Assembly: GCA_902609885.1 (NCBI GenBank)
Contig: CACLTT010000003.1
Span: 8,809 to 72,808 of the forward strand
From: an uncultured Candidatus Hydrogenedens sp.
GTDB taxonomy: Bacteria > Desulfobacterota_D > UBA1144
Reading direction: 5' to 3'
DNA: 64,000 bases
Shown: one piece after another, positions 1 through 64,000 of the stretch
Numbering within the stretch: position 1 is the stretch's first letter
Layout of the letters: each line of letters starts with the position of its first letter
Program-made: the position numbers and the translations under genes
Notes under the pieces: generated by a model
What the model was told of the DNA's origin: nothing
The model's database searches: none
The model's input: the letters and a program-made list of their open reading frames with translations, nothing else

Positions 1-788
1 CAGGTAAATTCGGAGAATATCAGCTTGAAAACCTTTTCAAATTCCACAATTTGCAAAAAGATATTGACTATATGACTCAAGTTTCAGTAAAGACGGATGA
101 TGGAGATTATAGATTAGACGCTGTGTTAGTTTCAGAAGAGAAGTGTCTAATCATTGATTCCAAAGCTACATCAAATATCGAAGTTATTAAAGAGCTAAAA
201 AATGATGAAACATCAAAGGAAAGAATTGATGAAATTAAGAAAGAAATAAAAGATAAGGTAACTAATGAAGCAAACAAGCTATCAAAAAAGGGTTATCACA
301 ATATTGTTGTAAAAGAAAAGTATCATACTCCTGAATTTATAATAATGTTTATCCCAAACGAAAATGTTTTCTTAATAGTTAAAGAGCTTTTAAATAAAGA
401 TACAAATATGATTGCTGAAGGTGTAATTTTGGCAGGTCCTGACAATCTAAATTTTATTATACTAATGTGGCATTACATAAACGGAATATTAAAAGTTCAA
501 GATCAAATCGAAGATATTAGAAATGCAGCAACACAGATTCATAATAGATTTGGTACAGCAGCCGAGCACTTTTCTAGTTTAAAAAATTCCCTAGAATCCA
601 GTGTGAATAACTGGAACAAATTGGTATCAAGTGTTGACTCAAGACTTATACCTTCTGTTAAAAGACTTGAAAAAATGGGAATAAAATCCTCTAAAGAATT
701 ACGTGAAGTTGGAACTATTAAAGAATCGCCAGAAAATTTTAAGAAACTACCTCAAATTAATCAAAAAGAAATTTTTGAGCAAGACTAA
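1..788 (+). CDS. rmuC: DNA recombination protein RmuC family, 5'-truncated at window edge
   Basis: The reading frame is open from position 1. Residue pattern recalled as RmuC-like (not motif-verified); aligns in outline with the C-terminal part of RmuC. Confidence 0.5.
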   Translation, partial: GKFGEYQLENLFKFHNLQKDIDYMTQVSVKTDDGDYRLDAVLVSEEKCLIIDSKATSNIEVIKELKNDETSKERIDEIKKEIKDKVTNEANKLSKKGYHNIVVKEKYHTPEFIIMFIPNENVFLIVKELLNKDTNMIAEGVILAGPDNLNFIILMWHYINGILKVQDQIEDIRNAATQIHNRFGTAAEHFSSLKNSLESSVNNWNKLVSSVDSRLIPSVKRLEKMGIKSSKELREVGTIKESPENFKKLPQINQKEIFEQD

Positions 789-810
789 AAATTTTAAGTA
801 TATTACTCAG

Positions 811-1113
811 ATGAGGATAATCTTAGTTTTTTCATTACTAATTTTGAATTTATCAATTTTTCCTAATTTAACTATGAAAAATCATTTAGATCATAATGAA
901 GCCTCTCATTCTCATCATGGCCACTCAGAAGATATTCCATGCAATAATAATACTACTGAACCTTGCAACGAACATGAATGCTGTACCCTTTTTGTATTCA
1001 AATCATTAAATAATTTTAATTTTATAAACAATACTTCGTTAAAAACTTTTTTTAATAAATCAAAAATATTAAGTCTTAAGTTATCTGAAGTCTTTCGACC
1101 CCCAATTGTTTAA
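811..1113 (+). CDS. small secreted His/Cys-rich protein (putative periplasmic metal-binding)
   Basis: ATG at 811 lies just after the rmuC stop. N-terminal hydrophobic signal-like segment MRIILVFSLLILNLSIF, then HSHHGHSEDIPC...CNEHECC. Confidence 0.4.
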   Translation: MRIILVFSLLILNLSIFPNLTMKNHLDHNEASHSHHGHSEDIPCNNNTTEPCNEHECCTLFVFKSLNNFNFINNTSLKTFFNKSKILSLKLSEVFRPPIV

Positions 1114-1148
1114 TTTTTTTAAATTTAAATAATTGGAGGTTAATAATT

Positions 1149-1781
1149 TTGCATAGATTGCTATTTCTTATAGTTTTCTTCATATCTATAAATGTCTTTT
1201 CTAGACCAGTTTCATACACTGGTGGAACAACTTTTATGGCAATGAATGATGGTGATAGAATATCATCACACACACATTATTCGCCTAAATATTTTTATTC
1301 TGTAGGATATAGATTTGAATATTGGAAAGATAAAGATTATGTAAATCATTTTTTGCAAGGTAATTATCTCGTTGAAAGATTTAATAATACAGACTCTCAA
1401 GCAAATATTTATTTAAAAACAGGAATTGGTACATCTACTTATCTCGAAGGTGATAAAGATTACAATAAATCATATTTTATTGCAGGGTCGGCTGATTGGG
1501 AAACGCAAAAACTATATTCGAATTATGAAGTTAGATATTCGGATATAGGGAATATTGAAGATTTTATTTTTCATTCTGGAGCATTTGGTTTTGCTCCGTA
1601 TGTAGGTAATTATGGGGACTTACACACTTGGGCTCTATACACTTTTCAATATAATGAGGATAGAAATAAAAATAAATTTACCCATGGGCCAAAACTTAGA
1701 TTTTTCAAAAATACAAATTTAATAGAGGTTGGTATCAATAATAAAAAAGATTTGATACTAAATTTAATAATTAGATATTAG
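1149..1781 (+). CDS. outer-membrane beta-barrel protein (small, about 210 aa)
   Basis: TTG start 8 nt after GGAGGT. Signal peptide, alternating amphipathic strands, C-terminal ...IIRY aromatic terminus. Confidence 0.45.
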   Translation: MHRLLFLIVFFISINVFSRPVSYTGGTTFMAMNDGDRISSHTHYSPKYFYSVGYRFEYWKDKDYVNHFLQGNYLVERFNNTDSQANIYLKTGIGTSTYLEGDKDYNKSYFIAGSADWETQKLYSNYEVRYSDIGNIEDFIFHSGAFGFAPYVGNYGDLHTWALYTFQYNEDRNKNKFTHGPKLRFFKNTNLIEVGINNKKDLILNLIIRY

Positions 1782-1792
1782 AGGTTTTAAAA

Positions 1793-2158
1793 ATGAAAAA
1801 GAATATAGTAATAATTCTAACAATTTTATCAGTACTAACATTCAATTCATTTTCACATGACGGTGAGAATCATTCATCAGAGCATAGGTTAAAATTAGAT
1901 TATAAAGCTTCTGTTGGAACAATCGATCCTAACGGAGAAATGATCAGGGTTAATGTTAAAGGGCTTGTTTGTGATTTTTGTGCTAGAGCAATTGAAAAGG
2001 TTTTTATGAAAGAGAAATCAGTTGCTGGTCTGACAGTAAATCTTGCAGAAAAAGAAATTAAAATTTTTACAAAAAAAGGTATGAATATTGATGATGATAT
2101 TATAAGAGAAAAGATTAAAGATTCTGGATATATTGTTTCATCAATAGAAAGAATTTGA
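1793..2158 (+). CDS. periplasmic heavy-metal-associated (HMA) domain protein, MerP-like
   Basis: Signal peptide followed by the HMA motif GLVCDFCARAIEK (CxxC) in a ferredoxin-like betaalphabetabetaalphabeta layout. Confidence 0.65.
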   Translation: MKKNIVIILTILSVLTFNSFSHDGENHSSEHRLKLDYKASVGTIDPNGEMIRVNVKGLVCDFCARAIEKVFMKEKSVAGLTVNLAEKEIKIFTKKGMNIDDDIIREKIKDSGYIVSSIERI

Positions 2159-2535
2159 TGGATAAAGAAAAGAAATCATTATTAACACAAATTCTTGTTC
2201 TTTTTGCCAGCAGCAGTACCTTAGTATGTTGTGCTATACCTGCACTTCTGGTGGCAATTGGCGCAACAGGTGCATTAATAAGTCTTTTTTCAAATATCCC
2301 TTTTCTAATAACTATTAGTGAGAATAAAGAAATGGTTTTTATCATATCAGGCTTATTAATAATTATTGCATTTTGGACTCAGAGAAAAGATGAAATAGAT
2401 TCTTGTGAGCTTGATGACACACTGATGATGTCATGTAATAATCTCAAAAAAATTAATAAAATAATACTCTATTCAAGTTTGTTTATATATTTAGTTGGAC
2501 TATTCTTTGCATTTTTTGCTAAATATTTAATCTAA
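2155..2535 (+). CDS. MerT-like inner-membrane metal transporter
   Basis: Three TM segments. TM1 reads ASSSTLVCCAIPALLVAIGATGA (CC pair as in MerT ASACCLGPLV). The loop after TM2 carries a second Cys pair (DSCELDDTLMMSC). Its start overlaps the stop of the MerP-like gene. Confidence 0.6.
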   Translation: MMDKEKKSLLTQILVLFASSSTLVCCAIPALLVAIGATGALISLFSNIPFLITISENKEMVFIISGLLIIIAFWTQRKDEIDSCELDDTLMMSCNNLKKINKIILYSSLFIYLVGLFFAFFAKYLI

Positions 2536-2564
2536 AATGAGCTTTTAAATTTAAAGCTCATTTT
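2535..2564. terminator. bidirectional hairpin between convergent genes
   Basis: aaatgagcttt...aaagctcattt, about 11-bp stem, flanked by A/T runs. Confidence 0.5.
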
Positions 2565-2585
2565 AGATTATAAAGTTATTTTAAA

Positions 2586-2966
2586 TTATAAAGTAATTAC
2601 TTGATCGGGTGGGTTACCAGAAAGTGCTGTATATAGCTGCGGGAAACAACCAACGTGTACTCCATTTACAACATCTTTGGGTTTAACTTCGCCGGTTCCA
2701 CACTGACTGAATTCTCCTTCGGCAAGATTACGTCTTAAAGCACATTGGTCACATGCCATTAAAAGAATATTTTTTTCCTCTGCAATTTTAGCTAGACGCT
2801 CCCCTACTGGATCGCCCTTTCTTAAAGAAAAAACATTATCGTCAAAAAAGAACATTCCTACTACTTCAACAATATGACTATCAGCCTCAAGTTGTGGTAA
2901 TATCATTGACGATAATTTATAAGTTGCTGCCATATCGTTGGCAAAAACATAAGCTATTTTTATGAT
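2586..2966 (-). CDS. DsrE/DsrF (YchN/TusD-like) sulfur-relay family protein; start codon uncertain (possible AUC/AUA)
   Basis: Conserved Cys in LLMACDQCA. The conserved N-terminal strand IIIKIAYVFAN is encoded in frame upstream of the first ATG (2933). There is no ATG/GTG/TTG between the in-frame stop at 2979-2981 and 2933. Confidence 0.5.
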   Translation of the reverse strand: MIKIAYVFANDMAATYKLSSMILPQLEADSHIVEVVGMFFFDDNVFSLRKGDPVGERLAKIAEEKNILLMACDQCALRRNLAEGEFSQCGTGEVKPKDVVNGVHVGCFPQLYTALSGNPPDQVITL

Positions 2967-2968
2967 GA

Positions 2969-3889
2969 TTAACCTCCTTTAGATAAACATTCACGCAAAT
3001 TTTTTGAAAGATTAGTGACTAATTCAAAATAAAGATTTTTTCCAGGTGTTAAATTAAAACCTAGCGGGTCGAGCTCACCCTCTTTAGCATTGGTTTCCTG
3101 TATTACGGTTTGAACAATTCTTGATGGAAATTGAGGCTCTCTAAACAAACATACTACATTATCTTTTTCTATTTTCGTTTTAATTTCTTGAATCCTTTTT
3201 GGAGTAGGAGAAATATCTGGGTTTAAAGATATCGAACCAACTGAATTTAGTGAGTAATCTGCTTCAAAATACTGATAAGCATCATGAAATACAATATATG
3301 GCTCATTATTAACACTAGCTAATTTAGCACTAAGATCTTTATTAGTTTTTGATACTTTTTTTATAAATTCTTTTGCATTTGCTTTATAAAAATTTTTTTT
3401 ATCGGGTGATATTTTTGATAGCTCTTTTACAAAAAACTTTGTTAGCTTTATTACATTCTTAGTGCCAAGCCAAATGTGTGCATCATAAGCTCCGTGATTA
3501 TGTTCATGATGATCACCGTGGTCTTCTTCTTCCCATACACCGCCCTCTCTTATTGGCAGTAATGATAAATCTGCATTACCTAAAATTTTTATTGTTTTTG
3601 TATCTTCACCTAGAGCATTTAGAGGTCTTTCAATAAAAGATTCAATTGATTCATCAATATATATAAGTACATCTGAATCTGTTATTTTTTTCATGTCTGA
3701 GGGCTTAAGTTTAAAATCATGTGGGGACGAATTATTATTTAATAATAATTCAACATCTGAATCTACTATATTTAATAAAATGGAATGAATAGGTTTAATT
3801 GTCGTTATTATTTTCTTTTCATTACTATTTGCGACGAGTGTAAAGTTTAATAATAATAAAGTTAATAAAAAAGTGTATAAAATTTTCAC
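2969..3889 (-). CDS. znuA: zinc ABC transporter substrate-binding protein ZnuA
   Basis: Cluster-9 SBP fold with the characteristic His-rich loop EEEDHGDHHEHNHGAYDAHIW. A GTG start at 3889 gives the signal peptide KILYTFLLTLLLLNFTLVANS. The longer ORF to 3961 would run over the Zur box. Confidence 0.85.
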   Translation of the reverse strand: MKILYTFLLTLLLLNFTLVANSNEKKIITTIKPIHSILLNIVDSDVELLLNNNSSPHDFKLKPSDMKKITDSDVLIYIDESIESFIERPLNALGEDTKTIKILGNADLSLLPIREGGVWEEEDHGDHHEHNHGAYDAHIWLGTKNVIKLTKFFVKELSKISPDKKNFYKANAKEFIKKVSKTNKDLSAKLASVNNEPYIVFHDAYQYFEADYSLNSVGSISLNPDISPTPKRIQEIKTKIEKDNVVCLFREPQFPSRIVQTVIQETNAKEGELDPLGFNLTPGKNLYFELVTNLSKNLRECLSKGG

Positions 3890-3891
3890 AG

Positions 3892-3906
3892 TGTTATAAT
3901 ATAACA
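3892..3906. promoter_or_regulatory. Zur box (Fur-family operator) in the znuA/zur divergent promoter
   Basis: Perfect 7-1-7 palindrome TGTTATAaTATAACA, matching the core of the enterobacterial Zur consensus GAAATGTTATANTATAACATTTC. Confidence 0.75.
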
Positions 3907-4386
3907 ATGGGTTTTTTAATGTCAAATTGTTCAAATCATAATTTATGTATTGATTCTGCACTCGCAGAAGCAGAAAAAATATGTAATCAAAAAAATATAC
4001 GCTTTACAGATTTGAGGAGAACAGTTTTAAAAATAATATGGCAAAATCATAAAGCAATAAAAGCTTATGACATACTAGATCAGATATCTGGTATGAATTT
4101 TTCAGCCAAACCGCCTACTGTTTATAGAGCTCTAGATTTTTTACTAGAAAACGGATTCATTCATAAAATTAATAGTTTAAATTCATATATTGGATGCCCT
4201 CACCCCCTTCAAAATGAACAATGTTATTTTATTATCTGCTCTTCTTGTGATGAAATAGAAGAATGTAGTGACAAAAACATAACTAATGCCATTAAAACTG
4301 TAATGGAAAAAAATAAATTTACTCATAACAATATCGCGATTGAAATTGATGGTACTTGCAATAGTTGCCTAGAAAATAGAAAATAA
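3907..4386 (+). CDS. zur: zinc uptake regulator (Fur family)
   Basis: Called from genomic context (znuA/znuCB, Zur box) and Fur-family size. A Cys-rich C-terminus (C..C ... CxxC) is present; the N-terminal DNA-binding fold is a family assumption. The ATG abuts the Zur box, so the true start may be the internal Met at 3919. Confidence 0.75.
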   Translation: MGFLMSNCSNHNLCIDSALAEAEKICNQKNIRFTDLRRTVLKIIWQNHKAIKAYDILDQISGMNFSAKPPTVYRALDFLLENGFIHKINSLNSYIGCPHPLQNEQCYFIICSSCDEIEECSDKNITNAIKTVMEKNKFTHNNIAIEIDGTCNSCLENRK

Positions 4387-4390
4387 CCTC

Positions 4391-5113
4391 ATGCTAATTC
4401 AAGCTGAAAATATATCAGTTATCCGAAATAAAAAAGAAATACTTAAAAATGTAAATATAAATATTCAAGAAAGAGACTTTGTAACTATTTTAGGACCAAA
4501 TGGTGGGGGAAAATCAATGCTCCTAAAGTGCTTATTAGGATTTTACAATCCAGATTTTGGATCAGTTACAAAATCATCTAAATTAAGAGTATCTTACACA
4601 CCTCAAGATTTCACAGTTGATAAATCTATACCAATCAGGGCTTTAGATTTTATAATGTTAAATAAAAGTAAAAAAAATAAAAAAATTAATGATATCTTCC
4701 AGGAACTTAATATTGAAAATATTCTAAATCAACAATTGTCGACTCTATCTGGCGGAGAGTTACAAAAAATATTAATTACTAGATCATTAATTGATAATCC
4801 TAATCTATTAATACTTGATGAGCCAACTCAGAACCTAGATGTTTCAGGACAACTAAATTTCTATAAGTTTTTGAACAGAATATATGAGAGTAGAAACATA
4901 AGTATTTTAATGGTCTCCCATGACTTACATATGGTTATGGCATCTACAAAAAAAGTTATTTGTTTATCTAACCATATATGTTGTTCCGGTGAGCCATCAA
5001 CCATTACCGATGATCCAGAATTTGCTAATTTGTTTGGTCATGATTTTGCAAACATGATGTCTCTATATAGACATGATATCAATCATAAACATAATGGGGA
5101 ATCAGATGATTGA
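4391..5113 (+). CDS. znuC: zinc ABC transporter ATP-binding protein
   Basis: Walker A GPNGGGKS, ABC signature LSGGELQK, Walker B LLILDEP. Confidence 0.85.
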   Translation: MLIQAENISVIRNKKEILKNVNINIQERDFVTILGPNGGGKSMLLKCLLGFYNPDFGSVTKSSKLRVSYTPQDFTVDKSIPIRALDFIMLNKSKKNKKINDIFQELNIENILNQQLSTLSGGELQKILITRSLIDNPNLLILDEPTQNLDVSGQLNFYKFLNRIYESRNISILMVSHDLHMVMASTKKVICLSNHICCSGEPSTITDDPEFANLFGHDFANMMSLYRHDINHKHNGESDD

Positions 5114-5891
5114 TAATTTTATAATAAATGCCTTAATAGCAGGAATTTGTGTATCAATAATAGCTGGTGGACTTGGTTGCTTTATTGTATGGAAAAAAAT
5201 GGCTTACTTCGGTGACTCTTTATCTCATAGTAGTTTATTTGGAATAGCACTAGGAATTATACTGGGTTTTAATGCAACTATAGGAACTTTTATAACCTGT
5301 TTAATTTTTGCCGGATTTCTTAGTTATTTACAAAATAAAAAAATCTTTTCAAATGATACCCTCTTAGGAATTCTTGCTCATGCATCTTTATCTATTGGAA
5401 TAATAGCAATAAGCTTATCAGGTCAATATGTGAATTTAGATGCTTATTTATTTGGGGATATTTTGACTGTTACTAATCAAGAAATAAATTTTTTCATAAT
5501 CGCGGCGATAGCTGTAACCAGTAGTTTGTTTTTTATATGGGAAAAACTAGTTCTGATAACGATTAATGAAGATATAGCTAGGGCCGAAAATATTAATACA
5601 AAAATTATTCAATCTATTTTTTTGATTCTTTTAGTAGTATTTGTTGCTACATGTGTAAAAATCGTAGGAATTCTATTAATAACTTCAATGTTAATAATTC
5701 CTGCTGCAACATCTAGGCAAATTACTAACTCTCCTGGAAATATGGCAATTGTTTCTGGATTATTAGGGATAATATCTATCATCTGTGGAGTATATTTGTC
5801 TATAATAGCTGATATACCAACGGGTCCTTCGATAATATTTGTTCTAACTCTAATTTTTGTTTTGGTCCTATCAATCTATAGAAAAAATTAA
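5106..5891 (+). CDS. znuB: zinc ABC transporter permease (ABC-3 family)
   Basis: Polytopic membrane protein typical of ZnuB/MntB. Its start overlaps the znuC stop. Confidence 0.8.
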   Translation: MIDNFIINALIAGICVSIIAGGLGCFIVWKKMAYFGDSLSHSSLFGIALGIILGFNATIGTFITCLIFAGFLSYLQNKKIFSNDTLLGILAHASLSIGIIAISLSGQYVNLDAYLFGDILTVTNQEINFFIIAAIAVTSSLFFIWEKLVLITINEDIARAENINTKIIQSIFLILLVVFVATCVKIVGILLITSMLIIPAATSRQITNSPGNMAIVSGLLGIISIICGVYLSIIADIPTGPSIIFVLTLIFVLVLSIYRKN

Positions 5892-5908
5892 CTTGATGTT
5901 AATAAATG

Positions 5909-5924
5909 TTATGTTATAACATAA
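5909..5924. promoter_or_regulatory. candidate Fur/Zur-type operator upstream of the His-rich protein gene
   Basis: Perfect 16-bp palindrome TTATGTTATAACATAA containing the TGTTAT/ATAACA half-sites, 27 bp upstream of the ATG at 5951. Confidence 0.5.
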
Positions 5925-5950
5925 TTACTATTTTTTAAGGCGGTGACTAA

Positions 5951-7138
5951 ATGAAGAATTTATTCTTATCATTTATAATTTTTTTATTAATTTTAGTGCC
6001 TTTTGAGTCCTTTTCTAAAGGTCACGAAAGTCATGATGATCACTCTGATCATGGAGGAGATACAGGTTTTTATATCCATTCTGGTATAAGAATACATCTC
6101 GACAAAACTCTTGATGCAGAAGAAGAAGGAGAGCAAGTTGATGAAGCCTCCACTCATTCACATTTTGAAATTGGTTACAACTTTAACGAAATGTTCTCTA
6201 TTATTTCAGATATTAAAATTGAGGGTGGTGATCATGGACACGCACACGGTGAAGAAGAATCTGAAACTCCAAAAGATAAGTTTTTTGAAGAACATAAAAC
6301 TATTGTAAACAAACTTTATATAAATATAAAAGCTGAGGATTTTGATTTTTATATTGGTAAATTCTCTCCTGTTGTAGGTATAGACTTTCATAAATTTCCT
6401 GGAGCTTATGGGTATCAAGAAGTTGAAGGTTATGCCCTACTTCAAAAGGTTGGATTGGGAGCTCAGTATACTGCTGATCTAGAGGATGCAGGTACTCACA
6501 AATTCAATTTATCAAGTTTTTATCAAGATACGTCATCATTAAGTCATTCTAGAATAAATAATGATGGTAAACTTCGTAAAGCAGACGGAGGTATCTCAAA
6601 TACAGAAGATCTATCCTCTTATGCAATTTCATTAAAAGGTAAAAACTTCTTTTCTCTTGATAATAATTTCTTAGATGGTTTCATGTACCAAATTGGGCAT
6701 GCAAAACAAGCAAAAGGTACAGGCGGAGAAGCTGATGAAAAAAGATACTCTGTTGGTTTTTCTCATAAATCATACTTGTCTGAAGATGTAACAATGATGT
6801 TAATTTTTGAATATATGGATATTGAAAAGCTGGGCGGTGAGAAGGGTCACGATAGAACCTATACTACCTATGGAGCAAATTTTGAATATGACAAATTCAC
6901 ACTTGGTGGAACAATAACTTTGAAAGATAATGACGCCGAAGAAGCTGATGAAAATGTAAATGACAGCGTTCGTCAGTTCTCTTTAGGATATTTTGTTACT
7001 GATCAGTTCAAAGTTGATATTGGCTATAAAAGAAAAAAGGCCTCTAATGAAGTTTCTAAAATAGCTGGAATAACTCTTAAATATGTTTTTGATTGGCCAA
7101 CAGGTGGACATGCAGGTCATGACCATCACGATCATTAA
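5951..7138 (+). CDS. secreted His-rich protein, probable outer-membrane beta-barrel; putative Zur-regulon metal-binding protein
   Basis: Signal peptide. N-terminal HESHDDHSDHGGD and C-terminal KYVFDWPTGGHAGHDHHDH His clusters. Central part has an alternating strand pattern ending in an aromatic residue. Confidence 0.45.
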   Translation: MKNLFLSFIIFLLILVPFESFSKGHESHDDHSDHGGDTGFYIHSGIRIHLDKTLDAEEEGEQVDEASTHSHFEIGYNFNEMFSIISDIKIEGGDHGHAHGEEESETPKDKFFEEHKTIVNKLYINIKAEDFDFYIGKFSPVVGIDFHKFPGAYGYQEVEGYALLQKVGLGAQYTADLEDAGTHKFNLSSFYQDTSSLSHSRINNDGKLRKADGGISNTEDLSSYAISLKGKNFFSLDNNFLDGFMYQIGHAKQAKGTGGEADEKRYSVGFSHKSYLSEDVTMMLIFEYMDIEKLGGEKGHDRTYTTYGANFEYDKFTLGGTITLKDNDAEEADENVNDSVRQFSLGYFVTDQFKVDIGYKRKKASNEVSKIAGITLKYVFDWPTGGHAGHDHHDH

Positions 7139-7157
7139 TAAATCTTAAAAACTCTAT

Positions 7158-7203
7158 AAACCCTGAATATTTCAAAACTTAAATTAAATATTCAGGGTTT
7201 TTT
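7158..7203 (+). terminator. rho-independent terminator
   Basis: aaaccctgaatattt / aaatattcagggttt 15-bp stem followed by T7. Confidence 0.75.
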
Positions 7204-7248
7204 CATTAATTTTATAAAATGGTTCAAATATTGCCATGAATATTAATA

Positions 7249-8247
7249 TTGCAAAAAATAACTTTAATACCTGGTGATGGCATAGGCCAAGAAGTAGTTC
7301 TTGGGACTAAACAGATAATAGATAGTCTTGGTTTAGATATCCAATGGGATATAGTAACAACCCCCATGGATGATAAAACTAAGAAAATATCTGAGGAACT
7401 TGAAAAATCATTATCAATTACAAAAGTAGGATTGAAAGGACCTCTGACAACACCCGTTGGTGAAGGATTTAGAAGTATCAATGTTGAAATAAGAAAAAGA
7501 TTTGAATTATTTGCGAATCTGAGACCTATTAAAACTCTCCAAGGTTTTAAAACTAATTATAAAGATCTTGATATGATAATTATTAGAGAAAATACAGAAG
7601 ATCTATATGCTGGTAAAGAACTTGAAATAGCCAAAGGCGTAACTCAATCAATGAAAATAGTAACAACTGCTGCATCTGATAGAGTAGCTAAGTTTGCTTT
7701 TCAATATGCTTTAGAAAATAAAAGAAAAAAAGTTACAGTTCTTCACAAAGCAAACATTATGAAATTAACTGATGGTTTATTTTTAGATAGAGTGAGAAGA
7801 ATATCACGCAGAAAAATATATAAAGATATAGAATATGAAGAATTGATAATTGATAATGCTTGTATGCAACTAGTAATGAATCCAAATAGGTTTGATATAA
7901 TTTTGACAGGAAATCTATTTGGCGATATTGTTTCAGATCTTTGCGCAGGACTTGTTGGGGGATTAGGTGCTGCATCAGGGGCAAATCTTGGTTCGAACTT
8001 TGCTGTTTTTGAACCTGTTCATGGCACTGCACCAGATATTGCAGGAAAAGGTATAGCGAATCCTTTGGCTACGATATTATCTTCAATAATGATGTTAAAC
8101 CATATTGGCATGAAAGAGGGAGCAGTAAAACTAAATAAGGCAGTTCTTTATACTCTATCTTTTCCAGAGAATAGAATGAGAGATATGGGTGGAAAATTAA
8201 AAACCAAAGACTTTATTAATAAAATAATTTCAAATATTAAAAATTAA
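7249..8247 (+). CDS. isocitrate/isopropylmalate dehydrogenase family enzyme (size suggests NAD-IDH-like)
   Basis: NLFGDIVSDLCAGLVGGLGAASGANLG signature and the GDGIGQE N-terminus. Start is TTG; the upstream ATG at 7236 is out of frame. Confidence 0.8.
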   Translation: MQKITLIPGDGIGQEVVLGTKQIIDSLGLDIQWDIVTTPMDDKTKKISEELEKSLSITKVGLKGPLTTPVGEGFRSINVEIRKRFELFANLRPIKTLQGFKTNYKDLDMIIIRENTEDLYAGKELEIAKGVTQSMKIVTTAASDRVAKFAFQYALENKRKKVTVLHKANIMKLTDGLFLDRVRRISRRKIYKDIEYEELIIDNACMQLVMNPNRFDIILTGNLFGDIVSDLCAGLVGGLGAASGANLGSNFAVFEPVHGTAPDIAGKGIANPLATILSSIMMLNHIGMKEGAVKLNKAVLYTLSFPENRMRDMGGKLKTKDFINKIISNIKN

Positions 8248-8293
8248 TTTTTTTGATTTTTTAAATAAGAACTTTTCAGGGTAAAATTAATAT

Positions 8294-8713
8294 ATGAAAT
8301 ATTTAATTTATTTATTCTTACTTGTATTTTCATTTAACATAATTGGGATAACCAACTCTATTGCATCCACTACTCATGAGCAAACATGTAGAGATTTTAT
8401 AGAATTATTAAATGATACTACTGCAAGAATATCAGATTTAAACTTTAGTATGGAAGAAGAAGCTGTTCAGATGAAAAATGAAGTAGTAGAAGAACAATTA
8501 TCTATACTTAAAAAATATTATGGAGAATTAGGAGTTGGTGAGCTTGAGGTTGCTTGGCAAGAGGTGTGGGGAACAAAATTTTTTGAAGCGTCTTCAGCTA
8601 CAGCAAATACTCAAAGAGAAAAAGTTATCGAGATTTGTGGTGGCTATTATAATGAAACTGAATTAAACCAAATGGATTTCGTTTTACCAAGCTATTACGA
8701 GCTTAATGAATAA
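8294..8713 (+). CDS. hypothetical secreted protein
   Basis: Signal peptide; no recognisable domain. Confidence 0.4.
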   Translation: MKYLIYLFLLVFSFNIIGITNSIASTTHEQTCRDFIELLNDTTARISDLNFSMEEEAVQMKNEVVEEQLSILKKYYGELGVGELEVAWQEVWGTKFFEASSATANTQREKVIEICGGYYNETELNQMDFVLPSYYELNE

Positions 8714-8723
8714 TAAAATTTTT

Positions 8724-9803
8724 TTATTTGTTAATTAAAACCAAATCTCTATCTATTTCACTTATATCCCGACAACCTGACAAGGTCATACTTTCTATTA
8801 ATTCTTTATTAATTATATCTAATACAAGCTCAACTCCACTTTGACCTGAATGATTCAGGCCCCACAACAAAGGTCTACCTATTTGAACTGCATTTGCACC
8901 AAGAGCAATACATTTTAGTATATCAGTTCCTCTCCTTATTCCTCCATCAACAATTAGTAAAGGCTCATTCCCTATTTGCTTTCTAATCGGCTCAATTTGT
9001 TTTAATGTAGGGACAGCAGTATCAAGTTGTCTTCCACCATGGTTAGATATAATAATTCCATCTGCTCCATGATTTAGAGCGTTTTGCGCATCATCTGGTC
9101 TTAAAATTCCTTTTACTAAGACTGGAAGCCCCGACACTTCTTTAATCCATTCAATGATATCAAAAGTCAATGTAGGATCAAATAAGTGGTCTGAATGTAT
9201 AGACATTGATGAGCCTTCTAAATTTTCAATATTATTAAAATTTTCAAATTTTGTTCCTATAAAATTTCCCAGTTTTAAATTATTAGGCATTTTAAATAAG
9301 CTTCTTTCATCTCTTTCCCTTGTACCTAATCTTGGAGCATCAACAGTAAAAACAATAGCCTTATAATTTTTTTTCTTACATTTTATTAAAATATTTTTTG
9401 TAAAATCTCTATCTTTAGAGAAATAAAGTTGAAAAAATAATTTATCATGAACTGGTGACAAATCATCAATACCAAAATTTGCAATTGTACTATGTGTCAT
9501 AATTGTATTGAATTTATTTGCAGCTTTTGCAGTTCCCAATTCACCATCAGCATGAGCCATTTGCTGCATTGCAACTGGAGCCAACAATATAGGGCTATCA
9601 ATTTCCAAATTTAATATTTTAGTTTTTGTATTAATATTTGAAACATCTTTTAAAAATTTAGGTAATAATTCGTATTCATCGAATATAGATCTATTTCTTT
9701 TCAAAGTAACTTCATCTCTAGCTCCAGAAGAATAATATCCCTCTATAGCATCTGGTAGCTTATTTGGAAACTCTTTCTCTAAATCAAAAAGATTAATAAT
9801 CAT
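8724..9803 (-). CDS. lldD: FMN-dependent alpha-hydroxy-acid dehydrogenase (L-lactate dehydrogenase / glycolate oxidase family)
   Basis: SNHGGRQLD active-site motif; TIM-barrel FMN family; 359 aa. Confidence 0.8.
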   Translation of the reverse strand: MIINLFDLEKEFPNKLPDAIEGYYSSGARDEVTLKRNRSIFDEYELLPKFLKDVSNINTKTKILNLEIDSPILLAPVAMQQMAHADGELGTAKAANKFNTIMTHSTIANFGIDDLSPVHDKLFFQLYFSKDRDFTKNILIKCKKKNYKAIVFTVDAPRLGTRERDERSLFKMPNNLKLGNFIGTKFENFNNIENLEGSSMSIHSDHLFDPTLTFDIIEWIKEVSGLPVLVKGILRPDDAQNALNHGADGIIISNHGGRQLDTAVPTLKQIEPIRKQIGNEPLLIVDGGIRRGTDILKCIALGANAVQIGRPLLWGLNHSGQSGVELVLDIINKELIESMTLSGCRDISEIDRDLVLINK

Positions 9804-9821
9804 CTTATTAAATAATATATT

Positions 9822-10160
9822 TTAATTTTTTAAAAATAAAATTTTCACTAAAAGCATAACTATGGCAGTTGATGAGCATGAGACAATCATGGAGATTACA
9901 AAAGAAAAACCATTTTTTAACATATATGGCAATAAAAGGAATAATGGAACAGTTGCAAGTCCAAAATATAAAATTTCATAGCTAAGATTTGCAATTTTCA
10001 AAGTATCTTTTGATTCATAGTATATAAAACAAAAAGTTATTAGTGATACAAGTGGTAAAGCAATGATAAAAGCTGCTAGCACAGAAGATCTTTTAGATAT
10101 TTCTGTTGCAAGAACTATTATTAATGCAGATATTAAAACTTCTAAAATATATTTATACAT
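9822..10160 (-). CDS. small hydrophobic membrane protein
   Basis: Three to four predicted TM helices. Confidence 0.35.
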   Translation of the reverse strand: MYKYILEVLISALIIVLATEISKRSSVLAAFIIALPLVSLITFCFIYYESKDTLKIANLSYEILYFGLATVPLFLLLPYMLKNGFSFVISMIVSCSSTAIVMLLVKILFLKN

Positions 10161-10276
10161 ATCATAAAATTAAGAATTATATTTTTAGACACTAAAAAGG
10201 TATTAGTTACTATTAATATACTTCTTTAAATTCAACAACACTAGTATATCATCAATATTCACAAGGGAGAGATATA

Positions 10277-11275
10277 ATGAAAATACCCAAAATTATTATT
10301 TTATTTATATTTTTAATAAGTGGAAATATATTCGCTAGCGAAAAGAAAGACTTAGATAACCATAAAAATCATGTTAATAATTCACATCAAAAAAATAATC
10401 ATATTATGTTGTCATATAAATATATGTACATGAAAATGGATGGATATTTAAAAGGATCCTCAGATGCTTCTTATAGTGATGCGAGAACTAAACCTAATGG
10501 ATCAAATTATATGACTGTTCCTTTAGAAATGAGTATGAATATGCACATGCTGAGCGGCATGTATACACTATCAAATGGTATTACCGTCATGTTAATGGGA
10601 TCTTATTTTGATAAAGAAATGGAGATGAAAAAGCATTCAAGTGGGAAAAAGAAAAAAATGAAATCTAATGGTTGGGGTGATACTAAATTTAATTTTTTAA
10701 AAAAAATATATAATAAAAATAAATCTAAAATTAATATTAATTTAGGTATTAGCTTCCCCACTGGATCAATTGAAAAAGAAGATACAATGTTTTCAGGCTC
10801 TAAAGAAACACTTGGATATGGAATGCAATTAGGTTCTGGAACATATGATTTACTTTACGGATTAACGTACAATAAATTCCAAGATAATTATTCTTATGGT
10901 GTGAGCATATCGAGTGTTAAAAGAATTGGTGAAAATTCAAGAGACTATTCACTAGGAGATATTTATAAATCAAATCTTTTTATAGCAAAACCTATTAACA
11001 ATGAAACCTTTATTAATTTAGAATCAGAGTTTAAATTTCAAGAAAAAATTGACGGGTCTCATAAAGATATTTTATCAATTATGAGTTTTGCTCAGGATAA
11101 AGAATCTTCTGGCTATAAAAGAATAGATTTAAGTTTTGGAGTTACTCATAAATTTAAAAATTTTAATAATTTAAAAATGGCATTAAAATTTAAAAAACCT
11201 ATTTACAATGACGTTAATGCAGTTCAACTAGAAACTGAGAATCTTATAATTATTGGTTTACAGTATAGCTATTAA
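10277..11275 (+). CDS. putative outer-membrane beta-barrel protein with a Met-rich loop
   Basis: Signal peptide, C-terminal ...GLQYSY. Contains MSMNMHMLSGMYTLSNGITVMLMG (MxM repeats). Confidence 0.4.
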   Translation: MKIPKIIILFIFLISGNIFASEKKDLDNHKNHVNNSHQKNNHIMLSYKYMYMKMDGYLKGSSDASYSDARTKPNGSNYMTVPLEMSMNMHMLSGMYTLSNGITVMLMGSYFDKEMEMKKHSSGKKKKMKSNGWGDTKFNFLKKIYNKNKSKININLGISFPTGSIEKEDTMFSGSKETLGYGMQLGSGTYDLLYGLTYNKFQDNYSYGVSISSVKRIGENSRDYSLGDIYKSNLFIAKPINNETFINLESEFKFQEKIDGSHKDILSIMSFAQDKESSGYKRIDLSFGVTHKFKNFNNLKMALKFKKPIYNDVNAVQLETENLIIIGLQYSY

Positions 11276-11312
11276 TATAGTATGTTATTTGTAATAACTC
11301 ATATCAAAAAAT

Positions 11313-12167
11313 ATGGGAGATTTAGTAAAAATGAATCTATATAAATTTTTTTTAGTTTTTTTAATTTTTATCCTTTCAATAACAAATAATATATTTGCAA
11401 ATGATAGCCTTAAAGATGATTTAGAGTATTTAAAACCAAAAGAAAAACATAAAATAGGAATTGGTGGCGGATTTATTTATAAACCAACATATGTAGGTTC
11501 AAGTAGCATAAGGACTGTTTGGTTTCCCACTATCACCTACCAATATAACGACCCTGAAAAAGAGTATTTTAACTCTTTTGATCTCTTTGGTCCTTTTGCA
11601 TCACTATCTGTATACGATTCAAATGAATTAAGTTTCAACTTGATAGGAGAGTATGATTTTGGTAGGCAAAGTGGCGATGATAATTCTCTAGAGACTCTTG
11701 AAGATATTGACCCTCATTTTAATATGGGATTTGATTTTGCGTATAAAATTCCTTTTAATTTATCTCTTGACGTTGAATATCAAACTGGAGTTTCTGATCC
11801 AGGAACTGAAAATGCGGTGAGTTTTTCATTAACTCATAATAAACTTATATGGGTTAATTTTTCACAGCCACTCATCAATGAAGCATCAATTTCTATGAAT
11901 TATGGAAATTCTGAATGGATGGAAGAATGGTTCTCAACACCTTCAACTTCAAAATTTTCTAAATATACTGCAAAAAGTGGTTTTTATTCAACATCAATTA
12001 GCAATATGTCAGTCATTCCAGCAGGAGAATCTATGTCTTTTTTTGTTAATATAGAATATGAAAGACTAAGAGGTAATGCTGCTGATAGTCCACTTGTAAA
12101 AGATCAGGGATCTAAACATCAGTACATGTTTATGTTTGCAATTGTTTTTGAAATCGCTAAATTTTAG
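11313..12167 (+). CDS. putative outer-membrane protein (MipA/OmpV-like?)
   Basis: Signal peptide; beta-rich; C-terminal F. Confidence 0.35.
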   Translation: MGDLVKMNLYKFFLVFLIFILSITNNIFANDSLKDDLEYLKPKEKHKIGIGGGFIYKPTYVGSSSIRTVWFPTITYQYNDPEKEYFNSFDLFGPFASLSVYDSNELSFNLIGEYDFGRQSGDDNSLETLEDIDPHFNMGFDFAYKIPFNLSLDVEYQTGVSDPGTENAVSFSLTHNKLIWVNFSQPLINEASISMNYGNSEWMEEWFSTPSTSKFSKYTAKSGFYSTSISNMSVIPAGESMSFFVNIEYERLRGNAADSPLVKDQGSKHQYMFMFAIVFEIAKF

Positions 12168-12187
12168 ATTTAATATTTTAATAAAAA

Positions 12188-12655
12188 ATGATTAATATAA
12201 ATGAAAATGAGATATTAGTTGCTCAAGAAAATTGGGGAAAAGGTATTGTTGAAATTGGTTATCAATATTTAAAGAATTTGGATTATGAATCTAGGGCAAT
12301 TAAACACATTAAAGATTTATATGCATATGAATTTTCAGATGTTTTATTTAAACCTACAAAAGTATCAAAAGTGCAATTTAGATCAACTTTTGATGAGGCG
12401 CTTTCTTATTTTGTAGCAACTAACAAAGTGTGTGAAGAAGATACAGGATTTGCAATTGAACCATGGTTAAACGTAAAATTTGAAAATTCAAATATTCTCT
12501 TATTTGAAAAAACTGCAATAGCGATGGGTAATTATTTTTTCACAAATACCAAATCAGAAATTACAAAAGTTGAATATACTTTCGGATACATTAAAAATGA
12601 GGATAATAGAATTCTCATAAACTTACACCATTCTTCTTTGCCATATGCACCTTAA
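12188..12655 (+). CDS. hypothetical protein
   Basis: ORF only. Confidence 0.35.
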   Translation: MININENEILVAQENWGKGIVEIGYQYLKNLDYESRAIKHIKDLYAYEFSDVLFKPTKVSKVQFRSTFDEALSYFVATNKVCEEDTGFAIEPWLNVKFENSNILLFEKTAIAMGNYFFTNTKSEITKVEYTFGYIKNEDNRILINLHHSSLPYAP

Positions 12656-12762
12656 TTAGACAGTATCTTTTTAGTAAGTATGTTACTTTATTTATACTAC
12701 TATCTTTTATTGATATTACTGCTATTATTGTAAAGATATTTTTTATCAGAGGAGATGAAATT

Positions 12763-14157
12763 ATGGGATTAACAGCAGATAAGACTTTTTATCCTACTGC
12801 AAAAATGGCTATGGAAGCCCCAGCAGAAGAATTAGCATACGTAGCAACATTAAATGTTCACGGAAAACCTGATTCATTATGTACGGTTGATGTAAATCCA
12901 AATTCACCAGATTATCAAAAAACTGTGAGTGAATTAGTCTTACCGAATATAGGTGATGAACTTCATCATTTTGGATGGAACGCGTGTAGTGCACACTTGT
13001 GCCCTTATGCACCCCACCCTGATGTAGAAAGGAGATATTTATTAATTCCTGGATTACGTTCTTCAAGATTATATATAGTTGATACTAAAGATAATCCTAA
13101 AGAGCCAAAAATTATTAAAACAATTGAGCCAGAAGAAATAATGGAAAAAACTGGATACAGCAGGCCACACACAATACATTGTGGACCTGAAGGAATTTAT
13201 GTAAGTGCCCTTGGTGGAGGAAGTGAAAGTGGTGAAGGCCCTGGTGGAATTTTCTTAATTGATCATTTAACACTTGATGTTAAAGGACAGTGGGAAAATG
13301 ATCGTGGACCTCAATATTATGCCTATGATTTTTGGTGGCATTTAGGACATGACAGAGTTGTTACTTCTGAATGGGCAACACCAGACTTATTTGAAAACGG
13401 ATTAAACTTAGAGGCTGCAGTTGGTGGTAAATATGGTCATAAACTTCACGTTTGGGATCTTAAAACACACAATCACCTTCAAGAGCTTGATCTAGGAAAA
13501 GAAAATCAAATGGTTTTAGAATTAAGACCATCAAAAAATCCAAAAAATACCTACGGATTTGTAGGAGTTGTTGTTAATACTCAAGACTTATCAGCATCTA
13601 TTTGGACCTGGTATCTTGATAAAGGAGAATGGAAAATTCAAAAAACTATCACAATACCTGCGCAACCAGCTGCGGCTGAGGAACTTCCTGCTCCACTAAA
13701 ACAATTTGGTGCAGCTCCTCCACTAATAACAGATATTAATTTATCCCTAGATGATAAATTTCTATACGTTTCATGTTGGGGTACAGGTGAGATTATCCAG
13801 TATGATGTATCAGATCCTTTCAATCCTAAACAAACTGGGTTGATTGAAATTGGTGGAGTCGCAAAGAAAAAAGCACATCCATCCGGTGCTGCTGCATCTG
13901 GCGGACCACAAATGGTTGAACTTAGTAGAGACGGGAAAAGATTATATTTTACAAACTCTCTATATAGTAGCTGGGACGATCAATTCTATGATGATATCAA
14001 GGGTTGGTTTGTAAAAGCTGATATCGATCTTAATGGTGGATTTGAAATAGATAAAGATTTCTTTATGGATTTTGGTGACCAAAGAACTCACCAAGTTAGA
14101 TTACAAGGCGGAGATTCTTCATCTGATTCATTTTGTTTCCCTAATGAAGAAAACTAA
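12763..14157 (+). CDS. selenium-binding protein SBP56 family (methanethiol oxidase homolog)
   Basis: Full-length match to SELENBP1/MtoX landmarks: TVDVNPNSPDY, DELHHFGWN, GGPQMVELSRDGKRLY, C-terminal GGDSSSD. No signal peptide. Confidence 0.9.
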   Translation: MGLTADKTFYPTAKMAMEAPAEELAYVATLNVHGKPDSLCTVDVNPNSPDYQKTVSELVLPNIGDELHHFGWNACSAHLCPYAPHPDVERRYLLIPGLRSSRLYIVDTKDNPKEPKIIKTIEPEEIMEKTGYSRPHTIHCGPEGIYVSALGGGSESGEGPGGIFLIDHLTLDVKGQWENDRGPQYYAYDFWWHLGHDRVVTSEWATPDLFENGLNLEAAVGGKYGHKLHVWDLKTHNHLQELDLGKENQMVLELRPSKNPKNTYGFVGVVVNTQDLSASIWTWYLDKGEWKIQKTITIPAQPAAAEELPAPLKQFGAAPPLITDINLSLDDKFLYVSCWGTGEIIQYDVSDPFNPKQTGLIEIGGVAKKKAHPSGAAASGGPQMVELSRDGKRLYFTNSLYSSWDDQFYDDIKGWFVKADIDLNGGFEIDKDFFMDFGDQRTHQVRLQGGDSSSDSFCFPNEEN

Positions 14158-14166
14158 TTTCTTCAA

Positions 14167-14769
14167 ATGGACCACATACACTATAGCTTCTTTATAATTT
14201 TAGGCTTTTATCATGGAGTCAACCCGGGAATGGGTTGGCTCTTTAGTGTTGCTCTGTCAATGCAAAGAGAATCAACAAAAACTATTTTTATAAGTCATAT
14301 ACCTATAGCTATAGGACATCTACTATCTCTTATAGTTACAATTTTAGTATATTACGTTATTCAAGACTTTATAACACCCGAAACAAGTAAATTGTTTTTT
14401 GCATTATTATTAATTGGTTTTGGTATTTACAAATTGATTGACCGAAGTCATTTTAATTGGGTAAAAATGAACGTTAATAATTTTGATCTATTTATATGGT
14501 CATTTTTAATGGCTTCTTCTCATGGTGCAGGACTAATGTTAATACCAGGTTTTAATTATGAAGGAGATCACATGGTTCATCATTTAGAACATTTTGGTTT
14601 TTTTGCATTAGGAATCCATACATTAGCAATGCTTATAACATCAATTATTATAGCTTTTTTAGTTTATAAATTAATTGGTCTTAGAATTTTAAGAACAAGC
14701 TGGATAAACTTTGATTATATTTGGTCTTTTGTATTGATACTTGGTGGATTATTCATCTTTTTTATTTAA
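14167..14769 (+). CDS. polytopic membrane protein (possible HupE/UreJ-like metal transporter)
   Basis: Six TM segments; internally repeated GFYHGVNPGMGW / SHGAGLMLIPGF motifs. Confidence 0.3.
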   Translation: MDHIHYSFFIILGFYHGVNPGMGWLFSVALSMQRESTKTIFISHIPIAIGHLLSLIVTILVYYVIQDFITPETSKLFFALLLIGFGIYKLIDRSHFNWVKMNVNNFDLFIWSFLMASSHGAGLMLIPGFNYEGDHMVHHLEHFGFFALGIHTLAMLITSIIIAFLVYKLIGLRILRTSWINFDYIWSFVLILGGLFIFFI

Positions 14770-15048
14770 ATAATTTATATCAACTATAATTTCATCAGGA
14801 ATAGAATTAATTTTAAAAATTATGCAAGGATATGATTCCACTTCTAAAAACGTTCCCTCTTTTTTTTCTTCTTTTAAATATATATATAGAATATTTTTTT
14901 TAATTTCATAAGAAATAAATTTAAACAGATACGTTGGGTTTGGTCTAATTCCATCAAAAATTATTATCCTATTATCCTCTCTGACTATATTTTTATCACT
15001 ATATTCGACTGAACAATTATTTTCAGAGGAATATTCCTCTAATACCAC
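14749..15048 (-). CDS. hypothetical protein
   Basis: ORF only. Confidence 0.3.
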   Translation of the reverse strand: MVLEEYSSENNCSVEYSDKNIVREDNRIIIFDGIRPNPTYLFKFISYEIKKNILYIYLKEEKKEGTFLEVESYPCIIFKINSIPDEIIVDINYLNKKDE

Positions 15049-15094
15049 ATTTTTATTACAAGAAAGAATAAAAAATATACTAAAAAAAATTATT

Positions 15095-17467
15095 TTATAA
15101 ATAGCTTTTAACCTCTAATATGAAAATCTTATTATTATTATTTTTAATATGCCCCCCATTATAAATAAAAAGAGTTCCGAGTTTATATTCAAAATTTTCT
15201 TTATTTAAACTATAAGAGATCTCATAATTTGTTTCTTTTTTATCAGCTTGTAATTCGTACTGTGATTCTGAATAAAATATATTTCCAAAAGAATCTGAAT
15301 ATTCTGGAATATATAAAGAAAAAGAACCTTTTTCAACTCTAAGAGGTTGATAAACCAAAAAAGAAATCATTTCATCATAATCATTATTTAAAAATTTTTC
15401 TAGTCCAATCGCCCAGGAGGTTGATTTAATATTATTAAAATTTGAGAACATTGATTTATTATCAATTTCAACTTTTGTATCAGCATAAAAATACTTGAGT
15501 AAAATTCTATTACTTTTAGATTTATAAATGTACGATAGACCTAAAAAGTTTGTTTTAGATTTTTCAATATCAAAAGCGCCTGAGGAGACTGTTCCAATAA
15601 AAGATGTTGGTTCATTAAAAAGCCCATATTCAGTCTCAAATATATTTTTATTATTGGTAAATTTAATTTTTGATGAGACTAAATATGACATTTTTTGATT
15701 AAAATTATCTTTATAATATTGGTAGGGTATTTGTTTTTCAAAAAATAAACTATAAGAAAAATTATCAAAAATTTTATGTTTATAGTCTAAGCTGTGAGAT
15801 TCGCCGTTTATAGCAATGAACGGATTTATAAAAGCATTATTTTTATACATATTATTTGCTATTTTTTCAGAAAATAAAAAATAATATTCTTTATCATAAC
15901 TGTAATTATAAGATAATTTAAAGCGTTTATTCTTGTAATTTAATGTTAGGTTATTGAAATAATTATCATATAAATCAGAAACGATATTACTGTTATAGTT
16001 ATTATGATTCTCAACAAAATCAACATAAATTTTTTGCGATATAAAAATTCTTTTTTCAGATATATCATTTAATAAGACTAGATTCTCTAAATTAATATCT
16101 CTATATTCCCTTATATCAATGAAAGAATTTAAATTAACAAAAAAAGCTGCGTTATCAAAAGTATCAAAAACAACAACATTTTCAGAAAAGTTTTCTGCTA
16201 AATTAGCATTTTTCTTTAATAAATTATTTTTTATTATTTTGTGACCAAAAGCGCTGGAAAATATTATTTTAGAATTATTTACATTATGAAAAGTTGAATT
16301 GTTGGAACTATTATTTGTGTTATTTAAGTTATTATTTGGCGAGGAAAGAGCTAAAACCTCAATTGGCTTAGTAGCTGCATCTAAATCAATTTTTCCATGC
16401 CCAAATACTGAAGAAGAATAACTATTTCCATCTCTATCAGTAAGGCCAGATGTTGAAGCAGTTGCAAAAAGTCTATCAATAATTTGTTCAGCACTTAAAG
16501 TAGGAAAAGTTTCAATTAAAATTGCAATAGCTCCAGTTACATGCGGAGCTGCCATAGAGGTTCCGGTTAAAAGAACATAGCCTGAAGTATCATCCATCCT
16601 AGTACTCCATATATCAACTGCAGGAGCAGCTATACACCAATCAGCCGCAATTCCACACCTATTAGCAGAATTATATTCATTGCCACTTGAATCAATTCCT
16701 GTCACCGCTATCCATAATTGCTTTAGGTCGCTATAGTGATAAGGTAGTTGTGCCTGAAGATTTGGGGTAGCATATCCATTGTTGCCGGTTGCCCAAACTT
16801 GAATAATATCATTATTTACCATATTTTGATAACCAGTAATTTCAGTTGAATGAAAAGTATCTAAATAGGATTTGCTAAAAGAGTTATTTGTAGTTGAAGT
16901 ACCCCAACTATGGTTAGCGACCTTTATATTGGCACTAATTGCTCTTGTCGAGGCATCTGAAACAGAACTTTGTCCTGTAAAAACTCCATTATCTCTGAAA
17001 ATTTGATAAGAAACGATTGATGTTACACCATAAGCTATGCCTTGCATACCAGTATTATTTTTATTAGCTACAATTGTTCCAGCTACATGTGTTCCATGTC
17101 CATGCTGGTCTTGTATTGTTGTGTTTGAATCTTGGTAGTTATAACCACTAAAAGATTTACCTGAAAACTCAGAATGATTGGGATTAATCCCTGTATCGAA
17201 GATACCTACTTTAACTCCATCGCCTGACAATTCCCTTGAATATGCTATTGAAGAGCTTAAACTCCCTACTCCATAACTATACTGATATTCATCTGTTTCA
17301 TAGCTACTAGAAGTTTGTCGAGCTGGGTAACATCCAGAATAAGTATTTCCCTGATACGAACAAGTGTTTGAATTATTATTTATAGTGGAGGACCCACTGC
17401 CACCAGAACATCCTGTCAAAACAGAAATAATATACAAAAATGAAACTATTTTTGTTAAGTTTTTCAA
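15095..17467 (-). CDS. subtilisin-like (S8) serine protease lipoprotein with C-terminal beta-barrel/autotransporter-like domain
   Basis: Lipobox LTGC. Catalytic triad contexts DTGINPNH, HGTHVAGTI, GTSMAAPHVTGA. Asn-rich linker, then about 400 aa rich in Y/F/N and beta strands. TTG start. Confidence 0.7.
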   Translation of the reverse strand: MKNLTKIVSFLYIISVLTGCSGGSGSSTINNNSNTCSYQGNTYSGCYPARQTSSSYETDEYQYSYGVGSLSSSIAYSRELSGDGVKVGIFDTGINPNHSEFSGKSFSGYNYQDSNTTIQDQHGHGTHVAGTIVANKNNTGMQGIAYGVTSIVSYQIFRDNGVFTGQSSVSDASTRAISANIKVANHSWGTSTTNNSFSKSYLDTFHSTEITGYQNMVNNDIIQVWATGNNGYATPNLQAQLPYHYSDLKQLWIAVTGIDSSGNEYNSANRCGIAADWCIAAPAVDIWSTRMDDTSGYVLLTGTSMAAPHVTGAIAILIETFPTLSAEQIIDRLFATASTSGLTDRDGNSYSSSVFGHGKIDLDAATKPIEVLALSSPNNNLNNTNNSSNNSTFHNVNNSKIIFSSAFGHKIIKNNLLKKNANLAENFSENVVVFDTFDNAAFFVNLNSFIDIREYRDINLENLVLLNDISEKRIFISQKIYVDFVENHNNYNSNIVSDLYDNYFNNLTLNYKNKRFKLSYNYSYDKEYYFLFSEKIANNMYKNNAFINPFIAINGESHSLDYKHKIFDNFSYSLFFEKQIPYQYYKDNFNQKMSYLVSSKIKFTNNKNIFETEYGLFNEPTSFIGTVSSGAFDIEKSKTNFLGLSYIYKSKSNRILLKYFYADTKVEIDNKSMFSNFNNIKSTSWAIGLEKFLNNDYDEMISFLVYQPLRVEKGSFSLYIPEYSDSFGNIFYSESQYELQADKKETNYEISYSLNKENFEYKLGTLFIYNGGHIKNNNNKIFILEVKSYL

Positions 17468-17486
17468 GATTATTTATAAATATATA

Positions 17487-17835
17487 GGAAAAAAGGCAAA
17501 AAAAAAGATTGAGTTTTAGTGCTAATCTCTTAGCTTTCTTCGTGACCCAATCAATATTGAGTCTAACTCAACCTGATATTAAATTAACTAAGAATTAAAA
17601 TATTACAAATAAAAAAGGAAAAAAGGCAAAAAAAAAGATTGAGTTTTAGTGCTAATCTCTTAGCTTTCTTCGTGACCCAATCAATATTGAGTCTAACTCA
17701 ACCTGATATTAAATTAACTAAGAATTAAAATATTACAAATAAAAAAGGAAAAAAGGCAAAAAAAAAGATTGAGTTCTAGTGCTAATCTCTTAGCTTTCTA
17801 CGTGATCCAAACAATATTGAATCTAACTCAACCTA
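17487..17835. repeat. 130-bp tandem direct repeat, 2 full copies plus 1 diverged partial copy
   Basis: Copies start at 17487, 17617 and 17747. Each carries TTGAGTctaACTCAA (G>A in copy 3). The repeat begins 20 bp upstream of the protease TTG start. Confidence 0.9.
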
Positions 17836-17933
17836 CCCTGATAATATACTTGAGTTTGATATTAAAGTCAACAAGAAATATAAAATAATCGTAAGCAATT
17901 GAAATTATTGACTATTTTATCCCAAATCAATTC

Positions 17934-17962
17934 CTTGAAATACATAAAAAAATTACTATCTT
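17934..17962 (+). promoter_or_regulatory. possible RpoH (sigma32)-type heat-shock promoter for hsp20
   Basis: CTTGAAA -35 element, then CTATCTTAT after about 14-18 nt, just upstream of hsp20. Confidence 0.35.
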
Positions 17963-17983
17963 ATAAATATGGAGGTAAAAATT

Positions 17984-18364
17984 ATGAACATGATTTTAAG
18001 AAATCATTTTTTTGATAGTTTTTTCAATAACTTTGGTGCTTATGAAAGATCAACTTCTCATTATGAAGTAGTTGAAAATGAGGGATGCTTTGATATTCAC
18101 ATTGAGTTGCCTGGGATAAGAAAAGAGCATATTTCGTTGAAAGTTCATGAAAATCACCTCAACGTAAAAGCTGACAATACAGTTGATAGTGATTCTAATG
18201 TAACCCATAGAAGACTAAATAAAAGATATGAAAACACTTTTAAACTTCCCTCAATTGTTGATATAAGTAAAATTTCAAGTAAGCTCGAAAATGGCATTTT
18301 GAGTGTAAATTTACCTAAACTTGAAGAAGAAAAACCAAAAGTAATTGAAATTCAAGTCAAATAA
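17984..18364 (+). CDS. small heat-shock protein (Hsp20 / alpha-crystallin family)
   Basis: Small heat-shock-protein-sized ORF with an ACD-like core (reference Hsp20 sequence not given). GGAGGT sits 7 nt before the ATG at 17984, preferred over the ATG at 17969. Confidence 0.8.
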   Translation: MNMILRNHFFDSFFNNFGAYERSTSHYEVVENEGCFDIHIELPGIRKEHISLKVHENHLNVKADNTVDSDSNVTHRRLNKRYENTFKLPSIVDISKISSKLENGILSVNLPKLEEEKPKVIEIQVK

Positions 18365-18392
18365 TTTATGCCCGGTTAAATCCGGGCATAAA
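18365..18392 (+). terminator. terminator hairpin after hsp20
   Basis: tttatgcccgg-ttaaat-ccgggcataaa, 11-bp stem. Confidence 0.6.
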
Positions 18393-18442
18393 TAGCTTAT
18401 TTATAATATCTAACTTTTCTATTAATATATTTTTTATAATCT

Positions 18443-19099
18443 ATGAAAATTCATAAAGAAATTATTAAATGTAGAATCTGCCCAAGACTAGTTCAGTTTC
18501 GCGAAAAAATTGCAAAAGAAAAAAGAAAACAATATATGGACGAAACCTATTGGGGAAAACCTGTTACGGGTTTTGGAGATATGAAAGCAAACATAGTTAT
18601 TGTTGGGTTAGCACCAGCTGCACATGGTGGTAATAGAACCGGAAGAGTTTTTACTGGGGATAGATCAGCCGAATTTCTTTACAGATGTCTACATAAAAAA
18701 GGTATTAGTAATTTATCAAACTCTCTTAATATCAAAGATGGATTAAAATTAAAAGATACATATATTACTACAGCATTGAAATGTGTACCACCTGGAGACA
18801 AGCCAACAAATAAAGAATTATTTAATTGTTTTAATTATTTTGACACTGAATTGGATACATTAAAAAATTCAAAGAAAATAATTGCGCTAGGAAAAATAGC
18901 ATTTGATGCATGTATTAAATATTATAAAAATAAGTATCCAAGTGTAGAGCTAAAATATAAATTTAAACATTCAGAATACTTTAAAATGCCTGACAATAAA
19001 ATACTCTATGGCTGCTATCATCCAAGTCCAAGAAATGTAAATACGGGAAAAATAGATGAAAAAGAAATGATAAAATTTTTAGACTTAGTATATAGTTAA
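18443..19099 (+). CDS. uracil-DNA glycosylase, Fe-S family 4/5
   Basis: N-terminal CRICPRL Cys, GLAPAAHGGNRTGRVFTG motif, C-terminal Cys. Confidence 0.8.
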   Translation: MKIHKEIIKCRICPRLVQFREKIAKEKRKQYMDETYWGKPVTGFGDMKANIVIVGLAPAAHGGNRTGRVFTGDRSAEFLYRCLHKKGISNLSNSLNIKDGLKLKDTYITTALKCVPPGDKPTNKELFNCFNYFDTELDTLKNSKKIIALGKIAFDACIKYYKNKYPSVELKYKFKHSEYFKMPDNKILYGCYHPSPRNVNTGKIDEKEMIKFLDLVYS

Positions 19100-19104
19100 G
19101 TTTA

Positions 19105-19154
19105 TCGAGCAAGATTTCTAAAAGTCGCACTCAAGGGGGTGAAATCTTGCTCGA
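19105..19154. other. 13-bp perfect inverted repeat with 24-nt GC-rich spacer
   Basis: tcgagcaagattt ... aaatcttgctcga; loop ctaaaagtcgcactcaagggggtg. Confidence 0.6.
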
Positions 19155-19225
19155 AGCTTATTATTTCATAATAAATATTTTTTCAAAAATTTTCAATTAC
19201 TTTAATACAATTTAAAAAAATAATA

Positions 19226-19259
19226 TGTACCATTTTGGTATAAATACCTCTATGGTACA
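19226..19259. promoter_or_regulatory. nested palindrome; candidate operator of the RHH regulator
   Basis: tgtaccat-ttt-GGTATaaATACC-tct-atggtaca, ending 8 bp before the RHH gene ATG. Confidence 0.4.
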
Positions 19260-19266
19260 ATAAATT

Positions 19267-19605
19267 ATGCCTAGAGATAGCCAATTTCATTTAAGAATTA
19301 ATAAAAATATATATACAAAGCTTAATAAGATTTCTAAAAAGGAAGGTAGAAATATCTCTGATGTAATAAGAGAAGCCATAGCAGAATATCTATTAACCAG
19401 AAACTATTTAAGTGATGATCCAAATAAAATAATATCTAAAAAAACAAAACCAACCAATAAAACTATTGAGAGTATAATTGAGTCCTTAGCTGAGAGTTAC
19501 TATAATAAAAATTTAACTTCCAAAAAAACAACACTAAAGAAAAAAACAAGAAAACAGAAAAATCAAACTATTGAAGAAATCTTGGAAAATCTAATTTATG
19601 ACTGA
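19267..19605 (+). CDS. ribbon-helix-helix (CopG/Arc-like) DNA-binding protein with Lys/Thr-rich tail
   Basis: N-terminal pattern QFHLRINKNIYTKLNKISKKEGRNISDVIREAIAEYL is typical of RHH beta-alpha-alpha. Confidence 0.5.
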   Translation: MPRDSQFHLRINKNIYTKLNKISKKEGRNISDVIREAIAEYLLTRNYLSDDPNKIISKKTKPTNKTIESIIESLAESYYNKNLTSKKTTLKKKTRKQKNQTIEEILENLIYD

Positions 19606-20425
19606 TTTAAAATATTTAATAATTACCGATTTAGATGGAACTCTTCTAAATTATGAAACTTTCTCTTACAAACCAATAGTCCCATTTATAAAAAAAATAA
19701 TATCTAAGAAAATTTTAATTATTCCTAATACTAGCAAAACGAAAGATGAAGTCTTAAAATTTTTAAATGAAATTAAGTACCCTACCCCGTTTATAGTCGA
19801 AAGTGGCAGCGCAATATATTACCCAAAAAAATTTAATTATTCTGGAAAAATAAAAATTAACGATTTTGAATTAATATATTCTTCGAAAAATAAAAAAAGT
19901 ATTCATAAAGTACTTAGTTCAAAAGATTTCAAAAATTATAGAAATCTTTATAGAATAACAAATGATATAAAAAACATGGATCTAGCAAATTTTTCTGGTC
20001 TAAGTATAGAAAATCTAAAAGACATTAAAAAAAGAGACTTTAGTGAACTAATTGTTTGGGATTCATCAAAAAAAAATCTTAACAAATTCAAAATGCTTTT
20101 AAATAAAAAAGATTTATCGCTTCTTGAAGGGGCACGTTTTTTGCATCTAAAAGGGAGAGGAGATAAAGGTATCGCAATTAATAAATTATTAAAATTTATG
20201 AAATCATCTAAAATTACTATAAACAAGACAATTTCCTTAGGTGATAGCATAAATGACATACCTATGTTAAATAGCACAGATTTTTCTTGTATTATTAAAC
20301 TACCAAATAAGGATTATATAAATTTTAATGGAGAATCAGTATTTAGATCTAAAAAAGAAGCACCATTAGGCTGGAAAGAAGCCCTGATGTCTATAGGAGA
20401 ATTTGCTGATTATGTGTATGAATAA
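19598..20425 (+). CDS. HAD-IIB phosphatase, mannosyl/glucosyl-3-phosphoglycerate phosphatase family
   Basis: DxD motif ITDLDGTLL, C-terminal GDSINDIPM. Overlaps the upstream and downstream genes (operon). Confidence 0.7.
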   Translation: MTDLKYLIITDLDGTLLNYETFSYKPIVPFIKKIISKKILIIPNTSKTKDEVLKFLNEIKYPTPFIVESGSAIYYPKKFNYSGKIKINDFELIYSSKNKKSIHKVLSSKDFKNYRNLYRITNDIKNMDLANFSGLSIENLKDIKKRDFSELIVWDSSKKNLNKFKMLLNKKDLSLLEGARFLHLKGRGDKGIAINKLLKFMKSSKITINKTISLGDSINDIPMLNSTDFSCIIKLPNKDYINFNGESVFRSKKEAPLGWKEALMSIGEFADYVYE

Positions 20426-21633
20426 TGTCGGATTTTCATCAAAACGGAATAATAACAACACTACATAATTTTAGTAACTTATCTAAAAAAACTATCGAAG
20501 AGGAATTGAAAAAATTTTCTAAAAAAAGGCCTATTCATTTAATTCTTCCTTCTTTGTTTTCGGAACTAAAAAGACCCGCTCTTAAAAAAATAATATCAGA
20601 ACTCAATAAAGTAAACTATATTAGTGAAGTAATAATTGGGCTTGATCAGGCAAATGAAAGCGAATTTAAATATTCAAAAAAATTCTTTAAAAGCCTCAAG
20701 ATTCCTCATACTATATTATGGAATGATGGACCAAAACTATTAAAATTAAATGCTGAACTAGAAAGTATAAATCTTGCTCCTAAAGAGTTTGGTAAAGGAA
20801 GAAATGTTTGGTACTGTCTTGGATATTCAATATCAACAGATAAAGCTGAGGCGATAGCAATTCATGATTGTGACATCATTACATATACATCAGATATTTT
20901 ATCAAAGCTTATCTATCCCATAGTTAATCCCAATTTAAATTTTGAGTTTTGTAAAGGGTATTACCCCAGAGTTTACGGAAGTAAGATGAGTGGAAGAGCT
21001 TCTAGGCTGTTAGTAACTCCCCTGATTAAATCTCTTAAAAAAATTATAGGTGAAAATGAGTATCTAGATTTTATGGATTCATTTAGATATCCATTAGCTG
21101 GAGAATGTTCATTTAGAAAAAGAATTTTAAGAGATTTAAAAATACCTAGTGACTGGGGTCTTGAAATTGGAATTCTCTCAGAAATGCACAGAAACTATAG
21201 AAATAGTAAAATTTGTCAAATTGATATAGCTGATAAATACGAGCACAAACACCAAGATCTGTCGGATAATGATATAAATAAGGGGTTGTCAAAAATGTCA
21301 ATTGATATATCAAAAACTTTTATTAGAAAACTTGCAACACAAGGGCATATTTTTTCACTTGAGACTTTCAGAACTTTAAAGGCGACTTATTTAAGAACAG
21401 CTTTGGATTATGTAGAAATCTATAAAAAAGATGCAATCATGAACAACATTAATTATGATGAACATACAGAAGAAAAGGCTGTGGATGTATTCTCTGAGAA
21501 TATAATGAAAGCTGGTGAGATATATTTAGGCTTGCCGTTAGATACACCTTTTATCCCAACCTGGAACAGAGTTGAAAGTGCGAAGCCTGATTTTCTGAAA
21601 AAATTAAAAAAAGCTGTGGAACATTACAATTAA
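20425..21633 (+). CDS. glycosyl-3-phosphoglycerate synthase (GpgS/MpgS-type glycosyltransferase)
   Basis: GT-A-like fold with DxD (IHDCDII). Its size and operon context with the MPGP-family phosphatase support the call. Confidence 0.6.
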   Translation: MSDFHQNGIITTLHNFSNLSKKTIEEELKKFSKKRPIHLILPSLFSELKRPALKKIISELNKVNYISEVIIGLDQANESEFKYSKKFFKSLKIPHTILWNDGPKLLKLNAELESINLAPKEFGKGRNVWYCLGYSISTDKAEAIAIHDCDIITYTSDILSKLIYPIVNPNLNFEFCKGYYPRVYGSKMSGRASRLLVTPLIKSLKKIIGENEYLDFMDSFRYPLAGECSFRKRILRDLKIPSDWGLEIGILSEMHRNYRNSKICQIDIADKYEHKHQDLSDNDINKGLSKMSIDISKTFIRKLATQGHIFSLETFRTLKATYLRTALDYVEIYKKDAIMNNINYDEHTEEKAVDVFSENIMKAGEIYLGLPLDTPFIPTWNRVESAKPDFLKKLKKAVEHYN

Positions 21634-23369
21634 TGGATAAAGATTTTGAAGCAGAGGTAACTTTACATTTAAAAAGAATCTACAAAGGAATCAATATAAA
21701 TAAAAAAATAGATGTATTTGCCAAAGAGCTTATAAATATAATTGGAAAAAATAGAAAATTTAAACAACCTGAAATAGGAAAAAACTTATGGTCTGAAAAG
21801 GACATTATGTTAATTGCCTATGGAAATTCAATCAATTCTCCAGGACATGAGCCCCTAAAAACATTAGGAAATTTTGCAAATAAACATTATAAAGATTTAT
21901 TTTCAATACTACATATTTTGCCATTCTTTCCTTATAGCTCTGATGATGGTTTTGCCATCAAAGATTATTATAAGGTAGATAATAAGCTTGGTGATTGGAA
22001 AGATATAAATAAGATATCAACGGATTTTAAACTAATGAGTGATCTTGTGATAAATCATATTTCAAGTGAAAGCGAATGGTTTAAAAATTTTTTAAATGAT
22101 AATGGTAAAGGTAAAGATTATTTCCTAATCGTTAATAAAGAAATTGATTTAAACAAAGTATTCAGGCCCCGTGCTAATGATATTGAGAAACCTATAAAAA
22201 TAAATGGTGTAAATAAAACTGTATGGTGTACTTTTGGCCACGATCAAATAGATTTTGATTTTTCTAACCCAGACGTTCTAAAAGAATTTGTATCAATTAT
22301 TAAATTTTATTTAGATAACGGTGTTAAACTTTTTAGACTTGATGCAATTGCGTTCATTTGGAAACAAAAAGGTACAAGATGTATTAATCTAAATCAGACT
22401 CATGAAATCATTAGATTGTTTAGAACACTTATTGATCATTGCTATGCGGATATTGTACTTTTAACTGAAACTAATATATTAAAAAGAGAAAATTTAACGT
22501 ATTTTGGAAATTCTAATGAAGCCCATTGGATCTACAATTTCTCTCTCCCCCCTATATTAATCTATACAATGATTACAGGGGATTGCACCAGACTTGTTCA
22601 ATGGTCTATGACTATGCCACCTTCACAAAATGGTACTGCATATTTAAATTTTATTTCTTCGCATGATGGGATCGGTCTCAGGCCAGCTGAAGGAATTCTT
22701 AATCAAAAAGAACTTGATCTATTAGTGAGCTCCATCGTAAAACTCGGTGGTAAAATTTCATCAAGAAAAACACCAAAGGGCAAACTAGCAGCCTACGAAA
22801 TGAATATAACTGTCGTGGATGCCCTATCAGGAGATAAAGATGGTTTTGATGAATTCTCACACGAGAGATTCATGTGCGCTCATGCTATCATGCTTTCCCT
22901 AGAGGGAGTTCCAGCAATATATTTTAATGCACTTGTAGGGACTAAAAATGACTATATAGGCTTAGAAAAAACAAAAATGAATCGATCTATTAATAGATTT
23001 AAATGGAAAAAGGATGAATTATCATTGATCATGGACGATAAAAATTCTCACAACTATATAAAGTTCAATGCTCTCAAAAGACTTATTTCTATTAGAAAGA
23101 ATCAAAAAGCGTTTCATCCAAATGCTAGTCAATTCACTCTACAACTAAATAAAAAAGTATTTGGATTTTATAGACAATCAACTGATAGGGAACAAACAAT
23201 TTTTTGTCTTAGCAATGTATCTAATAAATATCATTCCTTATCATTAATTGATTTGAATATCAAAATTAGTGGTCAATGGAAAGATCTTATCTCTGAGGAT
23301 AGTTTAGAATTTGATGATAATTATTTACACTTAAAGCCATACCAGACAGTATGGTTATCGAATTTATAA
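21633..23369 (+). CDS. GH13 sucrose-phosphorylase-family glycoside phosphorylase (likely glucosylglycerate phosphorylase)
   Basis: FRLDAIAFIW nucleophile region; GH13 TIM-barrel landmarks; 578 aa. Confidence 0.7.
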   Translation: MDKDFEAEVTLHLKRIYKGININKKIDVFAKELINIIGKNRKFKQPEIGKNLWSEKDIMLIAYGNSINSPGHEPLKTLGNFANKHYKDLFSILHILPFFPYSSDDGFAIKDYYKVDNKLGDWKDINKISTDFKLMSDLVINHISSESEWFKNFLNDNGKGKDYFLIVNKEIDLNKVFRPRANDIEKPIKINGVNKTVWCTFGHDQIDFDFSNPDVLKEFVSIIKFYLDNGVKLFRLDAIAFIWKQKGTRCINLNQTHEIIRLFRTLIDHCYADIVLLTETNILKRENLTYFGNSNEAHWIYNFSLPPILIYTMITGDCTRLVQWSMTMPPSQNGTAYLNFISSHDGIGLRPAEGILNQKELDLLVSSIVKLGGKISSRKTPKGKLAAYEMNITVVDALSGDKDGFDEFSHERFMCAHAIMLSLEGVPAIYFNALVGTKNDYIGLEKTKMNRSINRFKWKKDELSLIMDDKNSHNYIKFNALKRLISIRKNQKAFHPNASQFTLQLNKKVFGFYRQSTDREQTIFCLSNVSNKYHSLSLIDLNIKISGQWKDLISEDSLEFDDNYLHLKPYQTVWLSNL

Positions 23370-23414
23370 AAATTTTAAATTTAATTAATAAATATGTGTA
23401 TTATTTAATAATAT

Positions 23415-24392
23415 ATGAGAATATGTGAAGTAATTGCCGATAAAAAATATAAACGAATTTTAATAACTATTGCTGAAAAACAGGGAGCCATAGACTACTG
23501 GTGGTCATCTGAACTAGAAGATGGCAGGCAAATTTTTACAATGGTTGTTACTGATGATACAAGACAATCCTTAATTGACAGTTTGCAAGTCCTCTTCGAG
23601 GAAGATAAAAAGGCAAAGATATTGATTTTACCAGTTGATGCCTCAATACCAAGACTCCAAGAATCAAAGGAAAGTGGATCAGAAATTTCATCAAAAACTA
23701 CAAGAGAAGAACTATTTGAACAAGTTACAAAAGGGGTTAGTTTTAATCTTAATTACGTTTTTATGGTTATATTGTCGTCTATAGTTGCGACTATAGGGCT
23801 ATCAGAAGATAATATAGCTGTTATAGTGGGTGCTATGGTAATTGCTCCTCTATTAGGTCCAAACCTGGCACTTTCATTTGCAGCAACAATCGGTTCTAAA
23901 AAATTGATTATTTCTTCATTAAAATCACTTTTGATGGGAATCTTATTGACACTTTGTGTTACCTTCTCAATATCTTTCTTTGCAGATATTAATTTTTTAA
24001 GTAATGAAATTCTATTAAGGACAAAAGTTGGTATAGGAGATATCGTTCTTGCACTTGCCTCAGGCGCAGCTGCAGCGTTATCTATGACAACAGGAATTTC
24101 TGCCTCATTAGTTGGCGTCATGGTTTCAGTTGCCCTACTCCCTCCTGCCGCAAGCTTTGCTATTTTGTTAGCTAACGAAAAAATTGAATTAGCTGCAGGT
24201 GCATTGATATTATTATTGATAAATACTGTTTGTGTTCAAATAAGTGGAAGTTTAGCTTTTTTATATCAAGGTTTTAGAGGTAGAACTTACATAGAAAGAG
24301 AGGAAGCAAAAAGTGGATTGGCCATATTTACAATATTTTGGACAATCTTAATTGCTATATTAATAATAGGTTTAATTTTTTACAAGGTATAA
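23415..24392 (+). CDS. DUF389 / TIGR00341-family membrane protein
   Basis: Soluble N-terminal domain followed by a Gly/Ala-rich multi-TM region. Confidence 0.4.
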   Translation: MRICEVIADKKYKRILITIAEKQGAIDYWWSSELEDGRQIFTMVVTDDTRQSLIDSLQVLFEEDKKAKILILPVDASIPRLQESKESGSEISSKTTREELFEQVTKGVSFNLNYVFMVILSSIVATIGLSEDNIAVIVGAMVIAPLLGPNLALSFAATIGSKKLIISSLKSLLMGILLTLCVTFSISFFADINFLSNEILLRTKVGIGDIVLALASGAAAALSMTTGISASLVGVMVSVALLPPAASFAILLANEKIELAAGALILLLINTVCVQISGSLAFLYQGFRGRTYIEREEAKSGLAIFTIFWTILIAILIIGLIFYKV

Positions 24393-24394
24393 CA

Positions 24395-24793
24395 ATGTTA
24401 GATTGGATAAATAAGATGCTTAAGGATAATTTTATTGAGGAATTAGGAATTGAACTTGTTAATTATAATGATAATAAAATTAAGTTAAAAATGAAAGCAG
24501 ATAATAAGCTAAAAGCTCCTAACGGATATATCCATGGGGGTGCAATTACATCCCTTGCTGATACAGCATGTGGAATTGCAACCTTTTTGAATATTGAAGA
24601 GGGTCAAAATTTTACAACTATTGAATTAAAAACAAACTTTATAAGTGCGGCAAGTATTGGTGATAGTTTATTATGCGAAGCAATTTTAATTCATAAAGGA
24701 AGAACTACTCAAGTATGGGATGCAGAAATTATTAATGAATCAAGTAGCAAGAAGATTGCCATTATGAGATGTACTCAGTTCATTTTTACTTAA
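24395..24793 (+). CDS. PaaI/4HBT hotdog-fold thioesterase
   Basis: YIHGGAITSLADTACG motif. Confidence 0.75.
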   Translation: MLDWINKMLKDNFIEELGIELVNYNDNKIKLKMKADNKLKAPNGYIHGGAITSLADTACGIATFLNIEEGQNFTTIELKTNFISAASIGDSLLCEAILIHKGRTTQVWDAEIINESSSKKIAIMRCTQFIFT

Positions 24794-25543
24794 TCATTTT
24801 TTAATAACAATTTTTTTTAATTTTTCTTGGGTTTCTGGAGAATAAAAAATATCTAAAAAAAATTCAAGTTTTGAATCATGATCATCAAGTAATGATAAAT
24901 CAGAGATTCTCAAAGAACTTTTAAGATCCTTAATAGCAATACTACTTTTAGAGCTATATTCCTCAATAATAGCATCGAAATAGCTGTCATCATTTTCTTC
25001 ATATAACCCATTAATAAGTCCATACTCTAGTGCTTTTGTAGTGTTCAGCAAGTTACCACCAAGTAATATTTCTTTAGAATTTTTTACACCAACTATAGTT
25101 TTTAATATCTCAATTGTAGAGCTAAAAAGAGACAAGCCAATTTTAATTTCATTTAAGGCGATTTTTGATCTGTTATTAATCATATACCTAAAATCTGTGC
25201 TTAATGCTAGCATGCAACCACCTCCGGTAGCATGGCCATTGATTTTTGAAATTGTAATTTTAGGGCATAGATATATTTTCTTACAAGTATCAGTTAATAA
25301 AACTAATATTTTTTTTAAACTTGCTCTTTCTAAATCTAAGAGCTCTGGAATATCTAAGCCGAACGAAAAAAATTTGCTTTTACCGCCCGAAAAGATAATT
25401 AGGTTTAAGTTAGGATTATTCTCTAAACTACTAAGCAAATAATTTAACTCATTTAAAAATTCTAAATTCAGGGCATTAACGGGGTTTCTGTTGAAACATA
25501 TCTTCGCACAGGAACCGATTATATTGTGTGTAATAAGAGACAC
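24794..25543 (-). CDS. enoyl-CoA hydratase/isomerase (crotonase) family
   Basis: GHATGGGCMLALSTDFRYM oxyanion-hole region. Confidence 0.75.
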   Translation of the reverse strand: MSLITHNIIGSCAKICFNRNPVNALNLEFLNELNYLLSSLENNPNLNLIIFSGGKSKFFSFGLDIPELLDLERASLKKILVLLTDTCKKIYLCPKITISKINGHATGGGCMLALSTDFRYMINNRSKIALNEIKIGLSLFSSTIEILKTIVGVKNSKEILLGGNLLNTTKALEYGLINGLYEENDDSYFDAIIEEYSSKSSIAIKDLKSSLRISDLSLLDDHDSKLEFFLDIFYSPETQEKLKKIVIKK

Positions 25544-25564
25544 ATCACAATTATAAACGATTTT

Positions 25565-25750
25565 CTATGTCAAAGCTGCTATAGTCATAAAAACAGTCGC
25601 AAATAAAACCAAAAAATAATAACTTAAAGCTCTTACTAAAGGTGCTTTAGGCATCATATGTTGGTCATACATGCGAAGATATTCAGATTTACTATTCTGT
25701 TTTTTACGTCTAGCATATGAACTTTTAGAAATAAATGTATCTTTTGCCAT
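25565..25750 (-). CDS. small tail-anchored membrane protein
   Basis: 61 aa; basic N-terminus and a single C-terminal TM. Confidence 0.3.
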   Translation of the reverse strand: MAKDTFISKSSYARRKKQNSKSEYLRMYDQHMMPKAPLVRALSYYFLVLFATVFMTIAALT

Positions 25751-25885
25751 GATCGACCTCCTATTGTCTATTTAATGAATATAAATACATTTTTTTTTAT
25801 GTCAAGGTTTTATGATAATTTTTAATTATTTTCTTAGACATAATTATTATTTCCCAAAAATTATTTTATCAGTTAAATTAAATGA

Positions 25886-26059
25886 ATGAGATATTTAACA
25901 ATTTTCGTTTTGCTTTTAACTTTATCACTATCTGATGTCTCGTTTGCAGGTCACTGCAGTGGTGGTCATGATGAAAAATCAGATTCCTGCTCAGAGGGCT
26001 CATACGGAGAAAGCGCTTCATCTTGTAGTGAAAAGTCTAGCGACAGACAAGAAAGCTAA
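25886..26059 (+). CDS. unannotated small secreted Cys/His/Ser-rich peptide (57 aa)
   Basis: MRYLTIFVLLLTLSLSDVSFA signal peptide, then GHCSGGHDEKSDSCSEGSYGESASSCSEKSSDRQES. Ends 25 bp before the azurin gene. Confidence 0.4.
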   Translation: MRYLTIFVLLLTLSLSDVSFAGHCSGGHDEKSDSCSEGSYGESASSCSEKSSDRQES

Positions 26060-26084
26060 TTAGCCAGTTATTAAGGAGATTTTT

Positions 26085-26534
26085 ATGAAGTTTTTAACTT
26101 TTTTTATAACTTCCCTTACTTTTTTAATTAATGTACAGGTCCTTGCATCGGATTGTTCTTTTGAACTTGAAGGGAATAAAATGATGCAGTTTTCTACATC
26201 AACTATTAATGTAGATAAAACATGCACAAGTTTTACAATAAAGTTCAAAAATACTAGTGATTTACCTATAGATCTTGCAGGTCATAACGTAGTTGTTTCA
26301 AAGTCTTCAGATTTTGATAATCTTATCTCTTTAATTGACCCCGCTAATGGTATTAATCAGGGCTATTTGCCTCCATCACCTCAAGTGGTTGGAAAAACTC
26401 CCCTTTTAGGTCCTAATGAAACATATGATCTTGTTATTGATTTAAATAAGCTAGATTTTAGTCAACAATATGTTTATTGGTGCAGTTTTCCTGGGCATTA
26501 TGGAATTATGAAAGGTAATCTAGTTTTCAATTAA
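26085..26534 (+). CDS. azu: azurin (type-1 blue copper protein)
   Basis: CSFPGHYGIMKG copper-ligand loop (Cys-x2-His-x4-Met); signal peptide; AAGGAG RBS. Confidence 0.85.
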   Translation: MKFLTFFITSLTFLINVQVLASDCSFELEGNKMMQFSTSTINVDKTCTSFTIKFKNTSDLPIDLAGHNVVVSKSSDFDNLISLIDPANGINQGYLPPSPQVVGKTPLLGPNETYDLVIDLNKLDFSQQYVYWCSFPGHYGIMKGNLVFN

Positions 26535-26776
26535 TTATCTGAATATTCCAATAAGCACCTGAAATCTGTTTCTAACTCATTACCTTCAAAATCTATATGG
26601 CAAACATTTATTTCATGTCTTCTACACCAAACTTGAAGTCCAATATCAGTAAAACCTACATCAAGCCTACTGTACTCTTGAATGGTTCCAGCATCTGTCG
26701 TTCCTGATTCAAATTCTGATTGACACTGAGAGCATATAACATACCCATTAATGGAATTAGTTAAAGAAGTTCTCAT
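26531..26776 (-). CDS. hypothetical Cys-containing small protein
   Basis: 81 aa; CSQC ... C..H. Confidence 0.35.
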   Translation of the reverse strand: MRTSLTNSINGYVICSQCQSEFESGTTDAGTIQEYSRLDVGFTDIGLQVWCRRHEINVCHIDFEGNELETDFRCLLEYSDN

Positions 26777-26841
26777 TGTTTGATTTAACCTGATATTTCT
26801 TAATTACCAAATTATTCTTTATAATAAATTAAGATAATAAA

Positions 26842-28515
26842 ATGAAATTTCTATTAATTTTAAACCTTCTTTTGTTTTTTTCATTTCCATCTTTCGCAAA
26901 CACAAAAACTTGTATCGAAAAAGATCCTGTAGGTACGAAATACGAGATGACTAATCCAACCATTGCTTCTGGTGAATCCTATTTTAGAAATGAAGACCCT
27001 GTAAGGGCATTTTATAATTTCTACCAAATGCATTTAGAAAAAGGAGATCTTTCAAAAGAATCCAGAAAAAAAAGACCTTATCTCGATCAAAATCTAGCAT
27101 CTGCAAGAGCCTGGATAGGTTGGATGTATTCTGAAGGTATATGTGTTGAGAGGAATTATATAAAAGCAGCCGAATGGTATCAACGAGCTGCAAACACAAC
27201 TAATAAAATAACAAAAAGAAATATATGGCTTTATGGAAATTTAGCTCAACTTTATCTTGATCAAGGATTTGGAATTAGTAAGCCTGAACTTGGTATTAAA
27301 TATCTCTCAAAAGCTTTTGAATTTAAGAAATTTGAAGAGAAATCATTCGAGTTTGATTTATTAGTTTGGACAATTAATAGTATTCACAATCTATATAAAG
27401 AGGATATTCAGCAATTTTTGGTAGCTTCACTTGCTTTAATTAAATATTTGGATTTTGATTTCCCTGAAAGTAAAGAATTAAAGGAAAATGCTTCTTTTAA
27501 TTCATTAATGAAAAAAAATGGAATATATAAAAAATACTATTTGATAAAATATTATTTAGGAAAAGAATTGCTTACTGGAGAAAATACAGAAAAAAATGAA
27601 TATATAGGATCAAAAATGATTCTCAATGCTAGTAGAATTGGAAAAATAAATGAAGCTGGTATTTATGCTGCTGAAGTTAATGAAAAAGGTTTAGGAGATT
27701 ATGATAGAAATATTCAATATGCACTAGATTGGATTGACTGGAGCCTTAAAGGTACCAAAGATAAAGAATATATAAAAGAACTAAATGTGAAAAAAGATAG
27801 GATAATTCAGAATTTATCAGATAAAGATATTAAAGATCTTTATGGTTATAAGAATCGTAAATCATGGGAATTTGGTAGAAAATATGCGATATCACAATCC
27901 TATATTGATGAAATTAGTAAATTTAAAGTAGCTGACGATAAAACATTGACTCAGGCTATTGAAAGAGGAATTGATGAGGATTATCTATTTAAATCTTTTG
28001 GTCAAAACACCGAACTTAGCGAAAAAGAGCAAGGCATTTTATATCAATTTCTTGTCGATGAAAAAGAAGCCTCGGGTAAAATATTTACATCAGCTTTAGA
28101 TATCAAGGAAAAGAGAGATGAAGAAAATGCTAAGAAAGCTGAAGAAGAGGAAAAAATAAGGGCTAAGGAAAGAGCAAAAAGACTAGCTGCTAATCCTTAT
28201 AAAATAGTTATCAGTTGTGAGCATTTTGATAGTCATACCAATATAAATGCATGTTTACTAGGTGACATTGATAGTAAAATAAAAATAACTAAAAGTGGAA
28301 GTAGTTATATTTATCAACCCTGGGATTTACAACGCCTAGGTAGCGAAACTTATGAGGGATTAGAGTTTAATATTTCTTCTAACTCATCTGTGGGTGCTTC
28401 AAATGTAAGTGAATATTTAATTTTAAAAATTGAAGTTTATGACAGAATATCAAATAAGCTGATTAAAACTGTGAGTGCTGGATATTTAGATTATGCTTAT
28501 GTTAAACTAAGATAA
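26842..28515 (+). CDS. Sel1-repeat (TPR-like) secreted protein with charged coiled-coil segment
   Basis: Signal peptide; Sel1 signatures AAEWYQRAAN; KKAEEEEKIRAKERAKR segment. Confidence 0.6.
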   Translation: MKFLLILNLLLFFSFPSFANTKTCIEKDPVGTKYEMTNPTIASGESYFRNEDPVRAFYNFYQMHLEKGDLSKESRKKRPYLDQNLASARAWIGWMYSEGICVERNYIKAAEWYQRAANTTNKITKRNIWLYGNLAQLYLDQGFGISKPELGIKYLSKAFEFKKFEEKSFEFDLLVWTINSIHNLYKEDIQQFLVASLALIKYLDFDFPESKELKENASFNSLMKKNGIYKKYYLIKYYLGKELLTGENTEKNEYIGSKMILNASRIGKINEAGIYAAEVNEKGLGDYDRNIQYALDWIDWSLKGTKDKEYIKELNVKKDRIIQNLSDKDIKDLYGYKNRKSWEFGRKYAISQSYIDEISKFKVADDKTLTQAIERGIDEDYLFKSFGQNTELSEKEQGILYQFLVDEKEASGKIFTSALDIKEKRDEENAKKAEEEEKIRAKERAKRLAANPYKIVISCEHFDSHTNINACLLGDIDSKIKITKSGSSYIYQPWDLQRLGSETYEGLEFNISSNSSVGASNVSEYLILKIEVYDRISNKLIKTVSAGYLDYAYVKLR

Positions 28516-28616
28516 TGTTACCTATTTGGACAATGCTTTTTTTTATTTTTTTTACAATTTTTTTAGCACTTAATTATGAGAGTATATTCAACTTCCTTGG
28601 AATAAATATATAAATT

Positions 28617-29390
28617 TTACTTATTATTATCTTCGTCAATTTTAGACTTCCAATAAAGCATGTCTCCTGTTTCACAAAGAAATTGTTTTTTTATTTGATT
28701 GTTAATTGGGTTTAAAACAACTGAACGCGGTTCACCAATTTGTGCAATTTTACCTTTATCAATGATTGCGAGTTTATCTGCTACCTCAAGGGCATCATTA
28801 AAATCATGTGAAACAATCAAAGATGTAATCTTCTCATCTTTTAATATCTCTTTGGTATCTTTACGCAATGAAAATTTTAGAGCCCTATCAATCGAACTAA
28901 ATGGTTCATCCATCAATAATATCTTGGGAGACGGGGCAAGAGCTCTTGCAAGAGAAACCCTCTGTTGTTCCCCGCTTGATATTTCATGAGGATAGGAATC
29001 TCTATAATTTATAATTCTAAATATATTCATTAAATATTCAGCTCTCTCAATTTTATAACCTTTTTTACCTTTTAAACCGAAACAAATATTATCTATTACT
29101 TTTAAATGAGGAAATAATGCTCTTTCTTGGACAACTAATCCAATTTCTCTTTTATTCGTATCTATAAAAGACATATGGTCAGAAATAACTCTGTCTCCAA
29201 GGATAATCTCACCACCGGATTGCTTTTCTAATCCTGCTATTATTCTTAATAAAGTTGTCTTACCCGCACCAGACTCACCAATAAGACAGGTAATCTCGCC
29301 ACCAATCAACTCTAGACATAACTTGTCTAATATAGGGCTATTTCCATATGAATGCTCAATATTATTCAAAATTAATTTATTCAATTTCAT
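28617..29390 (-). CDS. ABC transporter ATP-binding protein (Fe3+/thiamine-type importer, short form without TOBE domain)
   Basis: GESGAGKTT Walker A, LSGGEQQRVSLARAL signature. Confidence 0.8.
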   Translation of the reverse strand: MKLNKLILNNIEHSYGNSPILDKLCLELIGGEITCLIGESGAGKTTLLRIIAGLEKQSGGEIILGDRVISDHMSFIDTNKREIGLVVQERALFPHLKVIDNICFGLKGKKGYKIERAEYLMNIFRIINYRDSYPHEISSGEQQRVSLARALAPSPKILLMDEPFSSIDRALKFSLRKDTKEILKDEKITSLIVSHDFNDALEVADKLAIIDKGKIAQIGEPRSVVLNPINNQIKKQFLCETGDMLYWKSKIDEDNNK

Positions 29391-30966
29391 CTTTTCCTAT
29401 TAATTTTATTAATATGATTATAGGTATTAAACAAGCTATTACAATACCGATTGATGGCGCAGCTGCCTCTATCATTCTTTCATCAGAAGCATAATTATAG
29501 GCAGAAACAGATAGAGTATTAAAATTAAAAGGCCTAAGAATAAGAGTGGCAGGTAATTCTTTTATAACCTCTATCATAAACACTAATGTTCCAATTAAAA
29601 AACTCGATTTAAGTAATGGCAAATGTATTGATTTTAAAATTCTTCTATTTGGGCTCCCAAGACTTGATGCAACATTATCTAAATTTATAGATATTTTTTT
29701 AAAACCTGAACTAATTGAAGAATTTGTAACAGCATAAAACTTTACACAATAAGCAAATATTAAACCTATGAGAGATCCAGTTAAAATAATATTTGAGATA
29801 TTATCTAATATCAAAAAGAAGTTAAGAACTCCAAGTGCAAGTACTATTCCTGGAATTCCATATCCAGATGTAATTATTTTATTAATAAAGCTAAGAAAAT
29901 TATTTTTCTCTATTCGAATAATATAATTAATAATTGTTGCTATAGATAAACATATAATTGAACTTATAGCAGCAAGGGATAATGAATTTGTTATAAGACT
30001 AATAAAACCTGAAGAGAAAAATGATGTTTCATAAAATATAGTCCAATAAATAAGTTGAAGAAAAGGAATAAAAAAACCTATAAATATTGGAAGAGAACAA
30101 ATGATAATTGCAAAAAATTCTTTATACCCTTTCAATGGTGTTGGCACTAATTCTCTGTTACTTGTCGAGTTTGAAGTATATAAAATTTTTCTACGAGAAT
30201 ATTTTTCAATTAAAATTAAAAATAGAAAAATCATAAATAATATACTTGCCAGCTGCTTGGCAGTTGTTAAATCATTTAATCCAAACCAAGTTCTAAAAAT
30301 ACCAGATGTAAAAGTTGGGATAGCAAAGTGTTCAACAGCGCCAAAGTCTGATAGAACCTCCATAGCAACCAACATAAGAGCTGCAACTATTGAAGGTCTT
30401 GCAATTGGCAATGCAACTTTAAAAAAAGTCTTAAATCTTGATAGGCCAAGAGTACGAGATACATCAAAAATATCTCTTGATTGATTTAAAAAAGATGTTT
30501 GAGATATTAAAAATACATAAGGATATAATGTAAAAGAAAAAACAATTATTGCACCTGTTATATTCCTAACAGATGGAAACAGTACTGTCTCGGGATCTAA
30601 TTGAAATATAAATCTTGCCAAATCATTTGCAGTTCCATAGCTATCAAATAAACCAGTAAATGCATATGACATAATATATGGCGGGATTGCAAAGGGCAGA
30701 ATGAGGGCCCATGAAAAAAATTTTTTTCCTCTAAACTCACATGTTGATATAATCCAAGCGGTCGATACACCAAGAATAAATACCCCAATAGAAACACCAA
30801 TAAATAGTTTTAATGAATTCAATAAATATTCTGGTAGAACTGTATCAACTAAATGAACCCAGTTAGATGAAAAATCTTGCGCAAGACTAAGGAAAATAAA
30901 TATTGCAGGTAACGAAAAGATTATAGCAACAATAAAAATTGGGGATAAAGAAAAAAAATTTCTCAT
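29377..30966 (-). CDS. ABC transporter permease, duplicated (FbpB/ThiP-type, 529 aa)
   Basis: Two tandem permease modules of about 6 TM each. Confidence 0.75.
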   Translation of the reverse strand: MRNFFSLSPIFIVAIIFSLPAIFIFLSLAQDFSSNWVHLVDTVLPEYLLNSLKLFIGVSIGVFILGVSTAWIISTCEFRGKKFFSWALILPFAIPPYIMSYAFTGLFDSYGTANDLARFIFQLDPETVLFPSVRNITGAIIVFSFTLYPYVFLISQTSFLNQSRDIFDVSRTLGLSRFKTFFKVALPIARPSIVAALMLVAMEVLSDFGAVEHFAIPTFTSGIFRTWFGLNDLTTAKQLASILFMIFLFLILIEKYSRRKILYTSNSTSNRELVPTPLKGYKEFFAIIICSLPIFIGFFIPFLQLIYWTIFYETSFFSSGFISLITNSLSLAAISSIICLSIATIINYIIRIEKNNFLSFINKIITSGYGIPGIVLALGVLNFFLILDNISNIILTGSLIGLIFAYCVKFYAVTNSSISSGFKKISINLDNVASSLGSPNRRILKSIHLPLLKSSFLIGTLVFMIEVIKELPATLILRPFNFNTLSVSAYNYASDERMIEAAAPSIGIVIACLIPIIILIKLIGKDEIE

Positions 30967-31007
30967 TATTTTTAAAAAATATTTATTTGGCAGATTGAAT
31001 TTTTAAA

Positions 31008-32033
31008 CTATTTCCAACCGGCAACATCCATTAGTCTAACAGCTTTTGGATTATTAATGCCTAATTCTTTTACCTTTAATTTATCTTCTTTGTATTTTGA
31101 ACCTAAACCTTTAATAACTGGACTTGGCTCAACTTTATCAATAATTGGGTATTCATAAGTATTTAAAACTATATGTTTTTGAATATCTTTTTCTAATAAA
31201 AATTCAATGTATTTAAGAGCATTATTATAATTTTTAGAATTTTTTAGAATACCTGCACCACTAATATTAACATGAACACCTCTATTGCTTGTATTAGGAA
31301 AAGCTACTGATACTTTTTCAGCAGCATTCTTCTGCTTTTCACCTGACTTACCTGAAAGCATTATTCCTAAATAATAATGATTAACAATGGCTAAATCAGC
31401 CTCACCGTAAGCAACTGCCATAACTTGTGCTCTATCATTACCTTGGGGCTTCCTGGAAAAATTTGATACAAAACCTTTTAGCCATTCTTTAGTTTTAGAT
31501 TCCCCATTGTGATATATCAAAGATGCAATTAAAGATTGATTGTAGATATTTGAAGAGCTTCTAATAGCAATTTTATTTTTAAAATCATTTGACGCTAAAT
31601 CCTCGTAGCTTATATTTTGCATTTTATTCTTATCAAATTTATCAGAGTTATAAACAATAACTCTAAATCTTTTAGCTATTCCAATCCACTTGGCATCTGG
31701 GCCAATAAACCTTTTATCTAATAGTTTTGCGATTTTGTCTGATTTTATTTTTTGAAAATATCCCTCTTTTTCAACTTTCCATAAGTTTCCTGCATCAACA
31801 GTAATAAAAATATCTGCAGGACAATTTTTTCCTTCTGACTTAATTCTTTCAAATAAAGCATTCCCCTTACCAGTAATATAATTAACCTTTATACCGGTTC
31901 TATTTTCAAATTCTTCATATATTTTAATATCTGAATCATAGTGTCGAGAAGTATAAATATTGACCTCCTCTTGTGAAAAAGAATCTTGATATGGTAATAA
32001 AAGAATGAAAAATATCAACAATAAATTTTTCAT
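31008..32033 (-). CDS. periplasmic substrate-binding protein, Fe3+/thiamine ABC family (FbpA/AfuA/ThiB-like)
   Basis: Signal peptide from the internal Met (MKNLLLIFFILLL). Confidence 0.6.
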   Translation of the reverse strand: MKNLLLIFFILLLPYQDSFSQEEVNIYTSRHYDSDIKIYEEFENRTGIKVNYITGKGNALFERIKSEGKNCPADIFITVDAGNLWKVEKEGYFQKIKSDKIAKLLDKRFIGPDAKWIGIAKRFRVIVYNSDKFDKNKMQNISYEDLASNDFKNKIAIRSSSNIYNQSLIASLIYHNGESKTKEWLKGFVSNFSRKPQGNDRAQVMAVAYGEADLAIVNHYYLGIMLSGKSGEKQKNAAEKVSVAFPNTSNRGVHVNISGAGILKNSKNYNNALKYIEFLLEKDIQKHIVLNTYEYPIIDKVEPSPVIKGLGSKYKEDKLKVKELGINNPKAVRLMDVAGWK

Positions 32034-32116
32034 AAATTTTATTATAGATATCATACATCCATAATACAAGTAAAAAAAAAATTAATAAAAAATTAATACA
32101 ATGTTAATATGAAAAT

Positions 32117-32671
32117 ATGAATTCAAAGATACCAATATCTCTTACCTACTTCAGAATAATAATAATTCCTTTTTTTATTTTTACTTATTTCCTCCCAACA
32201 CCTAAAGGAGAATGGATATCTTGTTTTATTTTTGTAATCGCGGCATTTACAGATTATTTAGATGGAAAATTGGCTAGATCAATGAACCAAGAATCTAAGT
32301 TGGGAATGTTGTTAGATCCTGTAGCAGATAAAATAATTGTTACAGTAGCATTACTGCTTATGATTCATGATGGAAAAATCGATGGTTTTCATTTTTATGC
32401 TGCTGTAATCATTATTATCAGGGAAGTTCTCGTTTCTGGGTTAAGAGAATATTTAGCGAAAATTCAAATATCCCTACCTGTAACTCAACTTTCGAAAGTC
32501 AAAACTTTTATTCAAATGTTTTCAATATCAGTCCTACTATCTGGCGAACCTGGAAATTTATTCTTGCTAGGCTACGGCACTATAATTGGGATATTAGGCC
32601 TATGGATTTCAACTATTATTTCTGTGCAAACGGGATATGTTTATACAGTAAAGTGCTTAAAGCATACTTAA
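32117..32671 (+). CDS. pgsA: CDP-diacylglycerol--glycerol-3-phosphate 3-phosphatidyltransferase
   Basis: CDP-alcohol phosphatidyltransferase motif DGKLAR...G...DPVADK. Confidence 0.8.
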   Translation: MNSKIPISLTYFRIIIIPFFIFTYFLPTPKGEWISCFIFVIAAFTDYLDGKLARSMNQESKLGMLLDPVADKIIVTVALLLMIHDGKIDGFHFYAAVIIIIREVLVSGLREYLAKIQISLPVTQLSKVKTFIQMFSISVLLSGEPGNLFLLGYGTIIGILGLWISTIISVQTGYVYTVKCLKHT

Positions 32672-33459
32672 AGATTTTTTATAAATTCATTAATATTATT
32701 TATAAGTTTTTGGTCAAAATTCATCATGTGTTTATCATTTTCAGGAAAATAGTATTCAATTCTTGACTGAGTTCTATTCATTAAAATATCACTCATGAAT
32801 TTTGGAACTAAATCATCTGATTTTCCATGCAAATAAAGTACTGGGCACTTAATTAATGATATTTTTTCTAGGTTATCAAATTTATCTTTTATAATTAACC
32901 GAACTGGTAAAAAAGGAAATTTTCTTTTTCCCATCTCAACTAGTGATGTAAAAGGAGATTCTAATATTAGTCCTTTTGGATTGTTTTTCTTTGCAATTTC
33001 AATTCCAACACCGGTTCCTAAAGATTCACCATATATAACAATTTCATTCTCATCATATCCATATTCTAAAAGCCAATTATAAGCAAATTGTGCATCCAAA
33101 TAAATATTATTCTCTGTGGGAACGCCTTCATTACCATTAAAGCCTCTATAGGATATAAAAAGGTAATTATATCCACTATTATCAAAGGCATTTGCTTTAT
33201 ATGTTCGATTTTCAAGATCTCCTGCATTTCCATGAAAAAATAAAATAATAGGTTTATCTATCTTTTTATTTGAAAACCACGATTTTAATTTTATATTTTT
33301 ATTTTCTAAATATATAACCTTATTATTTTTATTAATTTTTTCATATTTAATATAATTATTAATATTTGGAAAATATATAAAATCTCTTTGATTTATATAC
33401 ATCAGAATACAAACAAAAAAATATGAAACTAATATAATTATTATTGACTTTAAAAGCAT
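32668..33459 (-). CDS. alpha/beta hydrolase
   Basis: GESLGTG nucleophile elbow; N-terminal TM anchor. Confidence 0.6.
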   Translation of the reverse strand: MLLKSIIIILVSYFFVCILMYINQRDFIYFPNINNYIKYEKINKNNKVIYLENKNIKLKSWFSNKKIDKPIILFFHGNAGDLENRTYKANAFDNSGYNYLFISYRGFNGNEGVPTENNIYLDAQFAYNWLLEYGYDENEIVIYGESLGTGVGIEIAKKNNPKGLILESPFTSLVEMGKRKFPFLPVRLIIKDKFDNLEKISLIKCPVLYLHGKSDDLVPKFMSDILMNRTQSRIEYYFPENDKHMMNFDQKLINNINEFIKNL

Positions 33460-33567
33460 ATTAAATTTGTCCTCTTATATATATTAATATAAAATTAATA
33501 AATGAGATATTTTGCATTATTATTATTTTTAGTTTCTATTTTAGTTTCTTGCTCAACTTATAAATAG

Positions 33568-34344
33568 CTAATATATTTTAGGATTTTTTTCTGGTTTGCC
33601 AAAATTACCTGAAATTCTAAGTACTTTTAATTTATGAGTACCATCTTCATTTAGTTCTAAATCTAAATACCCGGGATTTATTGTATCGAGTGTAAATTCT
33701 TCAGAAGAGTATTTGAATTGGGCGCTTGTTGATGGAGTAGATATAAATACCTTATCCCTCATAATATTTTTTGTATATTGATGAATATGGCCAGAAATAA
33801 TCAACTTTAAATTTAGAATTTTTGAAAGCTCCTCTCTAATTTTAACAAAATTTCTTGTTATATGGATGTCTAACCAAGGAGAAAATGTTTCAAACAAATT
33901 ATGATGTAAATATAAAATTCCGAACGATTGTGGTTTTTTATTTAAGATTTTTTTAATTTTATCTATTTTATCATGTGTAATTTCGCCATATATAGCACCT
34001 TTTTTATAAGATTCTATTGGTATAAAAATCCAATTTTCAAAACTAAATGGAGGATTATGCTCTACAAAATCATTAATAGGTAATATTTTTTTAATATCAT
34101 GATTACCACGGATTAATAATTTTTTAATTTTTATTCTAGATAATTGTTTATTTAAAAATTCAAATGACTCTTTTTTTTGATCTTGTATCATATCTCCTAA
34201 AAAAAGTACTAATTCATATTTATCAATATTTTTTACTAAGTTATTAACAACTGCCTTAAAAGACCTAAATGTATCAATTCCTAGAAATGATGAATTTTTA
34301 ATTAAATGTGAATCTGAAATAATCGCAATTCTGAATTTCTTCAT
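33568..34344 (-). CDS. metallophosphoesterase (CpdA-like cyclic nucleotide phosphodiesterase family)
   Basis: DSHL, GDMIQD, GNHD, GHIH motifs. Confidence 0.7.
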   Translation of the reverse strand: MKKFRIAIISDSHLIKNSSFLGIDTFRSFKAVVNNLVKNIDKYELVLFLGDMIQDQKKESFEFLNKQLSRIKIKKLLIRGNHDIKKILPINDFVEHNPPFSFENWIFIPIESYKKGAIYGEITHDKIDKIKKILNKKPQSFGILYLHHNLFETFSPWLDIHITRNFVKIREELSKILNLKLIISGHIHQYTKNIMRDKVFISTPSTSAQFKYSSEEFTLDTINPGYLDLELNEDGTHKLKVLRISGNFGKPEKNPKIY

Positions 34345-34386
34345 TTAACTGTATTATATTACATAACTTTTTGTTAGAATATCACA

Positions 34387-35013
34387 ATGAATAAATATAT
34401 AGCAGAATTATACGGAACATTCTTATTGGTATTAGCCATTATAGGAACTTTTATTATGACTCAATCCTTAGGAGCTCCTTCTTACATTACTTTGTTAACA
34501 GTAGCATTAGCCGTTGCACTTGTATTACTTTCTAACATAACAATTTTTTCAAAAGTCTCAGGCGCTCACTTTAATCCTGCAGTTAGTTTAATGATGTATT
34601 TGAGGAAAAATATAACTTTTCAGGAATTTATTTCCTATTCATTATTACAAATATTAGGTGCTGTCTCAGCGGTCATTTTTGCTCACTTAACATTTGATTT
34701 TGGACAAACTTCCATTTCTTTTGTTTCAAGAAGTACAAATGGAATATTGCTATCAGAATTTTTAGCAACTGCTGGGCTGCTTGTAGCTATTATTCATTCA
34801 GAGAAATTTTTTCCTGACAGAGTGCCTTCTGTTGTTGCCTCATATATTTTTGCGGCTACCTTCTTTACAACCTCAACCTGTTTTGCGAATCCAGCTGTAA
34901 CAATCTCTAGAATTTTTACCGACACTGGGGTAGGTATAAATTTAGAATCTGCGATGATGTTTGTTCTTGTTGAATTATTAGCAGTATTTATTGTTTCAAA
35001 AGCAATTAATTAA
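34387..35013 (+). CDS. MIP-family channel (aquaporin/glycerol facilitator-like)
   Basis: Two NPA motifs (HFNPAVS, NPAVTIS); six TM helices. Confidence 0.75.
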   Translation: MNKYIAELYGTFLLVLAIIGTFIMTQSLGAPSYITLLTVALAVALVLLSNITIFSKVSGAHFNPAVSLMMYLRKNITFQEFISYSLLQILGAVSAVIFAHLTFDFGQTSISFVSRSTNGILLSEFLATAGLLVAIIHSEKFFPDRVPSVVASYIFAATFFTTSTCFANPAVTISRIFTDTGVGINLESAMMFVLVELLAVFIVSKAIN

Positions 35014-35222
35014 TGCTTAGCTATCATCGATTGGATTGAAAGACTTACAGATGGATCTTCAGTAATACTCAGTTGTTCTTCTATTTTTTCATTAACTATT
35101 CTATATGCAATTTTAAGCATATTAGTATCTGAAAAAACTTTAAAATAATCCAGGCGCCTAATTTCATTTGCCAAAAGATTGCAAGCTTGATTTTTCTTTT
35201 CTTTATTACTCATGGACAGCAA
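35010..35222 (-). CDS. hypothetical small protein
   Basis: ORF only. Confidence 0.25.
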   Translation of the reverse strand: MLSMSNKEKKNQACNLLANEIRRLDYFKVFSDTNMLKIAYRIVNEKIEEQLSITEDPSVSLSIQSMIAKH

Positions 35223-35351
35223 TTATCCAGTATTAATTTATTTTTGTCAAGAATATAAATTAAAAATTTATTATATTAATTTAATTTAAAAAATTAATTT
35301 TGATAGAATGTATATTTGTCTAATTTTTTATTTAATTTTTAGTCAAAATCT

Positions 35352-35380
35352 TTGACATTTTCTAAAGTATGGACTATAAA
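35352..35380 (+). promoter_or_regulatory. near-consensus sigma70 promoter
   Basis: TTGACA-17 nt-TATAAA. Confidence 0.6.
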
Positions 35381-35388
35381 GTTAATAT

Positions 35389-35445
35389 AGGCTTATATCC
35401 TATAAATTCGTCTCCTCCTGATTTTAGATATAAGCCTTTTTTTTG
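35389..35445 (+). terminator. hairpin + U-run immediately downstream of the promoter (leader attenuator or short sRNA)
   Basis: aggcttatatc / gatataagcct 11-bp stem, 27-nt loop containing tctcctcc, then T8. Lies 70 nt before oadG. Confidence 0.5.
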
Positions 35446-35514
35446 TTTGTCATTCGCTCTTTTTTTTACTAAAATAACTATGGTTTAAAAAAAATTAAAG
35501 AAGGAGTTTTCACA

Positions 35515-35730
35515 TTGATAGGTGAATCTATAAATTTCATGATTTTGGGAATGGCAACAGTATTCTCTTTTTTATTGATCATGATATTAATATTAAGAAT
35601 ACAAGCTTATATAATTTCCAGGCTAGTAGCTGATGATAACTTTAGCTCAAGCTCAGAAACAATTATAAATGATAAAAAAAAGGTTGCTGTAATTTCAGCT
35701 GCTATAGAAAAACACAAAGAAAACAAATAG
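35515..35730 (+). CDS. oadG: oxaloacetate decarboxylase gamma subunit
   Basis: 71 aa with a single TM; first gene of the oadGAB arrangement. Confidence 0.6.
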   Translation: MIGESINFMILGMATVFSFLLIMILILRIQAYIISRLVADDNFSSSSETIINDKKKVAVISAAIEKHKENK

Positions 35731-35751
35731 TATTTTATAGAAAGAAAAGAT

Positions 35752-37566
35752 ATGAGCAAAAAATATATAGATATAATGGATACGACATTCAGAGATGGAT
35801 TTCAGTCAGTATTTGGCGGTAGAGTTTTAATAGAAGATTTTATGCCTGCCGTAGAGGAAGCTGCAAAAGCGGGGATAACTCATTTTGAATTTGGTGGTGG
35901 CGCTAGATTTCAAAGTTTATTCTTTTATCTTAATGAAAATGCATTTGATATGATGGATAAATTTCGTGATGTAGTTGGGCCAAATGCTAATCTGCAAACT
36001 TTATCAAGGGGGATAAACACAGTTGCATTAGATACGGGTAGTAGAGAAATTGTAGATTTGCATGCAAAAATGTTTAAAAAACATGGAACAACTACTATTA
36101 GAAATTTTGATGCTTTAAATGACGTTTCGAACCTTCAATATAGCGCTGAATGTGTAAACAAACATAACCTAAAACATGAGGCAGTAATAACAATGATGGA
36201 CTTACCTCCAGGTTGTGTTGGGGCTCATACAGTTGAATTTTATGAAAATATATTAAAACAAATACTAGATGCAGAAATGAAATTTACTTCACTATGTTTT
36301 AAAGATGCCAGTGGAACTTCTCATCCAAAAAAAGTTTATGAGACAATAAAAATGGCAAGAAGGCTTCTAGATGATAAAATGCACGTTAGGTTCCATACAC
36401 ATGAAACTGCTGGTGTGAGTGTAGCGTGTTATCTTGCTGCACTTGAAGCTGGTGCAGATGGTATTGATACAGCAGTAGATCCATTATCTGGTGGAACTAG
36501 TCAGCCTGATCTTTTGACAATGCTTCATGCAACAAAAAATTCTGAATTTAATCTTGGAGATCTAGAATCAAATAAAATACTTAAATACAGAGAAATTTTA
36601 ATAGAGAGATTAAAAGATTATTATTTTCCAGGTGAAGCCCAAAAGGTATCACCATTAATTCCATTTTCTCCCATGCCAGGAGGAGCATTAACAGCTAACA
36701 CTCAAATGATGAGAGATAATAATATCTTAGATAAGTTCCCGCAAGTCATAGACGCAATGGGCGAAGTAGTTGAAAAAGGTGGGTATGGAACATCAGTTAC
36801 ACCAGTTTCTCAATTTTATTGGCAGCAGGCTTTTTCAAATGTTATGTTTGGAAATTGGAAAAAAATAGCTGATGGATATGGAAAAATGGTGTTAGGATAT
36901 TTTGGAAAAACTCCAACAAAACCTAACGAAGAAATTGTTAAGTTGGCATCTGAGCAGTTAAAGCTTGAGCCTACGACAGAAAACCCTTTGGATATAGCGG
37001 ATAGAGATGAAAAGAAAAGCATTAAATATTGGACAAAGATTTTAACTAACGAAGGTTTAGATGCGACCGAAGAAAATATTTTTATTGCAGCTGCATGCGC
37101 TGAGAAAGGAATTGAATTTTTAAAAGGTGAGATCACTGCTAATGTGAGAAAAATTGACCCTGCATCTGATAATGAACTTCAAAAAACTGATAAAAAAATT
37201 GATAATACTGCATCTGTTTATACGGTTATTTTAGATGGTGAAAAATATAACGTTCAAGTAGCAGAAGGAGAAGATATAGATATTACTCCAGCCACGAATG
37301 TTCAAAAAAAACAAGCTACAGATTCTGGAAAACAAGATACTTCTTCGGAATCAGGAACGGGCGTCAAGGCTCCTGTTAATGGAGTTGTTATAAAAATTAT
37401 TTCTAACATAGGGGATAAAGTATCAGCAGAGCAAACTGTATTAATTTTAGAATCGATGAAGATGGAAATTGAGGTAAAAGCTGGAAATGATGGTTCTATT
37501 GCTTCAATAGATGTTACAAAAGGTCAAAATGTTGAGGAAGGTCAAGCAATATTTACCTTAAAATAA
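35752..37566 (+). CDS. oadA: oxaloacetate decarboxylase alpha subunit (carboxyltransferase + biotinyl domain)
   Basis: [10 protein letters not shown] and FHTHETAG carboxyltransferase motifs; C-terminal biotinyl ESMKMEIEV. Confidence 0.85.
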
Positions 37567-37570
37567 ATAT

Positions 37571-38887
37571 ATGAGAAAGCTTATTATTTTTAGTTTATTA
37601 TTTTTTACTTTTTTTTCATTTATGAACTTAAACTCATATGCTTCAGAAATTGGAAATAAAGGCACAGAGGAATTTGAAAAAAAGAATCTCTCTGAATTGA
37701 TTAATAACCTATATAAATCAACAGGAGTTCATGAGTTTTTCAATCCCGTAGAAGGTAAGCTTGATGCGGATAAGAAAAGCGCTATGTCTCTTTTTAATCA
37801 AACATGGGGTAGAGCAATTATGATCATAATTGCTTTCTGTCTTTTTTACTTAGCTATTGCTAAAAATTTTGAACCACTTCTTTTGATACCTATTGGTTTT
37901 GGTGGCTTATTAGCTAACATTCCAATTGCAGAGATTGCAGGACCAAATGGTTTTGTTGGAATTTTATATACAATGGGAGTTGAAACAGGTCTTTTTCCAA
38001 TATTAATTTTTATGGGTGTTGGAGCTATGACAGACTTTGGTCCACTAATAGCAAACCCTAAAACTGCATTATTAGGAGCTGCTGCACAATTTGGTATTTT
38101 TGGGACTCTAGTTGGTGCTGTATTTCTTACACAAAATACTGATATTATTAATTTCTCTCTTCAGGATTCAGCCGCAATAAGCATTATAGGTGGTGCGGAT
38201 GGGCCCACAGCAATATTTATAGCTTCAAGATTAGCTCCTGATCTACTTGGTGCTATAGCAGTGGCAGCATATTCGTATATGGCCTTAGTTCCAATAATTC
38301 AGCCACCAATAATGAAAGCTTTAACAACTGAAAAGGAAAGGCAAATAAAAATGGTTCAATTAAGAAATGTAAAAAAAGTAGAGAAAATAATTTTTCCACT
38401 TACTGTATTGTTTTTGTGCATATTAGCTCTTCCTGATGCAACTCCATTAGTTGGAGCACTTTGTTTCGGCAATTTTGTAAAAGAATCAGGTGTTGTTGAA
38501 AGATTGTCAGAAACACTGCAAAATTCTTTAATAAATATTGTAACTATATTCCTTGGTTTAGCAGTTGGCTCTAAACTAGCAGCTGATAAGTTTTTAGTAC
38601 CTGAGACACTTGGGATAATTTTTTTAGGACTTGCTGCTTTTTCTGTTGGAACGATCACGGGTCTTTTAATGGCTAAATTAATGAACAAATTATCAAAAGA
38701 TCCGATAAATCCTTTGATTGGGTCCGCAGGTGTATCAGCTGTTCCTATGGCTGCTCGTGTATCAAATAGAGTTGGTATGGATTCAAATCCTTCAAATGTA
38801 TTACTTATGCATGCAATGGGTCCCAATGTTGCTGGTGTAATTGGTTCCGCTGTTGCCGCAGGGGTCTTAATTTCAATTTTTGGTTAA
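37571..38887 (+). CDS. oadB: Na+-transporting oxaloacetate decarboxylase beta subunit
   Basis: 438-aa polytopic OadB/GcdB family. Confidence 0.8.
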
Positions 38888-39367
38888 ATGGATTTAGTTT
38901 TTGATATAGAAACGAATGGTTTTGTTAAGGATATGACAACTATTCATTGTATAGTAACTCAAGACTTATCTAATAGTAATGTCTCATCTTATCATGGAGA
39001 TAAAATAGTAGATGGTATTAAAAAATTAGAATCTGCTAATGCAATAATTGGCCATAACATAATTGGTTTTGACATACCTGCTATTAATAAGCTATATGAA
39101 TTTAATCCACAAGGTAGGATACTCGATACCTTAGTTTATGTTAGAAAATTATGGCCAGATATTAAAGTATCTGACTTAAATAATCCTAATATTCCTGAAA
39201 GTTTAAAAGGTAGGCACTCTTTGGATGCATGGGGGCATAGATTAGGTGAAAATAAAGGTAGTTACGATAAAGGTTGGGATATTTATACTGAAGAAATGCT
39301 AAAATATTGCATACAAGATGTGAAAGTGACTAGCATTTTGTGGAAGCTAATAAGTTCAAAATTATAA
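38888..39367 (+). CDS. small DEDDy-type 3'-5' exonuclease
   Basis: Exo I DIETNG, Exo II HNIIGFDIPAI, Exo III YCIQD. Starts 1 nt after the oadB stop. Confidence 0.55.
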   Translation: MDLVFDIETNGFVKDMTTIHCIVTQDLSNSNVSSYHGDKIVDGIKKLESANAIIGHNIIGFDIPAINKLYEFNPQGRILDTLVYVRKLWPDIKVSDLNNPNIPESLKGRHSLDAWGHRLGENKGSYDKGWDIYTEEMLKYCIQDVKVTSILWKLISSKL

Positions 39368-39886
39368 TTTTTTATTTTTTTTTAATATCTTAGATAATAA
39401 GGGTGTCCAAGCAATAATCAAAGGAACCGGTCTTCTAATATAAAAAACAATTATTAGTAGGATAATATTTGTAAACCAAACTTCTGGTTGACCCCACGAA
39501 AACCCATCAAATTTATAATCAGATAATGGCCAAAAAATTTTTGTCCCAAAAAAATCTCTAGAATGGGATACAGAATCTAAAATTGTATGAAAAGGCCATG
39601 CTAAAGCGGCAAAAGATAAATATTTTTTTTTACAAAAAAATAGCACCAAAACTAAAAGAATTCCTGTTATTAAACTATGAGAAAAATCATAAATTAAAAA
39701 AACCCAATCAGGAATAGAAGATATTGAAGGTTTGCCGTATGAAAAATTACCATTAATTAATTTATAGAATAAGTTCGGAATAAAAGGAAGGAGATCTGGT
39801 GCCGCACCAAATACTAAAGGAAGATAAAGATATTTTTTATAACCAAATAAAGCTTTACCCCAAAGGGCATGACTGAAAGTATCCAA
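39362..39886 (-). CDS. membrane-bound metal-dependent hydrolase family (YdjM/DUF457-like)
   Basis: Several TM helices with His residues; MDTFSHALWG N-terminus. Confidence 0.4.
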   Translation of the reverse strand: MDTFSHALWGKALFGYKKYLYLPLVFGAAPDLLPFIPNLFYKLINGNFSYGKPSISSIPDWVFLIYDFSHSLITGILLVLVLFFCKKKYLSFAALAWPFHTILDSVSHSRDFFGTKIFWPLSDYKFDGFSWGQPEVWFTNIILLIIVFYIRRPVPLIIAWTPLLSKILKKNKKL

Positions 39887-39892
39887 AAAAAA

Positions 39893-40759
39893 TTAATCCT
39901 TATTTTTAAGTAAATTTAGCAAATCAGAATCGATTGGTAAAAAAATTATAGATTTACCATCAATGATTTTATCATAAGCATCTAACTTTCTAAAAAATTC
40001 ATAAAAACTAGGATCTTTAGAATACGAATCTGAATAAATTTTTGTAGCTACCTTATCGCCCTCACCTTTAATTTCTTCACTTGTAGCATATGCATCAGCT
40101 AAAATTATCTCTCGTTCTTTATCAGTTTGTGCACGAATTTTAGCAGACTCCTCTTCACCCTCAGATCTATATCTTTTTGAAATTCTAGATCTTTCAGCAA
40201 TCATTCTATCAAAAACACTTCTTTGAACCTCGCTAGGCAAATCAGCTCTTTTAATCCTTACATCAATTAATTCCATTCCAAAATCTTTGAGTCTTTCTGT
40301 ACTGCCAATTTTTACTTCATCCATAATTAATTCACGATTTTCAGCTATAACTTCATTAATATTATGCGTTGCTAACTCTTCTCTCATTTCAGAGAAAACA
40401 ATATCTTCAATCCTTGAATTTGCACTAAAAAGGTTATTGACAGATTTAAAGAAAACTAAAGGATCAACAATTTTCCATCTAGCTATAAAATCAACGACTA
40501 ATCTTTTTTTATCTAATGTTAAATATTCGCCAGGAGGGGCATCAGTTGATAAAATTCTATTATCGAACTTTGTTACCTTCTCAATAAAAGGCTTTTTGAA
40601 ACTTAATCCAGGCTTACTAATTGTTCTTTTAAATTCACCAAGCTCCGTAACAATTGCCTGTTGAGTTTCATCAACAACAAATAAAAAAGTTGGAGATAAT
40701 ACAAAGATCAAAAGCAATATGGGTAAAAACTTTTTCATACTAATCCTTGAAAACCTCAT
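39893..40759 (-). CDS. hflC: HflC (SPFH/band-7) protease modulator
   Basis: SPFH domain; pairs with the upstream hflK. Confidence 0.85.
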   Translation of the reverse strand: MRFSRISMKKFLPILLLIFVLSPTFLFVVDETQQAIVTELGEFKRTISKPGLSFKKPFIEKVTKFDNRILSTDAPPGEYLTLDKKRLVVDFIARWKIVDPLVFFKSVNNLFSANSRIEDIVFSEMREELATHNINEVIAENRELIMDEVKIGSTERLKDFGMELIDVRIKRADLPSEVQRSVFDRMIAERSRISKRYRSEGEEESAKIRAQTDKEREIILADAYATSEEIKGEGDKVATKIYSDSYSKDPSFYEFFRKLDAYDKIIDGKSIIFLPIDSDLLNLLKNKD

Positions 40760-41789
40760 TTAATTGCAATAGGTTTAGTGAACCACTTGCTGAATCCGTT
40801 CCAATAACTTTCTTAGGTCTCTGTAGAATTGATTCCATTTTTTCTAAATAAATTCTAGTTTTGGTAGTTTCTTTATCTTTTCTATATTCTGAATATATTT
40901 GATTAAACCTGGCAACATCACCTTCGGCTTTGGAAATTCTTTGCTCACGATAAGCTTCAGATTGCCTTATCATTTTCTCAGCTTCTCCTCTAGCCTTAGG
41001 AATAACATCTTCAAAATACCCTTTAGCGTTGTTAATCAATTTCTCTTTATCTTCTTTAGCTCTAACAACTTCATTAAAAGCGTCTTTAACTTCTTCAGGA
41101 GGATCAACTATCTGAAGTTTTACATCGGTTATTGCAACTCCCGAGGAATAAGAATCTAAAAGTTTTTGAAGAAAGGCTCTTGTATTAGACTGAATAAGAT
41201 CTCTTCCAGTGGTCAGAGCGTCGTCTATGTTTGTTACACCCATAGAACTTCTTAAAGCTACCTCTGCAGTACTTTTAATTGTAGATTCAACGTTCCACAC
41301 TTTAAACAAATAATTACCAGGGTCCTTAATTTTCCATTGAATAATTGCTTGAGCATCAACAATATTTTCATCTTTGGTAATCATTAAAGATTCTTGGACA
41401 ACACTAATTCTAGATCTGTCAGATCTAAAACCAATTTCAATTCTACGGACTTTTTCTACATCAACAACAGTCAATTTATCGACTACTGGAATTTTTAAAT
41501 GCAAACCAGGATCAGAATAGCTTGATAATTTACCAAATCTTTGAATTACTCCAACTTCCCCGGGGTCTATAGTATAAAAACTGCTGTAAATTGCAAAGAT
41601 TGCGAGAATAACAGGTATGACAATAAAAAGTTTTTTAAAACTATCTTTTGAATCAGGATCTATAGAGATAGGATCAGTTCCACCGTTAGAACCTCTTTTG
41701 TCTAAATTATTTAAAAAATCTATGATTTTTTTAATTAGATTAAACACAAAGTAATAGTAACTAATTAAACATTTATCACAAGCTAGCAA
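40740..41789 (-). CDS. hflK: HflK (SPFH/band-7) protease modulator
   Basis: N-terminal TM, SPFH domain, charged C-terminus. Confidence 0.85.
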   Translation of the reverse strand: MLACDKCLISYYYFVFNLIKKIIDFLNNLDKRGSNGGTDPISIDPDSKDSFKKLFIVIPVILAIFAIYSSFYTIDPGEVGVIQRFGKLSSYSDPGLHLKIPVVDKLTVVDVEKVRRIEIGFRSDRSRISVVQESLMITKDENIVDAQAIIQWKIKDPGNYLFKVWNVESTIKSTAEVALRSSMGVTNIDDALTTGRDLIQSNTRAFLQKLLDSYSSGVAITDVKLQIVDPPEEVKDAFNEVVRAKEDKEKLINNAKGYFEDVIPKARGEAEKMIRQSEAYREQRISKAEGDVARFNQIYSEYRKDKETTKTRIYLEKMESILQRPKKVIGTDSASGSLNLLQLNEVFKD

Positions 41790-42958
41790 TATCTATTTAC
41801 AATTTTAGTTATTACTAAATCTCCTGTAACATTAAGTGCTGTTCTAAACATATCTAACAATCTATCAACACCCACTATTAATGAAATCGCTTCTATAGGT
41901 ATACCCACTGAGGTAAATACAACAGTCATCATAACTAATGCTACTGATGGTACACCTGCAGCCCCTATGCTTCCAATAGTTGCTGTAATTAAGATCAGTA
42001 GATATTCATCAAATGATAAACTGAGACCTATAAGGCTAGAGACAAAAACTGCAGAAAGTCCCAAGTATATTGCTGATCCATCCATGTTTACAGTTGCACC
42101 TATTGGAATCACAAAATTACTAATTTTATTATCTATTTTAAGATTTTTCTCAGCAGTTTTTAGAGTAAGAGGTATAGTTGCGGAACTACTTGATGATACA
42201 AATGCAAAAAAAATTGTATTCTTTATATTTTTAAAAAATTTATAAAAATTTTCTTTTAGTAAAAGTTGTATAATGGATCCATAAAATAATAAAAAATATG
42301 ATATAAATATTGCAATCGCAACTAAGGTAAATTTTAATAAAAGAAACAAAATATCATAATCTATTGAAACTAATAAATTTCCAAATAATGAAAAAATTGC
42401 AAATGGGGCAAGCCACATAAAATAAAGAATTGAAGAGAGAACAAAATTATTTAATTTTCTTAAAATATTAATTATTGTAAAATTTTTTATAATTTTTATA
42501 ATAATTCCAAAGAATATAGCCAAAATCATAATTGCTAAAGGGTTTCTATCGAGTATTAAAGATGGAAATTCTAATAAATCAAAGCCCAAGGGCTTGATTG
42601 AATCCTTAACATTTAGCCTCTCATAATTATTAAAATTTAATTCAGATATTAACGCTTCATTAATTGGAAAATTGATTTGGGTCGAAATAGTTAAGGAAAA
42701 AGAAATTGAAATAATGGTTGATATTACATATAGAATAAGTGTTAAAGGAATCATTTTCTTGAGATTAGTATTGGTGTCAAAAGATGCTATTGAATATGAT
42801 ATAGAAATAAAAATTATAAAAGGTACGAATAACTTCAAAATTGATATAAACAAATCCCCGATAACTTTGGAAGAAATTACAATTTCAGGGACTAAAAATG
42901 ATGAAGGAATAGCGAGTAGAAAACCTAGAAGCATCAATAATGATATTTTTTTTTCCAT
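41783..42958 (-). CDS. dicarboxylate/amino-acid:cation symporter (DAACS) family transporter
   Basis: Polytopic membrane protein with the SSSSATIP motif. Confidence 0.75.
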   Translation of the reverse strand: MEKKISLLMLLGFLLAIPSSFLVPEIVISSKVIGDLFISILKLFVPFIIFISISYSIASFDTNTNLKKMIPLTLILYVISTIISISFSLTISTQINFPINEALISELNFNNYERLNVKDSIKPLGFDLLEFPSLILDRNPLAIMILAIFFGIIIKIIKNFTIINILRKLNNFVLSSILYFMWLAPFAIFSLFGNLLVSIDYDILFLLLKFTLVAIAIFISYFLLFYGSIIQLLLKENFYKFFKNIKNTIFFAFVSSSSSATIPLTLKTAEKNLKIDNKISNFVIPIGATVNMDGSAIYLGLSAVFVSSLIGLSLSFDEYLLILITATIGSIGAAGVPSVALVMMTVVFTSVGIPIEAISLIVGVDRLLDMFRTALNVTGDLVITKIVNRYC

Positions 42959-43326
42959 TACCCCAGATCAACCGAAAATTTTTTTAGAATATCTAAAGGT
43001 ATTATTTTAAGGACTTTATGATTTGTAGACAATATATAAACTTTTGGAGCACAATTACTTTCATATGCCTCTAACCATCTATATGCACAAACACACCATT
43101 TATCGCCAGGCTTAAGTCCAGGAAAATCAAAATCTGGCAATGGTGTGATAAGGTCATTGCCGGCGCTTTTAGAAAACTCTAAAAACTCTTGGGTTACTTC
43201 AATACAAACTAAATGTAAACCCTTATCTTCATCACCGGTATTACAAAAACCATCTCTATAAAAACCTGTCATGGGAGAAGTGCAACAAAGTTCAATATTT
43301 TGATTTAAAGCATTTTTTTGAGACAT
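42958..43326 (-). CDS. DUF2237 Cys-rich protein
   Basis: CCTSPMTGFYRDGFCNTG pattern. Confidence 0.5.
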   Translation of the reverse strand: MSQKNALNQNIELCCTSPMTGFYRDGFCNTGDEDKGLHLVCIEVTQEFLEFSKSAGNDLITPLPDFDFPGLKPGDKWCVCAYRWLEAYESNCAPKVYILSTNHKVLKIIPLDILKKFSVDLG

Positions 43327-43328
43327 TA

Positions 43329-43988
43329 TTATTCACTATACCCTTTTTTTAAATTTTTTAATAAGTCAACTGATTCTTCAATTTTAGATGCAATTTTGCT
43401 AGATAATTCATCAGATTGAATAAAATATAAATGCCATCTAGGAAATATTAAGCGCATTTTAAAAGCTATATCTCCATCAGGAGTTATAATTTTTGCTTCA
43501 AAGTTTTTAAAACTTGAAAATTTAAAAGTTTCTAAAGAATAGCCTTCAATATTAAATAGTTTTTTTTCACTTTTAACATTATCTTTTTTAGCAATTTGAT
43601 TATTTTTACTTTTATTATCTCTATTTTTTTTTCTTTCTGTAAGCTCTACAAGTTTTATAATACCATCTGGAGTAATAATTTTATCAACTGCAATATCTAG
43701 AGCAGTCCCACCAAAGACCTTTTCCCCAACTCTTTTAATATCTTCAAAGATACCATCGATTGGATTATCAATATTTTTTTTTCTCTCTTTAGCTCTCTTT
43801 TTTAAAAATCTTCTTACATCTTTTTTAACATTTTTTTGAAGTTCATCCCAAAGAATATATCCATTAAGAACCTCTTTGTCTTTTTCTTTGATGCCTATTC
43901 CAATTTTATAAAGACTATAAGCTGGAGATATAAACAATAAGCTTGATATTAAAATTACAGTCCATAGAAAAAATTTCATATATTTCAA
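43329..43988 (-). CDS. hypothetical secreted Lys-rich protein
   Basis: Signal peptide; no recognisable domain. Confidence 0.35.
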   Translation of the reverse strand: MKYMKFFLWTVILISSLLFISPAYSLYKIGIGIKEKDKEVLNGYILWDELQKNVKKDVRRFLKKRAKERKKNIDNPIDGIFEDIKRVGEKVFGGTALDIAVDKIITPDGIIKLVELTERKKNRDNKSKNNQIAKKDNVKSEKKLFNIEGYSLETFKFSSFKNFEAKIITPDGDIAFKMRLIFPRWHLYFIQSDELSSKIASKIEESVDLLKNLKKGYSE

Positions 43989-44035
43989 CTATAATACAAT
44001 TTATTTTTAAAAAAATAGAATATCTTAAAAATATC

Positions 44036-44809
44036 TTAATCAAATAGGTCTAGATTTTGTCCATAATTAAGTGCTCTATATGAAATTTGCCTATCTTCAA
44101 AATATGAACAATGATCACAGCTTCGAGTACCCTCTGGCATATTTTGATTGTTTAAAGTTGAAGCTAATTCTTTAATTTTGTTTGGTATCCAATCTATATG
44201 ATATTCATACTTAATAAGTTGCAAGTTGAATTTTAAATTTTTTTCAAAAAGTCCATCTTTTATTGCATTGGCATAAAGAAAGAAGCCATAAGGTTCGAGT
44301 TCTAGACCATTCTTAATCAATAAAAAGCTATAAAAGTCAATTTGGCGTTTATATGCTGGCCACCAACCGCTATTTGAAATACTTATCCTTCCCTCTTTAG
44401 AAGTAGCTTTATAATCAACTACAATTAATTTTCCAGTATCTAGATTAATCCACAGGTCATCAATCGCACCTGTAAAAACTAAATCTAATTCTTTATCAGT
44501 ATATGATATTCCCTTAAAATTCTCTCTCCATTCTTTTAAATTAGGATGGGAGAAAGGTATTATATTAAGATTGTTTTTAATAAATATTGGGTGTTTTTTT
44601 TTATTAGAACGATAATAATCAAATTCATTTTTAAGTAAATTATCGACAGCATTATTTAGTGTAAAGCTAGGCGGCTGTATCATACCAAGACCTTTCACCC
44701 TATCAAGCCAAAAACATCTTTTACACTTTATATATAAATCTACTTTTGATCTACTAATTCTGAAATTTTTTGTAATACCTTTAGTGTAAATATTTTTTTT
44801 TCTAATCAT
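44036..44809 (-). CDS. PD-(D/E)XK nuclease with 4-Cys (Cas4/AddB-like Fe-S) arrangement
   Basis: N-terminal CKRC, D..D...VVDYK core, C-terminal CDHC. Confidence 0.5.
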   Translation of the reverse strand: MIRKKNIYTKGITKNFRISRSKVDLYIKCKRCFWLDRVKGLGMIQPPSFTLNNAVDNLLKNEFDYYRSNKKKHPIFIKNNLNIIPFSHPNLKEWRENFKGISYTDKELDLVFTGAIDDLWINLDTGKLIVVDYKATSKEGRISISNSGWWPAYKRQIDFYSFLLIKNGLELEPYGFFLYANAIKDGLFEKNLKFNLQLIKYEYHIDWIPNKIKELASTLNNQNMPEGTRSCDHCSYFEDRQISYRALNYGQNLDLFD

Positions 44810-44814
44810 ATTTG

Positions 44815-46092
44815 TTATTTTACGAATATAAGGCGGGTTCCTTTATCTTGATTGAAATAATTTAAAGCCCACTTAATTAACACAGAGACTTTGTTGTCAA
44901 AACCTATTAAAAAACAAATATGAACAAATAACCATAAAAGCCATGCAACAAAACCCTGAGCTTTATAAAATCCGAGATCTGCAACTGCCCTATTTCTTCC
45001 AATAACTGCAAGATTTCCTTTGTCTTTATATTCAAATTCTTTAAAAGAATCATTACCATTAACTCGATTTTTAATAAGTTTTGCAACATATTCTCCAGCT
45101 TGCATAGCTGCTGGTGCAACTCCGGGTATAAATTCATTTTTTGAGTCTTGAAATCTTGCCAAATCACCAATTACAAAAATATTATTATAATTCGGAATGG
45201 AAAAATCTTTTTTAACAAGAACTCTTCCAACTCTATCTACTTGAGCGTCAGCGGCCTCCGATAAAATCATTCCCCAAGCAGATGCTTTAACACCTGCACC
45301 CCAAAGAGTTGTTTTTGTTTCAATAACTTGCTTTTCCTTGTTCTTTTCAAATGCTACTGTATCAGAAGTGATTTCTATCACTCTGGAATCAGTCAGAACT
45401 TTTATTCCCATTCTTTCTAAATATTTTTTTGTAATCTGAGACAATTTATTATCAAATGTAGGTAGGACATTAGGTAACGCTTCAATTAAATATATTTCAC
45501 ACTCTTTTTTTGTATTAATATTATGAAAATGTCCATCTAATGTTTTGAAAGCTAGATCTGCAAGCGCTCCGGCAAGCTCTACTCCAGTTGGTCCTCCACC
45601 AATAATAACAAAAGTTAATAATTGCTTTCTTCTAAGAGGGTCAGTTTCATTTTCTGCCTGTTCGAAGGCCGTAAAAATTTTCCTTCTCATTTCAAATGCA
45701 TCTTCAACTGATTTTAAACCTGGCGCATGCTTCTCCCATTCATCATTACCAAAATAATGATGACTAACTCCAGTCGCAACAATTAGATCGTCATATCTGA
45801 TTCTTGCATGATTTCTTGTTTGGACATATCTATTGTAAGGATCTATTCCGTTAGCAATATCAAGTCTTACTGTAATATTTTTTTTATCGCCAAAAATAGA
45901 TCTAATTGGAGCACTGATATCAGGTGCGGATATAGTTCCAGTTGCAACCTGATAAAGTAAAGGTTGAAAGAGGTGAAAATTTCTACGATCTATAAGAGTT
46001 ACATCAATATTACTATTAATAAACTGTTTGACTGCATATAAACCACCAAATCCGGCTCCTATAACAACAACATGATGTTTTTTAGTATTCAC
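44815..46092 (-). CDS. ndh: type II NADH dehydrogenase
   Basis: Two dinucleotide-binding motifs: VVVIGAGFGG and IIGGGPTGVELAG. Confidence 0.85.
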   Translation of the reverse strand: MNTKKHHVVVIGAGFGGLYAVKQFINSNIDVTLIDRRNFHLFQPLLYQVATGTISAPDISAPIRSIFGDKKNITVRLDIANGIDPYNRYVQTRNHARIRYDDLIVATGVSHHYFGNDEWEKHAPGLKSVEDAFEMRRKIFTAFEQAENETDPLRRKQLLTFVIIGGGPTGVELAGALADLAFKTLDGHFHNINTKKECEIYLIEALPNVLPTFDNKLSQITKKYLERMGIKVLTDSRVIEITSDTVAFEKNKEKQVIETKTTLWGAGVKASAWGMILSEAADAQVDRVGRVLVKKDFSIPNYNNIFVIGDLARFQDSKNEFIPGVAPAAMQAGEYVAKLIKNRVNGNDSFKEFEYKDKGNLAVIGRNRAVADLGFYKAQGFVAWLLWLFVHICFLIGFDNKVSVLIKWALNYFNQDKGTRLIFVK

Positions 46093-46116
46093 TTAAAAAT
46101 ATTATAACTTAAAAAT

Positions 46117-48828
46117 TTAAAGAATAAGCTGTTCATGACATTTCAAGCAAATATTTTTATCATCTGGACCTCTTTGAAAACTATAATTCCAACATCTTAC
46201 ACACTTGGGAGCTTTAGTTTTTTCAACATCACATATAACTTTATCATTTTGACAATCGGACAAATCAAGCTCTGCAACCATTAATACTTTTTGAAGATTA
46301 ACCAAATTTTCTTTTAAAAATTCATTATGACTAACTGGGCATGATACTAAAATTTTAGCTTCCAAAGAGCTTCCGATTATCTTTTCAGCTCTTTTAATTT
46401 CTATCTCCTTCAAAAAAATAGTTCTATATTCTATCAATTTATCCCATTTAATTTCTATTTCGTCATCTTTATAAAAATCATTTGAAAGTGTTTCTTGAAA
46501 AATAGAAGATTTATTTTGGTTAAAATGTTTCCAAGCCTCTTCAGTTGTAAATGATATAACAGGTGACAACATTAAAGTTATTTCTCGAAAAATATTTATG
46601 ATTGCGGATTGAGTTGATTTTCTCTGATGAGATTTGATTGAAAAAGTATATAAAATATCTTTTTGTATATCTAAATAAATGGAGCTCAATTCGTTTGCTG
46701 TAAAATTTAACACTTTAGATATACCTTGATGGAATAGGTTTTTTTCAAAATATTCTACATACTCCTTCTTCAGATTAGATAATTTTATTAAAATCCATTG
46801 ATCAATTTCTTCCATTTTTTCAAAATTTACAAAATCTTTTTCTTCAAAATCACTAATATTTCCTAATAAAAATCTAAAAGTATTTCTTAATTTTTTGTAT
46901 TTATCTCTTATTCCATCTAAAATTGAGTCTGATAGCCTTACCTCAGATGAATAATCCTCTGATGCAACCCAGAGTCTTAGTATGTCAGCACCACTCTGCT
47001 TTATAATTTTATCGGGTTCAACAACGTTGTTTTTTGATTTTGACATTTTTTGGCCTTTGCTATCTACAACAAATCCGTGGGTTAAGACGGATTTATATGG
47101 AGAAATACCATTTGTTGCTACTGATGTTAGCAAACTACTCTGAAACCATCCTCTATGCTGATCATTACCTTCTAAGTATAAATCTGCAGGATATGATTTC
47201 TCATTTAATACCGACTTCCAAGAGGAACCGGAATCAAACCAAACATCTAATGTATCAGTTCCTTTGACTAGTTTCTCAGAATGACCTTTATATTTATCAG
47301 GTAAAAAATAGTCAATTTCTTTTTCCCACCATGAGTTTGATCCTTCAGCTTTAAAAATATCGATAATTTTATTTAATATCTCTTTATTTATGAAAGTTTC
47401 ATTTGATTCTTTATAGTAAAAAACTGGTATTGGTAAACCCCATGATCTCTGCCTGGATATGCACCAGTCTGATCTTTCATCTACCATAGACTTTATTCGT
47501 TTCATAGATTGGCTTGGATACCATTTAACTTTTTCAATTTCGCTAAGTGCTTGTTCTCTAAACTTATCTACAGATGCGAACCATTGATAAGTTGATCTAA
47601 AAATAGTTGGCTTACCGGTTCGCCAATCATAAGGATATTTATGATTATAATCCTCAGAAAAAAATAAATAATTTTCATTGTCAAGTAACTCAATCACTTT
47701 AAGATTTCCTTCATTCAAAACACTTAATCCTTGTAATTCTCCTCGGACATCATCAGTAAATTTTCCATACTTATCAACAGGAGAAAAAATATCAAGATTA
47801 TTTTTAATACCAGTGGTGTAGTCATCTACACCGTGACCAGGTGCAGTATGTACTATTCCTGTTCCTGTATCTTTAGTTACGTATTCAGCATTATAAACAC
47901 TACACTCCTCTTGTGTTAGAGGAGATAAATATTTCATTTCTAACAATTTCTTTCCAGAAATTTCATTGATTTTATTTAAATTTAAATCACTTTTCTCATG
48001 CAACTTAGTGGCAAGATCTAATTCGATAATAATTTGTTCATTCTCTATTTCATATATACCATAAACAAAATCTTGGTTTAAAGATAAAGCTTTATTTGCT
48101 GGCAAAGTCCATGGAGTAGTTGTCCATACAAGAAAGTTAAGATTATCAAAGGATTCTTTAATTTCATTTGGATATGATTTTTTCAGTACTGGAAACTTTA
48201 CATAAACGCTTTTTGAAATATGATTATCAGGATATTCAAGTTCCGCCTCGGCAAGTGCAGTTTGCGAACTAGGGCTCCAATTAACTGGCTTCATTCCTCT
48301 ATAAATATATCCCTTCAAAAACATATCAGAAAAAACTGAAATTTGATTAGCTTCAAAGTTAGGATTAATAGTTAAATAAGGGTTATTCCAATCAGATATT
48401 ACACCTAGTCTGATGAATTCTTCTTTTTGCTTATTAACAAATTTCATTGCATATTCTTTACACAAATTCCTAATTTCTAACTTAGTAATATCTTTTGATT
48501 TGAGTTTCTTTGTTACTTGGTGTTCAATTGGGAGTCCATGACAGTCCCAGCCAGGAACATATCTAATGGATTTTCCTAGTATAGAATTAAATTTAATTAT
48601 TATGTCTTTTAGAACTTTATTTAGACAGTGTCCCATATGGATCTTGCCGTTAGCAAAAGGTGGACCATCATGTAATTCAAACAGCTCGCCTGACTTTGAT
48701 TGAAGAAGATCATATAAATTAATATCATCCCAATACTCTATTAACTTAGGTTCGTTCTGAGGTAGGTTTGCCCTCATGGGAAAATCAGTTTTTGGTAAGT
48801 TTAATGTTTCACTATAATCTTTGCTCAA
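46117..48828 (-). CDS. ileS: isoleucyl-tRNA synthetase
   Basis: HMGH (HIGH-class) motif, KMSKS, C-terminal Zn-finger CVRC...CLKC; 903 aa. Confidence 0.95.
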   Translation of the reverse strand: MSKDYSETLNLPKTDFPMRANLPQNEPKLIEYWDDINLYDLLQSKSGELFELHDGPPFANGKIHMGHCLNKVLKDIIIKFNSILGKSIRYVPGWDCHGLPIEHQVTKKLKSKDITKLEIRNLCKEYAMKFVNKQKEEFIRLGVISDWNNPYLTINPNFEANQISVFSDMFLKGYIYRGMKPVNWSPSSQTALAEAELEYPDNHISKSVYVKFPVLKKSYPNEIKESFDNLNFLVWTTTPWTLPANKALSLNQDFVYGIYEIENEQIIIELDLATKLHEKSDLNLNKINEISGKKLLEMKYLSPLTQEECSVYNAEYVTKDTGTGIVHTAPGHGVDDYTTGIKNNLDIFSPVDKYGKFTDDVRGELQGLSVLNEGNLKVIELLDNENYLFFSEDYNHKYPYDWRTGKPTIFRSTYQWFASVDKFREQALSEIEKVKWYPSQSMKRIKSMVDERSDWCISRQRSWGLPIPVFYYKESNETFINKEILNKIIDIFKAEGSNSWWEKEIDYFLPDKYKGHSEKLVKGTDTLDVWFDSGSSWKSVLNEKSYPADLYLEGNDQHRGWFQSSLLTSVATNGISPYKSVLTHGFVVDSKGQKMSKSKNNVVEPDKIIKQSGADILRLWVASEDYSSEVRLSDSILDGIRDKYKKLRNTFRFLLGNISDFEEKDFVNFEKMEEIDQWILIKLSNLKKEYVEYFEKNLFHQGISKVLNFTANELSSIYLDIQKDILYTFSIKSHQRKSTQSAIINIFREITLMLSPVISFTTEEAWKHFNQNKSSIFQETLSNDFYKDDEIEIKWDKLIEYRTIFLKEIEIKRAEKIIGSSLEAKILVSCPVSHNEFLKENLVNLQKVLMVAELDLSDCQNDKVICDVEKTKAPKCVRCWNYSFQRGPDDKNICLKCHEQLIL

Positions 48829-49185
48829 TTAATTCCCCGTCAAAACTTTATTCATATTATCATAAATTTTTCTTGAAAAAAGAACCCACTTGTCCCATAT
48901 GTCTGTATTATAATTTTCTTGCTTTATTGTTTTAACCATTTTTAATCCATAATCCTCAAATGTAATCTCTATTTCGTCATAATCCGTCAAATTTTTACTA
49001 AAAACTTCACCAAGTCTTTTAATTATCTTTACATTCTTATCTTCTATATCTCTATACTCAGTTATTAAAAGTTTTACTCCTCTTATTTTTGAATCACCCG
49101 ACATCATTGTAGAACCCATCCCCCATCCCTTCTTCGCCCTAGGAGTTTCTGCTCTAATTTGCATATCCATAACTTTATAATACAC
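48829..49185 (-). CDS. hypothetical protein immediately downstream of ileS
   Basis: 118 aa; starts 1 nt after the ileS stop. Confidence 0.35.
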   Translation of the reverse strand: MYYKVMDMQIRAETPRAKKGWGMGSTMMSGDSKIRGVKLLITEYRDIEDKNVKIIKRLGEVFSKNLTDYDEIEITFEDYGLKMVKTIKQENYNTDIWDKWVLFSRKIYDNMNKVLTGN

Positions 49186-49235
49186 TCAAATCTTTTGTAA
49201 TTTTATTAAAAATAATACTATGATAGAGTAAAAAA

Positions 49236-49931
49236 GTGGAACAACAATATAAAATACTCTTTACTGGACTTACGGGTAATCTTGGTCGTGAGATCATACC
49301 CCTGTTAAAGAAAAATAATTATATAATCTATACGACATATAAATATCAAAAAGAATTAGACTCTATCAGTAAAGATCATTCTAAATTCATCAATCCAATA
49401 AAATGTGATTTGCTGTGTGAAAAAGATGTAATTAAAATGGCTACAAAATTGAAAATTGAAAAAATACATTTTAACTCGATAGTCAACCTAGTTGGTGGAT
49501 TTATATACAAAGACTTTATAAGTTCAAATTTAGAAGATGTTCAAAAAATGATGGAAATAAATTTATATAGTGTTTTTAATATTTGTAAATATTCTCCACA
49601 AATATTATTATCTTCTCATAACAAAAGTATTATAAACATGTTAACGCCATATGCAGAAAAACCAGCTACCGGGGTCAGCGCATATAGTAGTTCAAAAGCA
49701 GCTCTACTAAATTTATCAAAATCAATAGCTATAGAATTCCAAAAATATGATATTAGAGTTAATTCTATAATGACAGATACAATAGATACTCCTTCAAATA
49801 GATTAGAAATGCCAGATGCTAATTTTTATAAATGGATAAAACCCATACAAATTTTTAATGCAATTAAAATGCTAATATCAAAAGAATCAAAATTCATAAA
49901 TGGAGAAATTATCAAATTATCAAATGAATAA
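49236..49931 (+). CDS. short-chain dehydrogenase/reductase
   Basis: TGLTGNLG dinucleotide motif and YSSSK catalytic motif. Confidence 0.75.
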   Translation: MEQQYKILFTGLTGNLGREIIPLLKKNNYIIYTTYKYQKELDSISKDHSKFINPIKCDLLCEKDVIKMATKLKIEKIHFNSIVNLVGGFIYKDFISSNLEDVQKMMEINLYSVFNICKYSPQILLSSHNKSIINMLTPYAEKPATGVSAYSSSKAALLNLSKSIAIEFQKYDIRVNSIMTDTIDTPSNRLEMPDANFYKWIKPIQIFNAIKMLISKESKFINGEIIKLSNE

Positions 49932-51294
49932 TTTTGACGTTTGTATAATTGGTGGCGGCCCAGGTGGGTATACTGCTGCTATTGAAGCAGAACGAAGAGG
50001 ATTAAAAGTTTTACTGATTGAAAAGAAAACTTTAGGGGGAACATGTTTAAATCTAGGATGTATACCAACTAAATCACTGTTAAAAAGTGCAGAGCTATAT
50101 TCAGATATTTTAAAAAATCAGAATAAGCTTTTTAATATTTCTAATTTATCTATAAATTTTGAGGAAATAATAAAAAATAGCCAGAAAAATATTAAAAGAT
50201 TATTAAGTGGATTAGAATATTTAATAAATAATAAAAAAATTACATATATAAATGGAACCGCTAAATTTAAAGATAAAAGAACTGTTATAGTTTTAAAAGA
50301 TAATACGGAAGAGATACACAATTCTGATATTTTTATAATTTCAACAGGATCAATTCCTAAAAACCCAAAAAAAATAATTCCAGATAATAAAATTATTTAT
50401 GATAGTGATGGTATATTACAACTCTCGAATTTACCTAAAAATATTCTAATTGTTGGTGGTGGATACATTGGTGTCGAATTTGCATTCTTTTTTAGTTCAT
50501 TAGGCTCTAAGGTAACCATTGTAGAAGATCAAAAGTCTCTTTTAAGTGCAATGGATACTGAAATAATAAATGAACTAAAGAAAAATTTTAAAGCTAAGGG
50601 TATAAAAATAGAAGAGAATTCAAAAGTTAATATCAATAAAATAAATAAAACTAATGCTGAAGTCAGTATTAATAATGATCAATTTATATATGAAAAAATA
50701 TTGGTAGCTACTGGAAGGCAGCCTTTAACGAAAGGGATGAATATAGAACTTCTAGATGTAAAGATAAATAATAAAGGTTTTATAATTACTGACACAAAAT
50801 ACAAAACTAACATTGAAAATATTTTTGCTATTGGTGATGTTATAGAAGGTCCAATGCTAGCTCACAGGGCAAGTTTTGATGGCTTTAGAATTATGGATTA
50901 TATTTATGATGATAAAAAAAATAATGGAATTTCAGTTCCAAGTTGTATTTATTGTCAACCTGAAATTGCAAGTATAGGAAGGACTGAAGACAGCTTGTTA
51001 AAAAATCAAATTAATTTCAAAAAAGCTATAACACCCTTCAAATCTAACGGAAAATCAATTGCACAGGGCGAAAATAGAGGTTTTTGCAAAATAATGGTTG
51101 ATCAAAACCTCAAGATCTTAGGCGCGCACATAATAGGTAGAGGAGCAACAGAAATGATTTCTGAGCTTAATATCCTGATGTCGAATAATCTGTCTATTGA
51201 AAGTATAATTAATACTGTTTATCCACATCCAACTTTATCAGAGATAATTTACGAATGCTGTTTACAGTTAATAGAAAGAGAGAGGCACATATGA
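49924..51294 (+). CDS. lpdA: dihydrolipoyl dehydrogenase
   Basis: GGTCLNLGCIPTK redox disulfide; C-terminal HPTLSE. Confidence 0.85.
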   Translation: MNNFDVCIIGGGPGGYTAAIEAERRGLKVLLIEKKTLGGTCLNLGCIPTKSLLKSAELYSDILKNQNKLFNISNLSINFEEIIKNSQKNIKRLLSGLEYLINNKKITYINGTAKFKDKRTVIVLKDNTEEIHNSDIFIISTGSIPKNPKKIIPDNKIIYDSDGILQLSNLPKNILIVGGGYIGVEFAFFFSSLGSKVTIVEDQKSLLSAMDTEIINELKKNFKAKGIKIEENSKVNINKINKTNAEVSINNDQFIYEKILVATGRQPLTKGMNIELLDVKINNKGFIITDTKYKTNIENIFAIGDVIEGPMLAHRASFDGFRIMDYIYDDKKNNGISVPSCIYCQPEIASIGRTEDSLLKNQINFKKAITPFKSNGKSIAQGENRGFCKIMVDQNLKILGAHIIGRGATEMISELNILMSNNLSIESIINTVYPHPTLSEIIYECCLQLIERERHI

Positions 51295-52409
51295 TTAATG
51301 AAAAAAGACTAATAAAGACTTTTACTGAATTGGTAAAAATAGATAGCGAATCTAGAAATGAAATAAATGTAGCGAATTACATTGAAAAAAAAATAAAAAA
51401 ATTAAAGCTTAAGTATAAATTTGATAATTCGAAAAAATTAACTGGTTCGAATGTTGATAACCTAATAATATATAAAAAATATAATAATAGTAAAAAATTC
51501 TTTGTTCTGTCATCACATATGGATACTGTGGTGCCAGGTAATGGAATAAAACCAATAATAAAAAAAAATCATATTGAGAGTGGTGGAAATACAATCTTAG
51601 GTGCTGATGATAAGAGCGGGTTAGCGATAATTCTAGAAATTTTTGAAACATTAGTTGAGAAAAAATATCCTCATGTAAATTTAGAAGCTGCAATTACAAC
51701 TTGTGAAGAAATTGGCCTTCTTGGTGCAAAATTTTTAAACTATAAATTATTAAAATCAAAATCTGGAATTGTATTAGACAGTACAAGTCCTAGTAGATTG
51801 GTCTTAAAAGGCCCATCATCCGACTATTTTTCAATTGATATTTTAGGAATTGAAGCTCATTCTGGCATAAACCCAGAAAAAGGTTTAAGTTCAATTAAAA
51901 TTGCTTCAGAGGTTATAAGCAAGATAAAAGTTGGAAGAATTTATAAAGATACCACGCTAAATATAGGTAAAATAAAAGGTGGATCTGCTATAAACATTGT
52001 ACCCGGGAAAACATCTATAAAATGTGAAATTCGAAGTCATAGAGAATCTGTTATATTAAAAATATTAAACCAAATTAAAAAAAATATAAAAATAATTGAG
52101 AAAAAATATAAAAAGATTAACCCCAAGTTTTCTATAATTTTTAAAAAGGAAAGAATATATGATTCTATAAATATTTCACAAAATAATGAAATTGTTAAAA
52201 AAGTTTTAAGTGCTAGTCAAGAATTAAATTATAAAACTAATATAGTTGAAACCGGTGGTGGAGCAGATGCCAATTTTTTTGTTAAGAATAAAATAAATAC
52301 TGTAAATCTTGGGACTGGAATGAGAGAATTTCATACTGTAGATGAAAAATTAATATTGAATGAATTTATTACATCAGCAAATATTGTTCTGAAAACAATT
52401 TTATTGTGA
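51291..52409 (+). CDS. M20-family metallopeptidase
   Basis: HMDTV and GADDKSG metal-ligand motifs. Confidence 0.7.
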   Translation: MINEKRLIKTFTELVKIDSESRNEINVANYIEKKIKKLKLKYKFDNSKKLTGSNVDNLIIYKKYNNSKKFFVLSSHMDTVVPGNGIKPIIKKNHIESGGNTILGADDKSGLAIILEIFETLVEKKYPHVNLEAAITTCEEIGLLGAKFLNYKLLKSKSGIVLDSTSPSRLVLKGPSSDYFSIDILGIEAHSGINPEKGLSSIKIASEVISKIKVGRIYKDTTLNIGKIKGGSAINIVPGKTSIKCEIRSHRESVILKILNQIKKNIKIIEKKYKKINPKFSIIFKKERIYDSINISQNNEIVKKVLSASQELNYKTNIVETGGGADANFFVKNKINTVNLGTGMREFHTVDEKLILNEFITSANIVLKTILL

Positions 52410-53072
52410 GATTAAATATTTTAAAATATCTTCATAATTACTAAATACAATATCGGCTTTATGAAGAGCTTCAATATCAAAAGTATTAGTTATTCCTATA
52501 CACTTTAAACCTGCAGATTTAGCTGATTGAATTCCGCCTGGTGAATCCTCTATAACAACTATTTCATCAATATTAAATTCAGAATTTAAACTATCTAAAA
52601 CCCTATTGTAGGTTTCTGGATTTGGTTTAGGATTGTTAACTTCATCTGCTGAAACTACTGTATCAAAGTAATTATAAATATTATTATTTTTTAATGTTCT
52701 GATTATTTCAGATCTATTTGCACCAGAACCAATAGATAAAATAAAGTTTTTAGATAATTTAATAATTAATTCTTTAACTCCTGGAAATAATTTTGAATTA
52801 TCAATTAGTCTGGATTCAAAATAGTCATTTTTATTTTTTATAATCATATCAATTTCCCCATTTGATGCTGAAATTTTTCTATCGCTAATTACATTAGTGA
52901 TAACACCTCTATCATCATAAGAAATATATTTTGAATAATATTCTTTCTCCGAAATATTAATATTAAGAATTTTTAAGCTTTCATTAAATGCTATGAAGTG
53001 AGAATTTTCTGAATCTAAAATAACACCATCAAAATCAAAAATAACAATTTTTACTTGTTTCATGTATATCAT
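52401..53072 (-). CDS. HAD-superfamily hydrolase
   Basis: VIFDFDGVILDSE motif I. Confidence 0.7.
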   Translation of the reverse strand: MIYMKQVKIVIFDFDGVILDSENSHFIAFNESLKILNINISEKEYYSKYISYDDRGVITNVISDRKISASNGEIDMIIKNKNDYFESRLIDNSKLFPGVKELIIKLSKNFILSIGSGANRSEIIRTLKNNNIYNYFDTVVSADEVNNPKPNPETYNRVLDSLNSEFNIDEIVVIEDSPGGIQSAKSAGLKCIGITNTFDIEALHKADIVFSNYEDILKYLISQ

Positions 53073-53134
53073 GATAATTTAAAATAATAAAAAGCATAGC
53101 TTTAATTAAATTTAAAAGTGAATATAATTTACTG

Positions 53135-54112
53135 ATGATTAAAAGAGGAAGGATACTTAGAAAGAATAAAAATATAAGAGAAATGGTGAGTGAAAATAAG
53201 CTTCACTTAGAGAATTTAATTCAACCGATTTTTTTAATTAGTGGTAAAAATAAAAGAGAAAAAATTAAAACAATGGATGGAATTGAAAGAAAATCAATTG
53301 ATCTTCAAATAAAAGATATTAAAAAAATGGTTTCTATGGGTATTAAAAGTGTAATTATATTTCCTTCGATAGAAGAAAATAAAAAGAATAAGAATGCCAC
53401 TGAAGCACTCAACCCAAAAGGATTAATACCAAATGCTGTTAAGGAAATAAAAAAACAATTCCCAGAGCTAATTCTTATTACTGATATTGCACTTGATCCT
53501 TATAACTCTGATGGTCATGATGGTATACTCCGCAATGGAAAAATATTAAATGATAAAACTGTTGATATTTTGGTAAAACAAGCAATTTTACATGCTAAAT
53601 CCGGTGCAGATTTTGTTGCTCCATCTGATATGATGGATGGAAGAATTCTGAAAATTAGAAATAATTTAGATAAAGAAAATTTTAAATATGTCGGAATAAT
53701 CTCATATGCAGCCAAATATTGTTCATCGCTATATGGGCCTTTTAGGGATGCCCTAAATTCTGCACCAAAATCTGGTGATAAAAAAACCTATCAAATAAAT
53801 CCTGCAAATTCTGACGAAGCTTTAAAAGAAGTTATAGAAGATGAAGCTGAGGGGGCTGATATGTTAATGATTAAGCCTGCAATTTTTTATCTTGATATTA
53901 TATCAAAAGTTAAAGCTAATACATATCTTCCAGTGGTTGCTTATCAAGTAAGCGGTGAATATTCTATGCTTATTTGCTCATCAAAAAATAATATTATTGA
54001 TTTGGATGATGCAATTTTAGAATCTTTATTGTCAATAAAAAGAGCTGGAGCAAATTTAATTATTTCTTACTTCACTTCATATATTGCAAAAAAAGGCCTA
54101 ATTAAGACTTAA
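53135..54112 (+). CDS. hemB: porphobilinogen synthase
   Basis: ALAD fold; Asp-rich metal site DIALDPYNSDGHDG. Confidence 0.85.
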   Translation: MIKRGRILRKNKNIREMVSENKLHLENLIQPIFLISGKNKREKIKTMDGIERKSIDLQIKDIKKMVSMGIKSVIIFPSIEENKKNKNATEALNPKGLIPNAVKEIKKQFPELILITDIALDPYNSDGHDGILRNGKILNDKTVDILVKQAILHAKSGADFVAPSDMMDGRILKIRNNLDKENFKYVGIISYAAKYCSSLYGPFRDALNSAPKSGDKKTYQINPANSDEALKEVIEDEAEGADMLMIKPAIFYLDIISKVKANTYLPVVAYQVSGEYSMLICSSKNNIIDLDDAILESLLSIKRAGANLIISYFTSYIAKKGLIKT

Positions 54113-54536
54113 AATAATCACTATAATTTAGTACAAATACACCTAATATTATTAATGCTGTGCCTATTATTGTTTCTAAAGTTATCTCCTCTTTTAAAAA
54201 TAAATATCCATAAAAACATGTAAAAAGAGGATAAGTTGCTGTCAAAGGCACAATTTTACTAGCTGAACTTCCAACTAAAGCATTAAAATATAAATAAATT
54301 CCTAAAACAGCTAAAACTCCGGGAATTAAAATTAATAATATGTTTTTCAGATTTAACGATACAATACTGGAAAAATTATTTGATGTAAGATAAAAAGGTA
54401 GAATTAAGCATGTTACTAAAATAAACCTTACAAATAAGACCAACATCGGATTTAGTTCTTTAAGGCTCATTTTTTCAAAAATTGGTGCCAAGCCCCAAAT
54501 CGCAGCTACTATTAATGCTAGAAGATTAGGATTCAT
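54102..54536 (-). CDS. small DMT/EamA-like membrane protein
   Basis: Four TM helices. Confidence 0.45.
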   Translation of the reverse strand: MNPNLLALIVAAIWGLAPIFEKMSLKELNPMLVLFVRFILVTCLILPFYLTSNNFSSIVSLNLKNILLILIPGVLAVLGIYLYFNALVGSSASKIVPLTATYPLFTCFYGYLFLKEEITLETIIGTALIILGVFVLNYSDYFKS

Positions 54537-54540
54537 GATT

Positions 54541-55230
54541 TCATATTTTCCTTAGAACTGATGATAAAGAATTTATTACATAATCTCCATTAATTTTTGC
54601 ATCTCTATCGATCAAAAAGGCTTTGAGTCCAATTCTCTTACAAGCCTTATAATCTAGTTCGGGGTTATCCCCTATATGCACTGTGGTTTTAATGTCTGAT
54701 CCCGAGTCATTCAATGATTTAAGAAAAAAATCTTTATCAGGCTTTGCACAACCAGATTGAGATGAGATAGTAAAATGGTTTATGTAAGGAGATATTCCGA
54801 ATCCATTACAAACTTTAAATATCCTTGAATCAAAATTAGAGGTGATAATTATTTTAAATCCTCTTCCCTTTAGCTCTTGTAAAAATGGAATAGTATCATC
54901 ATAGATCTCCCAGGCATCAAATTCAAAATGCTTGTAAAGCTCATTAAAATAATCATCAAATGAATCAAACATACCTAAGTCATCAAAGATATCTTTTACG
55001 AGTCTATACCACCAATCCTTTTCCGCATTTTCTAATTCAGGCCCTTGGAGTCCACTAAAATAAAGACCATTTCTTGAATTAAAATATTTTTTGAAACAAT
55101 CTGAAATTTCTTTTGGTTCAAATTTATCTGTATATTTCTTTAAGATTTCATAATAAGTATTTCCTAAACCTTTTTTTATGAAGAATAATGTGTCAGCTGC
55201 GTCTAAAGATATAGTATTGAATTTACACAT
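54541..55230 (-). CDS. HAD-superfamily hydrolase
   Basis: ISLDAADTLF motif I; C-terminal GDNPELD. Confidence 0.6.
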   Translation of the reverse strand: MCKFNTISLDAADTLFFIKKGLGNTYYEILKKYTDKFEPKEISDCFKKYFNSRNGLYFSGLQGPELENAEKDWWYRLVKDIFDDLGMFDSFDDYFNELYKHFEFDAWEIYDDTIPFLQELKGRGFKIIITSNFDSRIFKVCNGFGISPYINHFTISSQSGCAKPDKDFFLKSLNDSGSDIKTTVHIGDNPELDYKACKRIGLKAFLIDRDAKINGDYVINSLSSVLRKI

Positions 55231-55250
55231 AATAAAAGTAAAAATTAAAT

Positions 55251-55595
55251 ATGATTATACCAGTTGTAACAAAAGATATTATGTATTTTTCTAAACTTAA
55301 ATCAAAAATTAATATTGATAAATATAGTCTTATTCAGATAAAAAACCGTAAAGAAATTGAAAATATACTTTTAGATAAAAACTTTTTATTGTTGATAGTT
55401 GATTTTTCAGACGATTTTGCAAAATCAATCGAATTAAAAGATTTAATTAAAAATAGAGACATAGTCTCAATTGGATATTATCCTCATGTTAATGAGAATT
55501 TAAAGCAAAATGCAATCAAATTTGGGACTGGGAGGCAGGTAACGAGAAACCAACTGTTTAAAAATATTAATAATATAGTTGATGAATTTAGCTAA
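55251..55595 (+). CDS. hypothetical protein
   Basis: ORF only. Confidence 0.3.
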   Translation: MIIPVVTKDIMYFSKLKSKINIDKYSLIQIKNRKEIENILLDKNFLLLIVDFSDDFAKSIELKDLIKNRDIVSIGYYPHVNENLKQNAIKFGTGRQVTRNQLFKNINNIVDEFS

Positions 55596-55606
55596 TTATG
55601 ATTATT

Positions 55607-56101
55607 TTAAATATCTTTATTTTCAAATCCATAATCATTAAGAAAATTTTTAACTATATCCTTAAGATTATTCATCCCTCCATCTACATTTAATTCTGCT
55701 GAACAGCCAATATATTCAATTTTTGCATCAAGGGATGCGGAATCATTTTTTTCACTCAACCAGATTGTTATAACATGTAGACATTCTAACCAGTCACCAA
55801 TTGGAAATTCTTTAATAGGAGATTTTTTTGATCTTCCATCAATAGATTCGCCAATCGAATATTTAAAAATTTTTTTATAATATTTATTTTTAGATGTAGG
55901 TAATTTTGAATCTTTGTACAAAATGTTAACAAAATTATTAAAATGTACTATTTCGTTCGAGGATAACAAGAAAATTTTGATTGAATCTTCATCAATATAT
56001 GAACTATTAAGAACGTTTATTGCATTTTGATAGGATTTTAACCATTCGTCTATTAATTGTTTGGTTTGAAGTTTGTTAACTAGCTCTTCTTTTAAATTCA
56101 T
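55607..56101 (-). CDS. hypothetical protein, coupled to the metH stop
   Basis: Starts 1 nt after the metH stop. Confidence 0.35.
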   Translation of the reverse strand: MNLKEELVNKLQTKQLIDEWLKSYQNAINVLNSSYIDEDSIKIFLLSSNEIVHFNNFVNILYKDSKLPTSKNKYYKKIFKYSIGESIDGRSKKSPIKEFPIGDWLECLHVITIWLSEKNDSASLDAKIEYIGCSAELNVDGGMNNLKDIVKNFLNDYGFENKDI

Positions 56102-59100
56102 CTAATTATCTAAATTATTCTGTAAAATACTTTTTAGTTTTTTTATACTTATATTTGAGTTCTCAGCATAATGTTTAAATTGATCATCGTTTATTTTGCC
56201 CACGCTAAAATATTTAGCATCAAGATTATAAAAATACAACCCTGAAATAGAAGAAGGGGGATAAATCGCATAGTTCTCTGTGAGACTAACATTCAATTTA
56301 TTCTCTACATCTAGTAATTTCCAAATCTTATCTTTTTCGGAATGATCAGGGCATGCAGGATATCCATGTGCTGGTCTTATTCCTGCATATTTTTCTTTTA
56401 TAAGATCATCATTAGAATAATCCTCATTTGATCCATTATCTTTTCTCATTTTTTCATGAAGTAATTCTGCAGATGCCTCAGCAAGTCTATCAGCTAGAGC
56501 TTTAATAAGAATAGAAGAATAATCATCTCCTGACTTTTCAAATTTACTAGCAAAATCCTCAATTTCTTGACCTGCTGTCACAACAAATGCTCCTATAACA
56601 TCCTCTGAATTTAAATTTGGTGAAATAAAGTCTGAAAGGGAGTAATATATTTCTTTTAGTTTACTTTTTTTAACCTGCTGTCTTAGAAAATTAAATTCTT
56701 CGACCTTCTTTGCTGTATTATAATCAACTAAGATTACAGATTCATCTTGACTATGAGCCCTCCAATTCTGAGACAATCCCCTAATATTAATATTTTTTTC
56801 CTTTGATAAAATATCCAGCATTTTATTAGCATCATCAAATAGTTCTTTGACTTGCTTAGAATATCTTGGAGATTTTAATAATTTTGGAAAATTACCTTTT
56901 ATCTCCCATGCCCAAAAAAAAGGTGACCAATCAATATATCCTCTTAAAGAATTTATATCGAATGTCCATTCATTCACATTAAAGTTTTTTGTCATATTGA
57001 GGATATTCTTTTCATTTAATTTAAATTTCTTAGACCTGGCCTCTTCGATATCCACAAAATTTATTTTTTTTGAATTTTTATACCTTTTAATTGTTGATGC
57101 TTGATCATCTTTTAAATTATCAATATATTTATGAGAGGTTTTTTCATTAAGTAGTTCCCTACAAACACCAACAACCAATGATGCATCAGGAACGTGAACT
57201 ACTACTCCTTTCTCATAATTTGGTGCCATTTTTATCGCCGTATGTGCCTTACTAGTAGTGGCTCCACCTATCAAAACTGGAAGATTGTAGCCGTCTGAAT
57301 TTAATTTATCTAAATTACTTATCATTTCATCTAAAGATGGAGTTATTAACCCACTCATACCAACAACATCTGGCTTAAAATCATTAATATTTTCAAGAAT
57401 AGTATCATAATTAACCATCACTCCTAGGTCTCTAACATCAAATCCATTACAACGTGCAACAACAGATACAATATTTTTACCTATATCATGAACGTCACCT
57501 TTAACAGTTGCGATTAACATCTTACCAGCCGAGGTACCCTTAACTTTATCTTTTTCCATAAAAGGCTCGAGATAATTCACGGCCTTCTTCATAACTCTTG
57601 CACTTTTAACAACTTGAGGAAGAAACATTTTTCCTTCTCCGAAAAGGTCTCCAACATACTTCATACCATCCATCAGAGGTCCTTCAATAATTTCTAATGG
57701 CGAGTCATATAAACCTCTAGCTTCTTCTACGTCCTCTTCAATATTAGTTGTAATACCTTTTATTATTTGATGGGAAATTCTATCCTTCAAATCCAATGAC
57801 TTCCAATCTTCAGCTTTCTTGATTCCATTTGAACTGGATCCCACCGAACTTGCAAACTCAATTAAGTTTTCTGTGGCAGATTCCTCTCTGTCGAAAATCA
57901 CATCTTCTATTAATTTAAGAAGTTTTTCATCTATTTCTTCATAGACTTCAAGCATTCCTGCATTAAGAATAGCCATATCTAGTCCCGCTTTTTTTGCATG
58001 ATATAAAAATGCTGAATGCATGGCCTCTCTTACTTTATTATTACCTCTAAATGCAAACGATAAATTACTAATTCCACCGCTCACCATCGCACCCGGACAT
58101 AATTCTTTAATTTTTGGAATGCTTTCTAAAAAATTAATTGCATATTTCTTATGCTCTTCAATGCCAGTTGCAATAGTTAATATGTTTGGATCAAAAATAA
58201 TTTCTGTTGAATTAAAATGGAGCTTATTGATTAGTAGGTCATAAGCTCTTTTACAAATATTAACTTTTGATTCAATTTCTGTTGCTTGACCACTTTCATC
58301 AAAGGCCATAACAACCACTGATGCTCCATATTTCTGTATTATTTTGGCTTGTTTGAGAAACTCTTCTTCACCCTCTTTTAGACTAATAGAATTAACGATA
58401 CCTCTACCTTGAATACATTTTAATCCAGATTCGATGACGCTAAATTTTGAACTGTCTATCATCAATGGAACTTTAATTATGTCAGGATCTGAAGCAATCA
58501 AATTTAAAAATTTTTGCATGCATTTCTCACCGTCCAACATACCTTCATCAAAATTAATATCAATAATATGAGCTCCATTTTGAACCTGTTGCTTAGCTAT
58601 TTCCATTGCTTCCTCATAATTTTCATCTTTAATTAACTTAGAGAATTTTGGAGAACCTGTAATATTAGTCCTTTCCCCTATTACAAAAAAATTATTTACA
58701 TTATTAAGCTCTAGAGGCTCAAGACCACTAAACGAAGGAAGCAACTTTCTAGGAGCTAAACTGATAGGCTTAAAATTTTTTAAAACTTTAGAAATTTCAA
58801 AGATATGATCAGGAGTAGTACCACAGCACCCACCAACAAAATCTAAAATATTACTCTCAAAATATGGAGTTAAAGCTTTTGCGGTATCCTCGGGTAATTC
58901 ATCATAACCTGTATCTGATAAAGGATTTGGCAGTCCAGCATTTGGATAACAAAGCACTTTACAATTTGCATAATTTTTCAGTTCTTTAACGTATCCTATT
59001 AAAGATTCGGCACCAAGACCACAGTTCATGCCAACTGAGTAAGGATTTGAATGCCTTATTGATTCCCAGAAAGCCCTAATAGTTTGGCCAGACAAGGTTC

Positions 59101-59779
59101 TTCCAGACTTATCAGAAAAAGTTACTGAAATAAATACTGGGGATCTCTCACCAACCTCTTCAAACAGATTTTCTAAGGAGAATAAAGCAGCTTTAAGATT
59201 TAATGTATCAAAAGTTGTTTCTGGAAGAAATATATCAACACCGCCGTCTAACAAACTTTTTGCTTGAAGATAATATGCATTTACAAGTTCGTCAAAAGTT
59301 ACATTCCTTTTTCCTGGATCTTCGACATCTGGAGAAATTGAGGCAGTTCTATTAGTTGGTCCCATAGCTCCGGCAATAAAAATCTTTGATTTATCAATAT
59401 CATCATTTGACTCATCTATAGCTTGTTTTACAACTTTTACTGATTCTATATTCATTTTCTCAACAAGGTGTTCTAATTTATAGTCGGATTGGGCTATTGA
59501 TGTTGCTCCAAAAGTATTTGTTTCTATAATTTTAGATCCCGAGTTAATATAAGATTTATGAATTTCTTTAATAATATTAGGACATGTAATATTTAGTATT
59601 TCATTATTACCCTTTAAATCTAAGATATGATTTTTTAGCAAATCTCCTCTATAGTCTTCTTCCTGTAATTTATATTTTTGAACCATGGTGCCCAAGGGGC
59701 CATCCATTAGCATAATTTCATTTTTACATAAAGTATCAAGCTCATTAAAAATTTTTGATTTTTTCATTTCTATTACCAC
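56102..59779 (-). CDS. metH: cobalamin-dependent methionine synthase
   Basis: 1225 aa; B12-binding GDVHDIGKN; Hcy/pterin/activation domains collinear. Confidence 0.95.
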
Positions 59780-60579
59780 TCATCTCTCATATCTCTCAGC
59801 AATTTAAACCTTTCTTCCATATTCAAATCACTAAATTTGTCTGATGTCTTAAGCAAATCTAAAAAAGAAAATTCATCAATCCTAAAAAAAGGATTATATT
59901 TTTTTTCGAATCCAATATCTTTGATTTCTGAAAGTTCATTACTTTTACAATCTAATAAAAAATTTTTTATATCCGATGCAAAATCATTATCATCAAAAAT
60001 TATTGAATCTAGAAATTTCAAATTATTTTCTAAATAATCGTGTCCTGGTAATAATTTTAGATTATCAGGCAGATTCTTCATTTTATGGTGAATTGTTCTA
60101 AATAGCATAGATGCATCTCCGCGAAACCTTACGTTACCTACTCCACATGCAAATATAGTGTCTCCACAAAATACATAATTATTTACTATAAAAGATATAT
60201 GTTCAGGGCAATGTCCCGGTGTATGTAAAACCTTAATTCTTAAATCTCCAATTTTAACAATATCATTCTCAAATATGTTATCAAATTCTTGCGTGAATAA
60301 ATCTTTACAAATGTTATGTGCATTTAATTTTATTTTATATTTATCCATAAAATATGAGTTATATGCAATATGGTCGGGGTGTGCGTGCGTATTTAAAACT
60401 AGTTTGGGATTCAAATCATTATTGATTATAATTTTATCTATAAAATCTTTATCTAGAGGGTCAATTATTACACAATCTCTAGTTCTAGCGCATTCTATTA
60501 TATAGTTAATATTTCTATCACTATTCTCGACTAGAAATCTATAAATATTCAGATCTTTTTCTTCTATTTTTTCAAACAT
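59773..60579 (-). CDS. MBL-fold hydrolase (glyoxalase II-like)
   Basis: THAHPDH (HxHxDH) motif. Confidence 0.7.
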
Positions 60580-60649
60580 AAATCTATTATACCTTTCATA
60601 ATTAAATCTTTTTGTTGTTTTTTTCTTATTAATTTATTATAATTCTCAA

Positions 60650-60705
60650 GGTCGTCATTTAACTCTACTTGCAACGACTTTAAATAAATGCTAAACGGAG
60701 AAAAG
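60650..60705 (+). ncRNA. candidate SAM-II/SAM-V-like riboswitch leader
   Basis: ...CUUGCAACGACUUUAAAUAAAUGCUAAACGGAG resembles the SAM-II core (UUGCAAG...AUAAAUGUAGCUAAAAAGG). P1 GUCGU/ACGAC; loop CAUUUA can pair with the downstream UAAAUG (H-type pseudoknot). Confidence 0.4.
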
Positions 60706-60758
60706 GTTTTTATTCAAAATCTTTCCTCTTCGAGTTACATGATTATTAGGAGTATCGT

Positions 60759-61988
60759 ATGTCTTTTGTAACTTGTTTAAAATGTAAAGATTGTAGTCCC
60801 GCTTGTGAATTTGATAAACAAGCCTTATATGTTTGTGATGATTGCTTTGGACCTCTTGAGCCAAGTTACGATTATGACAAGATTAAAAAAGAATTAACAA
60901 TAGATAAAATTTCAAAAAGGTCAAAGAATATGTGGAGATATAAAGAATTATTACCTTTAGATAATGAACCAACTGTAGGACTTAATACTGGCTATACTCC
61001 ACTTATCAAAGCAAATAATCTTGCAAGAATTCTAGGTGTAAAAAACTTATACATTAAAAATGATGGAGTCAATTTTCCATCCCTATCTTTCAAAGATAGA
61101 GTTGTTGCAGTAGCTCTTTCTAAAGCTGTAGAGCTTGGATATGATACAGTTGGTTGCGCATCAACTGGTAATTTAGCAAATTCTGTTGCTGCACAATCCG
61201 CGGCAGCCAACCTTAATAGCTTCATATTTATCCCATCAAATCTTGAAGAGGCTAAAATTCTTGGGACATCTATATATGGGAAAAATGTTATAGGTGTCAA
61301 AGGGAGCTATGATGATGTTAATAGATTATGTACAGAAGTTATTGGTTCTAATAAATGGGGCTTTGTAAATATAAATCTCAGAACTTATTATGCAGAAGGT
61401 TCTAAAACTGTTGGGTACGAAATTATAGAACAACTTGGATGGAAGGCTCCTAAAAATATTGTTGTATGTATGGCTTCTGGATCTTTATTAACTAAGATAT
61501 ATAAATCAGTTAGAGAATTGGTTGATTTAGGCTTGGTTGACGATAATAATACAAAAATTTATGGTGCTCAAGCATCAGGATGCTCACCAATATCCACAGC
61601 TGTAAAAAATGGATGGGAATCATTTAAACCGGTCAAACCTGATACAATTGCAAAATCCTTAGCAATTGGCAATCCTGCCGATGGTATAAATGCAATAAAC
61701 TTGTTAAATGATATAAATTCTTACTCTGAAGATGTTTCAGATGAGGAAATTGTAAATGCGATGAAATTATTGGCAGAAACTGAGGGAATATTTACAGAAA
61801 CTGCTGGTGGAGTGACATTAGGTTGTACAATTAAAATGCTAGAAAATGGAAAAATTAATAAAAATGAAGATTTAGTTTTGGTTATAACTGGTAATGGTTT
61901 AAAAACTCAAGATCCATTGATAAATAAAATAAAAAAACCGGATATAATTAACGCAAAATTAGAGGAATTTAATGAAATTAAATATTAA
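60759..61988 (+). CDS. threonine-synthase-family PLP enzyme with N-terminal 4-Cys zinc ribbon (ThrC or MetM-like homocysteine synthase)
   Basis: CLKCKDC...CDDC ribbon. PLP Lys region SFKDR. Fold-type II landmarks. Confidence 0.8.
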   Translation: MSFVTCLKCKDCSPACEFDKQALYVCDDCFGPLEPSYDYDKIKKELTIDKISKRSKNMWRYKELLPLDNEPTVGLNTGYTPLIKANNLARILGVKNLYIKNDGVNFPSLSFKDRVVAVALSKAVELGYDTVGCASTGNLANSVAAQSAAANLNSFIFIPSNLEEAKILGTSIYGKNVIGVKGSYDDVNRLCTEVIGSNKWGFVNINLRTYYAEGSKTVGYEIIEQLGWKAPKNIVVCMASGSLLTKIYKSVRELVDLGLVDDNNTKIYGAQASGCSPISTAVKNGWESFKPVKPDTIAKSLAIGNPADGINAINLLNDINSYSEDVSDEEIVNAMKLLAETEGIFTETAGGVTLGCTIKMLENGKINKNEDLVLVITGNGLKTQDPLINKIKKPDIINAKLEEFNEIKY

Positions 61989-62000
61989 GGAGAATAAATT

Positions 62001-62273
62001 ATGGCTTTAGTCAGAATACCAACACCATTAAGAAGGCTAACTAATGAAAAAGATGAGGTTAATTCGGAAGCAAAAACTGTAATCGAACTAATAGATGATT
62101 TAGATAATCAGTTTCCAGGGATGAAAAATAAAGTTTGCGAACCTAATGGATCAATAAGAAAATTTATTAATATATATATTAATGATGAAGACATTAGATT
62201 TCTTGAAGGTCCAGAATCCACAATTAAGCAAGATGATACTGTTTCAATTATCCCTGCAATTGCTGGTGGATAA
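62001..62273 (+). CDS. CysO/MoaD-type sulfur-carrier protein (C-terminal Gly-Gly)
   Basis: 90 aa ending AIAGG. Matches the CysO pattern IPT.LR...NIY.NDEDIRF...D.V.I.PA.AGG. Confidence 0.8.
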   Translation: MALVRIPTPLRRLTNEKDEVNSEAKTVIELIDDLDNQFPGMKNKVCEPNGSIRKFINIYINDEDIRFLEGPESTIKQDDTVSIIPAIAGG

Positions 62274-62274
62274 A

Positions 62275-63318
62275 TTATTCAAAAAATTCTTTAACTTTAT
62301 TGATATATTCTGAAAATGGATTCTTAGAGTCCTTTTCAACCTCAACTTGATATTCTTCAAGTAATTTTTTTTGTTTGCTATTAACTGTCTTAGGTATAAC
62401 AATATTTAGTTTTACATAAAGATCACCATAAGATTCTCTATTTAGAATTTTAATACCCTTGCCTTTTAGCCTCATTAACTGGCCAGGCTGAACACCTGCA
62501 GGAATTTTTAAATCTGAAGTTCCCTCTAAAGTTGGTATTTCAATTCTTCCACCTAAAACCGCATTAGAAATACTGACTGGCACCTCACAAAGTATATTCT
62601 CATCTTCTCTTTTAAAAAAAGGATGATCTTCAACAGTAATATCTATATATAAATCTCCATTTGGTCCATTGTTTATACCTGCATCACCCTCACCTGACAT
62701 TCTTAATCTTGTACCGTTATCAACACCTGCTGGAATTTTTACTTCTAATTTCTTATTCTCGGTATCATCTGCGAAAGCACCTGCTCCACCACAAGAACCG
62801 CAGGTTCTACTGACTGAGAACATACCTTGTGAATAATTAAGCTCACCGGTTCCGTTGCATGCTTTACATACTTTATATGTCCTCGCTCTTCTTAACGAAA
62901 TATTTTTTTTAATTCCTTTAACAGCTTCATCAAAAGATATGGATACATCAAATCTAAGATCTCGACCCTTGTACTGAGAATTTTCTCTTCTTGATCTTCT
63001 AGAATTAGATCTTCCGCCACCAAAAAAATCGTTTATAAGATCATCTAAATCTGGAAAACCACCAGGGAAACCACTTGAGAAGCCTCCACCACCAGCTCCT
63101 GGATTGACTGTCCCAAAAGTATCATATTGTGATTTTTTTTCTTGGTCACCTAAAACTTGATAAGCCTCATTAATTTCTTTAAATTTTTCTTCAGCTTTTT
63201 TATCATTTTTATTTCTATCCGGGTGATATTTAAGTGCTAATTTTTTATAAGCTTTTTTAATTTGCTCTTCATTTGATGTTCTATCAATACCTAAAACTGA
63301 ATAATAATCTTTACTCAT
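62275..63318 (-). CDS. dnaJ: chaperone DnaJ
   Basis: J-domain HPD, G/F region, CxxCxGxG repeats. Confidence 0.9.
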   Translation of the reverse strand: MSKDYYSVLGIDRTSNEEQIKKAYKKLALKYHPDRNKNDKKAEEKFKEINEAYQVLGDQEKKSQYDTFGTVNPGAGGGGFSSGFPGGFPDLDDLINDFFGGGRSNSRRSRRENSQYKGRDLRFDVSISFDEAVKGIKKNISLRRARTYKVCKACNGTGELNYSQGMFSVSRTCGSCGGAGAFADDTENKKLEVKIPAGVDNGTRLRMSGEGDAGINNGPNGDLYIDITVEDHPFFKREDENILCEVPVSISNAVLGGRIEIPTLEGTSDLKIPAGVQPGQLMRLKGKGIKILNRESYGDLYVKLNIVIPKTVNSKQKKLLEEYQVEVEKDSKNPFSEYINKVKEFFE

Positions 63319-63994
63319 TATCAGCTCCGGAGGATACAATAACTAAAGATGGTCTTAAAAGTTTATCGTCCAAACTATAACCAGTCTGAATAACCTCTAA
63401 TATTTTATTTGAATCAAATTTCTTCGATTTTTTAAGCTCTAAAGCTTGATGGAAGTTTGGGTCAAAATCGTCCCCCGTATTTATATTGATTTTTTCTATG
63501 TTATTTTTTTCTAAAAAGTTTTGAAAATCTTTTTCTACACTTTTCATCCCTTTGAAAAAATCAGTATCTCTTTGCGAGTCCTCATATAGGTTAAGACCTC
63601 TTTCAAAATTATCAATAAAAAATAAGAGATCTCTTAACATATTTTCTTTAGCAACATATATAGCTTGTTTTTTTTCAATTAAATTTCTTTTTTTATAGTT
63701 TTCAAATTCAGCAGCTAATCTTAATAATTTTTCATTTAATTCTTTTTTTGCAGCCTCTAAATCATCTTTTAACTTTAAAAAAGCTTCGGTATCCTCATCA
63801 TTTACAATTATAAGAAAATTAGTAAATTTATCGGTATCATTAAATTTAAAGGCAATTTCATTTTTACTACTAGATACAGTAATATACTCAGAACCTTCGA
63901 TAAAACTTTTAAAGTCGATAAAGGATTTAAAAACTGATTTATTTTCTTCTTTTTTGCTGTTTTCTTTTTGTTCTAAAGTATTATTTTCACTCAT
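63311..63994 (-). CDS. grpE: nucleotide exchange factor GrpE
   Basis: Coiled-coil followed by a beta domain with GrpE signatures. Confidence 0.85.
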   Translation of the reverse strand: MSENNTLEQKENSKKEENKSVFKSFIDFKSFIEGSEYITVSSSKNEIAFKFNDTDKFTNFLIIVNDEDTEAFLKLKDDLEAAKKELNEKLLRLAAEFENYKKRNLIEKKQAIYVAKENMLRDLLFFIDNFERGLNLYEDSQRDTDFFKGMKSVEKDFQNFLEKNNIEKININTGDDFDPNFHQALELKKSKKFDSNKILEVIQTGYSLDDKLLRPSLVIVSSGADNE

Positions 63995-64000
63995 ATTGAC

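Follow-up and report, generated by a model that had tools for sequence, protein, structure and literature searches.

In mer operons, MerT and MerP together take up mercuric ions. In copper clusters, CopB-CopC-CopD and PcoB-PcoC-PcoD combine an outer-membrane barrel, a periplasmic chaperone and an inner-membrane putative copper importer. The known routes by which copper passes the two bacterial membranes are TonB receptors of the OprC/NosA type, CcoA and CopCD, and the process is poorly known overall.

Some copper operons are headed by a small exported protein of the DUF2946 class. This is the case of CutF (cutFOG of Rhodobacter capsulatus) and CopL (copLAB of Xanthomonas), which carry a Cys motif, CxxxC, and a Pro-rich C-terminal tail, and are followed by a short intergenic region with a stem-loop that hides the Shine-Dalgarno (SD) sequence of the next gene; a multicopper oxidase lies downstream. 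These leaders act in cis, CutF is copper-inducible, and rapid degradation of the exported protein has been reported for it (PMC9973294). CruR (bp2923 of Bordetella pertussis), also of DUF2946, is an upstream ORF in which 45 residues separate the Cys motif from RAPP, an R-x-P-P arrest-like motif placed 2-3 residues before the stop codon. A 162-nt intergenic region follows, the operon it heads serves metal acquisition and encodes an outer-membrane protein, and the system works by Rho-dependent termination, copper turning the operon off (PMC9426467). CutF and CruR hence show opposite responses to copper (PMC9973294, PMC9426467). Some members of the class, with CzcI, head Zn/Co/Cd systems instead (PMC9973294).

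Results

Layout and conservation of the operon

In the window, that is, the whole 64-kb stretch of DNA analysed here, four consecutive co-directional genes occupy positions 811-2535, with the following features:

811-1113, + strand: g1, 100-aa exported protein, probably a leader ORF of the DUF2946/CopL/CutF/CruR type
1097-1141, + strand: SD-sequestering RNA helix (MFE prediction) over the end of g1 and the g1-g2 gap
1149-1781, + strand: g2, 210-aa predicted outer-membrane beta-barrel of 12 strands, unnamed family
1793-2158, + strand: g3, 121-aa periplasmic HMA-domain protein with a signal peptide
2158-2535, + strand: g4, 125-aa predicted MerT-like three-helix inner-membrane protein
2528-2570, no strand assigned: perfect 18-bp hairpin where g4 and the DsrE-like gene converge

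The gaps are of 35 nt between g1 and g2 and of 11 nt between g2 and g3, and the TGA stop of g3 (2156-2158) overlaps the ATG of g4 (2158), so that the coordinates confirm the run of partly overlapping genes described in an earlier, sequence-only reading of this DNA. With a TTG start at 2155 instead of the ATG at 2158, g4 would be 126 aa long. The hairpin at 2528-2570 (MFE -21.8 kcal/mol, z -8.2) is probably a bidirectional terminator marking the end of the operon. An Rfam scan of the whole 64-kb window gave zero matches.

The four ORFs are real genes and not chance ORFs: all of them have conserved homologues, and related loci preserve the g2-g3-g4 order. This holds for all related loci with enough DNA, and a pattern scan identified g4 relatives encoded in 334 species genomes. 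The genes are co-conserved: the trio is invariant in these loci and g1 is present beside it in about 57 of 83 loci, many loci carrying the trio without g1.

The trio: a predicted barrel, an HMA protein and a MerT-like protein

The g2 protein has a signal peptide and a C terminus ending in ...LIIRY. Its AlphaFold2 model is a confident 12-strand barrel (pLDDT 85.7) for which the best PDB matches found by Foldseek are the outer-membrane barrels KdgM and NanC (TM about 0.5) and Occ porins; these matches are generic barrels of 12 to 18 strands. Model and matches together bear out the small outer-membrane beta-barrel first proposed from the letters of the sequence. At E values up to 1, g2 had zero Pfam or NCBIfam matches, CopB (PF05275) included, and its homologues are labelled 'hypothetical' in the source databases. 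Neither g2 nor g4 retrieved anything relevant from the PDB in profile searches.

The g3 protein shows an N-terminal signal-like segment, a His-rich N terminus and the motif C60-D-F-C63 (GLVCDFCA), and it passes the Pfam HMA model (PF00403; 26.0 bits, gathering score 24.8), which upholds its initial description as a signal-peptide HMA protein with a CxxC motif. Its best likeness in NCBIfam is to CopZ-type chaperones, with scores under their cutoffs. No match to the MerP equivalog was found for the window protein, and the Polynucleobacter orthologue scored 29 bits against the 92.55 required. In every related locus with DNA available g3 immediately precedes g4. L030, L048 and L083 seemed to carry g3-g4 fusions, but separate HMA ORFs are found there and the fusions were dismissed as longest-ORF artefacts.

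The relationship of g4 to MerT is more distant. The match is full length and under the membership threshold of both MerT models (21.6 bits vs 32.9 for Pfam PF02411 and 23.8 vs 150 for NCBIfam NF010314), PF02411 is matched at E below 0.1 by only 3 of 14 members of the g4 family, and alignment of the family profile with Tn501 MerT by hhalign yields an E value of 1e-4 and a probability of 56%. The profile check suggested for the pair thus succeeded for HMA and fell short for MerT. The AlphaFold2 model of g4 consists of three long helices with low confidence (pLDDT 63). All 19 aligned sequences (A1) and the 14-member family alignment (A4) keep the vicinal Cys-Cys of TM1 (C25, C26) without exception; the second pair (C84, C94), in the TM2-TM3 loop, is nearly invariant among the 19 and invariant in the 14. 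Three TM helices with a Cys-Cys in the first and a Cys pair between the second and the third are hence present in g4, as had been claimed for it. The abundance of Arg and Lys in the TM2-TM3 loop suggests, by the positive-inside rule, that the Cys pair of this loop is on the cytoplasmic side. Judged by sequence, g4 is a distant MerT-like membrane protein.

Like MerP and MerT, g3 and g4 pair an HMA CxxC periplasmic protein with a three-helix protein bearing Cys pairs in TM1 and between TM2 and TM3, from adjacent genes with translational coupling. They differ from mer operons in that the HMA gene comes first, merA and merR are missing, the scores stay under the MerT and MerP thresholds, the loop cysteines are spaced Cx9C instead of the Cx5C of Tn501 MerT, the context is one of copper or zinc genes and there is a dedicated outer-membrane barrel. 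The trio also follows the three-layer logic known from CopBCD and PcoBCD. We detected no sequence relationship to these proteins: the chaperone has the HMA fold and not that of CopC, and g4 has 3 helices with Cys ligands whereas CopD has 8.

The first gene as a putative leader peptide

Read from its sequence, g1 encodes a signal peptide, a His-rich stretch, the Cys motif C52-x4-C57-C58 and a C-terminal R96-P97-P98-I-V-stop. The spacer between the Cys motif and the RPP tail is of 37 residues in the window and of 37-38 aa in 42 of 54 relatives. Throughout the family (alignment A5 and relatives) only the signal peptide, the Cys motif (CxxCxxC or Cx4CC), the spacing and the [RK]PP tail are conserved, and a spacer of fixed length in an otherwise unconserved sequence points to a ruler rather than a fold. 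An export signal, a Cys motif and an Arg/Lys-Pro-Pro at a fixed distance are therefore combined in g1; the exact RAPP of CruR is absent from the window protein.

Window g1 has no Pfam match and reaches no curated threshold of Pfam or NCBIfam, scoring 16.3 bits with CopL_fam (cutoff 40) and 21.5 bits with lpg1681_fam (cutoff 95). Among its 21 syntenic relatives (A5), CopL_fam was matched by 12 (best 5e-9), DUF2946 by 10 and CzcI by 5, and the UniRef name for the Polynucleobacter orthologue is 'DUF2946 domain-containing'. These distant members were collected through synteny; the homologue search with g1 itself gave close relatives only.

The end of g1 is also predicted to pair with the ribosome-binding site of g2. 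The 5' arm of the helix (1097-1113) corresponds to the g1 codons Arg-Pro-Pro-Ile-Val-stop, and the 3' arm (1125-1141) contains GGAGG at 1135-1139, ahead of the g2 start at 1149 (MFE -21.2 kcal/mol, z -4.6; the equivalent in related locus L001 has a z of -3.7). By MFE prediction, 35 of 47 related loci, which are phylogenetically related to each other, show pairing between the end of g1 and the SD of the gene that follows, and in shuffled controls about 0.9 of 6 SD nucleotides were paired on average. Close relatives hardly differ at the g1-g2 junction, so covariation among them is uninformative, and there is little true covariation behind the MFE prediction. The locus thus opens with the first gene of a metal operon and a predicted SD-hiding stem-loop, as in the CutF type.

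The likeness to CutF and CopL extends to the small exported first gene, its Cys motif and Pro-rich tail and the short intergenic region. The differences are that no multicopper oxidase lies downstream here, that the anti-SD strand consists of the Pro and stop codons themselves and that window g1 is under the family thresholds. With CruR, g1 shares the upstream ORF, the Cys motif at a fixed spacing from an arrest-like motif just before the stop, and the outer-membrane protein in the operon that follows; the present locus has RPP, an interval of 37 residues and, in place of the long intergenic region, 35 nt with an SD-hiding helix. We conclude that g1 is probably a cis-acting nascent-peptide metal sensor of the DUF2946/CopL/CutF/CruR class and not a structural periplasmic protein, and that the locus would therefore consist of a leader ORF and a three-gene module. 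The sequence-only reading had counted g1 as a structural His/Cys-rich secreted protein, and it is the fixed spacer, the RPP tail and the SD pairing that lead us to revise this.

Copper and zinc genes around the module

In relatives, CusF is found inside the operon in 36 loci. Close to the trio, 10 loci have a multicopper oxidase, 9 an OEP efflux protein, 8 a CopI-like cupredoxin, 5 a Cu P-type ATPase and 5 CueR (165.6 bits, above cutoff). This copper context is mostly that of Burkholderiales, where the trio sometimes comes directly after cusA-cusF. The CusF, multicopper oxidase, CopI, Cu-ATPase and CueR genes of these loci point to Cu(I), perhaps Ag(I) too, as the likeliest metal, and the handling of a thiophilic metal proposed at the outset can be narrowed to probable copper handling from the neighbour genes of relatives.

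The module has zinc-uptake (Zur-type) neighbours instead in the window and in two further marine lineages of low GC, and no resistance genes adjoin it in the window. It adjoins zur-znuABC and a Zur-boxed His-rich porin both there and in relatives with g4 identity down to 71%. In the more distant L089 and L091 (g2 identity 40-45%), it is beside a Zur-like gene, a TonB receptor and a DUF1826 gene with Zur boxes, as well as DUF3299-FtsX-ABC transporter genes. Two Zur boxes are present in the window, at 3889-3909 and 5906-5922. The same scan finds the boxes of the neighbours and none upstream of g1 or g2 in the window, L001, L089 or L091, and we reject Zur control of the module. The DsrE-like gene, of the SaoD/DsrE family, follows znuA on the same strand after 35 nt and is missing from close relatives that retain the module. 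This family is a reported neighbour of metal-import ABC binding proteins. The gene belongs with znuA, so that of the association first described, the location beside the Zur/Znu locus stands and the DsrE-like gene does not go with the module.

Discussion

We propose, with a probability of roughly 55%, that the locus is one operon in which a metal-sensing leader ORF precedes three structural genes, for a barrel, an HMA chaperone and a MerT-like protein, most likely for Cu(I). The g1 product would be exported co-translationally, and with a ribosome at the C-terminal Arg-Pro-Pro codons its Cys (and His) motif would be 37 residues back and therefore just out of the exit tunnel. If CutF and CruR are a guide, metal on this motif would alter the dwell time of the ribosome at the Pro and stop codons. 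Since these codons are the anti-SD strand of the helix over the g2 ribosome-binding site, a ribosome that lingers on them would melt this helix and so allow g2 to be translated, and g3 and g4 would be translated after g2 through close or overlapping coupling. Expression could be raised by metal in the manner of CutF or shut off by it in that of CruR. The g3 protein would act as a periplasmic chaperone and g4 would pass the soft metal from the TM1 Cys-Cys to the Cys pair of the cytoplasmic loop, transport being, on the model of MerP and MerT, most likely inward, from periplasm to cytoplasm.

The direction is where a different reading has most to offer: the trio may serve copper-induced detoxification in an accessory role, by moving periplasmic Cu(I) outward or parking it, with CusF, the barrel or the medium as the destination. 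Its position in or beside the cus, cop, CopI and CueR clusters of Burkholderiales and the CutF-like arrangement of short intergenic region and SD-hiding helix make this a possible explanation, albeit a tentative one, since the sole characterised relatives of g4, the MerT proteins, are metal importers, the trio lacks an energy-coupling component and the window genome has no resistance genes adjoining it. A role of the module in zinc (or cadmium) handling in the marine low-GC lineage, as part of a zinc-starvation response, is rather unlikely. The zinc-uptake neighbours of the window, its relatives, L089 and L091 would agree with such a role, as would the CzcI-type members of the DUF2946 class and the His-rich stretches of g1 and g3, suited to Zn or Ni, in the window lineage and in L093. 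These stretches are nonetheless absent from L089 and L091, the Zur boxes stop short of the module, the in-operon partners across the family are CusF and other copper genes, and the chemistry of a vicinal Cys-Cys with a CxxC favours Cu(I), Ag(I) or Hg(II).

An operon of four structural components, with g1 as a stable periplasmic His/Cys metal-binding protein, appears improbable. It would account for the signal peptide, the many His and Cys residues and the co-conservation of g1 with the trio, but not for a tail whose codons pair with the SD of the next gene or for a constant spacer in a protein that otherwise diverges; besides, the trio often occurs without g1, and exported CutF is reportedly degraded fast. 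The idea that merT and merP were left behind after loss of merA and merR is very improbable. It draws on the weak MerT and HMA similarities and on the automatic name 'MerT' of some UniRef homologues, against which stand the HMA-then-MerT-like order with a barrel ahead, MerR-family neighbours that are CueR, and a family conserved across hundreds of species. No merA or merR was found in the 64-kb window, nor the merA motif in any of the 87 related loci (reductase-motif search), and the linkage of merA and merR to merT and merP that defines a mer operon is thus missing, in agreement with the initial view that this is no ordinary mer operon; the adjacent merA that would have signalled decay is likewise absent from those 87 loci. 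The only disulfide-reductase motif of the window, at about 50035, 47 kb off, belongs to a dihydrolipoyl dehydrogenase (494 bits above cutoff; the MerA model is below cutoff). We therefore reject mercury-operon decay and retain the copper operon with a leader ORF as the preferred reading.

Literature searches on MerT-like/copper, CusF, CopI and DUF2946/HMA topics found no description of a barrel-HMA-MerT-like trio, and the terms HMA and MerT are absent from the searched supplements of the CutF paper (PMC9973294). Within the literature searched, the claim that the combination is not a described system holds. In its broadest and more speculative form, our proposal is that the trio may be an unrecognised, widespread family of envelope-spanning Cu(I) importers, gated by a sensor whose stall codons are the anti-SD, and a main trace copper (or zinc) route in streamlined marine bacteria. 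If true, a mercury-import design would be used for an essential metal, and a MerT-like thiol relay, compact and equipped with a barrel of its own, would be a new copper route in hundreds of freshwater and marine species. The leader ORF would extend the CutF/CruR mechanism, described only in 2022-2023, to a new type of operon, in which the pairing of the arrest codons with the ribosome-binding site would provide a very clean test system for metal-controlled translational arrest.

Organization of the module and identity of its products

The window has ~29% G+C, and the module begins 22 nt downstream of the end of rmuC. Gaps of 35 and 11 nt separate g1 from g2 and g2 from g3, and the stop codon of g3 overlaps the ATG of g4.

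Genes and hairpin of the module, with the adjoining convergent gene
811-1113, +, g1, ORF of 100 aa
1149-1781, +, g2, ORF of 210 aa
1793-2158, +, g3, ORF of 121 aa
2155/2158-2535, +, g4, ORF of 125-126 aa
2528-2570, no strand, 18-bp perfect hairpin between g4 and the convergent DsrE-like gene (-21.8 kcal/mol, z -8.2)
2586-2933, -, SaoD/DsrE-family gene (NF040913; 189 bits, above cutoff)

No family match was found for g2. An AlphaFold2 model built with 15 homologues is nonetheless a confident 12-stranded barrel (pLDDT 85.7), Foldseek retrieved solely outer-membrane barrels with it (KdgM, NanC, Occ porins, autotransporter domains), and the C-terminus, ...LIIRY, is typical for barrels, in agreement with the small outer-membrane β-barrel proposed by the sequence-only reading. 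The expected HMA domain was recovered in g3 (26.0 bits against a Pfam threshold of 24.8), which has a signal-like N-terminus and a CDFC motif, its top NCBIfam similarities being CopZ-type copper chaperones, under their cutoffs. The MerT assignment of g4, on the other hand, did not reach threshold: the match is full length but scores 21.6 against 32.9 in Pfam and 23.8 against 150 in NCBIfam. Homologues of g4 form a tight family marked by FxSxSTLVCCAxPALLV in TM1 and by CPxDPxLxxAC in the loop joining TM2 and TM3. Both Cys pairs ascribed to this protein were borne out, C25 and C26 of TM1 being invariant in both family alignments and C84 and C94 in the 14-member alignment. The family profile aligned to Tn501 MerT (a Tn501 sequence 100% identical to an annotated merT) over 95 columns in hhalign, with an E of 1e-4 and a probability of 56%. 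Just 3 of 14 members match Pfam MerT at all. Hence g4 is a distinct family that resembles MerT and by curated criteria not a MerT.

Conservation of the trio

A pattern scan with one genome per species yielded 334 stretches encoding a g4 relative. The best 80 of these are mostly from Burkholderiales (Ramlibacter, Rhodoferax, Polynucleobacter, Methylotenera, Leptothrix), a few being labelled Rickettsiales, Bdellovibrionia, Verrucomicrobiae or Nevskia. Using our own profiles on 87 related loci and the window, g2 was directly upstream in 83/88 sequences, the other 5 being cut off by a contig end, and an HMA ORF lay between g2 and g4 wherever DNA was available. The trio (g2-g3-g4) is hence co-conserved.

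Decay of a mer operon was also considered. No MerA-type redox motif was found in any related locus, and the sole such protein of the window is a dihydrolipoyl dehydrogenase 47 kb away; mer decay is therefore ruled out, and the absence of a nearby mercuric reductase stands. Sources name g2 and g4 homologues 'hypothetical', g4 sometimes being auto-labelled 'MerT', and no description of the trio was found in open-access papers and preprints, consistent with the earlier view that the system had not been described.

g1 as a probable leader peptide

A small ORF precedes the trio in ~57/83 loci. Conservation within it is confined to a signal peptide, a CxxCxLC motif (which reads Cx4CC in the window), a terminal [R/K]-P-P-I-x-stop and, frequently, a DCPM motif. 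The spacer between Cys motif and tail is not conserved in sequence, yet 37-38 residues separate the last Cys from R/K in 42/54 ORFs (37 in the window). Taken singly, 12/21 members match NCBIfam CopL_fam (best 5e-9), 10/21 Pfam DUF2946 and 5/21 CzcI; the Polynucleobacter orthologue is named 'DUF2946 domain-containing' in UniRef, and g1 of the window gives just weak CopL and lpg1681 matches. The same features define two DUF2946 proteins that have been studied by experiment. In Bordetella pertussis CruR, a CXXC stands at a fixed spacing from a RAPP arrest motif at the C-terminus, and copper relieves the arrest, leading to Rho-dependent termination (PMC9426467). Rhodobacter capsulatus CutF combines a signal peptide with a CxxxC and a tail rich in Pro; the stem-loop in which the Shine-Dalgarno (SD) of cutO is hidden is unfolded by a stalling-like state that copper prolongs, and the protein, once exported, is degraded quickly (PMC9973294). 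The small His/Cys-rich secreted protein initially proposed keeps its signal peptide and Cys motif but is most likely a leader of this class.

Variant leader ORFs occur upstream of the trio in five related loci (L021 4461-4862, L060 4289-4783, L086 608-1171, L089 6606-6929, L093 6533-6916), with tails ...TPPPRS, ...TPPPRT, ...LPPPRL, ...HPPPKITA or ...YHPPRT in place of [RK]PPI, which suggests several arrest-tail subtypes.

In the window, the R-P-P-I-V-stop codons (1097-1113) are predicted to pair with 1125-1141, which includes the g2 SD GGAGG (MFE prediction, -21.2 kcal/mol, z -4.6). Equivalent helices are predicted in L001, whose g4 is 71% identical (CCUCCAA:UUGGAGG, z -3.7), and in L089, a more distant locus in which the HPPP tail supplies the pairing Pro codons. 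In high-GC betaproteobacterial loci the partner of a GGAGAU further downstream is AUCUCC(UGA), or UCUCCA right behind the stop; the detail differs but the architecture is the same. In 35/47 loci the segment that starts at the first Pro codon and ends 12 nt beyond the stop was paired with 4 or more of the 6 SD-region nucleotides, against a mean of ~0.9 in dinucleotide shuffles; these counts are MFE predictions on mutually related loci, with heuristic SD and start calls. Close relatives offer no covariation, because the junction is almost invariant among them.

Metal and direction of transport

Neighbours of the trio in relatives point to Cu(I)/Ag(I). A CusF gene lies between g1 and g2 in 36 related loci, some trios come straight after cusA-cusF, and nearby genes encode a multicopper oxidase (10 loci), an OEP efflux protein (9), a CopI-like cupredoxin (8), a copper P-type ATPase (5) and CueR (5; 165.6 bits, above cutoff). 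Zinc, which we consider distinctly unlikely, is kept as a rival because neighbours are zinc-type in marine low-GC lineages, though no Zur box precedes the module: it adjoins zur-znuABC in the window and close relatives, and in L089 and L091 (40-41% g2 identity) its neighbours are a Zur-like gene, a TonB receptor that has a Zur box and comes with DUF1826, and a DUF3299-FtsX-ABC transporter. His-rich stretches occur in g1 and g3 of the window and L093, but not of L089 and L091, and the box missing upstream of the module in all these loci is found in the window at 3889-3909 and 5906-5922. As to direction, MerT and MerP are to our knowledge the sole characterised analogues and both import metal, so transport would by analogy be inward; the resistance-island context in Burkholderiales lends some weight to an outward or detoxifying role, which seems somewhat unlikely.

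The module was correctly placed beside the Zur/Znu locus and a DsrE-like gene, but the latter is not part of it. The SaoD/DsrE gene follows znuA on its strand after 35 nt, and members of its branch are reported to lie most often beside binding proteins of metal-import ABC systems (Haft preprint). It is present in L094/L095 and absent from L001-L004 and L096/L097, of which L001 and L096 keep the module; it belongs with znuA.

Several other observations concern this region and its relatives. The longest znuA ORF (2969-3961, -, 330 aa, GTG start) overlaps both the start of zur (3907-4386, +) and the Zur box (3889-3909); since ZnuA of relatives has 305-306 aa, translation probably begins ~24 codons further downstream. 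The Zur-box-like palindrome ATGTTATGTTATAACAT (5906-5922) lies just upstream of gene 5951-7138, whose 395-aa product is rich in His at both termini, has no match beyond a weak one to Porin_4, and may be a zinc-regulated outer-membrane channel; L001 keeps both. A weaker site (34371-34387, 3 mismatches) immediately precedes a MIP-family channel gene (34387-35013, +). The module recurs next to zinc-uptake genes in other low-GC marine genomes, where Zur boxes right beside it (L089 11399-11440, L091 11223-11243) precede the TonB receptor-DUF1826 operon and sit in the zur/ABC-transporter divergent region. In L005 (Polynucleobacter), a TlpA/Redoxin-type periplasmic thioredoxin-like gene (6451-6936) directly follows the MerT-like gene and may keep Cys ligands reduced; AhpC_TSA genes are listed in DUF2946 operons (PMC9426467).

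Proposed mechanism and significance

We propose that the leader ORF would sense metal as a nascent exported chain, and that the time spent by the ribosome on the Pro and stop codons would open the SD-hiding helix, allowing translation of the outer-membrane barrel, the periplasmic HMA chaperone and the MerT-like thiol relay. Sequence fits either regulatory sign, since the effect of CutF is opposite to that of CruR. As proposed, the leader mechanism adds a newly found member to an already known class, and the trio is a previously unseen variant of the MerT/MerP design, joined to a barrel of a new family.

Two further genes of the window are:
11313-12167, +, MipA/OmpV-family outer-membrane protein (93 bits)
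12763-14157, +, SBP56 homologue, named 'selenium-binding protein' by sources (603 bits)

Neighbouring ORFs (8294-8713, 9822-10160, 10277-11275, 12188-12655, 14167-14769) have no Pfam match. The SBP56 family includes copper-dependent methanethiol oxidases; if the homologue is one of these, the cell would have a demand for copper.

Follow-up and report, generated by a model that had tools for sequence, protein, structure and literature searches.

The locus described here raises the question of what a gene annotated as a threonine synthase does when it is followed at once by a gene for a small sulfur carrier and preceded by a structured leader RNA. It lies in a 64,000-nucleotide stretch of contig CACLTT010000003.1, and this whole stretch is called the window below. 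The gene pair probably represents a two-gene MetM/MetO-type methionine operon under a SAM-II-class riboswitch. Modules of this type have been known since 2024, and the locus most likely adds a member to that known system rather than a new kind. The genes concerned are:

56102..59779, minus strand: metH, with a GloB-like gene between it and the module
60759..61988, plus strand: MetM-like gene for a ThrC-fold pyridoxal phosphate (PLP) enzyme, 409 aa
62001..62273, plus strand: MetO/CysO-like sulfur-carrier gene, 90 aa, starting 12 nt 3' of the enzyme gene

The open reading frames, the Pfam PALP and ThiS matches and the alignments with CysO all agree with the original prediction of a ThrC-fold PLP enzyme with a 90-aa Gly-Gly carrier 12 nt downstream. 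The module had also been placed next to metH; metH is indeed nearby, but the GloB-like gene intervenes, and the order of metH, the gloB-like gene and the divergent metM-metO pair is kept throughout the clade.

The product of 60759-61988 is a putative O-phosphohomoserine-dependent homocysteine synthase. It scores 223 bits against Pfam PALP and 271.8 bits against the thrC equivalog TIGR00260 (curated cutoff 167.1), and falls under the cutoffs of both full-length models, PRK08197 and PRK05638. Because the TIGR00260 score exceeds its cutoff, family HMMs fail to separate the enzyme from threonine synthase. The database label of every named homolog is "threonine synthase", and MetM is frequently misannotated in exactly this manner (GapMind 2026 preprint), so that the assignment proposed here would correct a systematic misannotation.

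With the solved threonine synthases (2ZSJ, 6CGQ, 1UIM, 2D1F), the enzyme shares the fold (TM 0.87 against 2zsj), the PLP lysine (K112 in SFKDR, aligned with the ThrC lysine), the ASTGN phosphate loop and, as proposed, the substrate O-phosphohomoserine. It departs from them in having a zinc ribbon at the N terminus and an insertion of 8 residues, and in 22 replacements in active-site loops, at positions where its clade and ThrC each keep an invariant residue and the two residues differ. The clade-specific loops include SFKDRVV, NxNxRxYYxEGSKT (SVNPxRxEGQKT in ThrC) and AxGSL (GNAGN in ThrC). A ribbon of four cysteines had been predicted; C9, C12, C26 and C29 (CxxC-x13-CxxC) are conserved across the clade, and C6 and C16 are not. 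In the AlphaFold model (pLDDT 84.9), residues 4-37 hold three short strands, and the solved threonine synthases align to the enzyme only from residue ~58 on. Identity amounts to 33-37% with the four solved threonine synthases, compared with 56-62% within the enzyme's own clade, which spans many phyla; by sequence comparison, the enzyme belongs to a clade apart from the solved threonine synthases. A structure search returned only threonine synthases and remoter fold-type II enzymes, with no solved MetM among the matches, and a search of a plasmid collection yielded haloarchaeal thrC genes at 35-38% identity along with one informative actinomycete record.

The protein encoded by the second gene ends in ...IPAIAGG, with a free Gly-Gly. 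Its beta-grasp ThiS-family domain (Pfam ThiS, 57.7 bits, above cutoff) combined with the C-terminal Gly-Gly places it with the CysO, ThiS and MoaD carriers, and its alignments with the CysO proteins of Amycolatopsis (4n6e_B, E=1e-19) and M. tuberculosis (3dwg_C, E=5e-16) run over the full length and take in the shared ...PA[IV]AGG terminus. The carrier stops directly at GG and therefore would need no C-terminal trimming. The CysM/CysO pair of Mycobacterium tuberculosis (3DWG) employs a carrier of the same family. CysM, a PLP enzyme of fold type II, takes sulfur from the carrier thiocarboxylate and acts on an O-phospho amino acid. It is, however, a member of the cysteine-synthase family that converts O-phosphoserine to cysteine, whereas the enzyme here is of the ThrC family and predicted to be SAM-regulated. 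The HcyS/HcyF/HcyD/MetY system of Wolinella succinogenes, reportedly described by Krishnamoorthy and Begley in 2011, is said to draw homocysteine sulfur from a protein thiocarboxylate. This sulfur source is what it would share with the present module; its enzyme is an O-acetylhomoserine sulfhydrylase of PLP fold type I, in place of the ThrC-like enzyme found here.

The MetM and MetO proteins of S. albulus jointly produce homocysteine from O-phosphohomoserine (Hasebe 2024, Appl Environ Microbiol 90:e01247-24, as relayed by PMC12172450 and the GapMind 2026 preprint), and the layout given in these secondary accounts is SAM riboswitch, enzyme, carrier. As far as the accounts go, the likeness extends from this layout, with a gene for a ThrC-homologous enzyme followed by one for a ThiS/MoaD-type carrier and a SAM riboswitch (here a predicted one) upstream, to the "threonine synthase" annotation and the proposed chemistry, in which O-phosphohomoserine and the carrier thiocarboxylate would yield homocysteine. 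Two of the components, a ThrC-fold PLP enzyme with its catalytic lysine and an adjacent Gly-Gly carrier gene, are both present in the window. Unlike the S. albulus system, the carrier here ends directly in GG, no Mec or MoeZ gene lies nearby, and the host is Dadabacteria-like, a marine bacterium with a streamlined genome. S. albulus MetM was compared through its published layout and an ortholog in Nonomuraea; the 50% identity of the enzyme to this same-layout ortholog, against 33-37% to threonine synthases, indirectly suggests a MetM-type placement. In the Nonomuraea locus (L110), a SAM-I riboswitch is followed by the enzyme gene and a gene for a 91-aa carrier ending in ...AVAGG. For a cyanobacterial homolog, PMC12172450 reports weak activity as a threonine synthase and as a threonine deaminase, with methionine not raised.

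Orthologs from five other phyla are 50-62% identical to the enzyme, and 11 of these orthologous loci have a SAM-I riboswitch (RF00162) directly upstream, with scores of 69-98 bits (gathering score 44.4). Their hosts comprise Brocadiales, other Planctomycetota, Mariprofundaceae, Thermodesulfobacteriota, Terriglobia, Gemmataceae and Nonomuraea. SAM riboswitches control methionine and SAM genes. The riboswitch class differs between the present locus, with its SAM-II-like leader, and the SAM-I elements of the actinomycete locus and the five other phyla. In ~50 of 80 orthologous loci, a carrier gene comes next after the enzyme gene. Among 86 same-strand neighbours in 27 loci from other phyla, 22 encode ThiS, 16 ThiF and 13 PALP proteins, together with 3 TusA, 2 sulfite-reductase-domain and 2 rhodanese proteins; genes for ThiS, ThiF and cysteine synthases predominate. 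The SAM-I loci, the ThiS, ThiF and cysteine-synthase neighbours and the distinct enzyme clade agree with the original prediction of a homocysteine-making, SAM-controlled pair.

The leader of the window's own pair contains the following elements, all on the plus strand:

60638..60643: candidate -10 box TATAAT, read from the sequence
60650..60700: SAM-II-like aptamer, full-length match to RF00521 (model positions 1-79)
60650-60655 with 60674-60679: aptamer P1, GUCGU/ACGAC
60656-60663: aptamer L1, CAUUUAAC, with an AUUU stretch
60663-60670: 5' strand of aptamer P2, CUCUACUU, followed by GCA
60680-60692: aptamer L3
60693-60700: 3' strand of aptamer P2, AAACGGAG

A TTGTTT sequence lies 17 nt upstream of the TATAAT box, which a consensus promoter scan omitted because the -35 element is poor. 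All relatives have a TATAAT-like box 6-9 nt before GUCGU. Transcription from the box in the window would begin at ~60648-60650, directly at the aptamer.

RF00521 is the best-scoring family on the leader, and RF01726 (SAM-II long loop) matches more weakly. The earlier assignment to SAM-II or SAM-V holds in part: the SAM-II model scores 25.0 bits, under its gathering score of 36, and the SAM-V model RF01826 gives no match at E<=10 in 501 nt. With E=0.0014 over 501 nt and E=0.18 over the whole window, the RF00521 score is by itself weak evidence. The P1 helix that had been proposed is the one paired by the Rfam SAM-II model, and the conserved tail GCUAAACGGAG is present, as predicted. P1, the L1 AUUU, CUUGCA and GCUAAA occur in the correct order and spacing. 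Every part of SAM-II that touches SAM is matched in the leader, where L1 AUUU, UUG, and the U and AA of GCUAAA correspond to U10-12, U20/U21/G22 and U44-A46 of 2QWY.

A pseudoknot between CAUUUA and UAAAUG had also been proposed. The two stretches are literally complementary in the window, but the pairing is not kept in relatives, where UAAAUG is replaced by UAAUUG, GAACUG, UACUUG or UAACUG with no compensating change. The AUUU stretch in SAM-II is a strand of the L1 triplex rather than of a helix (PMC3303485), and for both reasons this pseudoknot was rejected. The SAM-II crystal structure suggests, by analogy, that the pseudoknot helix more probably consists of the loop CUCUACUU paired with AAACGGAG.

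With SAM-II (RF00521; 2QWY), the leader shares P1, a U-rich L1, the CUUGCA/GCUAAA cores, a predicted H-type pseudoknot with a purine-rich 3' strand and a location upstream of a gene for methionine synthesis, here a probable one. It differs in the score (25 bits against 36), in a loop shorter by 3 nt and in the GGAG of the pseudoknot, which is not the gene's Shine-Dalgarno (SD) sequence and would instead drive a relay hairpin masking a remote SD. SAM-II riboswitches usually range over Proteobacteria and Bacteroidota; the present leader occurs outside both.

It could be argued that the leader is a regulatory RNA of another kind (one that binds a protein or a different ligand, or that governs stability) and that its likeness to SAM-II is a coincidence of AT-rich sequence. 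The subthreshold score and its window-wide E value would fit such a reading, as would the aptamer columns, which are invariant in 18 leaders and so lend P1 and P2 no covariation support; the sixth P1 pair alone varies (G-U, U-A, A-U and mismatches), and in the canonical L096 one P1 pair changes from U-A to A-U. Nevertheless, this explanation is unlikely. The leaders of six relatives match RF00521 alone (23.6-33.1 bits), which makes seven independent full-length variants, RF01726 being matched on the window only, and their scores rise gradually towards the 36.1 bits of a canonical SAM-II example. Each ligand-contacting element is retained, orthologous genes elsewhere are under SAM-I, and a second sulfur-related gene stands behind the same leader in relatives. 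The 50-nt aptamer has 92-98% identity among relatives that were collected via the protein and not via the RNA, against 43-56% at third codon positions of the gene, and it is conserved more strongly than the protein. As a probable SAM-II-type aptamer below the Rfam threshold with an unusual relay platform, the leader can help to improve the model. Four pattern matches to the leader (six loci: L083/L094, L093/L106, L095, L097) lack P1 and were taken as chance.

The path from the predicted SAM-II-class aptamer to translation runs through three further elements on the plus strand:

60697..60729: relay hairpin, in which GGAG 60697-60700 pairs with CUCU 60726-60729 below an upper stem of AAAGGUUUU/AAAAUCUUU
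60725..60738: conserved box CCUCUUCGAGUUAC, nearly invariant in 18 leaders
60748..60752: Shine-Dalgarno sequence AGGAG, with 6 nt between it and the ATG (60759) of the ThrC-like gene

The GGAG that follows GCUAAA is not the ribosome-binding site of the gene, AGGAG being the true site; all relatives have an SD of the GGAG, AGG or GAGAGGA type at the equivalent place. RNAalifold recovers 11 pairs in the relay hairpin, 4 of them with compensatory changes. Pairing holds in 96.6% of cells; sliding the partner lowers this to 56-71%, and 0 of 500 shuffles attain the observed figure. GGAG:CUCU stays invariant while the hairpin covaries. The CCUCU in the conserved box is an anti-Shine-Dalgarno sequence, and folds constrained to sequester the aptamer pair it with the SD in all 18 variants; GAGUUA (60732-60737) in the same box is complementary to the aptamer loop UAACUC (60660-60665).

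From these elements we infer a switch acting on translation in a transcript that would begin at the aptamer. When SAM is absent, GGAG 60697-60700 would pair with CUCU 60726-60729 in the long hairpin, leaving AGGAG 60748-60752 free for translation. When SAM is present, the H-type pseudoknot would capture GGAG as helix P2a with the loop CUCU 60663-60666, and the released CCUCU would pair with the ribosome-binding site, turning translation off. Transcription termination was discarded as the mechanism, the leader having no terminator-like site.

In S. meliloti metA, initiation 74 nt downstream depends on an SD inside the SAM-II riboswitch (PMC9373788), and by this precedent the aptamer GGAG could serve as a standby site that loads ribosomes for the start 59 nt downstream, with the hairpin being incidental. 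Both leaders have a SAM-II aptamer far upstream of the controlled start codon; in S. meliloti, however, the aptamer SD itself is required downstream, whereas the present leader has a distinct SD outside the aptamer and an anti-SD relay. The good SD with its conserved position 6 nt before the ATG, the covariation of the hairpin around an invariant GGAG:CUCU and the anti-SD/SD pairing predicted in every variant make standby control improbable, and the relay remains the preferred mechanism.

For the enzymology, we infer that an E1 of the ThiF/MoeZ type, encoded elsewhere, would adenylate and thiocarboxylate the C-terminal Gly-Gly of the carrier; the ThrC-like enzyme would then eliminate phosphate from O-phosphohomoserine and add the thiocarboxylate sulfur at C-gamma, producing homocysteine for methylation to methionine by the neighbouring MetH. 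By ORF reading and tblastn, no E1 was found in the 64-kb window or the examined parts of related contigs, and neither was CysK or a second ThrC; the same sequence likewise contained no JAMM protease or homoserine kinase.

A sole ThrC-family enzyme in a genome of ~1.2 Mb might instead be bifunctional, forming threonine with water and homocysteine with the carrier thiocarboxylate, both from O-phosphohomoserine. Marine Dadabacteria genomes are extremely streamlined (~1.22 Mb), no second thrC is visible in the sequence examined, and the cyanobacterial homolog forms some threonine (PMC12172450). Such dual use is unlikely: if SAM shut off the only threonine synthase, abundant methionine would leave the cell short of threonine. 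The search for a second thrC covered 64 kb of the genome only.

Least probable of all, and very unlikely, is an ordinary zinc-ribbon threonine synthase beside a carrier that serves a molybdopterin, thiamine or cysteine pathway: the TIGR00260 score, the homolog names, the catalytic lysine and ASTGN loop, the lack of a second thrC within the window and the weak ThrC activity of the cyanobacterial homolog (PMC12172450) speak for it, but 11 orthologous loci in five other phyla stand behind SAM riboswitches, linkage to ThiS, ThiF and cysteine-synthase genes is tight and widespread, and the enzyme is only 33-37% identical to validated ThrCs, with 22 clade-specific active-site-loop substitutions, just as B. 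subtilis ThrC is only 33% identical to MetM. Under the MetM/MetO-type reading, the recently described synthesis of homocysteine from O-phosphohomoserine and a thiocarboxylate would extend to an abundant and uncultured lineage of marine bacteria with streamlined genomes, and to five or more additional phyla in which SAM riboswitches mark its presence.

The window holds a single copy of the leader (60645-60706 by our own covariance model, R1); regular-expression, covariance-model and Rfam searches found no further copy in it, nor any in front of the SBP56 gene at 12763. Relatives have the same leader ahead of a mini-ORF of 22-28 aa with a run of 3-4 Cys codons, which is followed by a hairpin and then by a gene of the SBP56 (methanethiol oxidase) family. 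Tentatively, the divergent SAM-II with its GGAG/CUCU relay might define a small SAM regulon that links sulfur capture with methionine synthesis. Methanethiol from DMSP breakdown would be oxidized to sulfide on demand, as sensed through SAM and Cys, and the carrier would take up the sulfide to supply the MetM-like enzyme. If true, oligotrophic plankton would assimilate sulfur by a route not described so far, and the methanethiol oxidase would be the first one under riboswitch control; the methanethiol-oxidase-family link in relatives suggests a testable idea on methionine supply in plankton that do not assimilate sulfate. The clade of streamlined marine bacteria has been reported to be without sulfate reduction.

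The thrC-like gene and the carrier gene downstream of it probably belong to the known MetM/MetO system and, as judged from sequence, lie under a divergent SAM-II-type riboswitch that scores below threshold. The G+C content of the window is 29%, and the two plus-strand ORFs are flanked by a minus-strand gloB-like/metH pair and a minus-strand dnaJ/grpE pair.

Genes at the locus
56102–59779, minus strand: metH
59773–60579, minus strand: GloB-like metallo-beta-lactamase-fold gene (TIGR03413, 149 bits, under the cutoff of 201)
60759–61988, plus strand: thrC-like ORF, 409 aa
62001–62273, plus strand: carrier ORF, 90 aa, C-terminus ...IPAIAGG
62275–63339 and 63311–63994, both minus strand: dnaJ and grpE, in which grpE is succeeded at once by dnaJ (29-nt overlap) and dnaK does not intervene

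The order metH, gloB-like, thrC-like, carrier, dnaJ, grpE is preserved in the whole clade. The gloB-like gene, which shares 7 nt with the start of metH, stays with metH and divergent from the thrC-like gene in all clade members, and the grpE-dnaJ order without dnaK is likewise kept. Unclassified Tara-type MAGs are the nearest genome records, at 96% identity; next, at 74–76% identity, are “Candidatus Dadabacteria UBA1144” and one “Thermodesulfobacteriota” MAG. The genomes of marine Dadabacteria are described as streamlined, low-G+C and about 1.2 Mb in size, and as missing the pathways for sulfate reduction that their terrestrial relatives have.

The 409-aa product is a PLP fold-type II enzyme (PALP, 223 bits; TIGR00260 thrC, 272 bits) that scores under the cutoffs of the full-length models PRK08197 and PRK05638. 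Threonine synthase structures align to it only from about residue 58 on. The extra N-terminal domain contains four clade-conserved cysteines, C9, C12, C26 and C29 (CxxC-x13-CxxC), and is predicted to form three short strands in an AlphaFold model (pLDDT 84.9, pTM 0.88), the remainder of which overlays ThrC structures (target-normalised TM 0.87). The ORFs, the HMM matches, the four-Cys domain and the superposition thus confirm the original prediction of a ThrC-fold enzyme with an N-terminal four-Cys ribbon, followed after 12 nt by a Gly-Gly carrier. Identity is 33–37% to the four bacterial threonine synthases of known structure versus 56–62% to the clade. At 22 positions, clustered in active-site loops, the clade is invariant and unlike the residues invariant in the four ThrCs, and it additionally has an 8-residue insertion.

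Loop changes, clade versus ThrC
SFKDRVV versus SFKDRGM
ASTGNLxN versus ASTGNTxA
NxNxRxYYxEGSKT versus SVNPxRxEGQKT
AxGSL..K versus GNAGN..A
GNPADG versus GNPxSW
ETAGG versus EPAS

The 90-aa product is a ThiS-family protein matching CysO of Amycolatopsis (4n6e_B, E=1e-19) and of M. tuberculosis (3dwg_C, E=5e-16) end to end. Its terminus is a bare GG, as in three relatives at 89–96% identity (L001, L003, L004), and L002 (91%) and relatives at 74–76% identity have GG-Ile; in other phyla, GG is followed by 2–8 further residues (carrier genes compared: L002, L005, L006 and L008–L024). Because the window carrier finishes in GG, its organism should not need a trimming protease, and the comparison implies that a JAMM-type protease is required in some lineages and not in this one.

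Three lines of evidence point to a role in methionine rather than threonine synthesis, in support of the core reading of the original prediction: the SAM riboswitches of orthologs, the gene neighborhood with its ThiS and ThiF families, and the divergence from ThrC. Orthologs at 50–62% identity lie directly downstream of SAM-I riboswitches (69–98 bits; gathering score, 44.4); the taxa with this arrangement are Brocadiales, other Planctomycetota, a Mariprofundaceae MAG, Thermodesulfobacteriota, Terriglobia, Gemmataceae and the actinomycete Nonomuraea. At about 50 of the 80 loci, a carrier gene comes after the enzyme gene. Among 86 same-strand neighbors at 27 diverse loci, the top families were ThiS (22), ThiF-type E1 (16) and PALP/cysteine-synthase-like (13), after which came domains of the TusA, sulfite-reductase and rhodanese types. 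The 64-kb window and the examined parts of related contigs yielded no E1, JAMM protease, cysteine synthase, second thrC or homoserine kinase. Five Nitrospinae loci (L013, L014, L016, L017, L019) have the ortholog in an apparent operon with the order cysK-like, thrC-like, carrier, ThiF-type E1 and a second PALP enzyme of about 340 aa, an arrangement suggesting that the synthesis of cysteine and that of homocysteine could draw on a single carrier; L013, L014 and L016 showed no SAM riboswitch.

At the Nonomuraea locus, SAM-I, the enzyme gene and a 91-aa carrier with an AVAGG terminus follow one another, the layout reported for metM/metO of Streptomyces albulus, and it is through this layout that the window enzyme is linked, indirectly, to the characterised MetM. 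According to Hasebe 2024, as cited in PMC12172450 and the GapMind 2026 preprint, S. albulus MetM uses thiocarboxylated MetO to turn O-phosphohomoserine into homocysteine, with MoeZ and Mec as accessory proteins. The GapMind authors describe threonine synthase as a frequent misannotation of MetM, which is 33% identical to B. subtilis ThrC, the same distance from ThrC as that of the window enzyme. The chief argument in the literature against regarding every member simply as a MetM is a cyanobacterial homolog reported to have weak threonine-synthase and threonine-deaminase activity and to leave methionine unaffected (PMC12172450).

The leader had been predicted to resemble SAM-II or SAM-V. No match was obtained in the window at Rfam gathering thresholds. 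Under permissive settings, 60641–60714 matched RF00521 (SAM-II) full length at 25 bits versus a gathering score of 36 (E = 0.18 for the whole window) and the “SAM-II long loop” model at 23 bits; SAM-V was absent, so that only the SAM-II resemblance stands, below threshold. Leaders of six relatives matched RF00521 and no other family (23.6–33.1 bits); a canonical SAM-II found by the same pattern search reached 36.1 bits (L092, 1774–1837; L096, 2009–2084, minus strand). This canonical element has its SD within the pseudoknot, immediately upstream of a 129-aa ORF whose first 45 residues lack a Pfam match. In relatives found via the protein, the 50-nt aptamer is 92–98% identical to that of the window versus 43–56% for the third codon positions of the gene that it precedes, and is thus conserved more than the protein. 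A search with R1, a covariance model of the leader made for this analysis, found a single copy in the window.

Leader elements placed on the SAM-II crystal structure (PMC3303485)
GGUCGU/ACGACU, plus strand: P1
CAUUUAAC, plus strand: L1, its U's corresponding to the triplex
60669–60671, plus strand: UU-G, counterpart of U20/U21/G22, which hold the adenine of SAM between them
U60692 and A60693/A60694 of GCUAAA, plus strand: counterparts of U44/A45/A46
60697–60700, plus strand: GGAG, able to pair with loop CUCU 60663–60666 (P2a)

The mapped columns are invariant across 18 leaders, so the fold is neither backed nor rejected by covariation. The pseudoknot originally proposed between CAUUUA and UAAAUG did not hold up: UAAAUG becomes UAAUUG, GAACUG, UACUUG or UAACUG in relatives while the other strand is unchanged.

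The GGAG after GCUAAA lies 59 nt from the start codon, and the thrC-like gene has a separate AGGAG 6 nt upstream of its ATG. Between them, a hairpin (60697–60729) has an invariant GGAG:CUCU lower stem and an upper stem that varies in sequence yet remains paired; RNAalifold gave 11 pairs, 4 with compensatory changes, and 96.6% of cells were paired versus 56–71% with the partner slid, and none of 500 shuffles attained the score observed. Unconstrained folds of 18 variants mostly contained the long hairpin, with the ribosome-binding site unpaired in the window and this site or the pre-AUG stretch partly paired in several relatives. When the aptamer through GGAG was blocked, mimicking the SAM-bound pseudoknot, CCUCU paired with the ribosome-binding site in 18/18 variants. 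No terminator-like site was found within the leader. Given the covarying hairpin, these folds and the lack of a terminator, we propose a strand-exchange relay of two CUCU and two GGAG segments, in which SAM would select between the middle pair and the two outer pairs. Within the nearly invariant box CCUCUUCGAGUUAC (60725–60738), conserved GAGUUA (60732–60737) is complementary to aptamer loop UAACUC (60660–60665); the two pair in the window's unconstrained fold, which may help keep the aptamer open. The SAM-II riboswitch of S. meliloti metA also controls a distant start codon, but by another route (PMC9373788).

Scanning metagenomes for the core of the aptamer yielded 29 loci, 17 with the leader before a thrC-like gene. 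At five others, comprising three distinct sequences (L081, 10976–11306; L084, 6631–7365; L088, leader 2777–2919, minus strand; L091; L109, 4738–6394), the same aptamer and relay hairpin lie upstream of a mini-ORF of 22–28 aa with 3–4 consecutive Cys codons, encoding MLFISKDCSCFCLLNCCCCSFK or MVKTFSVYFSNTNTSCCNFSN[L/S]CCCNYR. Next comes a hairpin that adjoins the SD of an SBP56 (methanethiol-oxidase family) gene, and the mini-ORF looks like Cys-codon leader-peptide control on top of the SAM riboswitch. A Cu-dependent methanethiol oxidase is placed among SBP56 proteins in PMC5739008. An SBP56 gene also occurs in the window; at this copy neither a riboswitch-like leader nor a Cys-rich mini-ORF was found.

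SBP56 pair of the window
12763–14157, plus strand: SBP56 gene (Pfam, 603 bits)
14167–14769, plus strand: following gene, for a 200-aa membrane protein without a Pfam match

L088 and L109 carry this pair as well. The occurrence of the leader before SBP56 genes in relatives suggests that sulfide from methanethiol could feed the carrier pathway. Elsewhere in the window, a small protein with a weak DsrE/DsrF-like match (2586–2933, minus strand; 21.2 bits, slightly under the Pfam cutoff) is encoded next to a zinc-uptake-like gene cluster.
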